From: Octopus vulgaris
Taxonomy: Eukaryota
Length of the DNA: 64,000 nt
Direction: 5' to 3'
Assembly (NCBI GenBank): GCA_951406725.2
Contig: OX597814.1
Location: forward strand, 142,352,001 to 142,416,000
Made by a program: the position numbers and the translations under genes. Under the pieces are notes generated by a model. It was not told the DNA's origin and ran no database searches. It saw only the letters and a program-made list of their open reading frames with translations. Of this stretch, positions 1 to 64,000 are shown one piece after another (within the stretch, counting starts at the first letter, position 1; each line of letters opens with the position of its first letter).

Positions 1-289
1 CCTGCCTGATGTGTGTGTGTGTGTGTGTATACATACAGACATACACATATACGGGTATAAGTATGTGCACCAGATAAGCCACCCATAATTGAATACAACT
101 CACCCAACTAAAACTCACTACTTGAATGGACCATAAACAAAACTTGACTTAAACAGGATTTAGATAATCCTATCAGGTGGTGCTATTAAGTTAGACATGG
201 CCTGGACCAATCTTTGGTCGAAACATATCTAAGTTTTATATATATATGCATATATATATATGAATGTATGTATGTGTATATATATATAT

Positions 290-424
290 GTAAATATAAT
301 ATGTGACAATTATTCGGTAGCCATGATAAAACTCCAAGTTTCGGATGTCGGAGCGGAAACCCACGTCGCTATCTCTTCAGCTATCCGGCCATCGAAAAAA
401 ATAATTGTCACATATTATATTTAC
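290..424 (-). ncRNA. Type I hammerhead ribozyme motif at the centre of a long hairpin (PLE-type repeat)
   Basis: Minus strand reads GAUAG-CUGAAGA (380-374)-imperfect stem II-GAAA (342-339)-CUUGGA-GUU-UUAUC. Stem I is extended by TGTGACAATTATT/AATAATTGTCACA arms. Confidence 0.6.
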
Positions 425-476
425 AGAATAAATTCCTCTATTTACATAATATCGAGGGTCGCTTTCATTCTTTTGT

Positions 477-517
<41 letters not shown>

Positions 518-566
518 GTATATATATATATGCACATACTTATATATGCATGTATGTGTGTTTATA

Positions 567-606
<40 letters not shown>

Positions 607-608
<2 letters not shown>

Positions 609-1000
609 CACAGGAGTGGCTATGTGTGGTAAGTAGCTTGTTTACCAACCACATGGTTTCGGGTTCAGTCCCACTGCGTGGAACCTTCGGCAAGTGTCTT
701 CTTCTATAGCCTCGGGCCGACCAAAGCCTTGTCAGTGGATTTGGTATATGGAAACTGAAAGAAGCCGGTCGTATATATATATGTGTGTGTGTGCGTGTGT
801 ATATGTGTCTGTGTTTGTCCCCCTAGCATTGCTTGACAACCGATGCTGGTGTGTTTATGTCCCCGTCACTTAGCGGTTCGGCAAAAGAGACCGATAGAAT
901 AAGTACTGGGCTTACAAACAATAAGTTCCGGGGTCGAGTTGTTCGATTAAAGGCGGTGCTCCAGCATGGCCGAAGTCAAATGACTGAAACAAGTAAAAGA
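607..1000 (+). mobile_element. tRNA-derived SINE, family A
   Basis: A-box-like TGGCTATGTGTGG, B-box-like GGTTCAGTCCC, internal microsatellite, tail GGCGGTGCTCCAGCATGGCC..AGTCAAATGACTGAAAC; about 10 copies in the window. Confidence 0.85.
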
Positions 1001-1015
1001 GAAAAGAGAGAGAGA

Positions 1016-1068
<53 letters not shown>

Positions 1069-1131
1069 TATATGAGTACACATACACGCACACACACACA
1101 AACATAGATATATCAGACAGGTATCCGTCTA

Positions 1132-1167
<36 letters not shown>

Positions 1168-1255
1168 TGTATGTATGTACGTATGTATGTATGCATGTAT
1201 GTATGTATCTATCTATCTGTCTCTCAGTCTAGCTGTCTAGCAGTCTGTCTGTCTG

Positions 1256-1361
<106 letters not shown>

Positions 1362-1620
1362 TGTGTGTATGTGTGTGTGTGTGTAGCTGAAATTTATAGA
1401 AAAACAAAAACAAAGGTCGAAGACAGGTGTATGAACAACAAGCGAGTATAATAGTTTGACGCCCGGGAAAAATGTAAAAGTCTTTTACGTTTCAAAAACA
1501 AAGAGTGAATGAAAAAAACGTGTAGAATTCCGTGATCCAACATGGCATACAGAAAGAGAGTGTGTGAGAGAATATATTTATACATACTTATGTGTCTTAT
1601 ACGTATTTTTATATACATAT

Positions 1621-1658
<38 letters not shown>

Positions 1659-2639
1659 ACACACATGCAGTGAGAGAACGACTGGAGTGGGGTGATAGGA
1701 CAGACCACACACGGTCATAAATACCAACTTAAGTTTAAAGACAAAACAAAATTTTGATGTTCACCTTTCTTGAAACAAATTCTGAAACAAATACATCAAG
1801 TATGCGCGCGTGTGTGTGTGTGTGTTTGTGCGTGTGTGTGTGTGTGTGCGTACATGTGTGTGCGTGGGGTTATGTATTTGTGTCTGTGTGGTATCTGAGT
1901 GAATTTGTGTGTGTGTGTGAATATACATACATACATATATATACTCAGGTATTAAGACATATACACATACACACACACACAGACACACATAGACAGAGAT
2001 ACACACACACGCATATACGTATTCACTATGAGGATATTTAAACATCTCGCAGGAATATTTTTATCGAAGATACCCTGGTTTAATATATATTTTGAAGAGA
2101 TATTTCTTCATCGTAGCAGGAGGCACGTAACAGAGTAGCTCCGTCCAACTTGCCACTTCTCCCAAAACAGTATAGAAAAGAAGCTCAAACACACTGAAAG
2201 GTGGTGCTCCAGCATGGCATGGCTGAAACCAGTGAAAGTTAAAAGAAAACGAAAGACACTACGCACGAGGTGCAGAAGATAACCTCTTAACTTAAGCAAG
2301 GCATCTATCCACTAAACAGTGCTCAACCACGAATAATAGAAATTAGAACAGTGTACTTTGTTTGTAGATACAGTGTAGAGTGTAAGTAGGTTGTTGTTAA
2401 GTCAGATTAACTTCGGAGATATTTTCCCAGACACACAGAAACTGCAGGAGCTACTCAGAACTATTGCAAGCTTTTCTGAATCCGTCATAATGACGGAAAT
2501 ACCTCTGTATTATCAGCAGCTATCTCAGGGTCATAAGCGTTTCGTATCTTTGTCTGTATGCTTCACCTGAGTGGGATAGCGAAGACTGAATTAGTTTTCT
2601 CCTGTGAATGGTTCCACTTGCTTTCTCTTGTCAATCACA

Positions 2640-3450
2640 ACAACCTTGAAATGGTTTCAGTTGCTATGCTTACCTCCTCGGTGGCTTTTTTCAGTTGGCT
2701 GGGTTTCAGATCATTCATGCGGGAAATTGCGTACCGATCTCGCTGGAAGGTTGCGGCAGCTAGTTTCAATACAAAATAAGACCGAGTACCATTCTTTGAC
2801 AAAGCCCTCGTCCACCAAGTCCTGATATTTGGTCTGCTAGTGAGATGTGTCGAGTCTATCCTCCCAGCGATCTGTAAGTTCAACCATAATGATTGTTTTT
2901 GCTCTCCAGGAGAGCAGAAATATGTCTGGTCGGAGTGATGCTACCGCTAACTCCTCTGAGAAAACGAGTCTGCCCTTTAGGTTCACTTTCATTTCTCAGT
3001 CTAAGGCTGGATACAAAATAGAAAACAGTCTCCCATTATTGTTGCCCTCGTCTGAGGAGTCATATCACCTTCCCTAATTAATATGATTTCCTTGGTGGTG
3101 ATGACTACTGTTTGTTGGCTTTAAACATCTGCAGGTCTGTCCATTTGGTGATTTCTGCAAGAACCTTATCATGCCTCCATTTGTACCAGATTTATCCCAA
3201 TACCCTAGGACATCCGATCAAAGTATGCTCTAAGGTGCGAAGATTTGCTCCATACTACTTGCAGGATGGGTCATTTTCTTTGTCCCATGTTTTAAGGTTA
3301 TTTGGGATTGACAAGAAGTCAGCGACAGCACGCTGGAGGAAGGACAGTTTTCCTTAGTCAGTACTTCAGATTTCCTCACAGGACAATGGGTGCTCGAGTA
3401 ATTGTTTCACTGTAACCATTGTCTCGAGTAGACAAACGTTACTGCCTTCA
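2640..3450 (-). pseudogene. Decayed RLE-type non-LTR retrotransposon C-terminus (HERO-like)
   Basis: Manual translation gives GCPRVLG..WYKWRHDKVLAEI and LRPDIFLLSWRAKTIIMVELTDRWED..TKYQDL (PD-(D/E)xK restriction-like endonuclease), with stops and frameshifts. Confidence 0.65.
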
Positions 3451-4107
3451 TACAGTGATCCTCCTTCATTTGATCGCGGATCCTTTGTACTATGAGCTCT
3501 CTCTCTCTCACTCTTGTTCCTGACCATTTATTAACACTTCAGAATTCCACTGGTTCTCATTATTTGTCATCCCGAAATAATGTAAGTTAAATTTGACCAG
3601 AATGAGATTTGAACGCAAAACGTAAATATTCGTAAATACCCTGTGACATATCCACTTCTCTCCCGAGATTGCAAATCTACCATCTTGGCTCTTACTCCAG
3701 CATTCAACATTGCCAGCTATTTGGCTGCCATCTCATACCATAAATACAGTTATAGAAGCCTTGAGAGCAGCTGTATATAGTCGCTCAACTTGATAGAAAA
3801 AAAGCTATCAGATCTTTCTCACATCTCATCATCCTGTCTTCAAAAGATAAGGACACTTTTAATAACATTTACTCCAAAATACACTGTGACTGAAACACTG
3901 ACGTGATCAACATGGCCATAACGTTTTTGATCACAATTTGAGCAGAGCAGAACTGAGTTGCAGCTAAACACCAACAGCCAATTCAACAACATTGTGCTGC
4001 TAACCAACGGGTGTGTTTTTCATATATATTAGTTAGACAAGCTAGAAATCTGAATCTTCTTCAAATGAATCTTCTTCAACAAATATTTTATCGTCTAAAA
4101 AAGAGAC

Positions 4108-4278
4108 ATTGGATGATGGTTAAGAAGCTCTCTTTGCAACCTCGTGGTTTTGGGTTCAGTCCAACTGCGCGGCATCTTGGACAAGTATCTTAAACTATAG
4201 GTCTGGGTCAAAAAGTGCCATGTAAGTGAACTTGGATGGTGAAACTGTGAAGAAGCCAGTGTGGAATCCTGTCGTAAA

Positions 4279-4309
<31 letters not shown>

Positions 4310-4527
4310 CTGTCTGTCTGTCTGTATGTGTGTGTGTGTGTGTGTGTATGTATGTCTTTGTATTTACCTCACCACCGTTACTTAGCGGTTCGGCCAAAGA
4401 GAACCATAAAATAAGTATTAAACTTAAAAATACTACTTCAGTCGAAGTGCTTGACTAAACCCTTCAAGGCAGTGGTACCCTAGCATGGCCGCAGTCCAGT
4501 GACTGAAACAAGTGAAAGATTAAAAGA
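4108..4527 (+). mobile_element. SINE family A, diverged copy
   Basis: Head, body and tail similar to 607-1000. Confidence 0.75.
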
Positions 4528-4866
4528 AAGGATGAAAGAATTCTTGTAAAACAAGACGGAATGATCACGGCTGGAATGCTTTTGATGATAGATCAATTTA
4601 CTCAAAGCTTACCTGGCTTTAAGCAACTACAACAAATCTTTTCAAGTTTAAATGGTTTCTCATAATTGGGCGAGACTATCCCACATGGGAATCGAAACCA
4701 GGTCGTAGATTCGGTTCAGCAAGATTTGGTGCCGTACCACAGCAGCTGTCGTCTATACATTTTAAATAGAGCAGACAGAGAGATATTCAATTCAATTGCA
4801 GTCAGTAGAGACCTCACACACGCAAGTAATTAGTAATATTTATTTATTCAATGTTTACCACACATC

Positions 4867-4980
<114 letters not shown>

Positions 4981-5531
4981 ATAGATATAGATATAGATAT
5001 ATATGTATGTATGTATAAGCGGTTCAGTTATTCAAATATATATCACACACATATACACATAAATACGTACATAGATAGACACAAACGACAGATTCATAGA
5101 GGGGCAGAAACAGATTGACAGACACATCCATCCATCCATCCATCCATCCATACATACATATATACACACACACATACATACATACATACATACATACATA
5201 CATACATACATACATACATACATACATACATACGCTCACACACGCAGATGCACATACAGGCACATACGAGCAGGCGCGAAGCTATCTACAGAAATACACA
5301 CATAAGTTATTTACAAGTTCAGATTCTAAGGCACATTCGTATATTGATATATGCAGAGATACGCATCGAAAAACAAATACACAGATACCGAGACGAACAT
5401 TCATACATAGGCGTTGTGTGCGCGCCTGTGAACATGCATGAACGCTAGCACACTTAAGTAAAGACATCTTATGAGCAGTTTCATAAAAGATTTTTTGCAG
5501 CATACTTCTGCAAAGTAGTAAAAAGATAAAT

Positions 5532-5583
<52 letters not shown>

Positions 5584-5641
5584 TATGTGTTGTGTGTGTG
5601 TGTACAGTAGAAAGAAAGAGTTAGCAGGTATTAGTTTAGAG

Positions 5642-6508
5642 TAGTGTCTCTCAACCTTTTTACATTTGCGTAACCCTAAAAATAAATTACGTCTCAAGGA
5701 ACTCCTGCACAAAAAAAAACACAAAAAGAAAATCATACATTATATCTGTCTTATATTTTTTCATCGTAGTTCACGTGGTAAATATCATATATACAGTAGA
5801 AAGAAAGAGTTAGCAGGGAAATAATAGGTATTATATTGGGTTGTCCGGAAAGTTCGTGCCGATTTATAGTAGCTTACATTTCGACTTATTTTAGAACATG
5901 GTTGAGTCCATAAAATAGGATTTGACTACACCTCCATTTAGAGCACAGTTTAAGCTATTTTTTTCGTGGAAGAAGGTTTATGTTCCTAGAACCTGTGTTA
6001 ATTCTGTAACCCTTTAAAATGGAAGATAAGAAAGTTCATTTTCGGCACTTGATGCTTTCGGAACCAGACAAAAATTGTTGCAGCTCGACTGGAATGTATT
6101 ACCCTATTCTCCATATTCCCCAGATATTGCTCCTGCGGATTTCTACTTATTCTGGTCTTTGCAGAATAGTCTTAATGGTAAAAATTTCAATTCCTTGGAT
6201 TACGTAAAAAGATACCTTGATGAATTATTTGCCATGAAACTACCTTAATTCTGGGAAGAGTGTAGTTTCAAGTTAAAGGAAAGAGGGAGACGCATTGTTC
6301 CAGAAAATGGTTCATATTTTGTTGATTAAATATGTAATGGCAAGTATTTATTGACCTTTTTCTTTCCTTTAAAAATCGGCACAAACTTTCCGGACAACCC
6401 AATATATATACTACGATCATGAAATTAGCATTAGCTTATCTCACTCTTTCTCGCGGAACCCTTTTGCGAAACACTAGGGTTTCGGGGTACCCCGGTTGAG
6501 AAACGCAG
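5642..6508. mobile_element. hAT (Charlie-like) MITE interrupted by a mariner element
   Basis: Termini TAGTGTCTCTCAACC / GGTTGAGAAACGCAG; perfect 8-bp TSD GTTTAGAG at 5634-5641 and 6509-6516. Confidence 0.8.
5834..6404 (+). mobile_element. Internally deleted mariner transposon
   Basis: ~32-bp TIRs (TATTGGGTTGTCCGGAAAGTT..GCCGATTT) with TA flanks; transposase N-terminus MEDKKVHFRHLML joined to a C-terminus containing PYSPDIAPADFYLF. Confidence 0.9.
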
Positions 6509-6932
6509 GTTTAGAGCATAGAATTTTTCTTAATTACTCCCTATTCGTATCTATAACTTTGCAACGGAATCTGTCCCTGGTCATTCCTGCCCAACGGCTT
6601 AAACCTACGGTCATTAGCAACATGTATTAAATCCGAGGAAAACAGAGTTCATTTAACAAAATACTACCTATTACATCACCTGAAGAGATGCTTCTGCACT
6701 GAGGGATGCACCACAACTAGTTGTATAGTTTCCCACTCGCGAGGGGTTGGTTCAGGCTGTTTCGAAACAATTTTTGGGAGCAACAAAGTTGCCCGTGTAT
6801 TCCATTTTCCGTCTCTATTATTTGTTTTGTACTCAACGTGTACGGAATAATTCCCGAGGAAGATCCAGCGACAATTATGTAATTACCGTGCATGACGTCA
6901 GATAGCTGTACTAGAAGGAAAATACCTAGAAT

Positions 6933-7002
<70 letters not shown>

Positions 7003-7029
7003 ACACATATACATACATATATATGCATA

Positions 7030-7235
7030 AAATGTAACCGCGTGTGTATCATTGGCGATTTTCCCCCCTCTTCCCTTCCTTTGGACTTTCCTCTATTTCT
7101 GAAGAAGAGCTTGGCTCGAAACGTTAAATCCTCTTTCCCTCCTTTCCTGAGCGTCTGATAATACAGTACTTGTACCACGTCCTCGCGTTATTGTTTTTTC
7201 TTGTTTGGATTTCTTTGTTTGGATTCACTATACAT
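7030..7235 (+). mobile_element. PLE-type short repeat with minimal type I hammerhead (7095-7129)
   Basis: ATTT-CTGAAGA-A-GAGC-TTG-GCTC-GAAA-CGTT-AAAT, with palindromic stem III AACGTT. Confidence 0.75.
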
Positions 7236-7242
7236 ACATACA

Positions 7243-7300
<58 letters not shown>

Positions 7301-7473
7301 AAATCTGTTCTGTCTGTCTGTCTGTGCGCTTATAACTCGAGTATTGTTCATTCGATCGCGCTGACATTTTAAACATCTAAACATCTAAAAAGATTTTCAA
7401 AATAGTTTCATGGTGAGAATCGCTATTTTTGTAATCTTTTTTCTCCTGTTTGTTCCGCCATTAAAATCAACAA

Positions 7474-7740
7474 GTTACTCAGACGTGCGTTCTGCTCCCT
7501 CATCATGCCTCACGCTTGTCCAGCCACTTTTAAACTTCTCGATCCAGTCATACACACTTCTACGCCGTAGTGCACAGTGCCGATGAATTTCAGCAAATTT
7601 CAGAGAAATCGGATTACTGCTCTTTGCCCTTATTTGGTGCTCATTGCTTACCTGTAAAGTCAGAAATAAAAATGGCGCGAGGAGGCTCAGGCTTCGATCA
7701 CGTGACCGCAATAGTACCAACTATAATCAGGCATGCATAG
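7474..7740 (-). pseudogene. Mariner transposase N-terminal (HTH) remnant
   Basis: AEIHR..RRSVYDWIEKFKSGWTSVRHDEGAERTS resembles the mariner HTH region. Confidence 0.65.
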
Positions 7741-7749
7741 AAGGCAGTG

Positions 7750-7875
7750 TGACAATAATAAACAACAAACAGGTGTATTAGTTTAACTCTCAGAAAGGTG
7801 AGGAAGCGTTTTACGTTTCGAGCCTACACTTTTCAGCAGAAAGGAACACGAGAAAAATAAACAGAGAGAGAATCT
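7750..7875 (-). mobile_element. PLE-type repeat with degenerate minimal hammerhead (7809-7842); partial relative at ~1410-1495
   Basis: Minus strand TTT-CTGCTGA-A-AAGT-GTAG-GCTC-GAAA-CGTA-AAA; core A6 is substituted. Confidence 0.5.
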
Positions 7876-8902
7876 TAAAAACACACACACATACACACAT
7901 CTGATGACAGCTACAAAACTGACTTTGAAGTTTCAATTAGCACACCACTTCAAAGTTAGTGTTAACCTGTGAGAAAAACACCAACAGTCATTCCAGGCTG
8001 AGCTCCGTGGACCAATGACTGCATTTCGTGCTAATTAGCTATCATCAGCAGTTGGTACCAAGAAAGACAACTTTGAAGGGACTCTAGAAATCATAGCTTC
8101 GTTATAGAAAAATCAATGTCTAAAGCGAGAATTTTTCCATGGCATCCACAATGAAAACAGCCTTTCTGCAGTTCAAATATATTCCAAGACTATTTGAACT
8201 GACTTATAAGTTTGTTTAACTCATTGCAGCTTTTGTTCGAATTTGGTGGTCTCACATGTAATGTAGTTTGTAGATAGTTTCTACTGACTTTTTATAGGTT
8301 TGGCAATATACTTCCTGATATACACAAAGACGGTCCTGGCTGAAACGCATTTGTCCATAGATCTCTCTCATCAGGTTAGAAACGAGGCTGAAACAAAAAC
8401 AGCTGCAGAAACAACAACGGTAACTGAGTGAGCTATGCCCTGTATTGTCCAAGGTTAGACTATCTCAGAGCATTTCATGTTGGGTCTGCAAACAAAAAGG
8501 AAAACAAAAAAAAAGAAGGAAATGAGAAACATCATAATGTCATTTACGGTATAGATCATATTAAAGACGTGCGATAATAGTATTAGACTGAAGGCATTTG
8601 TCATAATGGAACTAGTGTATAAAATTTGTGGCTTGGACCGCAGAGATATATTCCAGAAAACTGAAGCAGCCACCTAGGTTAGTGTTAATTCAATTGATTC
8701 CCAAAACGTTTGATTTGTTACCTCTGTGCCATAGGTTAGCGACAGCAACAGTAGCTGTAGCAACAACAACAACAACGACAACAACTACAACATGATGATA
8801 TTTTCAATATGCGGTATTCTTCCAAACACTCTTTTACTTTATCTACGTTTTTCTTTCAATCATTCCCTTTCCTTCTCTTTTTCCGCTTGCTCTCTTACTC
8901 TC

Positions 8903-8942
<40 letters not shown>

Positions 8943-9158
8943 ATCCCGGTTCTCTATCTATCTTTGTCTCACTTTTTCTTCATGTATATGTATATATATA
9001 TGTGTGTGTGTGTGTATTAGAAAATTTGGAAATATAATACACACACACACATACATACATTAAACATATACATATATACATACACATATACACATATGTA
9101 AAGCATACATATATTTATACAAGTACATACACATATATACACACACTAAATACATACA

Positions 9159-9210
<52 letters not shown>

Positions 9211-10009
9211 TATATATATATATACGTATATATATACATATATATATGTATATATACACTCACAGATACACACAAACACACACATATATATGTGTGTATG
9301 TATATATGCATACATACGTACATGCATGTATGCATGCATGTATGCCTACATGCATGCATGCACATATACATACATATATACATACATACGCCCGTTTCTG
9401 TATCATTTAGCATTCTTATTGTTTTTCACTCTTCTTTTTCTCGTGTATTTATAGTCCTATCCTCGTATATCATTTTGTCAGTCTCCCTATTTTTAATAAC
9501 ACCATTTAGACTGCGTAAATATACGGCAGCACACTTGTATACACGCACGCACACACACACACACACACACGCACACACTCAACAACAACAACAACAACAC
9601 ATGACAACAACTATATATATAAGCATAGCTTAGGTCGTATACTCAAGTCACTCGTACGCACACATACACACATATACAACATATACATATATATGCGTAG
9701 TTGCATATACATACGTTATATATCTCAGAGTAGAATCTGTTGAATAAATATGACTGGTTGCATTTCATTGGCCAATATATTCAGTGACTAACATGTTCAG
9801 TGACTAAGAACTAGTTCATTGACTGACCACAACTAAAAATGTCCACAGCCTTCTAAGTGAAACAAATGACTAATCATAGATTATTTTTAATGATATTAAT
9901 TCCATCTGTTCAATGTGATCGGCAATGACTTTACATAATACTGTTTATTCTACCAACAAAAACATCTGATTAGTTTTCATTGAATAACAATATTATTAAG
10001 GAAGGCAAT

Positions 10010-10478
10010 TATTCTTTTCGATTCTAGGCACAAGGCTCGAAATTTTGCGGTAGGGGACAGTCAATTAGATCGACACCGGTACGCAATTAGTACTTAATCT
10101 ATTGACCCCGAAAGCATGAAAGGCAGAGTCGACCTCGGTGGAATTTGAACTCAGAGCGTAAAGACAGACAAAATACCGCAAAGCATTTCGCCCGGCGTGC
10201 TAACGTTTCTTATTTCTTTATTGCCCACAAGGGGCTAAACATAGAGGAGACAAACAAGCACAAAGGGATTAAGTCGATTGTAACGACCCCGGTGCGTAAC
10301 TGATACTTATTTAATCCACCCCGAAATGATGAAAGCTAAGTCGACTTCGGCGGAATTTGAACTTAGAACGTAGCGGCAGACGAAATACCTATTCCTTTAC
10401 AACCCACAAGGGACTAAACACAGAGGGGACAAACAAGGACAGACAAACGGATTAAGACGTTTCTGTCAGCTCGCCGCC
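10010..10478 (-). mobile_element. tRNA-derived SINE family B with nested insertions of a Tx1-tailed variant
   Basis: Head GGCGGCGAGCTGACAGAAACGT, B-box GAGTTCAAATTCC; head split by a 246-bp insert bounded by the direct repeat ACGTTTCT (10203-10210, 10457-10464). Confidence 0.8.
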
Positions 10479-10921
10479 TGAAGGAAAGTAATTAGTATTT
10501 ACCTAATCGTTAAGGGCTTGTAACTTGGCACATGGAGAAATATACCCATGTCCGCCAGTATCTGTCACTGAACTGAGGATTTGTATAGCATACTTTGAAT
10601 CTGATTCGGTTCAAAAAACCTCTAAGGGATTACAAGTTGGGTGACCTATTTCAGATTTGGACTGAGATATGAACTGGTGGAAAACTGTATCGATCCTTGC
10701 CTTTCTTGAACAATACTACTGGAGTTTGAGTAGGGAGACTTACATGCAGGGTCAGCCGTTTGTCTTGCATTATGTGTGCGCGTGTGCACGTATTAATATC
10801 ACTTTCGTAACCTTTTGCCTATGTTATATATAATCAGCTAGAACACTTATTTCTGATTAGAATCTGTCTGGAACAAACATAATCGGAATAAACCTTCTCA
10901 TAAGAAACTCGTCCCTATATA

Positions 10922-10971
<50 letters not shown>

Positions 10972-10975
<4 letters not shown>

Positions 10976-11175
10976 TAATCCAAACAAGAAAGCACAAAAA
11001 AACACAACACGAGGACGTGGAACAAATATAGTATTATTGGACGCTCAGGAAAGAAGGAAAGAAGGAGGGTTTAACGTTTCGAGCGGAGCTCTTCGTCGGA
11101 AACAAGGAGAAGGAAAGATCCAGAGAAGGGAAGACAGGAAAAAAATCGCCAACGGTACACACGCGGTCACATTTT
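10972..11175 (-). mobile_element. PLE-type repeat with minimal hammerhead (11069-11103), same family as 7030-7235
   Basis: Minus strand GTTT-CCGACGA-A-GAGC-TCC-GCTC-GAAA-CGTT-AAAC (U4C change). Confidence 0.7.
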
Positions 11176-11188
11176 CATATATATATAC

Positions 11189-11267
<79 letters not shown>

Positions 11268-11938
11268 TAACTTCTATGCTGGAGTAAGAACAGCATGTTC
11301 TTTGTCTATCTCCTTAATTTCTTGGAGATTTTAGGTATAATTATACTAACGTGTCCATCTGTTCTAATTAAATTAAATTCTATGTCTTTGTGCAGCTGAA
11401 GATTGCGCTGCATTTTAAGTTGATGTAATGATTGCATTACTCAATTAAATGGAGTTGCATGAAACGATCATACTGCATTACCTCCTTGTTGCTTATTTTG
11501 AGTTATATATATATGGATAGATAGATAGATGTCTATCTATCTGTCTAAATACCTGTGTCTATATATAAAACACGTGTTTGCACGCACACACATACACACA
11601 TACGCACAAAAACACACAAACATTCTCACACTACACACACACACACACTCTCACAATAACTGACGCCATCCAATTTTTCACAAATTCGTATATGCACATA
11701 CGCATATCCCAATATACAGGCAAATTCACATCCACATTACTACTACTAAGCGCATACATACTCTGACAGAAGCACCAGCATACTTATTCCACATTTCTTT
11801 TTCTGAATCTACCTTATATGTTATCATTCCTCCTGGATTATAACTTTTTCATCTTCTCCCTCTTCTTCTCCTAAATAATTTTATAATACGTTTGTCACCC
11901 ATCCCCTCACTTCCAAGGTTTCCTGTTCAATTTCTTTT

Positions 11939-11974
11939 CTTTCAGAAGACAGACTAATGTCCAAAACGTCAAAG
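11939..11974 (+). ncRNA. Degenerate minimal type I hammerhead
   Basis: CTTT-CAGAAGA-C-AGAC-TAAT-GTCC-AAAA-CGTC-AAAG; two core substitutions. Confidence 0.45.
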
Positions 11975-12199
11975 ACAGTCTACTTTCCTTTCAAGCGTTA
12001 AACTAATAACTTAATATCGTATTTTATTTTACCTTGCTGTCTGAGTTGTTTTTTCATTTTAATGATTTTTGTTTTGAATCGTATGTATGTGAGCGTGTGT
12101 AAGTAAATATAAACGTATGTATGTAATAATATAAATAATATATAAATATATGCATATATACATACATATAAGTACATATCTACATATATATGTATATAT

Positions 12200-12700
12200 A
12201 CATGCATATATGGGTACAGGACATCAAAAATAAACGTCAACAAAATGAGAAACGAGAACATAAGAAACAAAAACATAGAAAACGAACTTTTTTTCGAACA
12301 ACGAAAAAAATAAACAGAGAAACGAGACATGCAACATAAAGAACATTCCCTTCTTCAGTTGTCCCCTGTTTTATTTACTCCACATATCGAAGGTAAGGAC
12401 AAGACGCGACTTCGTTAAAACAGTCCTTCCCGCAAAGCAAATTAAATAAAATTTCAGATTTTTTGCAGAGGGTGAAGGTGGTAACAAAACCAGGACAGTG
12501 AGAACAAAACAGTAAAAACAAACGGTAAGGGCTGTTTAGCCAAGACGATGTGATGTGGTGAACGCTGGAAAAACGAGCTTTGAGAAGAGACAGATGAAAG
12601 CACATCTTGTCTTTAAGAAGGAAGTGGAAGAAAGATGGATAGCTGTTGGTCACGTGTGAGCAACGAGAGAGTCAAGGAGAACGCCACGCATCCTTTTCCA
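12200..12700 (-). mobile_element. PLE-like 3' repeat carrying rearranged hammerhead motif (12347-12410), degenerate copy
   Basis: Minus strand GTCGC-GTC-TTGTCC-TTA-CCTTC-GATA-TGTGG..GGACAA-CTGAAGA-A-GGG; similar to 40885-41230. Confidence 0.6.
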
Positions 12701-13002
12701 ACTATGTATGTATGTATGCATGCATATATGTAGGTATGCTTATATCTGTGAATGCATTTATGTATGTATGTATGTATGCATGCATGCATGTATAAGTGAG
12801 TGTGTGCGTGAATGTGCCCCTTTCCATCAATATGCGCATGCGATTGCATTCATGTATGTATACAATAGCATACACAGACATCAGCGCATTTTCACACGCT
12901 TATACGTGGATATGTTGCGCATATATCTGTTTTATAATCTGTGTATTTCTCAACAATTGTCTATAAACCTGTCAATCTATTTATTTGCTTCTCTACTCTG
13001 TA

Positions 13003-13085
<83 letters not shown>

Positions 13086-13164
13086 GCTTGTTTGTATGTC
13101 AATCTATATACCTGTATGTCAATCTGCCTGTATATATAACTACCTATATATAACTACCTATTTA

Positions 13165-13382
13165 CGAGGAGGTGCTGATAAGTTCCTGGCTTTACGGGTA
13201 TCACGAAAGGCCTGGTTGGAGGCCCAACTTTCCGAGTTCTTTTATAGGTGGTAGAAAAACAGAAGGATCGCTGCAATAAGTGTGTGAATTTGAGAAGGAG
13301 AATATATTGAATAAAGTCATAATTACCTGATCCTACTGTATTTTCTGTTACTCAAAGCCAGGAACTTTTCAGCACCCCCTCG
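13165..13382. mobile_element. Mariner-type MITE
   Basis: TIRs CGAGGAGGTGCTGATAAGTTCCTGGCTTT / AAAGCCAGGAACTTTTCAGCACCCCCTCG, TA TSD. Confidence 0.85.
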
Positions 13383-13560
13383 TATTAGTCTACATATTTA
13401 TCGCTGTTCCTTGTCTATTTGTATGGGTCGGCTTTCAAAACTGGAGATTTAAACTTTGGGAGATAAATCTAACACTATAATTAACAAAATCAGAATTTAA
13501 TTTCTAAGAATATAAGAATTGAAAAATTAAGAAATTAAAACTTGAAGACATTATAAAAAA

Positions 13561-13612
<52 letters not shown>

Positions 13613-13730
13613 AACAAAGATAATAAAAATTAAATGGGTGTGTGATATGGGTCGATGGAGGGGGAAGGAAAGCTGCATTTATCGACATTTCTATCTATTT
13701 GTCTTTACAGCCGTTTGTATCATACACACG

Positions 13731-13778
<48 letters not shown>

Positions 13779-13911
13779 CTATCTATTTATCTCTATCTAT
13801 TTATCTCTATCTATTTATCTCTATCTATTTATCTCTATCTATCTCTATCACTATCTATCTATCTATCTATCTGTATCTATATACTTTTATGACGTGATAA
13901 CTACCTATTTA

Positions 13912-14129
13912 CGAGGAGGTGCTGATAAGTTCCTGGCTTTACGGGTATCACGAAAGGCCTGGTTGGAGGCCCAACTTTCCGAGTTCTTTTATAGGTGGTA
14001 GAAAGACAGAAGGATCGCTGCAATAAGTGTGTGAATTTGAGAAGGAGAATATATTGAATAAAGTCATAATTACCTGATCCTACTGTATTTTCTGTTACTC
14101 AAAGCCAGGAACTTTTCAGCACCCCCTCG
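13912..14129. mobile_element. Second copy of the mariner MITE, duplicated with its flanks
   Basis: Near-identical to 13165-13382 including flanks (offset 747). Confidence 0.85.
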
Positions 14130-14469
14130 TATTAGTCTACATATTTATCGCTGTTCCTTGTCTATTTGTATGGGTCGGCTTGAAAAAAAAAGAGCTATAA
14201 AGATTGCGGCGTTGTATGATAGGGGTGGATTGATGAACAATGAAAATAGATTTAATAAAATATATAATTAAAAAATATATCATGGTAATAGAAATTACAA
14301 ATAGATATTAAATATACGTAATTTATAATTAATAAACAAAGATAATAAAAATTAAATGGGTGTGTGATATGGGTCGATGGAGGGGGAAGGAAAGCTGCAT
14401 TTATCGACATTTCTATCTATTTGTCTTTACAGCCGTTTGTATCATACATTTATTTGCCTCTTTGTTTGA

Positions 14470-14550
<81 letters not shown>

Positions 14551-15057
14551 AATTCATGTGTATACGTATGTACATACGTATGTACATGTGCATGTATGTG
14601 TATGTGTGTAAGTGTAATACGAAATGAAAAGAATGAAAACTAATTATTTTAATAAATATAACGTTATAATTAACTTTGAAATGTGATAATTAATTTTAAA
14701 GAATTGAAGAATCAAGAAATTAAATATTAAATTTCCCCGCTAGACAGAGTTTTATCTGCAGGAATCTATGCATTTGTGTAGAGTGTTTCTAATGTTTCCA
14801 GCTGAAAATAGATTTAATAAAATATATAATTAAAAAATATATCATGGTAATAGAAATTACAAATAGATTTAAACCTTACCTTTTTGATTATTAGAAAATG
14901 CCCGTCTAAAAGTTTTCTAGTATTTTGCATATCTCTCCGTTGGCCTATTCATTTATCTGTGCATACATTTATTTGCCTCTTTGTTTGACTATCTATCTAT
15001 CTTCAGCGAAGAGAATAAAACCTCTACACAAGACAGACCGATTAGATAGATAGATAA

Positions 15058-17879
<2,822 letters not shown>

Positions 17880-18076
17880 ATTAAGAAAGGGGTTGAAAAA
17901 ATAATCATGAAAATAGTGGAAAAGTATGGGAGGGGTCGGTAGATGAACGAAGAAAACAACGATTGTAATTGTGAAAAAAATGGAAATGAAAATAAAAACA
18001 AATAAAAAATTAAAAACTCAGTTTAATGAAAAATATAATTAAAATATATATCGTGATAAAAGAAATTTAAGAATTT

Positions 18077-18725
18077 TTATGAAATACAGTTAATTTAGTT
18101 GATAAAACTACGTCTAATAAAAAGAAATTATATAACAAAGGAAAACTGTTTGAATATCGGTTGTCTTTCTATCAGTCTGCGTATTTATCTGTCTATCTGT
18201 TTATATATCTAACTATTAACGTGTACATGTATGTATGTATCATATAGAAGCATACACGTGTAAACATGAGTGTGTCTGTGTGTGTTTTGTGTTCGTGTGA
18301 TCATGAGAATGTGTACACGCACGCTTATGTGTAGTACACAATGAAAAGAATCAAAAGTAATTATTTTAATAAACATAAGCGTCATTATAATTACATCAAG
18401 GATGTGTGTATCCTTATCTATAGATAAAGATACATAGAAAGACAGAAGACAGAAAGGACCCAACAAAACAAGAGGAGACACGTGGGAGGGAGAGTCGCTG
18501 AAGAGGTCACAGGATGTGTGACAAAATATTTCAGACAAAAGGACATAAAATAAGAAAAATAATTAATTTGAAGTGAAGAATTATGTGAGAGTAATTGTTG
18601 AATAAAAAAATGACCATCCCGAAAAATAACAATAACAATATAAGAAACATACATACATACACACACATATTATATATATGTATGTGTGTGCGTGTGTGTA
18701 TATATGCATGTATGCATGCATGCAT

Positions 18726-18798
<73 letters not shown>

Positions 18799-18908
18799 CA
18801 TATGTATATATATATTGATCGAAATGGTAAGACAACAAAAGAATGAAAGAGACCTCGATATTATGTAGAGGAATTTATTTGTAAAATATGTGACAATTAT
18901 ATTTACGT

Positions 18909-18951
<43 letters not shown>

Positions 18952-19602
18952 TGTTATGAAATACAGTTAATTTAGTTGATAAAACTACGTCTAATAAAAA
19001 GAAATTATATAACAAAGGAAAACTGTTTGAATATCGGTTGTCTTTCTATCAGTCTGCGTATTTATCTGTCTATCTGTTTATATATCTAACTATTAACGTG
19101 TACATGTATGTATGTATCATATAGAAGCATACACGTGTAAACATGAGTGTGTCTGTGTGTGTTTTGTGTTCGTGTGATCATGAGAATGTGTACACGCACG
19201 CTTATGTGTAGTACACAATGAAAAGAATCAAAAGTAATTATTTTAATAAACATAAGCGTCATTATAATTACATCAAGGATGTGTGTATCCTTATCTATAG
19301 ATAAAGATACATAGAAAGACAGAAGACAGAAAGGACCCAACAAAACAAGAGGAGACACGTGGGAGGGAGAGTCGCTGAAGAGGTCACAGGATGTGTGACA
19401 AAATATTTCAGACAAAAGGACATAAAATAAGAAAAATAATTAATTTGAAGTGAAGAATTATGTGAGAGTAATTGTTGAATAAAAAAATGACCATCCCGAA
19501 AAATAACAATAACAATATAAGAAACATACATACATACACACACATATTATATATATGTATGTGTGTGCGTGTGTGTATATATGCATGTATGCATGCATGC
19601 AT

Positions 19603-19654
<52 letters not shown>

Positions 19655-19737
19655 CATACATATATATATATATATATACATATGTATATATATATTGATC
19701 GAAATGGTAAGACAACAAAAGAATGAAAGAGACCTCG
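18077..19737. repeat. Near-identical tandem duplication (offset 877 bp)
   Basis: 18077-18857 recurs at 18954-19737; ORF translations at 18209 and 19086 are identical. Confidence 0.9.
18494..18536 (+). ncRNA. Degenerate type I hammerhead (duplicate at 19371-19413)
   Basis: GTCG-CTGAAGA-G-GTCACA..TGTGAC-AAAA-TATTT-CAGAC; G12 lost at a CpG; stem II matches the 19994-20038 motif. Confidence 0.5.
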
Positions 19738-19796
19738 TATATTGGATATATATTATCCCATTGTGGGTTGAATTTTCAACCCCTATCTCATATTTA

Positions 19797-19874
<78 letters not shown>

Positions 19875-19879
<5 letters not shown>

Positions 19880-20720
19880 ATATTTCGGAATGGTCATATT
19901 GCCAGTTTAGCCAATAAAAACACACGCACTATATATTTGGTGTTATTTTGCTTCAGTGATATTTATTTTTTACATTAATCTTAATCTTATTTCGGCCAAA
20001 GTTCTTTCGTCACACTCCTGTGACCGCATCAGTGGTCCTTTGTTTTCTTCTCACTTACTTGTGTCTCTCCTTACTAACCGTCAGCCATTTTGTAATTCTA
20101 TTGTATGTCTTCATTCGCGCATGCTTATATCCCTATGTGCGTCTATGTTTATTTAGTGTGTGTGTGTGGGGGGGATGCCTGTAATATTTGTATCTTCTGG
20201 TTATATACATTCTTGTAATTTGTATTTTGTTTTTGTTGTTGTTGCTTTTGTTCTAATTTTGTTCATGTGTTTACATCCACCCATTATTATCATTACATAT
20301 GCTTGTATGTATGTATAACAACAATAATAAATCTAATTGAAAAAAAAAAAATATATATATATATACACACACATATACACATATACATACACATATACAT
20401 ATATATAGTTATTCATTTCTATTTCTTTAATTATCTGTGTATTTATTATGTTTGCAGGATCCACTATCGTCATATGTTGTGGTGTGCGCTATTGCTCCAT
20501 TCTAGTTTTCTATTCAGGCTAGGTTTATTTTCTATTATATGTGTAGCTTCTATAATTTGTCTAATTGTTGCATCTGTTCTATGTGTGGACAATATCTTAA
20601 TCTCTATGTTATTGATTGATCCCCCGTGTTCTTGTTCAGCGTGTTGGTACAGAATCGATGAGCTTTTACCTTCCTTTATTGGCTAAACTGGCAATATGAC
20701 CATTCCGAAATATAACAATA
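19875..20720 (-). mobile_element. 5'-truncated Penelope-like element: GIY-YIG C-terminus, hammerhead, inverted terminal copy
   Basis: ~20500-20678 minus encodes KEGKSSSILYQHAEQEH..IKILSTHRTDATIRQIIEATHIIENKPSLNRKLEW; HHR at 19994-20038; 19875-19916 is inverted at ~20676-20720. Confidence 0.75.
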
Positions 20721-20774
20721 TCTGTTTCAACACACGACTTCACATAAAAAATCTTGCACAACAAATATTTAAAC

Positions 20775-20835
<61 letters not shown>

Positions 20836-21643
20836 GCATACATACATAAGGCACGTGTTTTGCCAGTTCGTGGGCAGGCACATACAGTCAGGTATCTCTG
20901 TGGTGACTTGGACTACTACAAACAGCAGTCAAATCTCTCGTGAAACATGCCTTCATCAATAGAAAGCAGATTTACAGTATTTCAGGAAGAAAAAAGATAA
21001 CTATACGATGGGTTTGCCACATCAGGGATAACTCAGGGCTAAATAAAATACAAACAAACATACTCCACATCAAAAGATTATCTACTAAATAATACTAATA
21101 AAGTTGACGGCATATCTTCGAAGTTTCATTCCCTAGTAAAACTCCATGTATTTTAAGCATTTTCTCACTATGCTCTAAGACATAAAGATTGTTCATGCAG
21201 AGTTACCTCCCTTAACTGAAGACCTCAAAATTGTGCGACCCGATCTCGTTTTCGAGGTTATCTTAGTAGTAAAAAAGACTTGTGCAAAATGCACAAATCC
21301 ATAAGGAACATACGCACATACACACGCGCGCAAACTCTGCTTATATATATATATAGGGAGCTTACCTCCCTCGTCAATCATAAAATAAGTGCTTCATTGT
21401 GGCTCGTTGGATTACCATTGAACCTACGAAGTTGGCCAGGAGTACCTGTTGGCCATTGATGTTTGCTGTGTGAACTGTTTTTCTTTTCTCTATCCTTCTG
21501 TTTTTTTCTTTCTTTTTGGAGCTGTTTTTGCGTTTCTTTTGAATTTTATTTTTATTCATATTTTTTTTAACTGACTTGTTTATTTCTTTTAGGACTTGTT
21601 AATTTATTTGGACTTACCTTCTTCTTTTGAACTGACTTTTAAC

Positions 21644-22750
21644 ATGGCAAATACAAAAAGTGCCTTAGAATTGGAGTTGGTCCCACCCAAGCAATGGATT
21701 GAAAGCCTTGAGAGAAGGACGGTGGTACTACGGACCTATTCTAGGTCGCGTGACGCCATCGCCCTCTTCAACAAGGATATTATTAGTAAAGAGCTGGCAA
21801 AATGTTTGCCAGCTAAAAATTATTATGTAACCAGGGGTGTCAAATACGCCACGGTGTGGTTACTTTTCGACACTCCTGTGGAAGCTTGCACTGTGGCAGG
21901 CCAGCCCCTGGAAGGGGAGGAGATTTTGTTTCTTCCCACATATCGTGGGAAGAAGGTGATAAGGGCCTGGGTATGTGGTCTTTCACTGGGCATCGAAGCG
22001 GGGTGGATTGCAGATGCCATCCGGCGGGGCCTAGGGGATAGCGGGCCCAGGCTTTTAAATACAGAGATAAAGCCTGCGGTCGACTGGGAGGGTGCAAAGG
22101 CAACTTTGACCCTGTGGACCCCAGTGTCCGCGGGTGAAATGACTTTCCCTGACTTTTTAAAAAAGGATGGCTCAAGGTATCCAGTGATACTTGAGGGTCG
22201 ACCCCCATGTGTCGCTCGTGCCTGGAGTCAGGCCACATTAAGATGGACTGCCCACGGGGCCGTGGTAAGGTCCCGGAGCAGGAAAATGTGAAGGTGTCCT
22301 CCGCTCTCCCATTGCAGGGAGAAACGGCGGAAGTCGTTGAGGCCGATGCCTCAACGAGAAAGAAAAGAAAGGTGAGCAACAATGGTTGCACACCAACAGA
22401 CGCGCAGGTTGCGGGAGAGGAGGAGAACCCGCCCACGGGTGTGCCAGTGGAGGCTCCGACTCCCGCACCCGTAAGAAGGAAAAAGAGAAGGAAGAGAAAC
22501 GGGAAACGGTCGGCGAATAACGCTGTGCCGCCGACTGAATCCGATGCTCCTCCGGTGGAAGGTGTGCCACCGGAGCGAGAGGCTCTGTCAGTGGGAATTG
22601 TGCCACTGACAGCGCGTGCTGAGGCCCCGCCCCCTGAGGAGGATGTGAAACCCGTCGTTTTCTATCTCAGGAAAGGGCCTGTCGAGAAGTGCTTGGACGG
22701 TCATCCAGGCCGAGAACGATTGGACTCGGTTTGTATAGACTGTCCAGACT
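21644..22750 (+). pseudogene. LINE ORF1 (Tx1/L1-like) with CCHC zinc knuckle, frameshifted and 3'-truncated
   Basis: ATG at 21644 (MANTKSALE); frameshift near 22205; CRSCLESGHIKMDC followed by a basic, Pro-rich region. Confidence 0.75.
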
Positions 22751-22794
22751 GGCCTCTGCAGTCAAATGACTGAAACAAATAAAAGAATAAAATA

Positions 22795-22920
<126 letters not shown>

Positions 22921-22989
22921 TATATACATATACATATATACACACACACACACCACACACATATATATATATGTATATAAAGAAACTGA

Positions 22990-23750
22990 GAGGGGGAGAA
23001 GAACAGTTAAAAAAGCAAACTCTATGCGTGTTGAATAGCCGTTGTTTTTAAATAGAACAAGGGCATTTCTCCTTGTTCACAGTAATTTTAGACTAAATCC
23101 TCTAAAGGTGTATTTTAGGTATTTTCTATAGCTATGTACAGCGAGAACATTCTGAAGTTGTGATATACTCATACCATTGTCTTCATACGGTCTAATTCTA
23201 GATGGATTTTGTAAAGGCAAGTATATAGAGTCCTATTATCTCATAAACCTCTACTCCGTCACAACTACTTATAACCCTTGCACCTAAGCCAAAGAAACAA
23301 TATTCATGTAAAGCAATGACTTTCGAGCATTCGTTATAATCTTAAAATCGATATCATTAATATCAGATAATGAACAATCGAACAATAAAGCTTTCAGAAG
23401 CAAAGGTTTTCTGATGGTTAGGATAAAATTCCATTATGTTCAATTGAGAAAATTTGCAATTATATTTATCCTCTATGTTAATATAACAGCCGATTGCCCA
23501 CGAACTGTTATTCCATAAAGAGAAACTAGTAGCTTGTGTAATTTTTAAATTAATGAAACCTAAAATAAATGGATGATTCTTTGTAAGATTAATTAGTTTA
23601 TACATACGATTAATCGAAAAGTTATCTTTGTGGTCTTTCAAGGTTATATAAGGTTGACGCTTCACCAGAGATTCGACTATATAATCTCTCATAAATTGGG
23701 ATGCTTGTCTAGTACTTCTGTATTGATATTATTGTATGTGTTGAAATTGG
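22990..23750 (-). pseudogene. Penelope-like reverse transcriptase remnant
   Basis: YITLKDHKDNF..LINLTK..LWNNSS..CKFSQLNIMEFYP resembles the PLE RT N-terminal motifs; many stops. Confidence 0.65.
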
Positions 23751-23756
23751 TCTTTC

Positions 23757-23787
<31 letters not shown>

Positions 23788-23969
23788 TGTATGTATGTAT
23801 GTATGTATGTATGTATGTATATGTATATACATATATAAATATATGTATATATATGTATGTATGTATGTGTGTATATATGTATGCGTATATGTATGTATGT
23901 ATGTATGTATGTATATATGTATGTATGTTTGTATGTATGTATGTATGTATATGTTTCGATATATCATTC

Positions 23970-24700
23970 AAAACAAGTAACTTGACTTCAATGCACTTGT
24001 TGCAGCCACCTTGGAAGTCCCCAGAGAAATCCTCAAACGTGAATGTGGCCAGCACACTTCTCACACCTACTTTATCTTCTCACAAGGAGCAAGGCCTGGA
24101 CTGTAGGGAGGTTGAGGAACAATTTTGATCTTCATCTCTGTCAAGTAATTGATTGCTAGAATGGAATTGTGGAATGGTGTGCTGTCCTGAGGCAGGTGCT
24201 TTGGCTTTTGTGACGAATTCTTTTTGTGAACTCGCTCAAAGCTTCTACAAAGTACTTTTTGTTGACCTCTAGACAAAGGGAGCCTAGTGGTTGTAGCTGC
24301 TGCCCTTGCTATTAATAAAGGGGAACATTATGAGCTTCTTGATGGACTTGTTTTGCCTGGTTTCTTCTGCCAGCAACAAAACATATGCTCGACTCACACA
24401 AGTTAATCCATGATCAGTCTAGAGCATTTCATAAAAGCAGTCTGTAGCATTTTTACCGAGGGTAACACAAAACTTCGTTGTATAGCGAGCTTCAAAATTG
24501 TCTTCCCGTCCCAACTGCATTCTATAGACTTGTCATCTATGACAAGTAGTGTTTAGTAGGGTGTGTTCAAAGTGCTGTGGAAGCCTTCTCTTCAAATCTA
24601 GAATAAAAGATGTTGGAGGTTAGCTTATTAGATGTATAATAATGATCAAATAGGAGTGCCTTTCCTGAAAAAGTCTCAAAACTTCCAGAATGCACCTCGT
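23970..24700 (-). mobile_element. Mariner remnant with one TIR
   Basis: PQPPYSPGLAPC (YSPDLAP-like); terminus TA-CGAGGTGCATTCTGGAAGT on the minus strand near 24700. Confidence 0.7.
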
Positions 24701-24782
24701 ACGTTCATACATACACATATTTATATGCATATACACATGTGTGTCTGTGTGTGTGTATGATTATGTATGCATTTATGTGTGT

Positions 24783-24940
24783 ACGCTGGAGTTGAACTAG
24801 GGACGGCTGATGAAGGGGATTTTCCTTGTGTAGTTGTCTTGTACTCTGTTTTTTCGTTGTTAAAGGAATGGTCCGTTCCATGCTGTTTTTACGTTTTCGT
24901 TTCTCGTTGAGTTCTACGTCTATTTGTGGTGTCCTGTACA
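24783..24940 (+). mobile_element. Truncated copy of the rearranged-hammerhead repeat family
   Basis: GGGACGG-CTGATGA (24807-24813)-A-GGGG and downstream GTCCTGTAC, shared with the copies near 12.2, 40.9 and 52.0 kb. Confidence 0.55.
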
Positions 24941-25114
24941 CACGTATATATATTTATATATGCATGTATATATACATGTAGATGTAGGTACGTACATATA
25001 TGTTTGTATGTATGCATATATTTTATTTATTACACTATTGTATGACTGAGCGTCTTCGCGTCGATTCGATTCGATTCGTTTGGTTTCGTTTCGTTTCTTC
25101 TTGTTCTCTAAGCT

Positions 25115-25181
<67 letters not shown>

Positions 25182-25184
<3 letters not shown>

Positions 25185-26843
25185 CGAAAAATATGTCCTA
25201 CTAGCCATAGATGAAGTGGACACAAACTCAGCTGCTGGTCCAGATGGTTTCCCAGCCATCCTCTTCAAAGCGTATAAGCATGCCCTGGCAAAACCCCTCA
25301 AGATTCTCTTCCAGAGCTTTCTTGCGAATGGCAAACTGCCAAGCAAGCTGAAGGAGGAAATAATATGCCCAATACATAAAGGGGGAAGTAGAGCAGATGC
25401 CAAAAACTATAGGCCTATCTCTCTGACTTCACACATCACCAAAGTCATGGAACGGATAGTCAGAAAGAAACTAATCGCATTCCTTGAGGAAAATAACTTG
25501 CTGAGTGATACCCAGCATGGTTTTCGACCAGGTAGGAGCTGCCTGACCCAACTCTTACAACATTATGACTGGGTGTTGAGGCAGTTACTCAACAAATCAA
25601 ATGTGGACGTAATCTACCTTGATTTTGCAAAAGCTTTTGACAAGGTGGATCATTGTATGATATGTCACAAACTGCGTGACCTCGGCACAGCTGGAAAACT
25701 TGGAGTGTGGTTACATGACTTCCTGAAAGGTAGGAGTCAGGCAGTTGTGGTTAATGGAGCCACCTCTATGAACACACAAATAGTGAGCGGTGTTCCACGG
25801 GGCATTGTCTTGGGACCACTGCTTTTTATAGTAGCCCTCTCAGATATGCCCTCAAATGCCCGGATAGCCACTCTGGCCAGCTATGCAGACGATACAGAAC
25901 TCCAGCGATGTTGCACACCTGCAGCAGGAGTTGGATTCAATCTACAGCTGGGCTGAGGATAATAATATGCAGTTTAATGCTGAAAAATTCCAGGCCCTGC
26001 GCTACCAGCATCCAAAACTGAATATTAAACTTACAGGATACACCTGTCCACAGGGAATTTCAATCCCAGAGCCTAAGTCTGTGAGGGACCTGAGTATCGA
26101 CATAAGTGATGACACCTCTTTCCAAGTGCACATTACTAGGATGGCAACAAAGTGCAGACGACTGGCTGGGTGGATCCTAAGAACATTCAGAACCAGAGAT
26201 AAGGAAACCATGATGCTCCTCTGGCTGACATTCGTCCTCAGCTACCTGGATTACTGCTCACAGCTATGGTCACCCACCAGTGTAAAATTAACAGCGGACC
26301 TTGAAGCAATCCAGAGAAGATTCACAAAGAAGATCGTCTCTTTGCAACAGCTCAGCTACTGGGAAAGGTTGAAACAGCTAAGACTCTACTCCCTGGAGAG
26401 AAGACGGGAGAGGTATGCAGTAATATATGTCTGGGAGATCCTGGAAGGAATCGTGCAAAATTTTGGCATTGTAAGCTACACCAATGCTAGAACGGGACGA
26501 CACTGCATAGTGCCAAAGATCCCAGCAATGCCATCACGCTTCAGGACCAGCTTCTGCAACAGCCTGGGTTTCAAGGGCCCACAGCTTTTTAATATTCTCC
26601 CAAAGAGTCTGAGGAACTTGCACAAAGTAGATGTAGCGGTTTTTAAATCAAAGCTGGACATCTTCCTGTCAAGAGTCCCAGATGAACCTACCTCACGGCA
26701 AGAGGTGCAAATGGGAGTAGCTATATCAAACTCCATTCTTTACCAAGTGCCACATGTTAGACGAGGTTCTTCGTAATAACAGTGTAGCACAAAATGGCGG
26801 TGCATCAGCATGACCGCAGCTCTGAGCTGAAACTAGAAAAAAA
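25182..26843 (+). pseudogene. 5'-truncated CR1-like LINE (ORF2 RT and C-terminus), frameshift after YADD
   Basis: AAGPDG, YRPISLTS, QHGFRPGRSC, YLDFAKAFDKV, SGVPRG, YADD; second frame has LDYCSQLWSP and LYSLERRRER; stop at 26776, then a short tail. Confidence 0.9.
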
Positions 26844-26894
26844 ATATATATATATACTAGCTGATTCCTGTTTTTAGGAATTCTTAATAAGCTA

Positions 26895-27058
26895 TGGACG
26901 TCACCAACAGTGCAAATAACATGAAATACGTAAACAAATGAGGGAATCCAAGTGAAATACGTAAACAACTAGAAAAAATGGAAAACAGGACAAGTAAACA
27001 CAGAGAAAGGACCCTCCATCAGTTGTCGGCTGTCTATCTACCCCTCATTTTGAGCATT
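26895..27058 (-). mobile_element. Truncated, degenerate copy of the rearranged-hammerhead family
   Basis: Minus strand GCTC-AAAA-TGAGGG..GACAA-CTGATGG-A-GGGT; the NUH strand is missing. Confidence 0.45.
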
Positions 27059-27105
<47 letters not shown>

Positions 27106-27160
27106 TAGATAGATATATATAGATATATATAGATATAAATATATATATACATATATATAC

Positions 27161-27212
<52 letters not shown>

Positions 27213-27841
27213 TAAGTAGAGTCAGCGGTTGGAATAACCGTCTTATGGATAAGAATATCCGTTATTACTAACGGTATAAATTAACGATGTTAACCCTGGG
27301 CATGGATATGCAAGCATACTATGCTCATAGAATACGGATAATAACAAAATAAACAAGAGTTTATCAGGAATCAAATTTAAAATAAGCAGAAAATGGAGAA
27401 AACTTTTGATTAACCAAAACCCTAGCATTGCTTACACCCGTTTCTGCTGCCAATGTCAGTCGGTGACCCCAAATTATGAGAATGATATTCGTCATCATTA
27501 TAGCTCATCCGATCTAGTACATGGGGCTTCATCAGAGTGAATACAAATGAATAAAATAAAAGAAGAGAGAAGAGGAAAGAACAGGGCCTCGAGATGAGGA
27601 AAGAAGGCATAATAAATTAGAATCATACCATTTTGCAGTGTAAAGCTTGAAGTCGATGAGCAAACGAATAAACTAGCAAATAAACTAGAAAAATAATTAG
27701 TGGGTTAATCTTTCTTTAGGGGTACCAGGGTGTATGAATAATAAGAAAATAAAACTAGTAATTAAGTAAAACAGGATTCGACAATAAACCTAGAAAAAGA
27801 ATAGTACTTATGATTTCGTAAATAGCGCGAGTAAATACCAC

Positions 27842-28162
27842 GAGTGGCTGTGTGGTAAGTACTTTGCTTCCCAACCACATGGCTCCGGGCTCAGTCTCAC
27901 TGCGTGGCACCTTGGGCAGGTGTCTTCTATTATAGCCTCAGGCCGATCAAAGCCTTGTGAGTAGATTTGGTAGACGGAAACTGAAAGAAGCCCGTGTTGT
28001 ATATATATATGTGTGTGTGTCTACGTCCCCGTAACTTAGCAGTTCGACAAAAGAGACCAAGAAGTGCTACGCTTACAAAGAACAAGTCCTGGGTTCGATT
28101 TGTTTGATTAAAGGCGGTGCTCCAGCATGGCCGCAGTCAAATGACTGAAACAAATAAAAGAA
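27842..28162 (+). mobile_element. SINE family A
   Basis: Same head and tail as 607-1000. Confidence 0.85.
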
Positions 28163-28337
28163 TATATGTATAATCTATTTCGCTATATTTTAGATTATAA
28201 TGAAAACAATTTAACAATTTAACATTAAAACTGAAGAATTACTGAATTCTTTTTCGTAGAATGCGTATATTTAAATTTTACAAGTGCAGTAACAGTGATT
28301 TCGACAACAAAAACAATAATAATAAATTATTATTATT

Positions 28338-28893
28338 GAGTGAGAGAGCAGTGCATGCCACAAAGTGACACTGGGATAAAATATACGAAGCCCAATATAC
28401 CCATCATGACTACCCGTCTGATAAGGGTAGACTAGGCACATGCATCACAACCATATGTGCGCGACATGGTGATCTCATATCAAGATAAACAGCACATGAC
28501 CTTGCAGGTGGGGCCCAGTTAGAATTTTCTTCTGGTCGAGTAAACCATCCCGCTCAAAAGGTCCCTGAATAAGGGTTGCTTAAGGATGCTGAACGAAACA
28601 TCCATGTTTCCAGAGGTGAATAATTCAAACCCCAAAGAATCCCTCTCAAAACATGGCTATGATGCTCCTCCACTACTTCTGCTCGCGATCAGAGATGCAC
28701 ATATCGTCAGCCACTAAGGGACACTCTCAACCTTGTTTAGGTCAAACAACTGACAAGCAAATCTGAGGTATTGAGCAGAATATTTGCTGTAGCAACTCTT
28801 TTATACCAAGACAAAACAATGTACATGATAACCCTTCCAATCAGTTAAGATTAGAAGCCACGAGAGCCACTTCCTGGTACTGCATCAGGGCAT
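28338..28893. mobile_element. Unclassified interspersed element embedded in (TAT)n
   Basis: Higher-GC 555-bp block bounded on both sides by TAT/ATT repeats, next to the Dong-like LINE. Confidence 0.4.
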
Positions 28894-28927
28894 GTAAATT
28901 ATTACCATTATTATTATTATTATTATT

Positions 28928-30352
28928 CAGTAGTTTTATTTTTATCACGTGCTTTGACTACACTACCGAGCGCAGCTCTGTATGCCTTGGATGTGCTGTA
29001 GTTTGTTGTGGTGCTCTTATTTTCACTGTATTGACAGTGGGGTGCCTAGTGGTGCTATTTTCTGAATGTTACATATGCTTGAAAGTCCTGGTGGTTTTGT
29101 TATGTATTTGTCTGAATGTTTTCTTTTTATCATACCTAAAATGTCTACTATAATAGGAATTGTTTCTATTTCTAAGCTCCACTTCGAGTTACCTCTATTT
29201 CCAAATCTTTGTCTTTTGAAAGTTTCTCTGTTTCCTTTAGAGAAACGTTGTCATCTGTTGGTATCGATACATCAATTAAAAAGCATTTTTTTTTCTTGGT
29301 GATCTCTGACAACTACATTCTGCTTATTAGCCTTGATTCCTCTATCTGTGAGTGTTGGTATGTCCTAGAGTATGGTTGCTTCCTAATTTTCTGTGGCTTT
29401 TATTGAGGTGTGCCCATACCATCTTAATTCTGTAGATATTCCATAGTGTTGGCATAGCGAATATATTCCTTTTTAGCCAGGACTGGGCAGCCAGAGACAA
29501 TATGATTTATTGTTTCTTCTCCCTCACCACATATTCTGTAGTTGCTTGTTATATTTTCCTTCATTACGTGTTTTTGGTAATTTCTGGTAGGAAGACTTTG
29601 ATCTTGTGCTGCAATTAAAAATCCTTCAATCTCTGCTTTGAGTCCTGTGCTTCTCTGCCACTGTAGGGATTTTGCTTTGTCTATTTCTTTTCCTGTTTAG
29701 TTTAACTCAATTTTTGCTATTAAGGAGGTTTTCTTGCCATCATTTTATCATGATCAGTTACTATTCCAGTTTTAGTTTGGATTTCAGTTGTTTTACAGCT
29801 CTTGTTACTTCTTTTCTTTATAGTTGTTAGGTGCTATGATTTCTCATTTGTATTTGTCAGCTTCCTTAAAGACAGCGAACAGTTTTTTGTTTTGTTCGTG
29901 TTTTGTGGCTATTTGTATCAGTTTTCCTTGCTTCTGAAGTAGGTATTTTTGTAATCCTATGGCGGTTATTTTGTAATAGCTTTCTAGCTCTATAAGGCCT
30001 CTACCACCTTCAATACGTTGTATGTATAACCTTTCTAAGTCAGATTTTGAGTGGCGCATCTTAAATCCTGTCATTATTTTTCTTGTTTTCCTGTCTATTT
30101 TAATTAGTTCATTTAGAGTCCTATTAAGAATATTGTAGCTGTAACTTATAACTGGGACGGTTAGAGTGTTGATACCTATTATCTTGCTTTCCACATTGAT
30201 ATCTCTTTTCAGTATTAATCTAATTCATCTGTAGTATTCCTTTCTTATCTTCTCTTTCATTTCTGAGTGTTGTTTCGTATTTAGTTCATTGATTCCTAAG
30301 TATTTGTTTCACTGGCTTTGGTCTAATTCTCTTATTTCATTTGCTTTATCAT
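28928..30352 (-). pseudogene. R4/Dong-like RLE LINE remnant in (TAA)n
   Basis: KIDRKTRKIM..HSKSDLERLYIQRIEGGRGL; RICGEGEETINHIVSGCPVLA; endonuclease-like FLIDVSIP; TAT/TAA repeat flanks. Confidence 0.8.
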
Positions 30353-30496
30353 TATCATTATTGTTGTTGTTGTTTTATTATTATTACTATTATTGTTATA
30401 TAGATAAATATAAGTAAATATGTGCGTATATATGCATATATATACGTTATACATATATACTTAAATATTTATATATGTGTGTGTGCACACACACAA

Positions 30497-30541
<45 letters not shown>

Positions 30542-30572
30542 TAAACATATATTTATATATATATATATATAT

Positions 30573-30643
<71 letters not shown>

Positions 30644-30669
30644 GGGTGTGTGTGATTGTGTATAGAAGA

Positions 30670-31091
30670 ATATATTAATAAAAGGAATTCCAGCCTTGTC
30701 TGATTTTCACGTTTTATTTACAATCTTATAGTGATATAAGATAATATAATATAATAAAATAAAATAAAATAATCGAATGTTAAATGTTCATTCTGAATGA
30801 ACTAGTACTTTCATGCATTAAATTCTGCAATCTTCAGGTTCATGTAGTAGTGGTGACAGCATGCTTCACAATTTTTGACTGCCAAAAATTGTGAAGCATG
30901 ACTGTCACCACTACTACATGAACCTGAATATTGCAGAATTTTATGCATGAAAGTACTAGTTCATTCAGAATGAACATTTAACATTCTATTATTTTATTTT
31001 ATTTTATTATATTATATTATCTTATATCACTATAAGATTGTAAATAAAACGTGAAAATCAGACAAGGCTGGAATTCCTTTTATTAATATAT
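30670..31091. repeat. 422-bp near-perfect palindrome with a hammerhead motif in each arm
   Basis: ~208-bp arms around a 5-nt loop ACTGC (30878-30882); HHRs at 30797-30843 (-) and 30918-30964 (+). Confidence 0.9.
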
Positions 31092-33331
31092 ATATACACA
31101 CACACATGCACATCTACGCACGCACTCACACACTCACACACATAAATGTATGTATATACACTTGAGAGTATTTTAAAATTTTATTCGTCTCCAACGAAAA
31201 TCCGCATTGCTTACACTGTTAATTTTTCATCAACCATACTGAGTTCCACTCTTAATTTTTTTTCCTGGTAGGATTCTTTCATTTTAGCCAATATGAATAT
31301 ATTCTTTCTTAGATGCCGATTCTCGTAAATATTTTCAACCTTATGTAATTACAGGCTATATGTTAAAAGAATTGGCAACACAACCGAATGATATCGTTTA
31401 ATATATATTTTTTTTTACTGAGAAATGAAAAGCGAAAATCTAAAACGCTCTTCTTTGAAATGATATTTGAAAATAAGGCGATAATTTGTGCTAAAAATAA
31501 AAGTAAGTATTAGTCACAATATTTTTGCTCCGAATCTTGTTCTTATTGCAAGGTTTCTTCGGCATACCAACAAAAGTGAGTGTTGTTACTTCGTATATAA
31601 CGAAAAATATATTTGATAACGCAGACTGCGAGCGAGGGAGACAGGTAGTTGTTTTAAAAAATATAGACAGTGCTTTGAGAAGCTGCGTTTCACTGAAAAT
31701 AGCTGCTGATGAAAGAAAACCACTAATCGAGCATCTGGATGATGTTAAGAGTAGTGGCTAAGTTTCCCTTAAAGTATTCTCTATGATCTTTGAAAAGAAA
31801 CATTAAATAATGTGGATATGAGACGTTGAAGCACATCCGTTTAGGTGCCGCTTATTTGGCATCATTGATTTGACTTCAGCCGTTTTAATGTTTTTCTTGC
31901 TTTCTTCCACCTCTAACTGTTTTCTTTCTTCCTTTTCTTCTTCCTTCCTCTCTATCTTTCACTCTTTCTCTCCCCTCCTTTCTCTCTCTCTCTCACTCTT
32001 CCTCCCTCTGTTTTATATGTGTGGGCTTATTTTTTATATACATGAGGAGTGGGAAACGTGTCTAGGCCGTTTGTATTCAATTTATAAATTGTAATGTCTC
32101 TCTCTTTCTTTCTCCCCCTTCTTTCTCTCCTTCTTTCTCTCCTTCTTTCTCTCCTCCTTTCTCTCCTTTTTTCTCTCTCTATTTGTATGTCTATATTTGT
32201 GTGAAGCACCTTAATGCGTGTGTATCTGTGTGAGTGTGTATGTGTGCAAACGTGCGCGCGCGTCTGTTTGTGCTTTTCCTCCGGCGCCAAAAAGTACTGT
32301 AGCCAAAGCAGGTTGAATGTCCAATCAGCCGCGAGATATCGTCAGCGTCTAGGCCTATCGTTCCAGGATAATGTGATCCCAGGTGCAGAGCTTTCGGAAA
32401 AAGGACTGTATGATCACCGTTGGAATACTTTTGATCACAGGTCTATGGAAACAGAGCTGACTCGAGGATGATAAAGCAATATGGGGAGACATTAGGGAAC
32501 CCTTTAAGAGGTCACTGGACCTACTAGAATAGCAGCCAAATCCTTGCTCAAATCACATCCTGCTATTTTAAGAAAAAGGAGGGACAAGGGATAATTCAGT
32601 CTTTTATATGCTATTTTATGATTTTGCTTAGGCATTGAGACATTATTAACCAGTTGTTAGGACTCAGTATACTTGTGCTTAGAGTAAAGCTTCAGGAGGG
32701 TACAGAGCGTAATGTTCATTGACAAATGACAAATAAACAGGAGTTACGTAATCACCTTCATTGGCTTACTGCTGTTTCTGCTATGGTAAGCAGTGCGCTC
32801 GGAGATGAGAGCTCATGCGACATCCTTATAGCTTCCTCGGGACCTGAATTTCTGAGACGAAAAATTATCATTATTATACTCTGATACAGGGTCTAGTGTA
32901 ATCACCTTGGTTGTTATAGATACATTATTTTGATTGCAGCACTCTTCGGTCTCTCTCTAGATGTTTGTTTTTGAATTTTGGAAAGAAAAACGTCGTTAGT
33001 TATTATACATCTGTATTGCAACTAGTTCGTTATGCTTCAACGAAAGTATATATATCTTGACCGACCCAGGGATTGAACTAACTCCCATTATCTAATGTAT
33101 TTTCTACTACACTTAAAACTTGACGCTTAACTCCTATCTTCACCATCCCATTGTACCAGGCCAACATTGAAGCTGTTCTAAAATGCTTAGTGTAGGTTGT
33201 TTGTTACTGAGGATAATGCGAATGTTCTGATTCGGCAAATTTTAGCACGACAGAGAGAGAGAGGGGGAAGGAGAGAGAGAAGGAGGGAGGGAGGGAGGGA
33301 GAGATAGAGAGAGAGAAAGAGAGAAAGAGAG

Positions 33332-33362
<31 letters not shown>

Positions 33363-33399
33363 TACACTACGGTTAGTAGGACCCAAAGCAGAGAGGTGT

Positions 33400-34330
33400 C
33401 GGAAACCTGTTTCCTGGAGAATATGTTTTCAGGAACTTGTTTTCAAAAATCAGTTAGAAATGAACTTTATGTAGCAACTCAATCTCGTGACCTCATATTG
33501 ATCAATAAATTCTTTTTCTATTGAAGCGACATCCGATACAAAAGATGTATTAACAGGACATCCATTGTCGATAACATCAAAGATAAAAGATTCGCAAGAC
33601 TCTCTAAGCATGGCTTTAATTTCGTTAGTTTTCCAAGCCTGCTCTTGGAATTGCTGAACAGTAACTTTAAGTTTACTGCGTACTATTTTAATTTATTGTC
33701 TTTGAAATGAAGATCAAGAAACGAATTTATTCTCAATTTTATATTGGCAAAGTGATAAAATCATTTTCTTACTAGAAGCTAATTTAATTGTTGAAACTCA
33801 AAACTATTTTGGCAAGTTCAGTAGAAGCATTGTTCTTTCCTTAAAGTGCCAGTTTTAAATGTTGCAGTTGCTACCATAATCCCGTACCCATTTGGACATT
33901 CTAGTCGAGGGCAATTCTCTTCCTTTTCCTAATTTTTCACAAAAGTAAGGATTAGTTCAAAAAGTAGAATAAACTTTTTAAAATAATACGGTAAAATGAA
34001 AGGCCTCTTGGTTTTTCTTCAAGACCCAGATCCGACAAAATTTCTCAATCAACGGTGCATCTTTTACACTTCTCTGAACGAAGTTCACAGTTTCTAAAAT
34101 CAAATTAATTCCAACATTAAACTGGAAGCGTTTCTTCACTAGATTTTCACTGTAGATGTGACAGTGAAAACATTGGGGGACATTTTGACGTACCAAAGCT
34201 GATGTTCCCACAGTTGTAATACTAATTTATGCAGCGGTATTTGACTATTTGACAATGTTTTGTCATACATTTTTATATCAAAGCCTTTGTGGTTTCCTAT
34301 AAATTTATGTCCAAGAATTTCATTTATATT
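33400..34330 (-). pseudogene. Highly decayed hAT-type transposase remnant
   Basis: IPLHKLV..TTVGTSALV..CFHCHIYSENL resembles the hAT TTDGA..HCxxH region; many stops. Confidence 0.45.
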
Positions 34331-34624
34331 TCCATCATTACTTGTTTTATCTTCTTAGTTAAGAAGGAAGGCAATGCCCATTCCTCGTTACAGGGTTTCC
34401 GGGACTGATATGAGGAAGGGAGCAAGATATTCCCAAATAGGAAACCAATCCCGAATGTTTACAACAGAGTGGACTCCACGAAATGCGACCAAGGTGCCAA
34501 ATGTGGTGATGTTAAACCAGATGATTGGTTAAGTCTACCACGTAAGTGGGCTATGGCTAATTATAACTAATTGAAGGTTACCTCAAATGCTCATTGATTC
34601 AACCAATATTAAACTTTAATATAC

Positions 34625-34728
34625 TCAGTACCAGTTACGCACTGGAGTCGATGAAATCGACTTAATCCCTTTGTCTGTCCTTGTTTGTCCCTTCTATATT
34701 TAGCCCCCTGTGGGCAATAAAGAAATAA
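34625..34728 (+). mobile_element. 3' fragment of Tx1-tailed SINE B variant
   Basis: GTACCAGTTACGCACTGG..TTAGCCCCCTGTGGGCAATAAAGAAATA matches the reverse complement of 10211-10310. Confidence 0.7.
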
Positions 34729-35928
34729 TTTTTTTTTTACTGTCATCAGCAAAAACAAAATTGTTCTTCAGTTGTTTGGTTGAAAGCTCTATTTTCTTGT
34801 TCTTAGTTACTCTGTTCAGTGATTTTAAACAAAAGTTTTATGATTTCAACTTATGCGAATGAAAACTTTGCTCACAGCATTACATTATAAAATCAATGTT
34901 AAGCGTTCATTAATTCATTAATCACAATAACAAATATAATTTTTAATACCTAAAGTTTAATTACCATAAATACATTTGTTTTCTTAAATATTTCTCAAAG
35001 CTTATCACGTCGAAGAATACACTAATTAGTTATAATCCATAATATCGGCGTGTGATACTGGAGAAGAGGGACACGTATCTAAATAACTTCAAAGACAAAA
35101 CATGTCTATGATGAAATTTTCTCTCAGACAAAACCACAGTATCGTGTTTTTCAGTAGAATAATGTTATATGTACATTTAGTATGATATGCAGATGACTAC
35201 ATATACACACTCCCCACCACACACACACATTCATACATACATACATGCATACTTATGCATATACATGCACACAGAGAGACACAAATAGAGGTAATATTCT
35301 AAATGGCATCAACAACAAATAAAGAAAATTTCTGACCAACTAAAACATATCTCCTACTTACAAAAATCTGACATACCGAATTTAAATGCTAGACTAAACT
35401 TTGAACTTTAACCATTACTCTTTCAAACCAAAGAATTAAATCCAATTAAACCAACAAAAATTAAAATTAGTGACAAATCCCTTGACCAAAAAACTCTACC
35501 TACCTACGTTCTTTCCAGAATTCCTAAAATCAACCTCATGACTTGAAGCTGACTAACCTAAATATACACACTTGTTTACAAAGTTCTTCACATATGAGTA
35601 TACTCTGAACAATAACATAACAGCAAATTTAATCAATAAAATATTCTCCATGACACCTTCCATCTCAGCCCACCCTGCAACCCAATCACCATTCTCCAGA
35701 ACTCCACTTACCAGAGGAAAATGTTTTAAACTCAATAGAGATTATTCCAAGCCAAGATTAACTCAAATGCATCGCAGTTTGATGATGACTTTGCTGGCCG
35801 AAACTTCGAAATCACTATCAATGCAATTCTTGTTAAAGAGAAAAAAGATTTGTTCTTTACAAAACTATGGAGTAATGCTTCAGATGAATGCAAAATTGCT
35901 TACTATTATAATCCAACATAAAACATAC

Positions 35929-36342
35929 TCTTTTTACTTGTTTCAGTCATTTGACTGCGGCCATGCTGGAGCACCGCCTTTAGTCAAGCAAATCGACCCC
36001 AGGACTTATTATTTCTAAGCCTGGTACTTATTCTATCGGTATTTTTTTACCGGACCGCTAAGTTACGGGGACGTAAACACACCAGCATCAGTTGTCAAGC
36101 GATGGTGGGCGGGGGGGGGGGGACAAACACAGACACACAAACATATACACACACACGTATATATATATACACATATATACGACGGTCTTCTTTCAGTTTC
36201 CGGTTACCAAATCTACTCACAAGGCTTTGGTCGGCCCGAGGCTATAGTAGAAGACACTTGCCCAAGGTGTCACGCAGTGGGACTGAACCCAGAACCATGT
36301 GGTTACTAAGCAAACTACATACCACACAACCACTCCTGCGTC
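35929..36342 (-). mobile_element. SINE family A, full length
   Basis: Reverse complement of the 607-1000 consensus. Confidence 0.85.
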
Positions 36343-37544
36343 TGTATGTATGTATGTATGTATGTATGTATGTATGTATGTATGCATGTATGTATTATGT
36401 ATGCGTGTATATACACACTGGTGCACAAACACGTACATGTATATCAGAGTTTTCTCCCCTGCTTTTCTTGACCAGAATAGTCAATAATGCTAATGGCTTT
36501 CCTTTATTGCAGATATAATTTTAATGCGACGCAGAGTATTAATGTTACTACCTCTCCCCACCACCCACACTTAATATATTCTTATGAAAGACATCATTGG
36601 ATAAATTTTTCCCACGTCATAACTTAATTATATTTCTTTAACATTAGATTAAACTGAGTTTAGAAACTTTCAGCCCATTCAGACTGTATAGAAAAAAGTT
36701 TAGACCACCTCCAACTAAATGCAGGTCAAGCTGAGTTCATGGACAAGATGAATGCTAGAAATGATGATGCGATAAATAGAATTTCAGCTTAGGGGAGATT
36801 TTCGTTTAATAATTCGATATCCTTGAAATTACCTCACTATATAAAATGTTAACAATGGCTCCCAGGCGGCCTTTCTTTCTTTCTCTCTCTCTCTCTCTCC
36901 CAACTTTTCCCCAAACTTTTTAAAAATAAGAGACAAAAGAAAAGGAAAAATAATGATTGATAAAACAGCGAGCAATTGTGTGGTTCTAATGTGGAATTAA
37001 TGCTTATAGAAATCAGATATTTCAAAACAGATGTATTTTCATTTAGATGATATTTAGAAATGTGAGCTATTGGATAAAAATGTTTGGAACTGCTTGTTTT
37101 GTACAACCTCCACCCACCTCACACTCATTCCTTGTCGCCTTCTATTCTCATTTCTTCTGACTGTCAGATATATTCGTTCGTTTTTTCCGACTTGGCACCC
37201 CCATCGTCATACGTCTGAAAAGAGGTAAAATTTATTCACATTTCAAAAGCAATAAACGAAGATTGAAGAGAAGAATATAATTACATAGACAATGTAAAAC
37301 ACGATAAAAATAAAATATTTTTCGTGTTAATTCAAATAATATTGCAGAAGATTTAAGTAAATGTGTGTGTGGGGGGAAGGTAAAGAGATACGAACGAATT
37401 TATTTGACAACCCAGAGTAAAAATCCAACACAAAATGGTTTGTTTTGACTAAATACAATGACACGATACATTTGAGAACAAATGAAACGGGATGTTGTGA
37501 TGCTTATGCTGTTCCTAATGATTGTGAAAGTCTCAAGGGAAGAG

Positions 37545-37766
37545 AAATCCTGGCTTCAAATTTTGACACCGGGCCAGCAATTTTAAGGGAAAGAGTAAAT
37601 CTGTTACATCGATCCCCAGTTTTCAGCTGGTACTTATTTTATCGACCCCTGAAGGGATGAAAGGCAAAGTCGACCCCGGCGAAATTTGAGCTCAGAACGT
37701 GATGACGGACGAAATGTCGCTAAGTATTTTGTCCGGCGTGCTAAATATTCTTCCAGCTTGCCGCCT
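37545..37766 (-). mobile_element. SINE family B (older copies at ~43150-43300, 45620-45830, 57600-57795; partial + copy ~42810-42900)
   Basis: GGCGGCAAGCTGG head and GTCGACTTTGCCTTTCATCCCTTCAGGGGTCGATAAAATAAGTACC body. Confidence 0.75.
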
Positions 37767-37857
37767 CGGTGAAGAGAAATATTCTTATTCAAAATTTGAA
37801 ACCTAGTTTTCATCAGGATTCGCCAATGTATTAGATTTAGTTGGGTTAAATGGTACA

Positions 37858-38363
37858 GGCATGGCTGAGTGGTTAACAGGTTATTTGCCTCGCAAGTACA
37901 GGAGTTCGAGTTCTGACCCATCGTGCGGCATCTTGAACATCTGTTTGTTATCTCTTGCTCGTTTAATCGATGGGTTTAATCGAACAAATCAACCCCTGTA
38001 CTTACCTTTTGTTTTTAAAGTCTGGTACTAATTCTATCAGCTTCTTTTACTGAGATATAAACTAGCACCGGTTGTCAGGCGACGGTTAGGGAACTGACAT
38101 AAATGCACACACACGCACACGATGGGCTTCCACTCAGTTTCTGTCAACCAAATTCACTCATAATGTATTGTTCTGTCCGGTTTATAATAGAAGACATTAG
38201 TCCATCCAAGATGCTGCACAGCTGGATTGAAACCGAAATCATGTTCTTCTCAGTTAATAAAAGATTTCTGAATGAAATTTGATAGTAATTATTCTATCGA
38301 TTTATTTTGCCGAACTGCTAAGTTACGGGGGCGCAAACACACCAACACAAAGTCTCACTGTCT

Positions 38364-38395
<32 letters not shown>

Positions 38396-38560
38396 TATAT
38401 GCGATGGGTTTGTTCCAGTTTCTGTCTACCAAATCCATTCACAAGGCTTTGGTCAGCACGAGGCTATAGTAGAAAACACTTGCCCAAGGTGCCACACAGT
38501 GCGACTGAACCTGGAACCAAATGGCAGGAAAGCAAGCTTCTTACCACACAGCTATGCCTG
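37858..38560. mobile_element. Cluster of SINE A fragments (+ head 37858-37945; - copies 37960-38245 and 38290-38560)
   Basis: Similarity to the family A head and body. Confidence 0.7.
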
Positions 38561-39251
38561 TCTTCGATTTTGTTAATTGTTCAGTCGGAAGATGAGTGAG
38601 GACAGAGTCTTTAATCCTTTCCAGGGACTCCGAGGCCCGTAGAAGGGAGGAAAGAATTTATCTACAGGATAGCAACAAGGCCCGAATGACGACAGTAGAG
38701 CTTACTCCGTTGAAGACACCCATAGGTATGGTGGGTTTGCTAATCCAGAAGACAACTTAGGCATACATGTGTGCATGCGCGCGTGTTATAAAGGCGATTC
38801 ATTTTCTTTTCCGCTTTAAGAATGCATTTCATTTTACATCGGTTATAAATTCCTTAGCGGTTAATTTTATTTGGTAGTTATACGTTTATTTCTGATTTTC
38901 AACCGTTATATTCTCTGAAATAAATCAATATCATACGGATGCCAACAGTTGTTTTATTTGAAAACATTTAGGTGGAGGTGACCGTTTTATAAATAGAAAA
39001 AAACTACTAACGGCAACGGACGTTGATGAAACAGTAACACACACGGCGACGACAAAGACGTCAGCGAGAAGAATGAATAAACAACTACACCAGCTTGATA
39101 ACAGCACTGCGTTGGCTAAGTATGAGAACTGACTGATCGTTAAACTAAACTTAAGTTGTTGTGAAAACCATTGACCTTTATATTTATGTTTTGGTCCTCT
39201 TCTTTTCTCTATCTAACATGTCTTAACAAGAAAACCAAATAAAGATTTATA

Positions 39252-39582
39252 GGCGCAGGAGTGGCTGAGTGGTAAGTAGCTTGCTTACTAACCACATGGT
39301 TCCGGGTTCAGTCCGACTACATGGCATCGTGGGCAAGTGTCTTCTACTATAGCCCCAAGGCCACCAAAGCCTTGTGAGTGGATTTGGTAGACGGAAACTG
39401 AAAGAAGCCCGTCGTATATATATTTATACATATATATGTATATATATATATCTGTAAAATAATATGGGACAATTATTCGGTTGCCATAATAATTGTCACA
39501 TACTACATTTACAGATAAATTCCTCTATTTGCATATCATCGAGGTCTCTTTCATTCTTTTGTTGTCTTACCATTACTATTAG

Positions 39583-39643
<61 letters not shown>

Positions 39644-39945
39644 GGCAAGACAACAAAAGAATGAAGACCTCGATATTATGTAAATAGAGGAATTTATCTC
39701 TAAGTATAGGTGACAATTATTCGGTAGCCATATATGTATGTGCATCTGTGTCAGTGTTTGTCCCTCCAACATCGCTTGACAACCGATGCTGGTGCGTTTA
39801 CGTCCTCGTAAGTTAGAGGTTAGGCAAAAGAGACCGATAGAATAAGTACTAGGCTGAGAAAGAATAAGTCCTGGGGTCGATTTGTTCGACTAAAAGCGGT
39901 GCTCCAGCATAGCCGCAGTCAAATGACTGAAACGAATAAAAGGAT
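39252..39945 (+). mobile_element. SINE family A with a foldback insertion at ~39450-39731
   Basis: Head 39252-39415, tail 39740-39945; the insert matches the 290-480 family. Confidence 0.85.
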
Positions 39946-40406
39946 AAAATAATAAAAGAATAAACATTTTTAAAAACAAATAACAAACCATTTAGCTATA
40001 TAATATAGTTGGTCAAATGCCAACAAACAACTTGTTATAAATCCCAGCGTTACTCCAGCGAACGGTTTGGATCCGTTCAAAATAATTATCTCTTGTGCGG
40101 TTTCAGTCCCTTGTTAGAGAAGAATATTAAGATAGGTGTGTGAAACATGGATGCAGGCATAACTGTGTAGTGAAGTATAGATGCAGGGAAAACAGCATAG
40201 TTAAGCAATTTGATTTGAAGCCATGCAACCAGTATTCACGTGGTTCCAGACACGCCCCCACCACCTTCATAGCGCAGCACATTACGTACGTGTCTATTAT
40301 AAACTTGGATTGACAAAATGCTTTCTGAGCAGAAATTGTGTTTGGTAAACGGAAACTGCACAGAAGGTCATTATGGTAAGTGTGGATGTGTTTGTGTGTA
40401 TGTGTA

Positions 40407-40470
<64 letters not shown>

Positions 40471-40884
40471 GTGTGCGTGCGTGCATGTGTGTGTGTGTGC
40501 ACTTGTGCACGCGCAATGCAAAACAGAACACGTGAGTCAGTTTGGGGAATATTAACTAAATATTTAGTTACACAATATTTCTCCTGCCTATTTCGTTTTG
40601 TATATGTACACTGTGACACACCCGATTGTGGATTCATACTGAATAATACGCGGGTCAATAATACGAATGGGAATATACAAGGAGTTTTAAATACTGATTA
40701 TTTGTCGAACAATTTTGGTTTTAAATTACTTCCTCCCTCCTCTCCCTCCCCCCTCTCCCTCTCCCCTCTCTCCACTATCTCTTTCCCTCTCTCTCTCTAT
40801 ATATATATAATATAAATAAAATATATATATGCATATTTACATACATATATGTACATATCTACATATATATGTTTATATATGCAT

Positions 40885-41230
40885 ATATGGGTACAGGACG
40901 TAAAAAACGTGAACAAAATGAGAAACGAGAGCACAAAAAGCAAAAACATGGAAAACGAACATTTTTAAAACAACGAAAGAAACAAAGAAACGAGACAGGC
41001 AACATAAAGAACATCCCCTTCATCAGTTGTCCCCTGTTTTATCTACTCTGCGTTTCGAACGACGAGACAAGACGCGACTTTGTTAAAACAGTCGTCCCCG
41101 CTAAGCAAATTAAGAAAAAATTGGAATTTGTAGAGTGTTAAAGTGACGACAAAAAAAGGACAGTGTGAAGAAAACAGTAAAAACAAGCGGTAAGGGTTGT
41201 TAAGCCATAATGAGGTGAAGTGGTGAATGC
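40885..41230 (-). mobile_element. PLE-like 3' repeat carrying the rearranged hammerhead
   Basis: Similar to 12200-12560; contains the motif at 41014-41078. Confidence 0.65.
41014..41078 (-). ncRNA. Candidate non-circularly permuted hammerhead ribozyme, intact core
   Basis: GUCGC-GUC-UUGUCUC-GUC-GUUC-GAAA-CGCAG-linker-GGGACAA-CUGAUGA-A-GGG. Confidence 0.65.
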
Positions 41231-41334
41231 ATGTATATATGCATATATATGTATATATGTAGGTATGTGCATATATGTATGTATATATGCATGTATATAT
41301 ATATATGTATATATGCATATATATATATATATAC

Positions 41335-41378
<44 letters not shown>

Positions 41379-41399
41379 TATATTATTATATAAATAATA

Positions 41400-41443
<44 letters not shown>

Positions 41444-41453
41444 TTACTACTAT

Positions 41454-41510
<57 letters not shown>

Positions 41511-41520
41511 CACTACTACT
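41400..41520. repeat. (CTA)n microsatellite, one of many SSRs, e.g. (TAT)n 13561-13611, (GGT)n 43520-43607, (AAT)n 51095-51180
   Basis: Directly visible in the sequence. Confidence 0.95.
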
Positions 41521-41773
41521 CATTTTTTAAAACATAGCTATGTATATGTAATTTTTTTATGCATTTGTCTGTGCGTTTGTTAATGTGTTGAAAGTTACTG
41601 GACGATGACGAATCAAAACTGCTTACTATGTAACAAAGTTGAATATTACGTCATCAATATATGTGCACAATATATTTATTTATAATAGTGAGAATAGATA
41701 CCAACGATCATAATTGAGGAAAGCATTAACGTTAACAAATCAAAATTAATAAAAACCAAAATCATTATCAAAT

Positions 41774-41842
<69 letters not shown>

Positions 41843-44800
41843 GCATACATATGCATGCATGTATGTGTGTGTGCGTGTGTATGTATGTATACACACACGC
41901 ACATTCACACATATATCAATCAATAACAATTAAAATTCTATATTTTGTTTCTCTCTCTCATTAATTATTGAGCTTATGCTTATCATCTAAATTTAATGTT
42001 TGAGTTCTCTCTCTCTGAAATTAAGATCCGTGTATGCATTAGTGACAGTATAAGACTCTCATTCTCTACACTTTCTCACATTAACCACAAAAATAAAACG
42101 AAAAACCATGAGTTCCATACATGAAATATTTATTTTTAAAAAAATAAAAACGCTTTAGTATGGATGACAGGAGGAGGAGAGACGAGTGTGTCGGATGTAC
42201 TTGGTGGTTGAAGTAAACAGGCAGACGTCTAAGAACTAGAAAACTGTGGCAGTTGTCGGAGAGGTACAAAGATAAATCGATTTCTTACTTAGCTATGAAA
42301 TCTTTGTGTAGAACAAAAGAAATGAGACGCTGATCAGCGAATCAGTTCGTAATGTGGAGATGTTTAGAGTATTTCAACTACGTTCATACCCATTATTCAT
42401 TAAACAGTAAAACATTAGAAAATTGTGCTTGCGGTGAGGCGAATCTACGATTTAATTCCAGTCCTCGAAGCCATTTCATTTTACTTGAAACTCATGAATC
42501 TAGGAAATACACAATCTTTCACTATTCTATCGTGTATTACCTATAAGGTTTTAGGCTTCATTAAATATCGAATTAAACACAGCAGCTTTCTTTTGTTTAC
42601 GTTTGAGAGAAAGACAGTCAGTCGAATAGAAACTGCCAGTTTTACTTTCGATTCGTTGTCCGATTATTTTAAGGCGGTAAACTGGTTGAATTGTTAGAGC
42701 GTTGGATAACATGTACGTGGTATATGTTCTTACTATCTGGATTTTTAGTGCAAATCCTGTTAAGATCAGCTTTGTCATTTTATGATCGATAAAAAATTAA
42801 AGAGACACAATCGATTGGCAGGATTGAAACTGGATACTTTGCTGTATTTGTTCCGAATATCTACGTTCTGAGTTCGAAATCCGCCACGGTTTACTTAGAT
42901 GAGGTGCTTAAGCGATCTCCCGGTTTAATGCCATCACCTGGCATCTTGGATGTCTCAGGTAGAATTCACTCTGCAGCACCCTTTTCAAGCCAGGTTGCCA
43001 GCTGGAGAATATTTTCCATTCTATTTCCCCACAGTTATAGGGGCACTGGGAAGGGTCATGAGTACTGCCTTTCTTCTTGACCAAATGATAAAAGAGAACT
43101 CACCAACAGAGAATGTAACAATCTTTTCCAATAAATTTCTAACGTCTGCACCGGGTCAAATATTTTTCGGAGTGCATGAACAGCCGATTAAGTAGACACC
43201 AGTATTTGACTAGCACTTTATTTTATCAACTCCAGTTCTATGAAAGGTAAAGGTGACCTCGCTAGCATTTGAACTCAAAACGTACAGAGCTGAAACAAAT
43301 AATACATGTTATTGTGTTTTATTATCTAATGATTTTTCCTGGCCTCTGAGGGTAACGTTATTTGATCGATCGAAGAGCTAGAAAGTGCAGCTAAATCTCC
43401 CATTACTTCCATCTCTTGAAAGAAAGCGGAACATATCTGATAAGGAAGACCTAGATACGTAAAACCTTAAAGAAAGTACGTAATACCTTAGAGAAAGAAG
43501 TACGAAAGAATAATGACTTATGGTGGTGATGGTAGTAGTAGTGGTAGTGGTGGTGGTGGTGGTGGTGGTGGTGATGGTGGTGGTGGTGGTGATGGTGGTG
43601 GTAGTGATGTTCAGCCCTTGGTCGAGCAAATCTATGCGTTCCAGCCGTGAACATCCGTCCTAATACATATTCAATATTATGTTGTCCAAAGTAACCCTTT
43701 TGTTCTTTTAAGTTAGAAGGATTTACTTCAAAGGAAAATTGGCTGCTATTTCTGTCAGTTTCGAGCGATGTTGCTTTTGGTTGTTATTCAGTCATTAAAT
43801 CTACGATGATCTGGTAGCCCCAATCATAAGCACCCTATTTTGTAAGATATCCAATGTGTTCTTCCTTTGAGTTATTACGTTGAGTTATTACTGCTATTTC
43901 TAACTTACAGAGCTACCTAATAAAGCCCCTCCCACTGGCTGGCTAAAACTCATTTCTTACCACATGACTATTAATGGGTGACAGCTAAGCCTCTGGAGTA
44001 TTTTGATATTATTTCTCGATTTTATTTCCTATGAAGCCACTGACATGTAGGTGGATAATCCTTGGTGTGACGAATAACATCAGTTAAATGATTAACTGAT
44101 GCTATTTGTACACTTTGAGCACTTTGTAGTCGTCTTTGATGTGTAGTGAATGCCAACATGGCGCATGTGTGGCTGTGAGGTTGAGATGTTAGCTCTACGC
44201 CTATGTGGTTTCGGGTTCAATCTCACTGCGCTGCACTTTCAGCAAGTGTCTTCTACCGTAGTCTCGGGTAGACTAAAGCATTATGAGTGGAATTTACCAG
44301 ACGGAATCTTAGATAGCAGACATAATCCGTCATCCGATTTAACATTACCACTACGAAGTCTTGGAGATCTTTAGCGGAATCCGCTCTGTTCCGATTATTT
44401 TTGTCAAGACCCCAGGATGAAGATAACATCTTCCCACCATTCTCAGAAGTTCTGGAAAGATCATAAGCTTTGCCTTTCTACCTAATAAACACTGGCACAA
44501 GAATAGATAATTTAATGGAAAGTACGTTGATTAAATCATCTCCATTTTACGTGACAGGTAGTTATTTCAACGATCCCTGAAGTGTGAAATACAAAGTCGA
44601 CCTTTATACGATTATAAATCATTTCGTAAATAAGCGTTTCTGAATACTGACAAAAATACACGAAATCCACTCTCCTGTGGATTTCGAATTCAATACATCG
44701 AATTGACGAGTCTAAATAAAGAATTATGCATAAAATGATCATAAAGTAAGCACATTTATGTAAGTAACCGAAACTCTAAGCAACATTGAGGATCAATCTA

Positions 44801-46237
44801 AAATGATAGTAAAATCTAGAAATAATTTTAATTTAACAAAAATGTTGCTTGATTTTATCATCTATACTCAATAACAACGGCTCAAATTGTTCGTTTCTTA
44901 ATCCCTGTGATCACTCCTTCTTCGTTTTCTTGTCTCCATTTTCACTCCTACGATTCCCTTATTTATCACTTCCGTTCAGTCTCAGTAACAACGCTTTTCG
45001 CTGCGGTGGAAAGAAATACTGTTCATGTATACCAAAAGGAACAAATCAAATTTTTTCACATTTCATTGTTTCATGAATTTCACAATTTTTATTATTTTTT
45101 AGTTATTAAATATTTAAACGTTATTTTACAATTAATTTACTTCGCTTTTAATAGCTGTTTAAAAGTTATTTCACTAATTTTAAATTCTCCTTTCATATTT
45201 CATTATTAGCTTAAGTTTCGATTTTCTGTAAAAGTTATATCGGATAACGTCGTCCTATACACATAAAAGGTAAATAAACTGTTCCAACCGCATAAATTAT
45301 GTAAATTACAGATAAAAATAGAAACCGCCCGGTGGGCAAAGTTTCTCATTGTTAAAATAATGAATAATAGAGCAGACATCAGTCGAAGCTGTAGAAACGT
45401 AGTTGAAATAGTAAAAAGAACAACTATATTTTCTAAATGAATAAGAACATTTTAGTAACAATAGTACATCAATAGTCGTAACGCCTGACGCTTGACTATT
45501 GATTAAAATATTCCTGTGCATTAGTCTAGTGCTCCACCGATTCGATTCTATTAGCCACCACTCTAACAGGACATAAAAAATATGAGAGACATCTTAACTT
45601 GTTCCTAACATAAACATACAGCTGTCAATTTTAGAAGAGGAATATAAGCCTGATATCAACCGCAGTACTTGAGTGGTACTTTATTTCAATCACCCTCCTT
45701 AAAATACGAATTACAATTTTGACTTTCAGCGAATTTGAACTCACATCATTAACAAATAAAAAAAAAAACCGAAAAAAATTCACAAATCATTTCGGTACGA
45801 CACACCAGTGTTCTGACGGCTTGCAGCTGATAAAGTTAGATACTTTTTATAATTTCTTCAAATTTTTAATTACTTTCTGTGGTAAACGAAACACATAGGC
45901 AATATATATCACGAGACACTTGTGTCCACGACGTCAGTGATTCTACTATCGACCGCCCTATAATATCCTGATAATAGAAACTGTAGACACAGTAAATGAT
46001 GCTCTATCAGATTAATCTGAAAGTATGTCTTCCAAATTAACATATTTCTGCAATGACGGTGAATGTTTTAAATATTTTCTAAAAATAAATAGATAATAAA
46101 AATGAAAAAAAAAGTATCTTGGACACTCTTCTTTGACATTGTTATGTATGTATGTATTCATAATATATACTTACACTCACACGCACGCATACATACACAT
46201 ACACACATACACACACACATATATATATGTATATATA

Positions 46238-46281
<44 letters not shown>

Positions 46282-46865
46282 CATAATATTATATACATAC
46301 AATATAATTTAACATAGTGATATAAATAATAAATATAAACATATATATATTTGTATATAAACATTTAAAAATGTATATATGTATGATATATATATATATA
46401 TATATATATGCATAAGTTCACATATATATATATATATATATTTACATACGTACACACACACACACATATATATATATGGGTGTACTTATGTATACGCTTG
46501 CTCACATGCATATATACATGAATAGATGTATGTGGATGCCTTTGCGGGCGAATGAAGTAAAGAAAGCAGGAAAATGTGCTATGTATGTATGTATGCATGT
46601 ATGTATGTATGCATGTATGCATGTATGTATGTATGCATGTATGCATGTATGTATGTATGTATGTATGTAAGTATTTATGTATGTATGTATGCATGCATGT
46701 ATGTATGTATGCATGTATGCATGTATATGTATGTGTGTGTGTGTGTACGTGTGTACGTACGTACACGTGTATCTATATTCGTATGGATCTATGGATTGGT
46801 GGCTGGCTGTATGCCTGTATGGACGTATGTATGCATATACAGACGACTAATGTTTCCGCACACAT

Positions 46866-46904
<39 letters not shown>

Positions 46905-47812
46905 CGCACACACATAAATCTACATATATACATATATTAGTGTGTCCGTCTGTTTGTGTGTGTAGAGGGTACCAGACTTATGCGCACGCAGTGTATATGC
47001 AATGCGACCAGACATACAAAGAATACGCTACGAATATGATTCTGATATTAATCTGGCTGCAACACATGAAAGGCAGACTATTAAGAGAAAATACATTAAA
47101 ATTCACAATGTTGAGAGATTACGTACAGGATTAGTTGTGGTTTAGGCGACTGGAACATATATTGACGTTAGTATAGGATTGAGAATTGTTGGAATTTTGA
47201 TCGTCTGAGAGCAAACAGTTAATTTATTCTTTGTTTGAGATTTCAGTGTCAGTCTTGTAACATAAACCAACATAAAACTTGACGTTTCAGATGGTTTAGC
47301 ACAAACCAACGTGTCTCGTTCAACCAGTCACTTATTTCTTTTTTGCTCTCCATCCGAATACGCGTAGACATATACATACATACATACATACATACATACA
47401 TACACATGCATACACACACTTGCAAACACACACACACACACACAGATATACACATACACGCAATATCTTACTCTTTCACTTTCACTTTCTCACTCATACT
47501 CTGTAGATATTGCCCAAGTTACGAAAATGAAAAAAAAAAAGAAGGAAAAAAAACAAACTAAAAACTACTCAACAACTCTCTAGCTAATAAAACACCATTT
47601 TAGAGACTACCATATCGTTTCAGTAAACATCAAAGTGCTGCAGACGACACCGTGCCATGACAGTCATCATGTATATCTATCCATCTGCTAAATTAAGAGT
47701 GGAAAGTGGTAGACCTAATCCACTACCTTCTTTAAGATCCTGGTCTTGGTTTCGGATTCTTTTATCAGAGCCCTCTTTAGTTCAGTCATTAGAACCAGGT
47801 TTTCGGCTAGAA

Positions 47813-48057
47813 GAGTGGTTCTCAACCATTTTTTACTTATGGATCCTTTTGTTTCCTATATTAGTCGGGTGGACCTTCACACCCATTTGACGTTTAAAAA
47901 AAATCCCGTTACATTCTTAGAATTAAATATTATTAAGAATTATATTTAAAAAATTGTTAAAATATTTTGTGTATTGTATAAGTATAACCAATTTATTGAT
48001 GATAAAATCTTATAGGGACCCCCAAAGGATCTTGTGGACCCCGGTTGAGAGCCAATG
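47813..48057. mobile_element. hAT-type MITE, diverged
   Basis: Termini GAGTGGTTCTCAACC / GGTTGAGAGCCAATG; TSD degraded. Confidence 0.6.
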
Positions 48058-50345
48058 GATCAGGAGATAGATTTTCTACTGACATAATAGAAAGAACACT
48101 GGCTCGGCCCTTCCTTCTCCTTTAATATAAAATATATTAAAAAACATTCGAAAGTTAAAAAAGGATTAAAATCCATTAACATCAATAACTCTTAAAAGGT
48201 AAAACCATTAAAACCAAGATCATTAGAGTTAAAAGCTAACAAAATTTGAAGCCATTAAAAAGTTAAATTATTAACAATAAAGATATTCATAGATATGATA
48301 CCACGTACCAATAGGCGCCACATTTTTAGTCACCACACAATGCATCGTACCAGTTGGGTAATATCGTCCTAGATATTTAAAGCTCGAGTGAAGGACGGCT
48401 CGGTGGGACATCGCTGGAGTACTATTATTGTTTACAGGCCTACTGATTCAGAGCTGACCTAGAGTTAGACAGCAGTAGTAGTAGCAAAAGCAACAACAAA
48501 AACAACAAGATTATCGTGATTCTTAAGCCAAAATATAAATACTCTAACAACAACATGGCCATTGCAATTCCCCTTAAGAATCAGTGATTGATTGAATAGA
48601 AAAATCGAAATGAAAATATTGATTGCCTTCTTTGTCGCAGGATCATACTGTAATAGAGAACGGCTGCGTTTAAATAAATAAACCACAGTATATTACAAGT
48701 ATGTAACATTAACTGTCTTACCTACTTGGACGCAAAGCCATTAAAACTACTTATCAATAGAAAATGTCTACATTTAGATAAATCAAATTCAGTATAATAC
48801 AAGTATGTATTTTATACAATGCCCATGTGATTCAGTCTGCTGTTCTACCATTTCATTGGACCACCGTATTAAAATACAGTAAGTACGTTCTGTGTCTGCT
48901 TGTTAAGCGTTCCTCGCCTGCCAAAGATGATATAGTGTCTTCATAATAATTGTGTTCTTGCAGTGTCACGATTTAATCTGACTCTAATTTGTTTTCAAAT
49001 TGAACAATACACATTTAGAAATATCTAATCAAATTGCTGTTTTATTATATATAGAAATAGCATGATTTTTTGTTTATGCCAGTGTAGTAATAGTAATCAC
49101 GGTAATAGTACAGTCATATCTTGTGATAACAAACATATGTCGCTGATACATAATCGATCAATTTTCAGGTGACATGTGGTCTGATACCTCTTTTAAACTC
49201 TACGAAATTACGCTAAAACTAGCAAGAAAACGAGAAACTTTTGTGTGGTCAGTTGACCTGTCAGCTATAGGAGAAAATCTTCCTCAAACACATCCTACTC
49301 TACCGTCATAGATAAACAAGCGTACACTGGAGTATCCCACTACAAGGTCCAGTCCTTATTGCGTTGAGGTAGCTTGTGTATCAATGACCCTGAGAAGTAT
49401 GCCAGCTGAGTGAGAGCTCCTGACAGGTCTTCTCATGCTGGACAGCTCAAAGGATCAAGACCAGAATAATATAGGCCACCTCTTTTCAGAGGAAAACATG
49501 GGTTTGCGTAGGTCAACACTCCTACCAAGAGGAAAGGAAAATTGCAAAAGAGTCAATAGCAATTCAAAACCCGCAATATCTGGCAGACAAAATTCTTTCC
49601 TCAAGGCAGCCCATATTCGACAACAGTGGAGAGAGTCGTTAATAGCCTTTGCTTCATATGGAGCGAAGGGCTTAAATAAGGGCACTAAAAATAAGAGCGA
49701 TTTTTAGTTTGGGAATCATCAAAGGAAGTACTGAAATCCATGAGCTGATTTCAAAATTTGCTAAGTTGACAAAACTTTCAAAAACCTGTGGCCCTAAGGA
49801 AAAACTCATTTCAAATTAAAGAGACCCTTAGCAATGAAAAAGATGGAAATCACTACACTAAATAGTCTAGCTGTTAGTGAGAAATCATACAGGATGGGTA
49901 TCTTCGATCAAATATCTCGATGAGAATTTATCTGAGACTAAATCACAACAATAGTAATAGCAACAGTTAAAAATCAAGAAATGTTTACGACAGTCGACCA
50001 GACTTATTTTATCTGATGCTGGAAAAAAATAATTACGTTATTAAAATGCACGATGAGTATTTCAGTAATCCTCTTAACACACATCTAAATCTTACTTATT
50101 TAATTCATGTGCAAATATTACGAACCAACAAATTAGCTTCTATGTCATAGGTCAGGAATTTATTTTTTGTTAGGAATTACTCTAAATCTATTCAAGTAAA
50201 ATGAAATTATTTTCAGTCTCCGAAATAAGCAGAAACATGTCAGTTGCTCTTAAGTTATTTTATATGGTATGTAAACGTTTATCTTTAGAAACATTGGATC
50301 AATTAACATCAAGAAATGCAAAACAACAAAAATCAACAAAAACGT

Positions 50346-50431
<86 letters not shown>

Positions 50432-50496
50432 TGTGTGTGTGCGTGTGCGTGTGTGCGTATGTGTGTGTGCGTGCGTATGTGTATGTGTGTGTGTGT

Positions 50497-50531
<35 letters not shown>

Positions 50532-50697
50532 CGGACAAACGGAAGAAAGTGGCGTTCAATATATTTGGTTGGAATTTTAGCTGAATGGAGCTGAATCAAA
50601 TTGTTATTAAATAACACACACACACATACACACACACACATATATATATACACATATATACGCATATACATATATATATATACATATATATATATAT

Positions 50698-50758
<61 letters not shown>

Positions 50759-51094
50759 GAAAAATTTCGTTATAGGTATAAATATACCATAAACAAGTAT
50801 TAAAAAATGGAGAAAAAAAGATGCTGAATCAAAGTTAGATTTAATACAAAAATTGAATTCAATACACACGCACGTTTCGAAAGACAATACAAATATGTAA
50901 GAAAAAAATATAATCATAGTAATTACAATTAAATTTATGCATTGTCATTCTCATCAGTGTGTAGAATTTTGGAAGGACATCAAAAATGGTTTAATAAAAT
51001 AAAATAAGGGAGAATACAGATGAGGTAATTGGGAAAAATCGATATTTACAAACAAGTTGTAAAAGGGAAAAATATTAACAACAACAACAGAAAC

Positions 51095-51164
<70 letters not shown>

Positions 51165-51879
51165 TTAATAATAATAATAGTAGTAGTAGAGAGAGAGAGA
51201 GAGACGAAAGAGAAAAAGAAAGACATATCAATGTGTATGCAAGTCTATATGTGCAGTAAGCTATAACATAAAAATATAAATCTAACGGATATGTTTAAAG
51301 AAATAGCAACAGGTCGAGACGAAGTATAATGTAAACAAGGCCACGTGTGTATAGTAGAATACAGCGCAACCGGTTCACTAGCAGAAAAAAGCCATAGAGA
51401 GTTATACGTATACATATTAATGTTATAAAACGAAAAAATATATATATTTCAAGAGGCTTGAAGCTGATAGGCAAGATGATGTTTGAAAAAGATACAATAT
51501 TTAAGTAAAAATGTACATATAAGCAGAGAAATAAACCAAAAAGAACTTAACAAAGAAAAAGCAACGATCACAGACAGGACCAGTCGGTGTATTCAAGAGA
51601 GTTACCTTACTCAAAAACTAGCCCGGGGTAGGGGAGAATAAAAAACGTTTGGAATAAAAATGAATATATGGAGAAAATTATTATAAATTACAAGTGATAG
51701 AAAAAACGTATACACTAAACACATAACAGTTATACATACATACATACACACACACAAACACATACAGACATATATATAAACATATATATACCCATATATA
51801 TACATACACACACATACACATACATAAACTTGCACATACATGTACACGCACACACCTATACATATGCATACGCACAAAC

Positions 51880-51918
<39 letters not shown>

Positions 51919-52114
51919 GTGATAAATAAAAATATATGCATACATACAAACATATATGTACGTACCTATATCTACATGTATATATACATGCATATATAAA
52001 TAATTATACGTGAGTACAGGACACCACAACCTGACGTAGAAATGGTAAAAACAAAAAAACAAAACAACAAGAAAACGAAAAAAACAGTTACAAGACGTGC
52101 TACACAAGGAAAAA

Positions 52115-52176
52115 ACCCCCGTCATCAGCTGTCGCTAGTAGACTCAAGCATGTTTCGAAGGCAAGACAGAACACTA
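52115..52176 (-). ncRNA. Candidate non-circularly permuted hammerhead ribozyme, intact core, divergent subfamily (repeat ~52010-52400)
   Basis: UAGU-GUU-CUGUC-UU-GCCUUC-GAAA-CAUG-linker-GACAG-CUGAUGA-C-GGGGGU. Confidence 0.65.
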
Positions 52177-52402
52177 ATCCACTAGGCCTTCCTGCGAGAG
52201 AATTAAAATAAAATTCCAAGCAGCGGGGCAAAATGAGTACAAACACGAACAGGACGTAACAATAAGACTGCTAAAAATAAAAAAATACATGTACAAAAAA
52301 TACAAATAAATACAAAACGAGAAAATAAAAAGAGAATACGATACGGGAAATCAAACACACAAGAGGACGAACGAAAAAGCCTTTTTTTCTGGCATAGACG
52401 GA

Positions 52403-52461
<59 letters not shown>

Positions 52462-52828
52462 TACAAATTTACACATACACACATACATACAAATACACAC
52501 ATATATACACATCCAAACATGCAAAAAGACACAGACATACATGCATATACACCAAAGAAAATACATATATAAAAACATATAGAAATATACACATATATAT
52601 ATACACAGATGTACACACTATATGCACGCGTGTTAATGTATCCATGCACAAAAATTTGCATATACAAACAAGTATGCATACATACATACCTATGCATGTA
52701 TATACATATATAGACATAAACATTGAATATATTCATGCGCAAACACAAAAACATACAAGTATATACATACATGCCTACATACGAATATATATATACATAT
52801 ACATACATATATATATACACACACACAA

Positions 52829-52876
<48 letters not shown>

Positions 52877-52878
<2 letters not shown>

Positions 52879-53283
52879 CGCAGGAGTGGCTGTGTGGTAA
52901 GTAGCTTGCTAACCAACCACATGGTACCGGGTTCAGTCCCACTGCGTGGCATCTTGGGCAAGTGTCTTCTGCTATAGCCCCGGGCCGACCAATGCCTTGT
53001 GAGTGGATTTGGTAGACAGAAACTGAAAGAAGCCTGTCGTATATATGTATATATATATGCATGTGTGTTTGTTTGTGTGTCTGTGTTTGTCCCCCTAGCA
53101 TTGCTTGACAACCGATGCTGGTGTGTTTATGTCCCCGTTACTTAGCGGTTCGGCAAAAGAGACCGATAGAATAAATACTGGGCTTACAAAAAGAATAAGT
53201 TCCGGGGTCGAGTTGCTCGATTAAAGGCGGTGCTCCAGCATGGCCGCAGTCAAACGACTGAAACAAGTAAAAGAGTAAAAGAG
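52877..53283 (+). mobile_element. SINE family A, full length (partial copies at ~40143-40372, 44160-44305, 57290-57480)
   Basis: Best-preserved copy: GGCGCAGGAGTGGCTGTGTGGTAAG...CAGTCAAACGACTGAAAC. Confidence 0.9.
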
Positions 53284-53309
53284 TATATATATATATATAT
53301 ATATATATA

Positions 53310-55272
53310 CTAGCTGAAGGTGACCCGCTCTACGCGCGGGTAAGAGTGTGGTTGTTACTTTCTGTTGCTTCCTTTCAGCACATAAAAAGCACCATCCGAA
53401 CGTGGTCGATTGCAGCGCCGCCTTGACTGGCTTCTGTGCCGGTGGCAAGTAAAAAGCACCAACTGATCGTGGCCGCTGCCAGACCCCCTGGCACCTGTGC
53501 CGATGGCACGAAAAAAGCACCCACTACGCTCACAGAGTGGTTGGCGTTAGGAAGGGCATCCACCTGTAGAAACACTGCCAGATCAGACTGGAGCCTGGTG
53601 CAGCCTCCTGGCTTCCCAGACCCCGGTCAAACTGTCCAGCCCGTGCTAGCACGGAAAACGGACGTTAAACGATGATGATGATGATGATGATGATGATAAT
53701 GATGATTCCCCCTCTTTGATTCTCTCTCCTTTCTCTCTCACTTTCCCCACTCTCTTACTCTTCCTTTCTCTCGGACCCTCCCTTGCTTTCTCTTACTCTC
53801 TATCTTTATCTATCTCTCTCCCATTTATAAACAACAAAAGATCTTAAGTAAGTTGAGAAATAAAATATTTAGAAAGATCAATCATAAATATCAAGCAGTA
53901 ACAATGGAAAGGTCTGCTTCAAGGCAGACAGCAAAACACTAACATTTAAAAGGGAGAGACGAACTTGCGAGCTGAATAAAAATAATAAAATATTGGAAAC
54001 CAAAGTTTGAAGGGATAGAATCTGAGGATAGTAGAGTCACCATGGCTGGCATTTCTTAACGACGGACAGCAACATTTTGACAGTTTAACGGCTGGCGTAA
54101 AATTTTGAACTTGATGTAAAAGAAAATCCCTAAACACCAAGTTTTGAATTGATTCTTTCTCACGACAGTAGACTCACCATGGCAAGCATTCAAAACTTCT
54201 TCATCTTGGACGGCAACACATTGACGATTAAAAGGCTGGCACAAATTTTTTAGCTTGATGTAACAGAGAATTCCTAAACACCCACTCCTTTAAATTTTAA
54301 TCCCCTTCCAGCCCCATTTAGACCCTTTTCACATTTTGGTTAATATAACCCGATTTCATTTGGGTCTACTGGGGCCACATTTTATAAGATGAGGAATTTT
54401 GTCCTAGAGGTCACGCCTTTCATTTGAAGGAAAAAAATAGTTGTGATGCAAACTTGCGAGCACTTTTAACATAGGTCTGAATATTTTCAGCTCAACCGAC
54501 CACATAATGCACACATTATATATATATATATGTATATATGTGTGTGTGTGTGTGTTGGAGTCTCTCTCATACGTGAGCGTTGACGCTGAATTCGACTGGT
54601 AAGCAGGTAACCTTGTCTTTGTTGAAATAGTTGTGAGCTGCTGGAGTTATTTCCCTGACGGGTAATAGGAATTTCCATATCCTCCGAGGAAATTAACTGT
54701 TGACCCAGACAATTAGAATTAATTTTAATAAAAGCATCAATTTAAGAAAAAATAATAAAGTAGTAAAAAATGAAAATTTAGAACGAAAAATTTGCAGGGT
54801 TCTAAATAAATGTTAAAATGTAATAGATACGAAAAACCTACGTTATCACCAGAACACGAACGCTGGTTGCTGTGTTCTGTTTGTATTTGCTCCGTCGGCG
54901 CGTTGACAGGCAAACAATAGAATGCGATGGCGGTGGCGATGATAATTCTCTCTATGAATGCAGACAGATACATAAAAGAAGGCCATTTGAGGAAGTGAAA
55001 GTAATGGGAATGTATGAAATAGAGTGAGTGAAAAAGTGCTGGGAAAAGAGGAAATAGCGAGAGTGAGTTGAGGAAGACAGATACATTAAAGAACCGGAGT
55101 GGACTTGTCAAAGTGGGTTTTTGGCCCTAGCAATGACACCTTTTAAGATAGGGATTTCTAAGGTAGCCCACGGGCATCGACACCTCATTTTACATGTCCC
55201 TGTAAATTTTGGAGTCAATCGGACGGGATGTAGTGGCCTTGAAAGCGATCCAAGCGGTAAAAATGCATTTCA

Positions 55273-55285
<13 letters not shown>
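53310..55285 (-). mobile_element. Non-autonomous Helitron-like element
   Basis: Minus-strand 3' end has hairpin CCCGC..GCGGG (53325-53340) then CTAG|T; the 5' end runs into (TA)n near 55280 and is uncertain. Confidence 0.6.
53377..53705 (+). mobile_element. RTE-tailed SINE fragment with (GAT)n tail
   Basis: Three internal repeats ending in AAAAAGCACC, then GGTTGGCGTTAGGAAGGGCATCC and GGACGTTAAAC(GAT)n. Confidence 0.7.
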
Positions 55286-55342
<57 letters not shown>

Positions 55343-55683
55343 AACACGTTGTACCGAGATGCAATTCGAAAAATCCCGCCATTTACATAGATGTATAAAG
55401 GATGAACATTTCTATATGCTACGTTGGATACATTGGTTATTCGCCTGGTATATTAATTTTTGTTCATTCGTTATAAATCGTGAATTATGGTTGCACTGAA
55501 GATTAAAAAGTGCATGTATGCACTAATTAGGAAATCATGTGATTTGCAGCTGAATTCTGTTTTTAAATGGCTCGCTTCGAGAGTTGCATTCTCTCGCATT
55601 CGATACGATGTGTTGATTTATTTTGGTAGTTTTGACTTTAAGAGTCCCTCCTAGCGTGTGGCATTTATGTATAGTAATGTCCT

Positions 55684-55739
<56 letters not shown>

Positions 55740-55989
55740 TATACACATATATACACATAAAAATACACACATACAACACACACACACACAACACACACAC
55801 ACAAATATATATACATATACATACATATAAAAACATGACCACATGCGCATGAATATACCCACACAGGCATAAATACACGCACACAGAGACAAGACATACA
55901 TACACATATACCTATGAGTATAATAAGAACTAATAAAAAAATGAAAAAGAGGTTATCAATAAGACTATTTAAGATCAATGAAAAGAAAT

Positions 55990-56620
55990 TTGAACATATG
56001 TTTACAAGAAAAGAACTCTTTCATCTCTCGAATTTAAGATAGAACCATTCATTTTCATAATTATATAAGACTCTTCTAGACATAAAAAACAAGTTCTGTT
56101 TCTAATCCTATAAGAAGGGGCAGAAGAAACAATATTTCAAGAAACTGAGAAATTTATGTTATCTCTTTTAAGTTGCCATACTTTTTTGGATAAACTAGAA
56201 CTACTTTCTTTCCGTGTATCATTAAAAGATGATTTAAGATGATTCAAACGTAATTTAAGAGGGGTCTGCGTGCAACCTATATAATGATACCTAGAGACAA
56301 TATGTGTTGTAATAGTAGCTTTATATACATTTTTCATTTTACAATTACCTTTAACCTCACAGGTGTTAGGGTTTCTATAGTTACAATTGTTACTAATATT
56401 AGACGTTCTATTGTTATGTGTATGTGTGTTGATAGAGGTATAGTTTGTCTGAGTATGGAAATCGTTGATAGAAGATACAGAACTTTTTGAATAATTGGGG
56501 GTTAGTATTAGTAGTAGAAGACGTTAAATTCTTGCAGTAAAGATTTAGTTTTCTATTGTTGAAGGAAGAAATAATCTTAAATAAGTTAGAAGAAACATAA
56601 AAGCCAAATCTAATCATTCT
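55990..56620 (-). pseudogene. Penelope-like GIY-YIG endonuclease remnant
   Basis: NVYKATIT..YHYIGCTQTPLKLRLNHLKSSF..SSLSKKVWQLK. Confidence 0.75.
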
Positions 56621-56661
56621 GTTGTTTTTTTCTCATACATACATACACACACACACACACG

Positions 56662-56715
<54 letters not shown>

Positions 56716-59259
56716 TTTAAATATATATATATACACACACACACATATACATATGTATGTATGTATTATGTAAGTATGTATCTGTGTATGCATATGCAAG
56801 TATTATGCATGTATGTATCTAGAGGGGCCCTGGTTCATGTGTTCCAGGGATTTTGAGGAGAGTGAAAACTCACCTTAGCCACTTTTTCCCAGGTCTACGC
56901 TATTTCGGAGCAGGGGCATCTGTAAAGATACCAGCTATGAGTTAAATAACAAGTGGATCGTTGGGAATAAAGAACTCCCAGTTCCCTTTAGAACTTCCTT
57001 CTAGGAGAAGGTAAACTCATGTAAAAACACGAAGTGCATTGGCTTGCGTTGTGCCACTGGTTTTATAGCTGATTGCGATGAAATCCTTCTCTATCTACCG
57101 CAAGTGATACAAGACATTTTGTAACATATTTAAAGCCTTTCAAATTTGATCTTAAAGAACCCTTGTACATACATACATACATGCATACATACATACATAC
57201 ATACATACATACATACATACATACATACATACATACATACACACACTTGTGTGCCTGTATGCATGTATATATGTGTGTGTGAGTGAGTTAGTGTCTTTGT
57301 GTTGGTCCTCCACCCCTTGAAACCGGTATTGATTTGCTTACGTCCCTGTAATTTAGTGGGTTGAGATAGGATATTAGAGTTACAAAATTAAAAGTACTGG
57401 GGTCAATTTGTTTAGCTAAACTCTTCAAGACAGTGCCCCAGCATAGCCACAGGCCAATAGCTGGAAGAGGTAGAAAATAAAATGGTTTTTAAAATACTGA
57501 CATAAGACCAACACAAAAAATAGATAAATAAATAGTATTGAAGTACTGAGAGGTTTCACTCAAACCACTTCAAGTTTGTGAAAAATAATTGTTTTTAATA
57601 ATGACACAAGGCCAGCAATTTTGAGGCTAGTGGGTAAGTCAATTAATCGACTCCATAAGTTGACTGATGCTTTATTATATCGAACCCGAAAGGATATAAC
57701 TCATAGTCGACGTCAGTGGGGTTTGAACTCAAAACGTAAAAAACCTTCAGAAATGCCGCTAAGGATGTTGTCTAACGCGCTGACGATTCTACCGTGAAAA
57801 ATAATGCTACTTCGTTTTCGATATGACAACATCAAAGTCAGAAGTGGGTGCTTTCTTCAAAGTACAATTTATTTCCATATTTTTGTTTTAAAATAACGAG
57901 TATTATTATGGAGAAATTAGAAAAAGAAACTGACAAGAATTATTATGAATTAATTTTCAGTTTCACAAGAATTAATATGGATCAATTTTCAAGTTCATAA
58001 CGATTATTATGGATTAAATTTCAAGTTCACAAACGGTATAAAGGAAAACATAAATAAACATACTGAAATAAAAATAGCACAGAAACAAAATTAATAATAA
58101 AAAAAGAAAGATAAAAGAGCTGAAGAATTTAATTTAAAGCAACCCCCTTAAGTTTTGGGAAAAAATATGCATAACAAAATAAAAATGAAAGCGTTTAGAT
58201 GGCAAAGCAATTTGAATGCTGTCTTCAGCGTCAACTGATTCCAGATTCACAAATGCCGAAAAAATTTTTTACACAGAAAGCAGCAATATTTTTGTCACTT
58301 CAGCGTGTTCAATTTGGAAAGCCTTTGCACATTTTAACGTATAAAATGAAAGACCTGTCTTCTTTTGAAATTCTATGAGTGCTTCCCTGCCAGTGTTCCC
58401 TTCCTGAGTTTTGGCCAAACGGAAGCTTTAGGCTCTTCAGCACTGTTACTGTCAGGCATATCAGCAACGTCACTGTCAGGCATATCAGCAACGTTACTGT
58501 CAAAAAGATTCTCAACCCAGCCGACAGGGCATGAATAAAACTATGCAATCAGAGAATCATTGTTTAATTTTGCTTTGTAGCTGTTTGATACGTGATATCA
58601 ATATCATCACAGGTTTACCTAAAAAAGAAAAAAAAGGAAAAAATTCTCCTAATTTTAGAAAGCAAGTATGAATTTGATTTTGTTTTTTTTTTTTTTTTGT
58701 TTTTATTTCCAGTATAAAAGCCTTGAACTAAATTCTGAAATCTTTTCTCTGGATATAATTACATGGAGGTCTTTCTCTTGTAATTCCCTATTCAATACAT
58801 TGGTATACCAAAAGAAAAACAAACGAAATGTTCTAACTAAATGAAGTAACTGAACTTTTCTGTGAGAGAGTGTTTTTGATCCACCAAATAGATTTTAAGT
58901 ACAGTTGTGGGAATCCAAATTCTCTGAAAAAATCATGACATGAAAAGCACCCCACTTCTATACGACAAAATTCCAGAATATCCATTCTTCCCACCCCTGC
59001 ATAAAGCAAAAAACAGCCATCGTCAGTATAGTGCAGGTACTTCGAGAGCATTGGCAATTTTGATTATTTCACTGATGGTTACTTCCATTTCAACATTCCA
59101 ACTACTTCATAACTAATGCCTGGTGATGGATCACACAAATAACATAAATATTAGGTCATATGTAAACAAACATAAGTTTGCTTTTGAAGCGCTGAAATGC
59201 ATTGTAATACAAGTAGAAAGATATATTTTTCAATGCGTAACTACTGATAGAACAGCATA

Positions 59260-59815
59260 TCTCTTATTATAAAAGGCAGATTTTATCTGCCTCCCTTTGT
59301 AAGTTATAGAAATCTACAATATAGGATTTCTTCAATTACAATTTACCTAGCATTTTTAAGAGTAGAATGCATCGGGTCATGCCAGGTCCAGTTTTTAAAA
59401 TTTAAACTCCAATTAAGCAAAATTTACAGAAAACTCACATTCTGGTGTGTATGTCAAATGTTTTTCTTAATGTGGTTTACACCACACGCAAACGCACACA
59501 CACACAAAGGGAGCGAATTGTTTCACTGACGCTATCACCCTTCTCCTCCTTTGTCTTTGCAAGTTTGCAGCTATTAAAGTGAAAACAGTGAATCCGACAG
59601 CGATAAAGAAAACGAATTGGTACCTGAATGGAGTGAAAATTTAAAAACTGTTTCTTTCGGTGATTTTTCTGAAGAAACTGCACCAAGCCACAGACTTTCC
59701 CAGAAGAGTAAAGCCTTAGACTATTTCTATTTACTTTTTCGAATGAGCCCATTTGAAATCATTACGCTAAACATAAACAAAGCGAAAGAAAGGATAGTTT
59801 GTTATTTCCCACAAC
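59260..59815 (+). mobile_element. Possible Helitron 5' fragment
   Basis: A|TCTCTTATTATAAAAG start resembles the A|TCTTTATATATAAGAG start at 61953; no CTAG end seen. Confidence 0.35.
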
Positions 59816-59863
59816 CTTAAATGAAATTAAGGCCTATTTTGCCATAAATATTATTATGGGTAT

Positions 59864-61603
59864 CAGAAAGTTACCCAGAATAACAAATTCTATCGTAAAA
59901 TTTTGTTGTATACCCAATTGAATATTAGCTAATAACCCATTTTCTATAGCGATGTTTGAACAAAGTTTTAATAATTTTACAGAAAGTTACCCAGAATAAC
60001 AAATTCTATCGTAAAATTTTGTTGTATACCCAATTGAATATTAGCTAATAACCCATTTTCTATAGCGATGTTTGAACAAAATTTTAATAATTTTACAGAA
60101 AGTTACCCAGAATAACAAATTCTATCGTAAAATTTTGTTGTATACCCAATTGAATATTAGCTAATAACCCATTTTCTATAGCGATGTTTGAACAAAATTT
60201 TAATAATTTTACAGAAAGTTACCCAGAATAACAAATTCTATCGTAAAATTTTGTTGTATACCCAATTGAATATTAGCTAATAACCCATTTTCTATAGCGA
60301 TGTTTGAACAAAATTTTAATAATTTTACAGAAAGTTACCCAGAATAACAAATTCTATCATAAAATTTTGTTGTATACCCAATTGAATATTAGCTAATAAC
60401 CCATTTTCTATAGCGATGTTTGAACAAAATTTTAATAATTTTACAGAAAGTTACCCAGAATAACAAATTCTATCGTAAAGTTTTGTTGTATACCCAATTG
60501 AATATTAGCTAATAACCCATTTTCTATAGCGATGTTTGAACAAAATTTTAATAATTTTACAGAAAGTTACCCAGAATAACAAATTCTATCACAAAATTTT
60601 GTTGTATACCCAATTGAATATTTGCTAATAACCCATTTTCTATAGCGATGTTTGAACAAAATTTTAATAATTTTACAGAAAGTTACCCAGAATAACAAAT
60701 TCTATTGTAAAATTTTGTTGTATACCCAATTGAATATTAGCTAATAACCCATTTTCTATAGCGATGTTTGAACAAAATTTTAATAATTTTACAGAAAGTT
60801 ACCCAGAATAACAAATTCTATCATAAAATTTTGTTGTATACCCAATTGAATATTAGCTAATAACCCATTTTCTATAGCGATGTTTGAACAAAATTTTAAT
60901 AATTTTACAGAAAGTTACCCAGAATAACAAATTCTATCGTAAAATTTTGTTGTATACCCAATTGAATATTAGCTAATAACCCATTTTCTATAGCGATGTT
61001 TGAACAAAATTTTAATAATTTTACAGAAAGTTACCCAGAATAACAAATTCTATCGTAAAGTTTTGTTGTATACCCAATTGAATATTAGCTAATAACCCAT
61101 TTTCTATAGCGATGTTTGAACAAAATTTTAATAATTTTACAGAAAGTTACCCAGAATAACAAATTCTATCACAAAATTTTGTTGTATACCCAATTGAATA
61201 TTTGCTAATAACCCATTTTCTATAGCGATGTTTGAACAAAATTTTAATAATTTTACAGAAAGTTACCCAGAATAACAAATTCTATTGTAAAATTTTGTTG
61301 TATACCCAATTGAATATTAGCTAATAACCCATTTTCTATAGCGATGTTTGAACAAAATTTTAATAATTTTACAGAAAGTTACCCAGAATAACAAATTCTA
61401 TCATAAAATTTTGTTGTATACCCAATTGAATATTAGCTAATAACCCATTTTCTATAGCGATGTTTGAACAAAATTTTAATAATTTTACAGAAAGTTACCC
61501 AGAATAACAAATTCTATCGTAAAATTTTGTTGTATACCCAATTGAATATTAGCTAATAACCCATTTTCTATAGCGATGTTTGAACAAAATTTTAATAATT
61601 TTA
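59864..61603. repeat. Tandem array, 15 x 116 bp, with a 5-monomer higher-order repeat
   Basis: Units start at 59864, 59980, 60096 ... 61488; variant pattern of units 6-10 recurs in units 11-15. Confidence 0.95.
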
Positions 61604-61843
61604 TATATTGTTGAATTTACCTGTATCTACCTGCAATTAGAGTCACTTTGTGACAAAAATTATAGTATAGAATTGGTTGAGGACATTTCATTAAATTATC
61701 TTCCAAAAATCACATTAATATATTGATAAATAAAAAAGTTATAGTTGTTTAATGAAACCAGACTAAATTTATGATTACGTTAGAAATTAATTGAAACACA
61801 TAAGGGGTGTATTTTGGTCAGAAATATAGTAACGAAAGGGTTA
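61604..61843. mobile_element. piggyBac-like MITE end
   Basis: Ends ..GTAACGAAAGGG|TTAA; the partner TIR was not found. Confidence 0.45.
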
Positions 61844-61952
61844 AGAAAAACCAAAAACTATTTTATTCTTTATAAATGTTGTATTCAAAATAACATTTTC
61901 TTTTAAGAATGCGTATATAACAAAGTATGTGTATATAACTACGTGGCTTATA

Positions 61953-62349
61953 TCTTTATATATAAGAGTGAAGTTGTGTGTCTGTCTCCTACGATTTAGA
62001 TTCCTAACTACTCCCACATTTTGCGGTGCAGTGTAACCAAAACCGGGTATCTTATAGTCGTGAGTCATATCGAGCCCTTCTGGGTATTAGCGCGCGTCTA
62101 CGATGAGTCTACGATTTAAAAAAATTTACCATCATATTTTTCCATTTTAATGGATTTTTTTCGCTATTATATAAGGGAAGTAACTCTCTAAAAATATCTA
62201 CGATGTGTCAACGATTTAAAAAGAAATTTACCTTAATTTGTTTTCCATTTTTAATGCATTTTTTTGCTATTTTTTGGCTATAACTCTCTAAAAATGCTTA
62301 TATAGTTATTTCCCTTACAAACCCGAGCAACGCCGGGCGATACTGCTAG
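61953..62349 (+). mobile_element. Non-autonomous Helitron, both ends intact
   Basis: A|TC start, subterminal hairpin CCCG-AGCAACGC-CGGG, CTAG|T end, no TSD. Confidence 0.85.
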
Positions 62350-64000
62350 TATAGACTAAAATCCAGCAATAGCTGGGAAGTTAGCCCATCGACAAACCGG
62401 CATCCCGTTCAGGGAAGGGGGTTTGTAATCTCAATCATACGTCACGGAAACCCGCTTAAGCACCTTGTCTTATGCGTCATGGAGCTTATGACGAATCTAA
62501 GTCAGGATGGGTGCCAAAATTAGACATTTTTATTTGCTCCTAGAAAATGGCGAAGGTGAATTATCAAATACGCCAGTGTACTAAGAATTGGGTGTCTTCA
62601 GTCAACATATATAACAGCAGAAAAATGTTAGAGAACACTTGATTTCAGCCTCTTTCAATCGTATACACTTTGGTAAATAAATAATTCTCATCAACCCCAT
62701 ACGTTTAAAAAAAAACCCTTTAATGAACTCCATTCAAAATTTGACACTTTTCTTGAAAAACAACATTCCTCGTTTGTTTTTTCTTGCACTAAATATTGTA
62801 CTGTGGCTATGATGCTGCTCAAGATTTATTGTTTAATAACATATTCTTGAACAGCTAACATTTCATTAAAATGTTTGAAATTAAAAGGGTTATGTACGTG
62901 AGTATTTCGGAATTATATCGGGACAGATCGAATTGGAACTTCTAATAAAAAGATTCGTGGAACTGTTCACAGACTAGGGCATTAATCTTGTTTCCAAACA
63001 TGATTCCATAGAATTAAGTTAATGATAAAACCAAAATCTTACTTGATTGGGAGTTAGTCTAGATTCATAAGCTGTAACAGCCCACATACTGATTGAATAA
63101 AGATTAAACATTGGTTATATAGGACTTTGGAAACGTGTCATTCAGTAAAAAAATATTCACAAATTTTCATTCGACACAAGAAACTTTGATATAGATATGT
63201 TCCAAGTGAAGATATAATAACCATGCTATATACAAATAAAAGCTATATCCAAATCCTTGGATACATTTTACAACATAGAGCATGCTGTCTCTCTTCTCTC
63301 TTTCCCCTTCTCTCTTTCTCTCTCTCTCTCTCTCCGTCACACGCGCGCGTACACGGAAAGTTTGGTAAAAGTTCGGGTATGAATTTGATTCCAAACATTA
63401 TTATTCATTACCCTAAGAAAGATAAAAGAGATCAAAGTAATAAGCTGCTTATCTACATATACGCATAAAGATGATATACGAAAGTATGTATATCTTTGTA
63501 TACATATATGCATACAAAAATATCAGTACATAAAAGGAAACATATATATATATATGGAAATATATGCAATTTTAAAGCGTTGGAGATGCAATTATACACT
63601 AAGCTTCCTAGAGTATCTGAGACCATTAAAAAAGGAGATCGTTCTGCTGGACACCGGCAGAGAAATAAAGAGAAACTGGTTAGTGATACTATGTTTTACT
63701 ATATATCAGCATGGTCGAAGACGAATTGGTGCCCTGCAAAAATATATGTCGATATGATGCCATTGGATACCACTGAAAGGAGCTATCACTTGTCACGGAA
63801 GATAGCAATTGGTGGAGGATCGGGATCATGCGAAAATGAGCACGGGCTGGAGCAGATTATGGCGAGAATGTGATATTTAGAACCAACCTAATTAGTAACA
63901 TCAAATATTTTAGAATTTATCTTGTAGCTGCTTCGAAGTCGCGTGGCCCAATTGTTAAGGTGGATATGGTTTAATCTAACATGGCTTCATCAGTGTTAAT

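Follow-up and report, generated by a model that had tools for sequence, protein, structure and literature searches.

Examination of a 64,000-nucleotide stretch of the Octopus vulgaris genome (contig OX597814.1, positions 142,352,001 to 142,416,000; here named the window) revealed a motif on the minus strand near 52 kb whose blocks follow the S-G-C order of a type-SGC (non-circularly permuted) hammerhead. Thousands of Penelope-like non-coding repeats carry it, and from its sequence and that of its relatives, we consider it probable that this hammerhead cuts its own transcript between 52170 and 52169 and works as a two-state switch. Read 5' to 3', the 52-kb copy consists of GUGU-U (52174-52170), CUGUC, UU, GCCUUC, GAAA-CAU, 16 nucleotides, GACAG, CUGAUGA, C, and GGGGGU. 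The same block order is found in the copy at 41 kb, with GCGU-C, UUGUC, GUUC, GAAA-CGC, GACAA, CUGAUGA, A, and GGGG. A profile search identified five family copies in the window, three of full length (52 kb, 41 kb, and 12.4 kb) and two truncated at the 5' end (Table 1).

Table 1. Features of the ribozyme family in the window (positions in the window; strand, where given).
Feature	Positions	Strand	Remark
Solo terminal-repeat-like copy, ~490 bp, of the non-coding repeat in (TA)n	51918-52404	-	homologous to both ends of the partial tandems of loci L031-L033
(TA)n flank, 5' side of the element	52405-52463		
Leader strand X (GCAG-GAAGGC)	52186-52195	-	GAAGGC can pair with Y (six Watson-Crick pairs), or AGGAAGG with W
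Helix a, 5' strand	52176-52185	-	
Block S: stem III 3' strand GUGU and H17 = U	52170-52174	-	predicted cut between 52170 and 52169
Block S: stem I strand CUGUC	52165-52169	-	
Block G: strand Y (GCCUUC)	52157-52162	-	C11.1 at its end
Block G: GAAA and stem III strand ACAU	52150-52156	-	
Helix a, 3' strand	52135-52144	-	the "linker" of the preliminary description
Block C: stem I strand GACAG	52129-52133	-	
Block C: CUGAUGA and one extra nucleotide (C)	52121-52128	-	
Strand Z (GGGGGU)	52115-52120	-	stem II partner of Y in the preliminary description
Strand W	52107-52113	-	pairs with X (helix b) or with Z (hairpin)
(TA)n flank, 3' side of the element	51881-51917		
Second full ribozyme copy, branch C'	40991-41104	-	X GACG, Y CGUUC
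Third full-length copy, branch C	12323-12436	-	damaged core (GAUA)
5'-truncated copy, branch F	26986-27059	-	starts ~10 nt past the predicted cut
5'-truncated copy, branch A	24789-24839	+	starts ~20 nt past the predicted cut

A preliminary description had derived a rearranged hammerhead fold from paired differences between the 52-kb and 41-kb copies. The minus strand indeed carries the changes it listed for stem I (CUGUC/GACAG at 52169-52165 and 52133-52129 against UUGUC/GACAA at 41 kb) and for the triplet (GUU against GUC). Those in stem III (ACAU/GUGU against ACGC/GCGU) are also present; here G-C to A-U is a true double change and C-G to U-G is single-sided. The claim that CUGAUGA and GAAA are invariant failed, as the third full copy that we found in the window (12436-12323), which may differ from the third one compared there, reads CUGAAGA and GAUA. 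The linkers do differ in sequence, as had been noted, but they are not free and form a covarying helix (helix a).

These copies are part of a large family of mobile repeats. Exact-pattern counts covering the whole genome (2.8 Gb, 227 contigs) gave 2,807 matches for a core pattern (54 for the reversed control), 1,208 for a second core pattern that overlaps this set (control, 27), and 3,192 for the core pattern of the divergent branch F (control, 10). At least about 5,900 copies in the genome have intact core boxes. Patterns drawn from the flanks alone yielded 2,958, 2,016, and 873 matches compared with 8, 0, and 0 in the controls. Both core boxes were exact in only 15 of 30 copies sampled via the leader alone, so individual inserted copies decay, and selection is visible only between branches. 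A metagenome scan with a similar pattern gave 47 matches, none of them with the cleavage block, and a scan of viral sequences gave none.

The order of the blocks, the core, and stems I and III agree with type SGC; a stem II of that type is putative, and cleavage at the site is predicted. CUGANGA, GAAA, A15.1-U16.1, and the NUH triplet are all present, and the core columns stand at 97 to 100% in 157 full-span rows, an invariance that is partly built in because copies were picked by patterns containing the boxes. In the same rows, H17 is U in 68, C in 66, A in 22, a gap in 1, and never G, and position 7 is U in 133, A in 21, and C, G, or a gap in 1 each. An H17 that is never G and a free position 7 are known hammerhead rules.

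The fold corresponds to that published as type SGC in the accessible sections of Eckert et al. 2023 (PMC10085705), which report ribozymes from metatranscriptomes with cleavage validated in vitro and, except for one GCS candidate, no RNA from the genome of a known organism. The SGC descriptors given there require CUGAUGAG or CUGAUGAUG and allow no link longer than 15 nt; re-implemented, the published descriptor matched 2 of 189 genome copies. A relaxed version, which left position 7 and the identity of 0 to 2 extra nucleotides free and tolerated a link of 25 nt and a shortened stem III, matched 125 of the 189, with 0 of 189 on the opposite strand. In the window it matched two sites, compared with none in 100 of 100 shuffles, so the motif exceeds what chance would produce. 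The motif was probably overlooked until now because the published descriptor is too strict.

The octopus motif resembles HRIMA-1 and type SGC, as far as these are described in the accessible text (PMC10085705), in its S-G-C order, its complete set of core nucleotides, the extra nucleotide after CUGAUGA, the predicted cut site, and a short link between stems I and II. In contrast to those ribozymes, which come from metatranscriptomes and occur beside hairpin ribozymes, it is chromosomal and present in thousands of copies within a retrotransposon-type repeat. Furthermore, its extra nucleotide is mostly A, its link from stem III to stem I is longer, and its 5' leader contributes helix a and a rival stem II. 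Rfam at the gathering threshold gave no match within the window. Eckert et al. was the only open-access work retrieved on permuted hammerheads of type SGC, and the accessible parts of open-access papers on hammerheads with octopus, Penelope, truncation, or retrotransposition (including PMC13725137 and PMC11662667) describe no permuted hammerhead in a genome. In Forgia et al. 2023, none of six terms for extra-helix hammerheads occurs.

Pair counts were based on the first loci, where 122 pattern matches were found. Thirty were dropped for an unrecognizable leader (truncated, rearranged, or, in four cases, a chance match), and 58 of the remaining 92 copies were aligned. Stem I was paired in 91.6% of cases with double changes in four of six pairs, stem III in 94.1% (two of five pairs), helix a in 76.0% (6 of 10), and helix b in 91.0% (two of six, its changes being mostly one-sided). 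In 45 hand-picked copies representing all branches, stems I, III, and X:Y together were 95.1% paired and 12 of 16 pairs were double-changed; shuffles of these copies were 78.8% paired and slid alignments 29 to 43%.

Could this covariation reflect nothing but the shared ancestry of branches, with no selection on structure? The copies are related and the counts are per sequence, and in a mutual-information scan without phylogenetic correction branch markers dominated, with only two stem pairs in the top 25. Because of this kinship, a tree was built from the flanks only (95 copies, two or three of them visibly misplaced), and changes were scored on clades of at least three copies. Among six clade-level changes in I1 to I5, five were Watson-Crick swaps and one was a break; all four changes in III2 and III3 were swaps, the outer pairs III4 and III5 being noisier; and X:Y showed three swaps and no break. 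At least a dozen separate clade-level swaps in stems I, III, and X:Y on a stem-free tree, together with the collapse of the slid controls, speak against ancestry as the sole cause, a reading that is already largely refuted and that we hold to be very improbable. Watson-Crick swaps in stems I and III were seen in comparisons of five branches. The main claim of the preliminary description passes the test set there, since substitutions in both stems are correlated in larger alignments.

Helices a and b, both of which draw on the leader, may bring the outer ends of stems I and II together; helix a covaries. The energy of helix a ranged from -6.0 to -8.3 kcal/mol within branches and from -1.8 to -5.9 kcal/mol between them. 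RNAalifold recovered stem I alone. Pseudoknot-free folding did not yield the ribozyme, gave no greater stability than shuffles (z from -0.9 to +1.0), and favored a rival hairpin between block C and sequence downstream of it. A downstream hairpin formed by the stem I strand and the sequence after W was rejected, as it fitted best at slide -1 (83% paired, one double-changed cell; the count was one column off) and had no covariation support.

For stem II, two strands come into question. The preliminary description paired Z with Y (GGGGGU/GCCUUC); six base pairs with three G-U are possible, but they require one extra C (52121) after CUGAUGA, and at 41 kb only three pairs form before a G-G mismatch. 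In the 58 copies, Z:Y was 96.4% paired with none of its four pairs double-changed; paired changes support the fold in stems I and III. The Z:Y pairs are G-C, G-U, G-U, and a fourth, two of the four being G-U; the fourth is broken in branches C and C' (across a 49-copy clade and in 10 of 10 C' copies).

Y pairs better with the leader at 52191-52186, beyond the coordinates first considered. Leader X lies 30 to 35 nt upstream of Y, and X:Y was paired in 98.3% of cells (99.1% across branches), with three of five pairs swapped (GAAGG/CCUUC, GAACG/CGUUC, and GAGCA/UGCUC). Among 43 genome copies with Y = CGUUC, X has the matching C in 27, G in 14, mostly single mutants in other branches, and another nucleotide in 2. 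A sixth X:Y pair arose by double change in the branch of the window copy (C-G in 44 and A-A in 36 of 102 copies). The support for X:Y exceeds that for Z:Y in every count.

These counts could mean that the leader itself supplies stem II. The active fold would then use X:Y and open the core between A9 and G10.1. The sequence following CUGAUGA would form a separate hairpin, and stems I and II and helix a would meet in a three-way junction. This would be a fourth-block permutation, which none of the six types in Eckert et al. covers. Such an arrangement would account for the near-complete pairing of X:Y and its swaps without a clade-level break, for the joint change of X and Y in 27 of the 43 copies, and for the sixth pair. 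It would also fit the invariant G-C next to GAAA, which starts X:Y in the 10.1-11.1 pattern, and the stacking of X:Y (-9 to -10 kcal/mol, against -4 to -7 kcal/mol for Z:Y). It sits poorly with two features of Z, whose first base, preceded by an extra nucleotide that varies, is G in 177 of 189 copies, in the style of Penelope hammerheads, and whose hairpin with W is weak or absent in branches C, C', and F (0 to -1.2 kcal/mol). Penelope hammerheads have an extra nucleotide between 9 and 10.1 and a G10.1-C11.1 pair, according to the accessible text of PMC4209133, and an extra nucleotide after CUGANGA is also part of the SGC descriptor in that of PMC10085705. We regard a leader-supplied stem II as rather unlikely, though a serious contender, and moderately favor a switch in which Z:Y is the active stem II.

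The leader bears on this switch in a further respect, as X can equally pair with W downstream of Z. Comparing median stack sums for Z:Y with X:W and for X:Y with the Z:W hairpin gave a gap of 3.7 to 4.4 kcal/mol in each of the five groups, leaving aside the additional loop penalty of the Z:Y and X:W state. This near-constant gap of ~4 kcal/mol suggests a balance of two states. Master lineages lacking the first G of X were not found (60 genome matches: A in 38, T in 13, and C in 9), nor were any lacking the first G of Z (non-G in 13 of the first 100, near the rate at neighboring positions).

An earlier hint had been that truncated copies begin inside the ribozyme. The 5' ends were therefore mapped relative to the predicted cut in two samples, several being hand-corrected at TA-run alignments; positions are good to about 1 nt. 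The first sample comprised the first 100 matches on contig 1 to a 3'-end pattern blind to the ribozyme; 38 extended past -229, leaving 62 ends. Of these, 16 fell in +1 to +21, where 2.8 were expected, and 1 in -21 to -1 (ratio, 5.6; Poisson P, 6e-8; scan-corrected, 5.5e-4), the interval having been chosen on this sample and four of the 16 ends having been known beforehand. For the second sample, the first 70 of the 873 branch F matches, the interval was fixed beforehand. Nine ends fell in +1 to +21 (1.7 expected; P, 8e-5), or 11 if those at -1 and -2 are assigned by microhomology, and none in -73 to -22; one internal deletion was scored as running through.

This roughly five-fold excess in two independent samples is likely a footprint of cleavage in vivo, and the accumulation of truncated copies just past the predicted cut indicates that the motif likely cuts its own RNA. 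The ends scatter over 21 nt and are not concentrated at +1. On the simplest reading, the cut RNA would have been the template and a few nucleotides would have been lost at integration. As a separate observation, the inversion junctions of fold-back copies often lie inside the ribozyme (L004, L007, L038, L106, L260, L291, and L540).

An alternative without catalysis is that cleavage has been lost and the fold is kept for protein binding, template switching, or fold-back priming; the excess of 5' ends would then stem from polymerase stalling at stem III or Y, or from nicking near the palindromic TTCGAA. The ends do gather along the borders of Y and stem III, several inversion junctions lie there, stem II is weak, and the published minimal Penelope hammerheads cleave poorly in vitro, as stated in the accessible part of PMC4209133. 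However, helices I and a (+22 to +43), which are stronger and would be met first by a polymerase, have no surplus of ends (4 of 100 and 1 of 70 copies), and the excess stops at the predicted cut. Together with the NUH rule and the free position 7, which are catalytic and not structural signatures, this makes loss of cleavage improbable.

The 52-kb motif occupies the middle of a ~490-bp U-rich segment flanked by (TA)n runs. Elsewhere, this segment occurs at both ends of a unit, with a same-strand spacing of ~750 to 985 bp in 10 loci, and an inverted truncated copy often adjoins the unit. The copies have variable 5' ends and 3' ends that reach into (TA)n, and Pfam gave no match in any of the four open frames overlapping the element. 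The carrier is thus a non-coding repeat of Penelope-like architecture with (TA)n on either side. It shows three features of Penelope products, namely partial tandems, inverted copies truncated at the 5' end, and microsatellite targets; for endonuclease-bearing Penelope-like elements, partial tandems, inverted truncated copies, and a (TA)n bias are described in the accessible text of 10.1101/2021.04.23.441226.

Animal retrozymes are non-autonomous Penelope-like derivatives with type I hammerheads, according to the accessible portions of PMC7229834 and 10.64898/2026.07.22.740005. Like these non-LTR retrozymes, the octopus repeat is non-coding and AT-rich, has one hammerhead per unit, occurs as monomers and short tandems, and has a unit size within the range reported there (up to 972 bp). 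Unlike them, it carries an SGC hammerhead, while retrozymes are defined by, and searched with, the type I hammerhead; moreover, its copies are mostly solo or 5'-truncated and are known from DNA alone. Judged by sequence, the repeat is a retrozyme-like Penelope derivative and, as it lacks the type I hammerhead, not a retrozyme as defined. With the minimal Penelope hammerheads, as portrayed in the accessible text of PMC4209133, it shares the extra nucleotide between 9 and 10.1, the G10.1-C11.1 pair, and a position within a terminal repeat of elements that occur as tandem and inverted copies. Those hammerheads have no stable stem III and are thought to be dimeric, whereas the octopus motif has a full stem III of 4 to 5 bp and looks monomeric. 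With Naiad elements (Craig et al. 2021, 10.1101/2021.04.23.441226, accessible text), the repeat shares (TA)n targets, partial tandems, inverted 5'-truncated copies, and a high copy number; in contrast to it, Naiads encode EN-RT and are reported there without hammerheads, canonical descriptors only having been used.

A Naiad open reading frame linked to the repeat was absent from the loci examined, and tblastn searches of the loci with two reverse transcriptase (RT) queries returned only unlinked neighbors. Two candidates for an autonomous parent were rejected: the L081 family (4,271 bp, RT and GIY-YIG) has no CUGANGA on its coding strand, and the RT beside the motif at L170 belongs to a young element nested in an older copy. 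No autonomous element carrying the motif was found, and since the two young or active RT families examined lack it, we infer a mobilizing partner. The L081 family (G000:C1:27841000-27850900) is itself a very young two-ORF Penelope-like family with a 4,271-bp tandem unit and a frame for a 775-aa RT with GIY-YIG; all of its 136 scored matches share 100% identity across 285 aa. Another young RT family, at L241:5585 (+), has a minimal hammerhead-like motif in its 3' end, in which U3 and A8 replace C3 and G8 and stem III is palindromic.

In the mechanism that we propose, the active fold would have Z:Y as stem II, set off by one extra nucleotide in the manner of Penelope hammerheads. Leader X would hold W and, with helix a, splint the outer ends of stems I and II. 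The hairpin state, X:Y with Z:W, would be the holding or off state of a two-state RNA switch, so that only part of the transcripts would be cut. A Penelope-type reverse transcriptase/endonuclease acting in trans would copy the RNA into (TA)n. Long and tandem copies would come from RNA that was left uncut or joined again, and copies starting just past the cut from cut RNA. Two cuts in one tandem would release a unit of ~850 to 950 nt, whose ends, held by helices a, b, and III, could circularize.

A further-reaching proposal, that a monomeric hammerhead with a leader-donated stem II or a two-partner toggle drove thousands of retrotranspositions and that the genome records the RNA cut site, is possible but doubtful. 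If true, Penelope-type elements reported without ribozymes may have their "missing" ones in motifs of this kind.

Independently of that proposal, the octopus copies bring genomic evidence to the open question of whether Penelope-type hammerheads cut the RNA that is reverse transcribed. They take non-circularly permuted hammerheads from environmental RNA into the chromosomes of an animal, where the copy number is high and natural covariation runs deep, and they show why standard descriptors fail on them. The conserved rival helix provides either an on/off design for a ribozyme that is natural and testable, or another, new wiring of the hammerhead core.

Searches under four coded organism labels (runs X1, X2, X15, and X17) yielded 85, 30, 204, and 138 contigs on the element at a likeness of at least 80%, and the family is therefore probably not limited to one species. 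Minimal type I hammerhead-like motifs in canonical order were also seen in other repeats, at 7099 (+) and 380 (-) in the window and at L045:4217 (-), and some canonical-order motifs share an extra A after CUGANGA. The open frames at 24988-26773 (+) and 16545-17642 (-) of the window resemble LINE reverse transcriptase fragments. Finally, the window holds a 116-bp tandem repeat at 59864-61603 (15 copies, 98% identical) and, at 18498 and 19375 (+), identical contexts of ~110 nt that lie 877 bp apart and form a local direct repeat.
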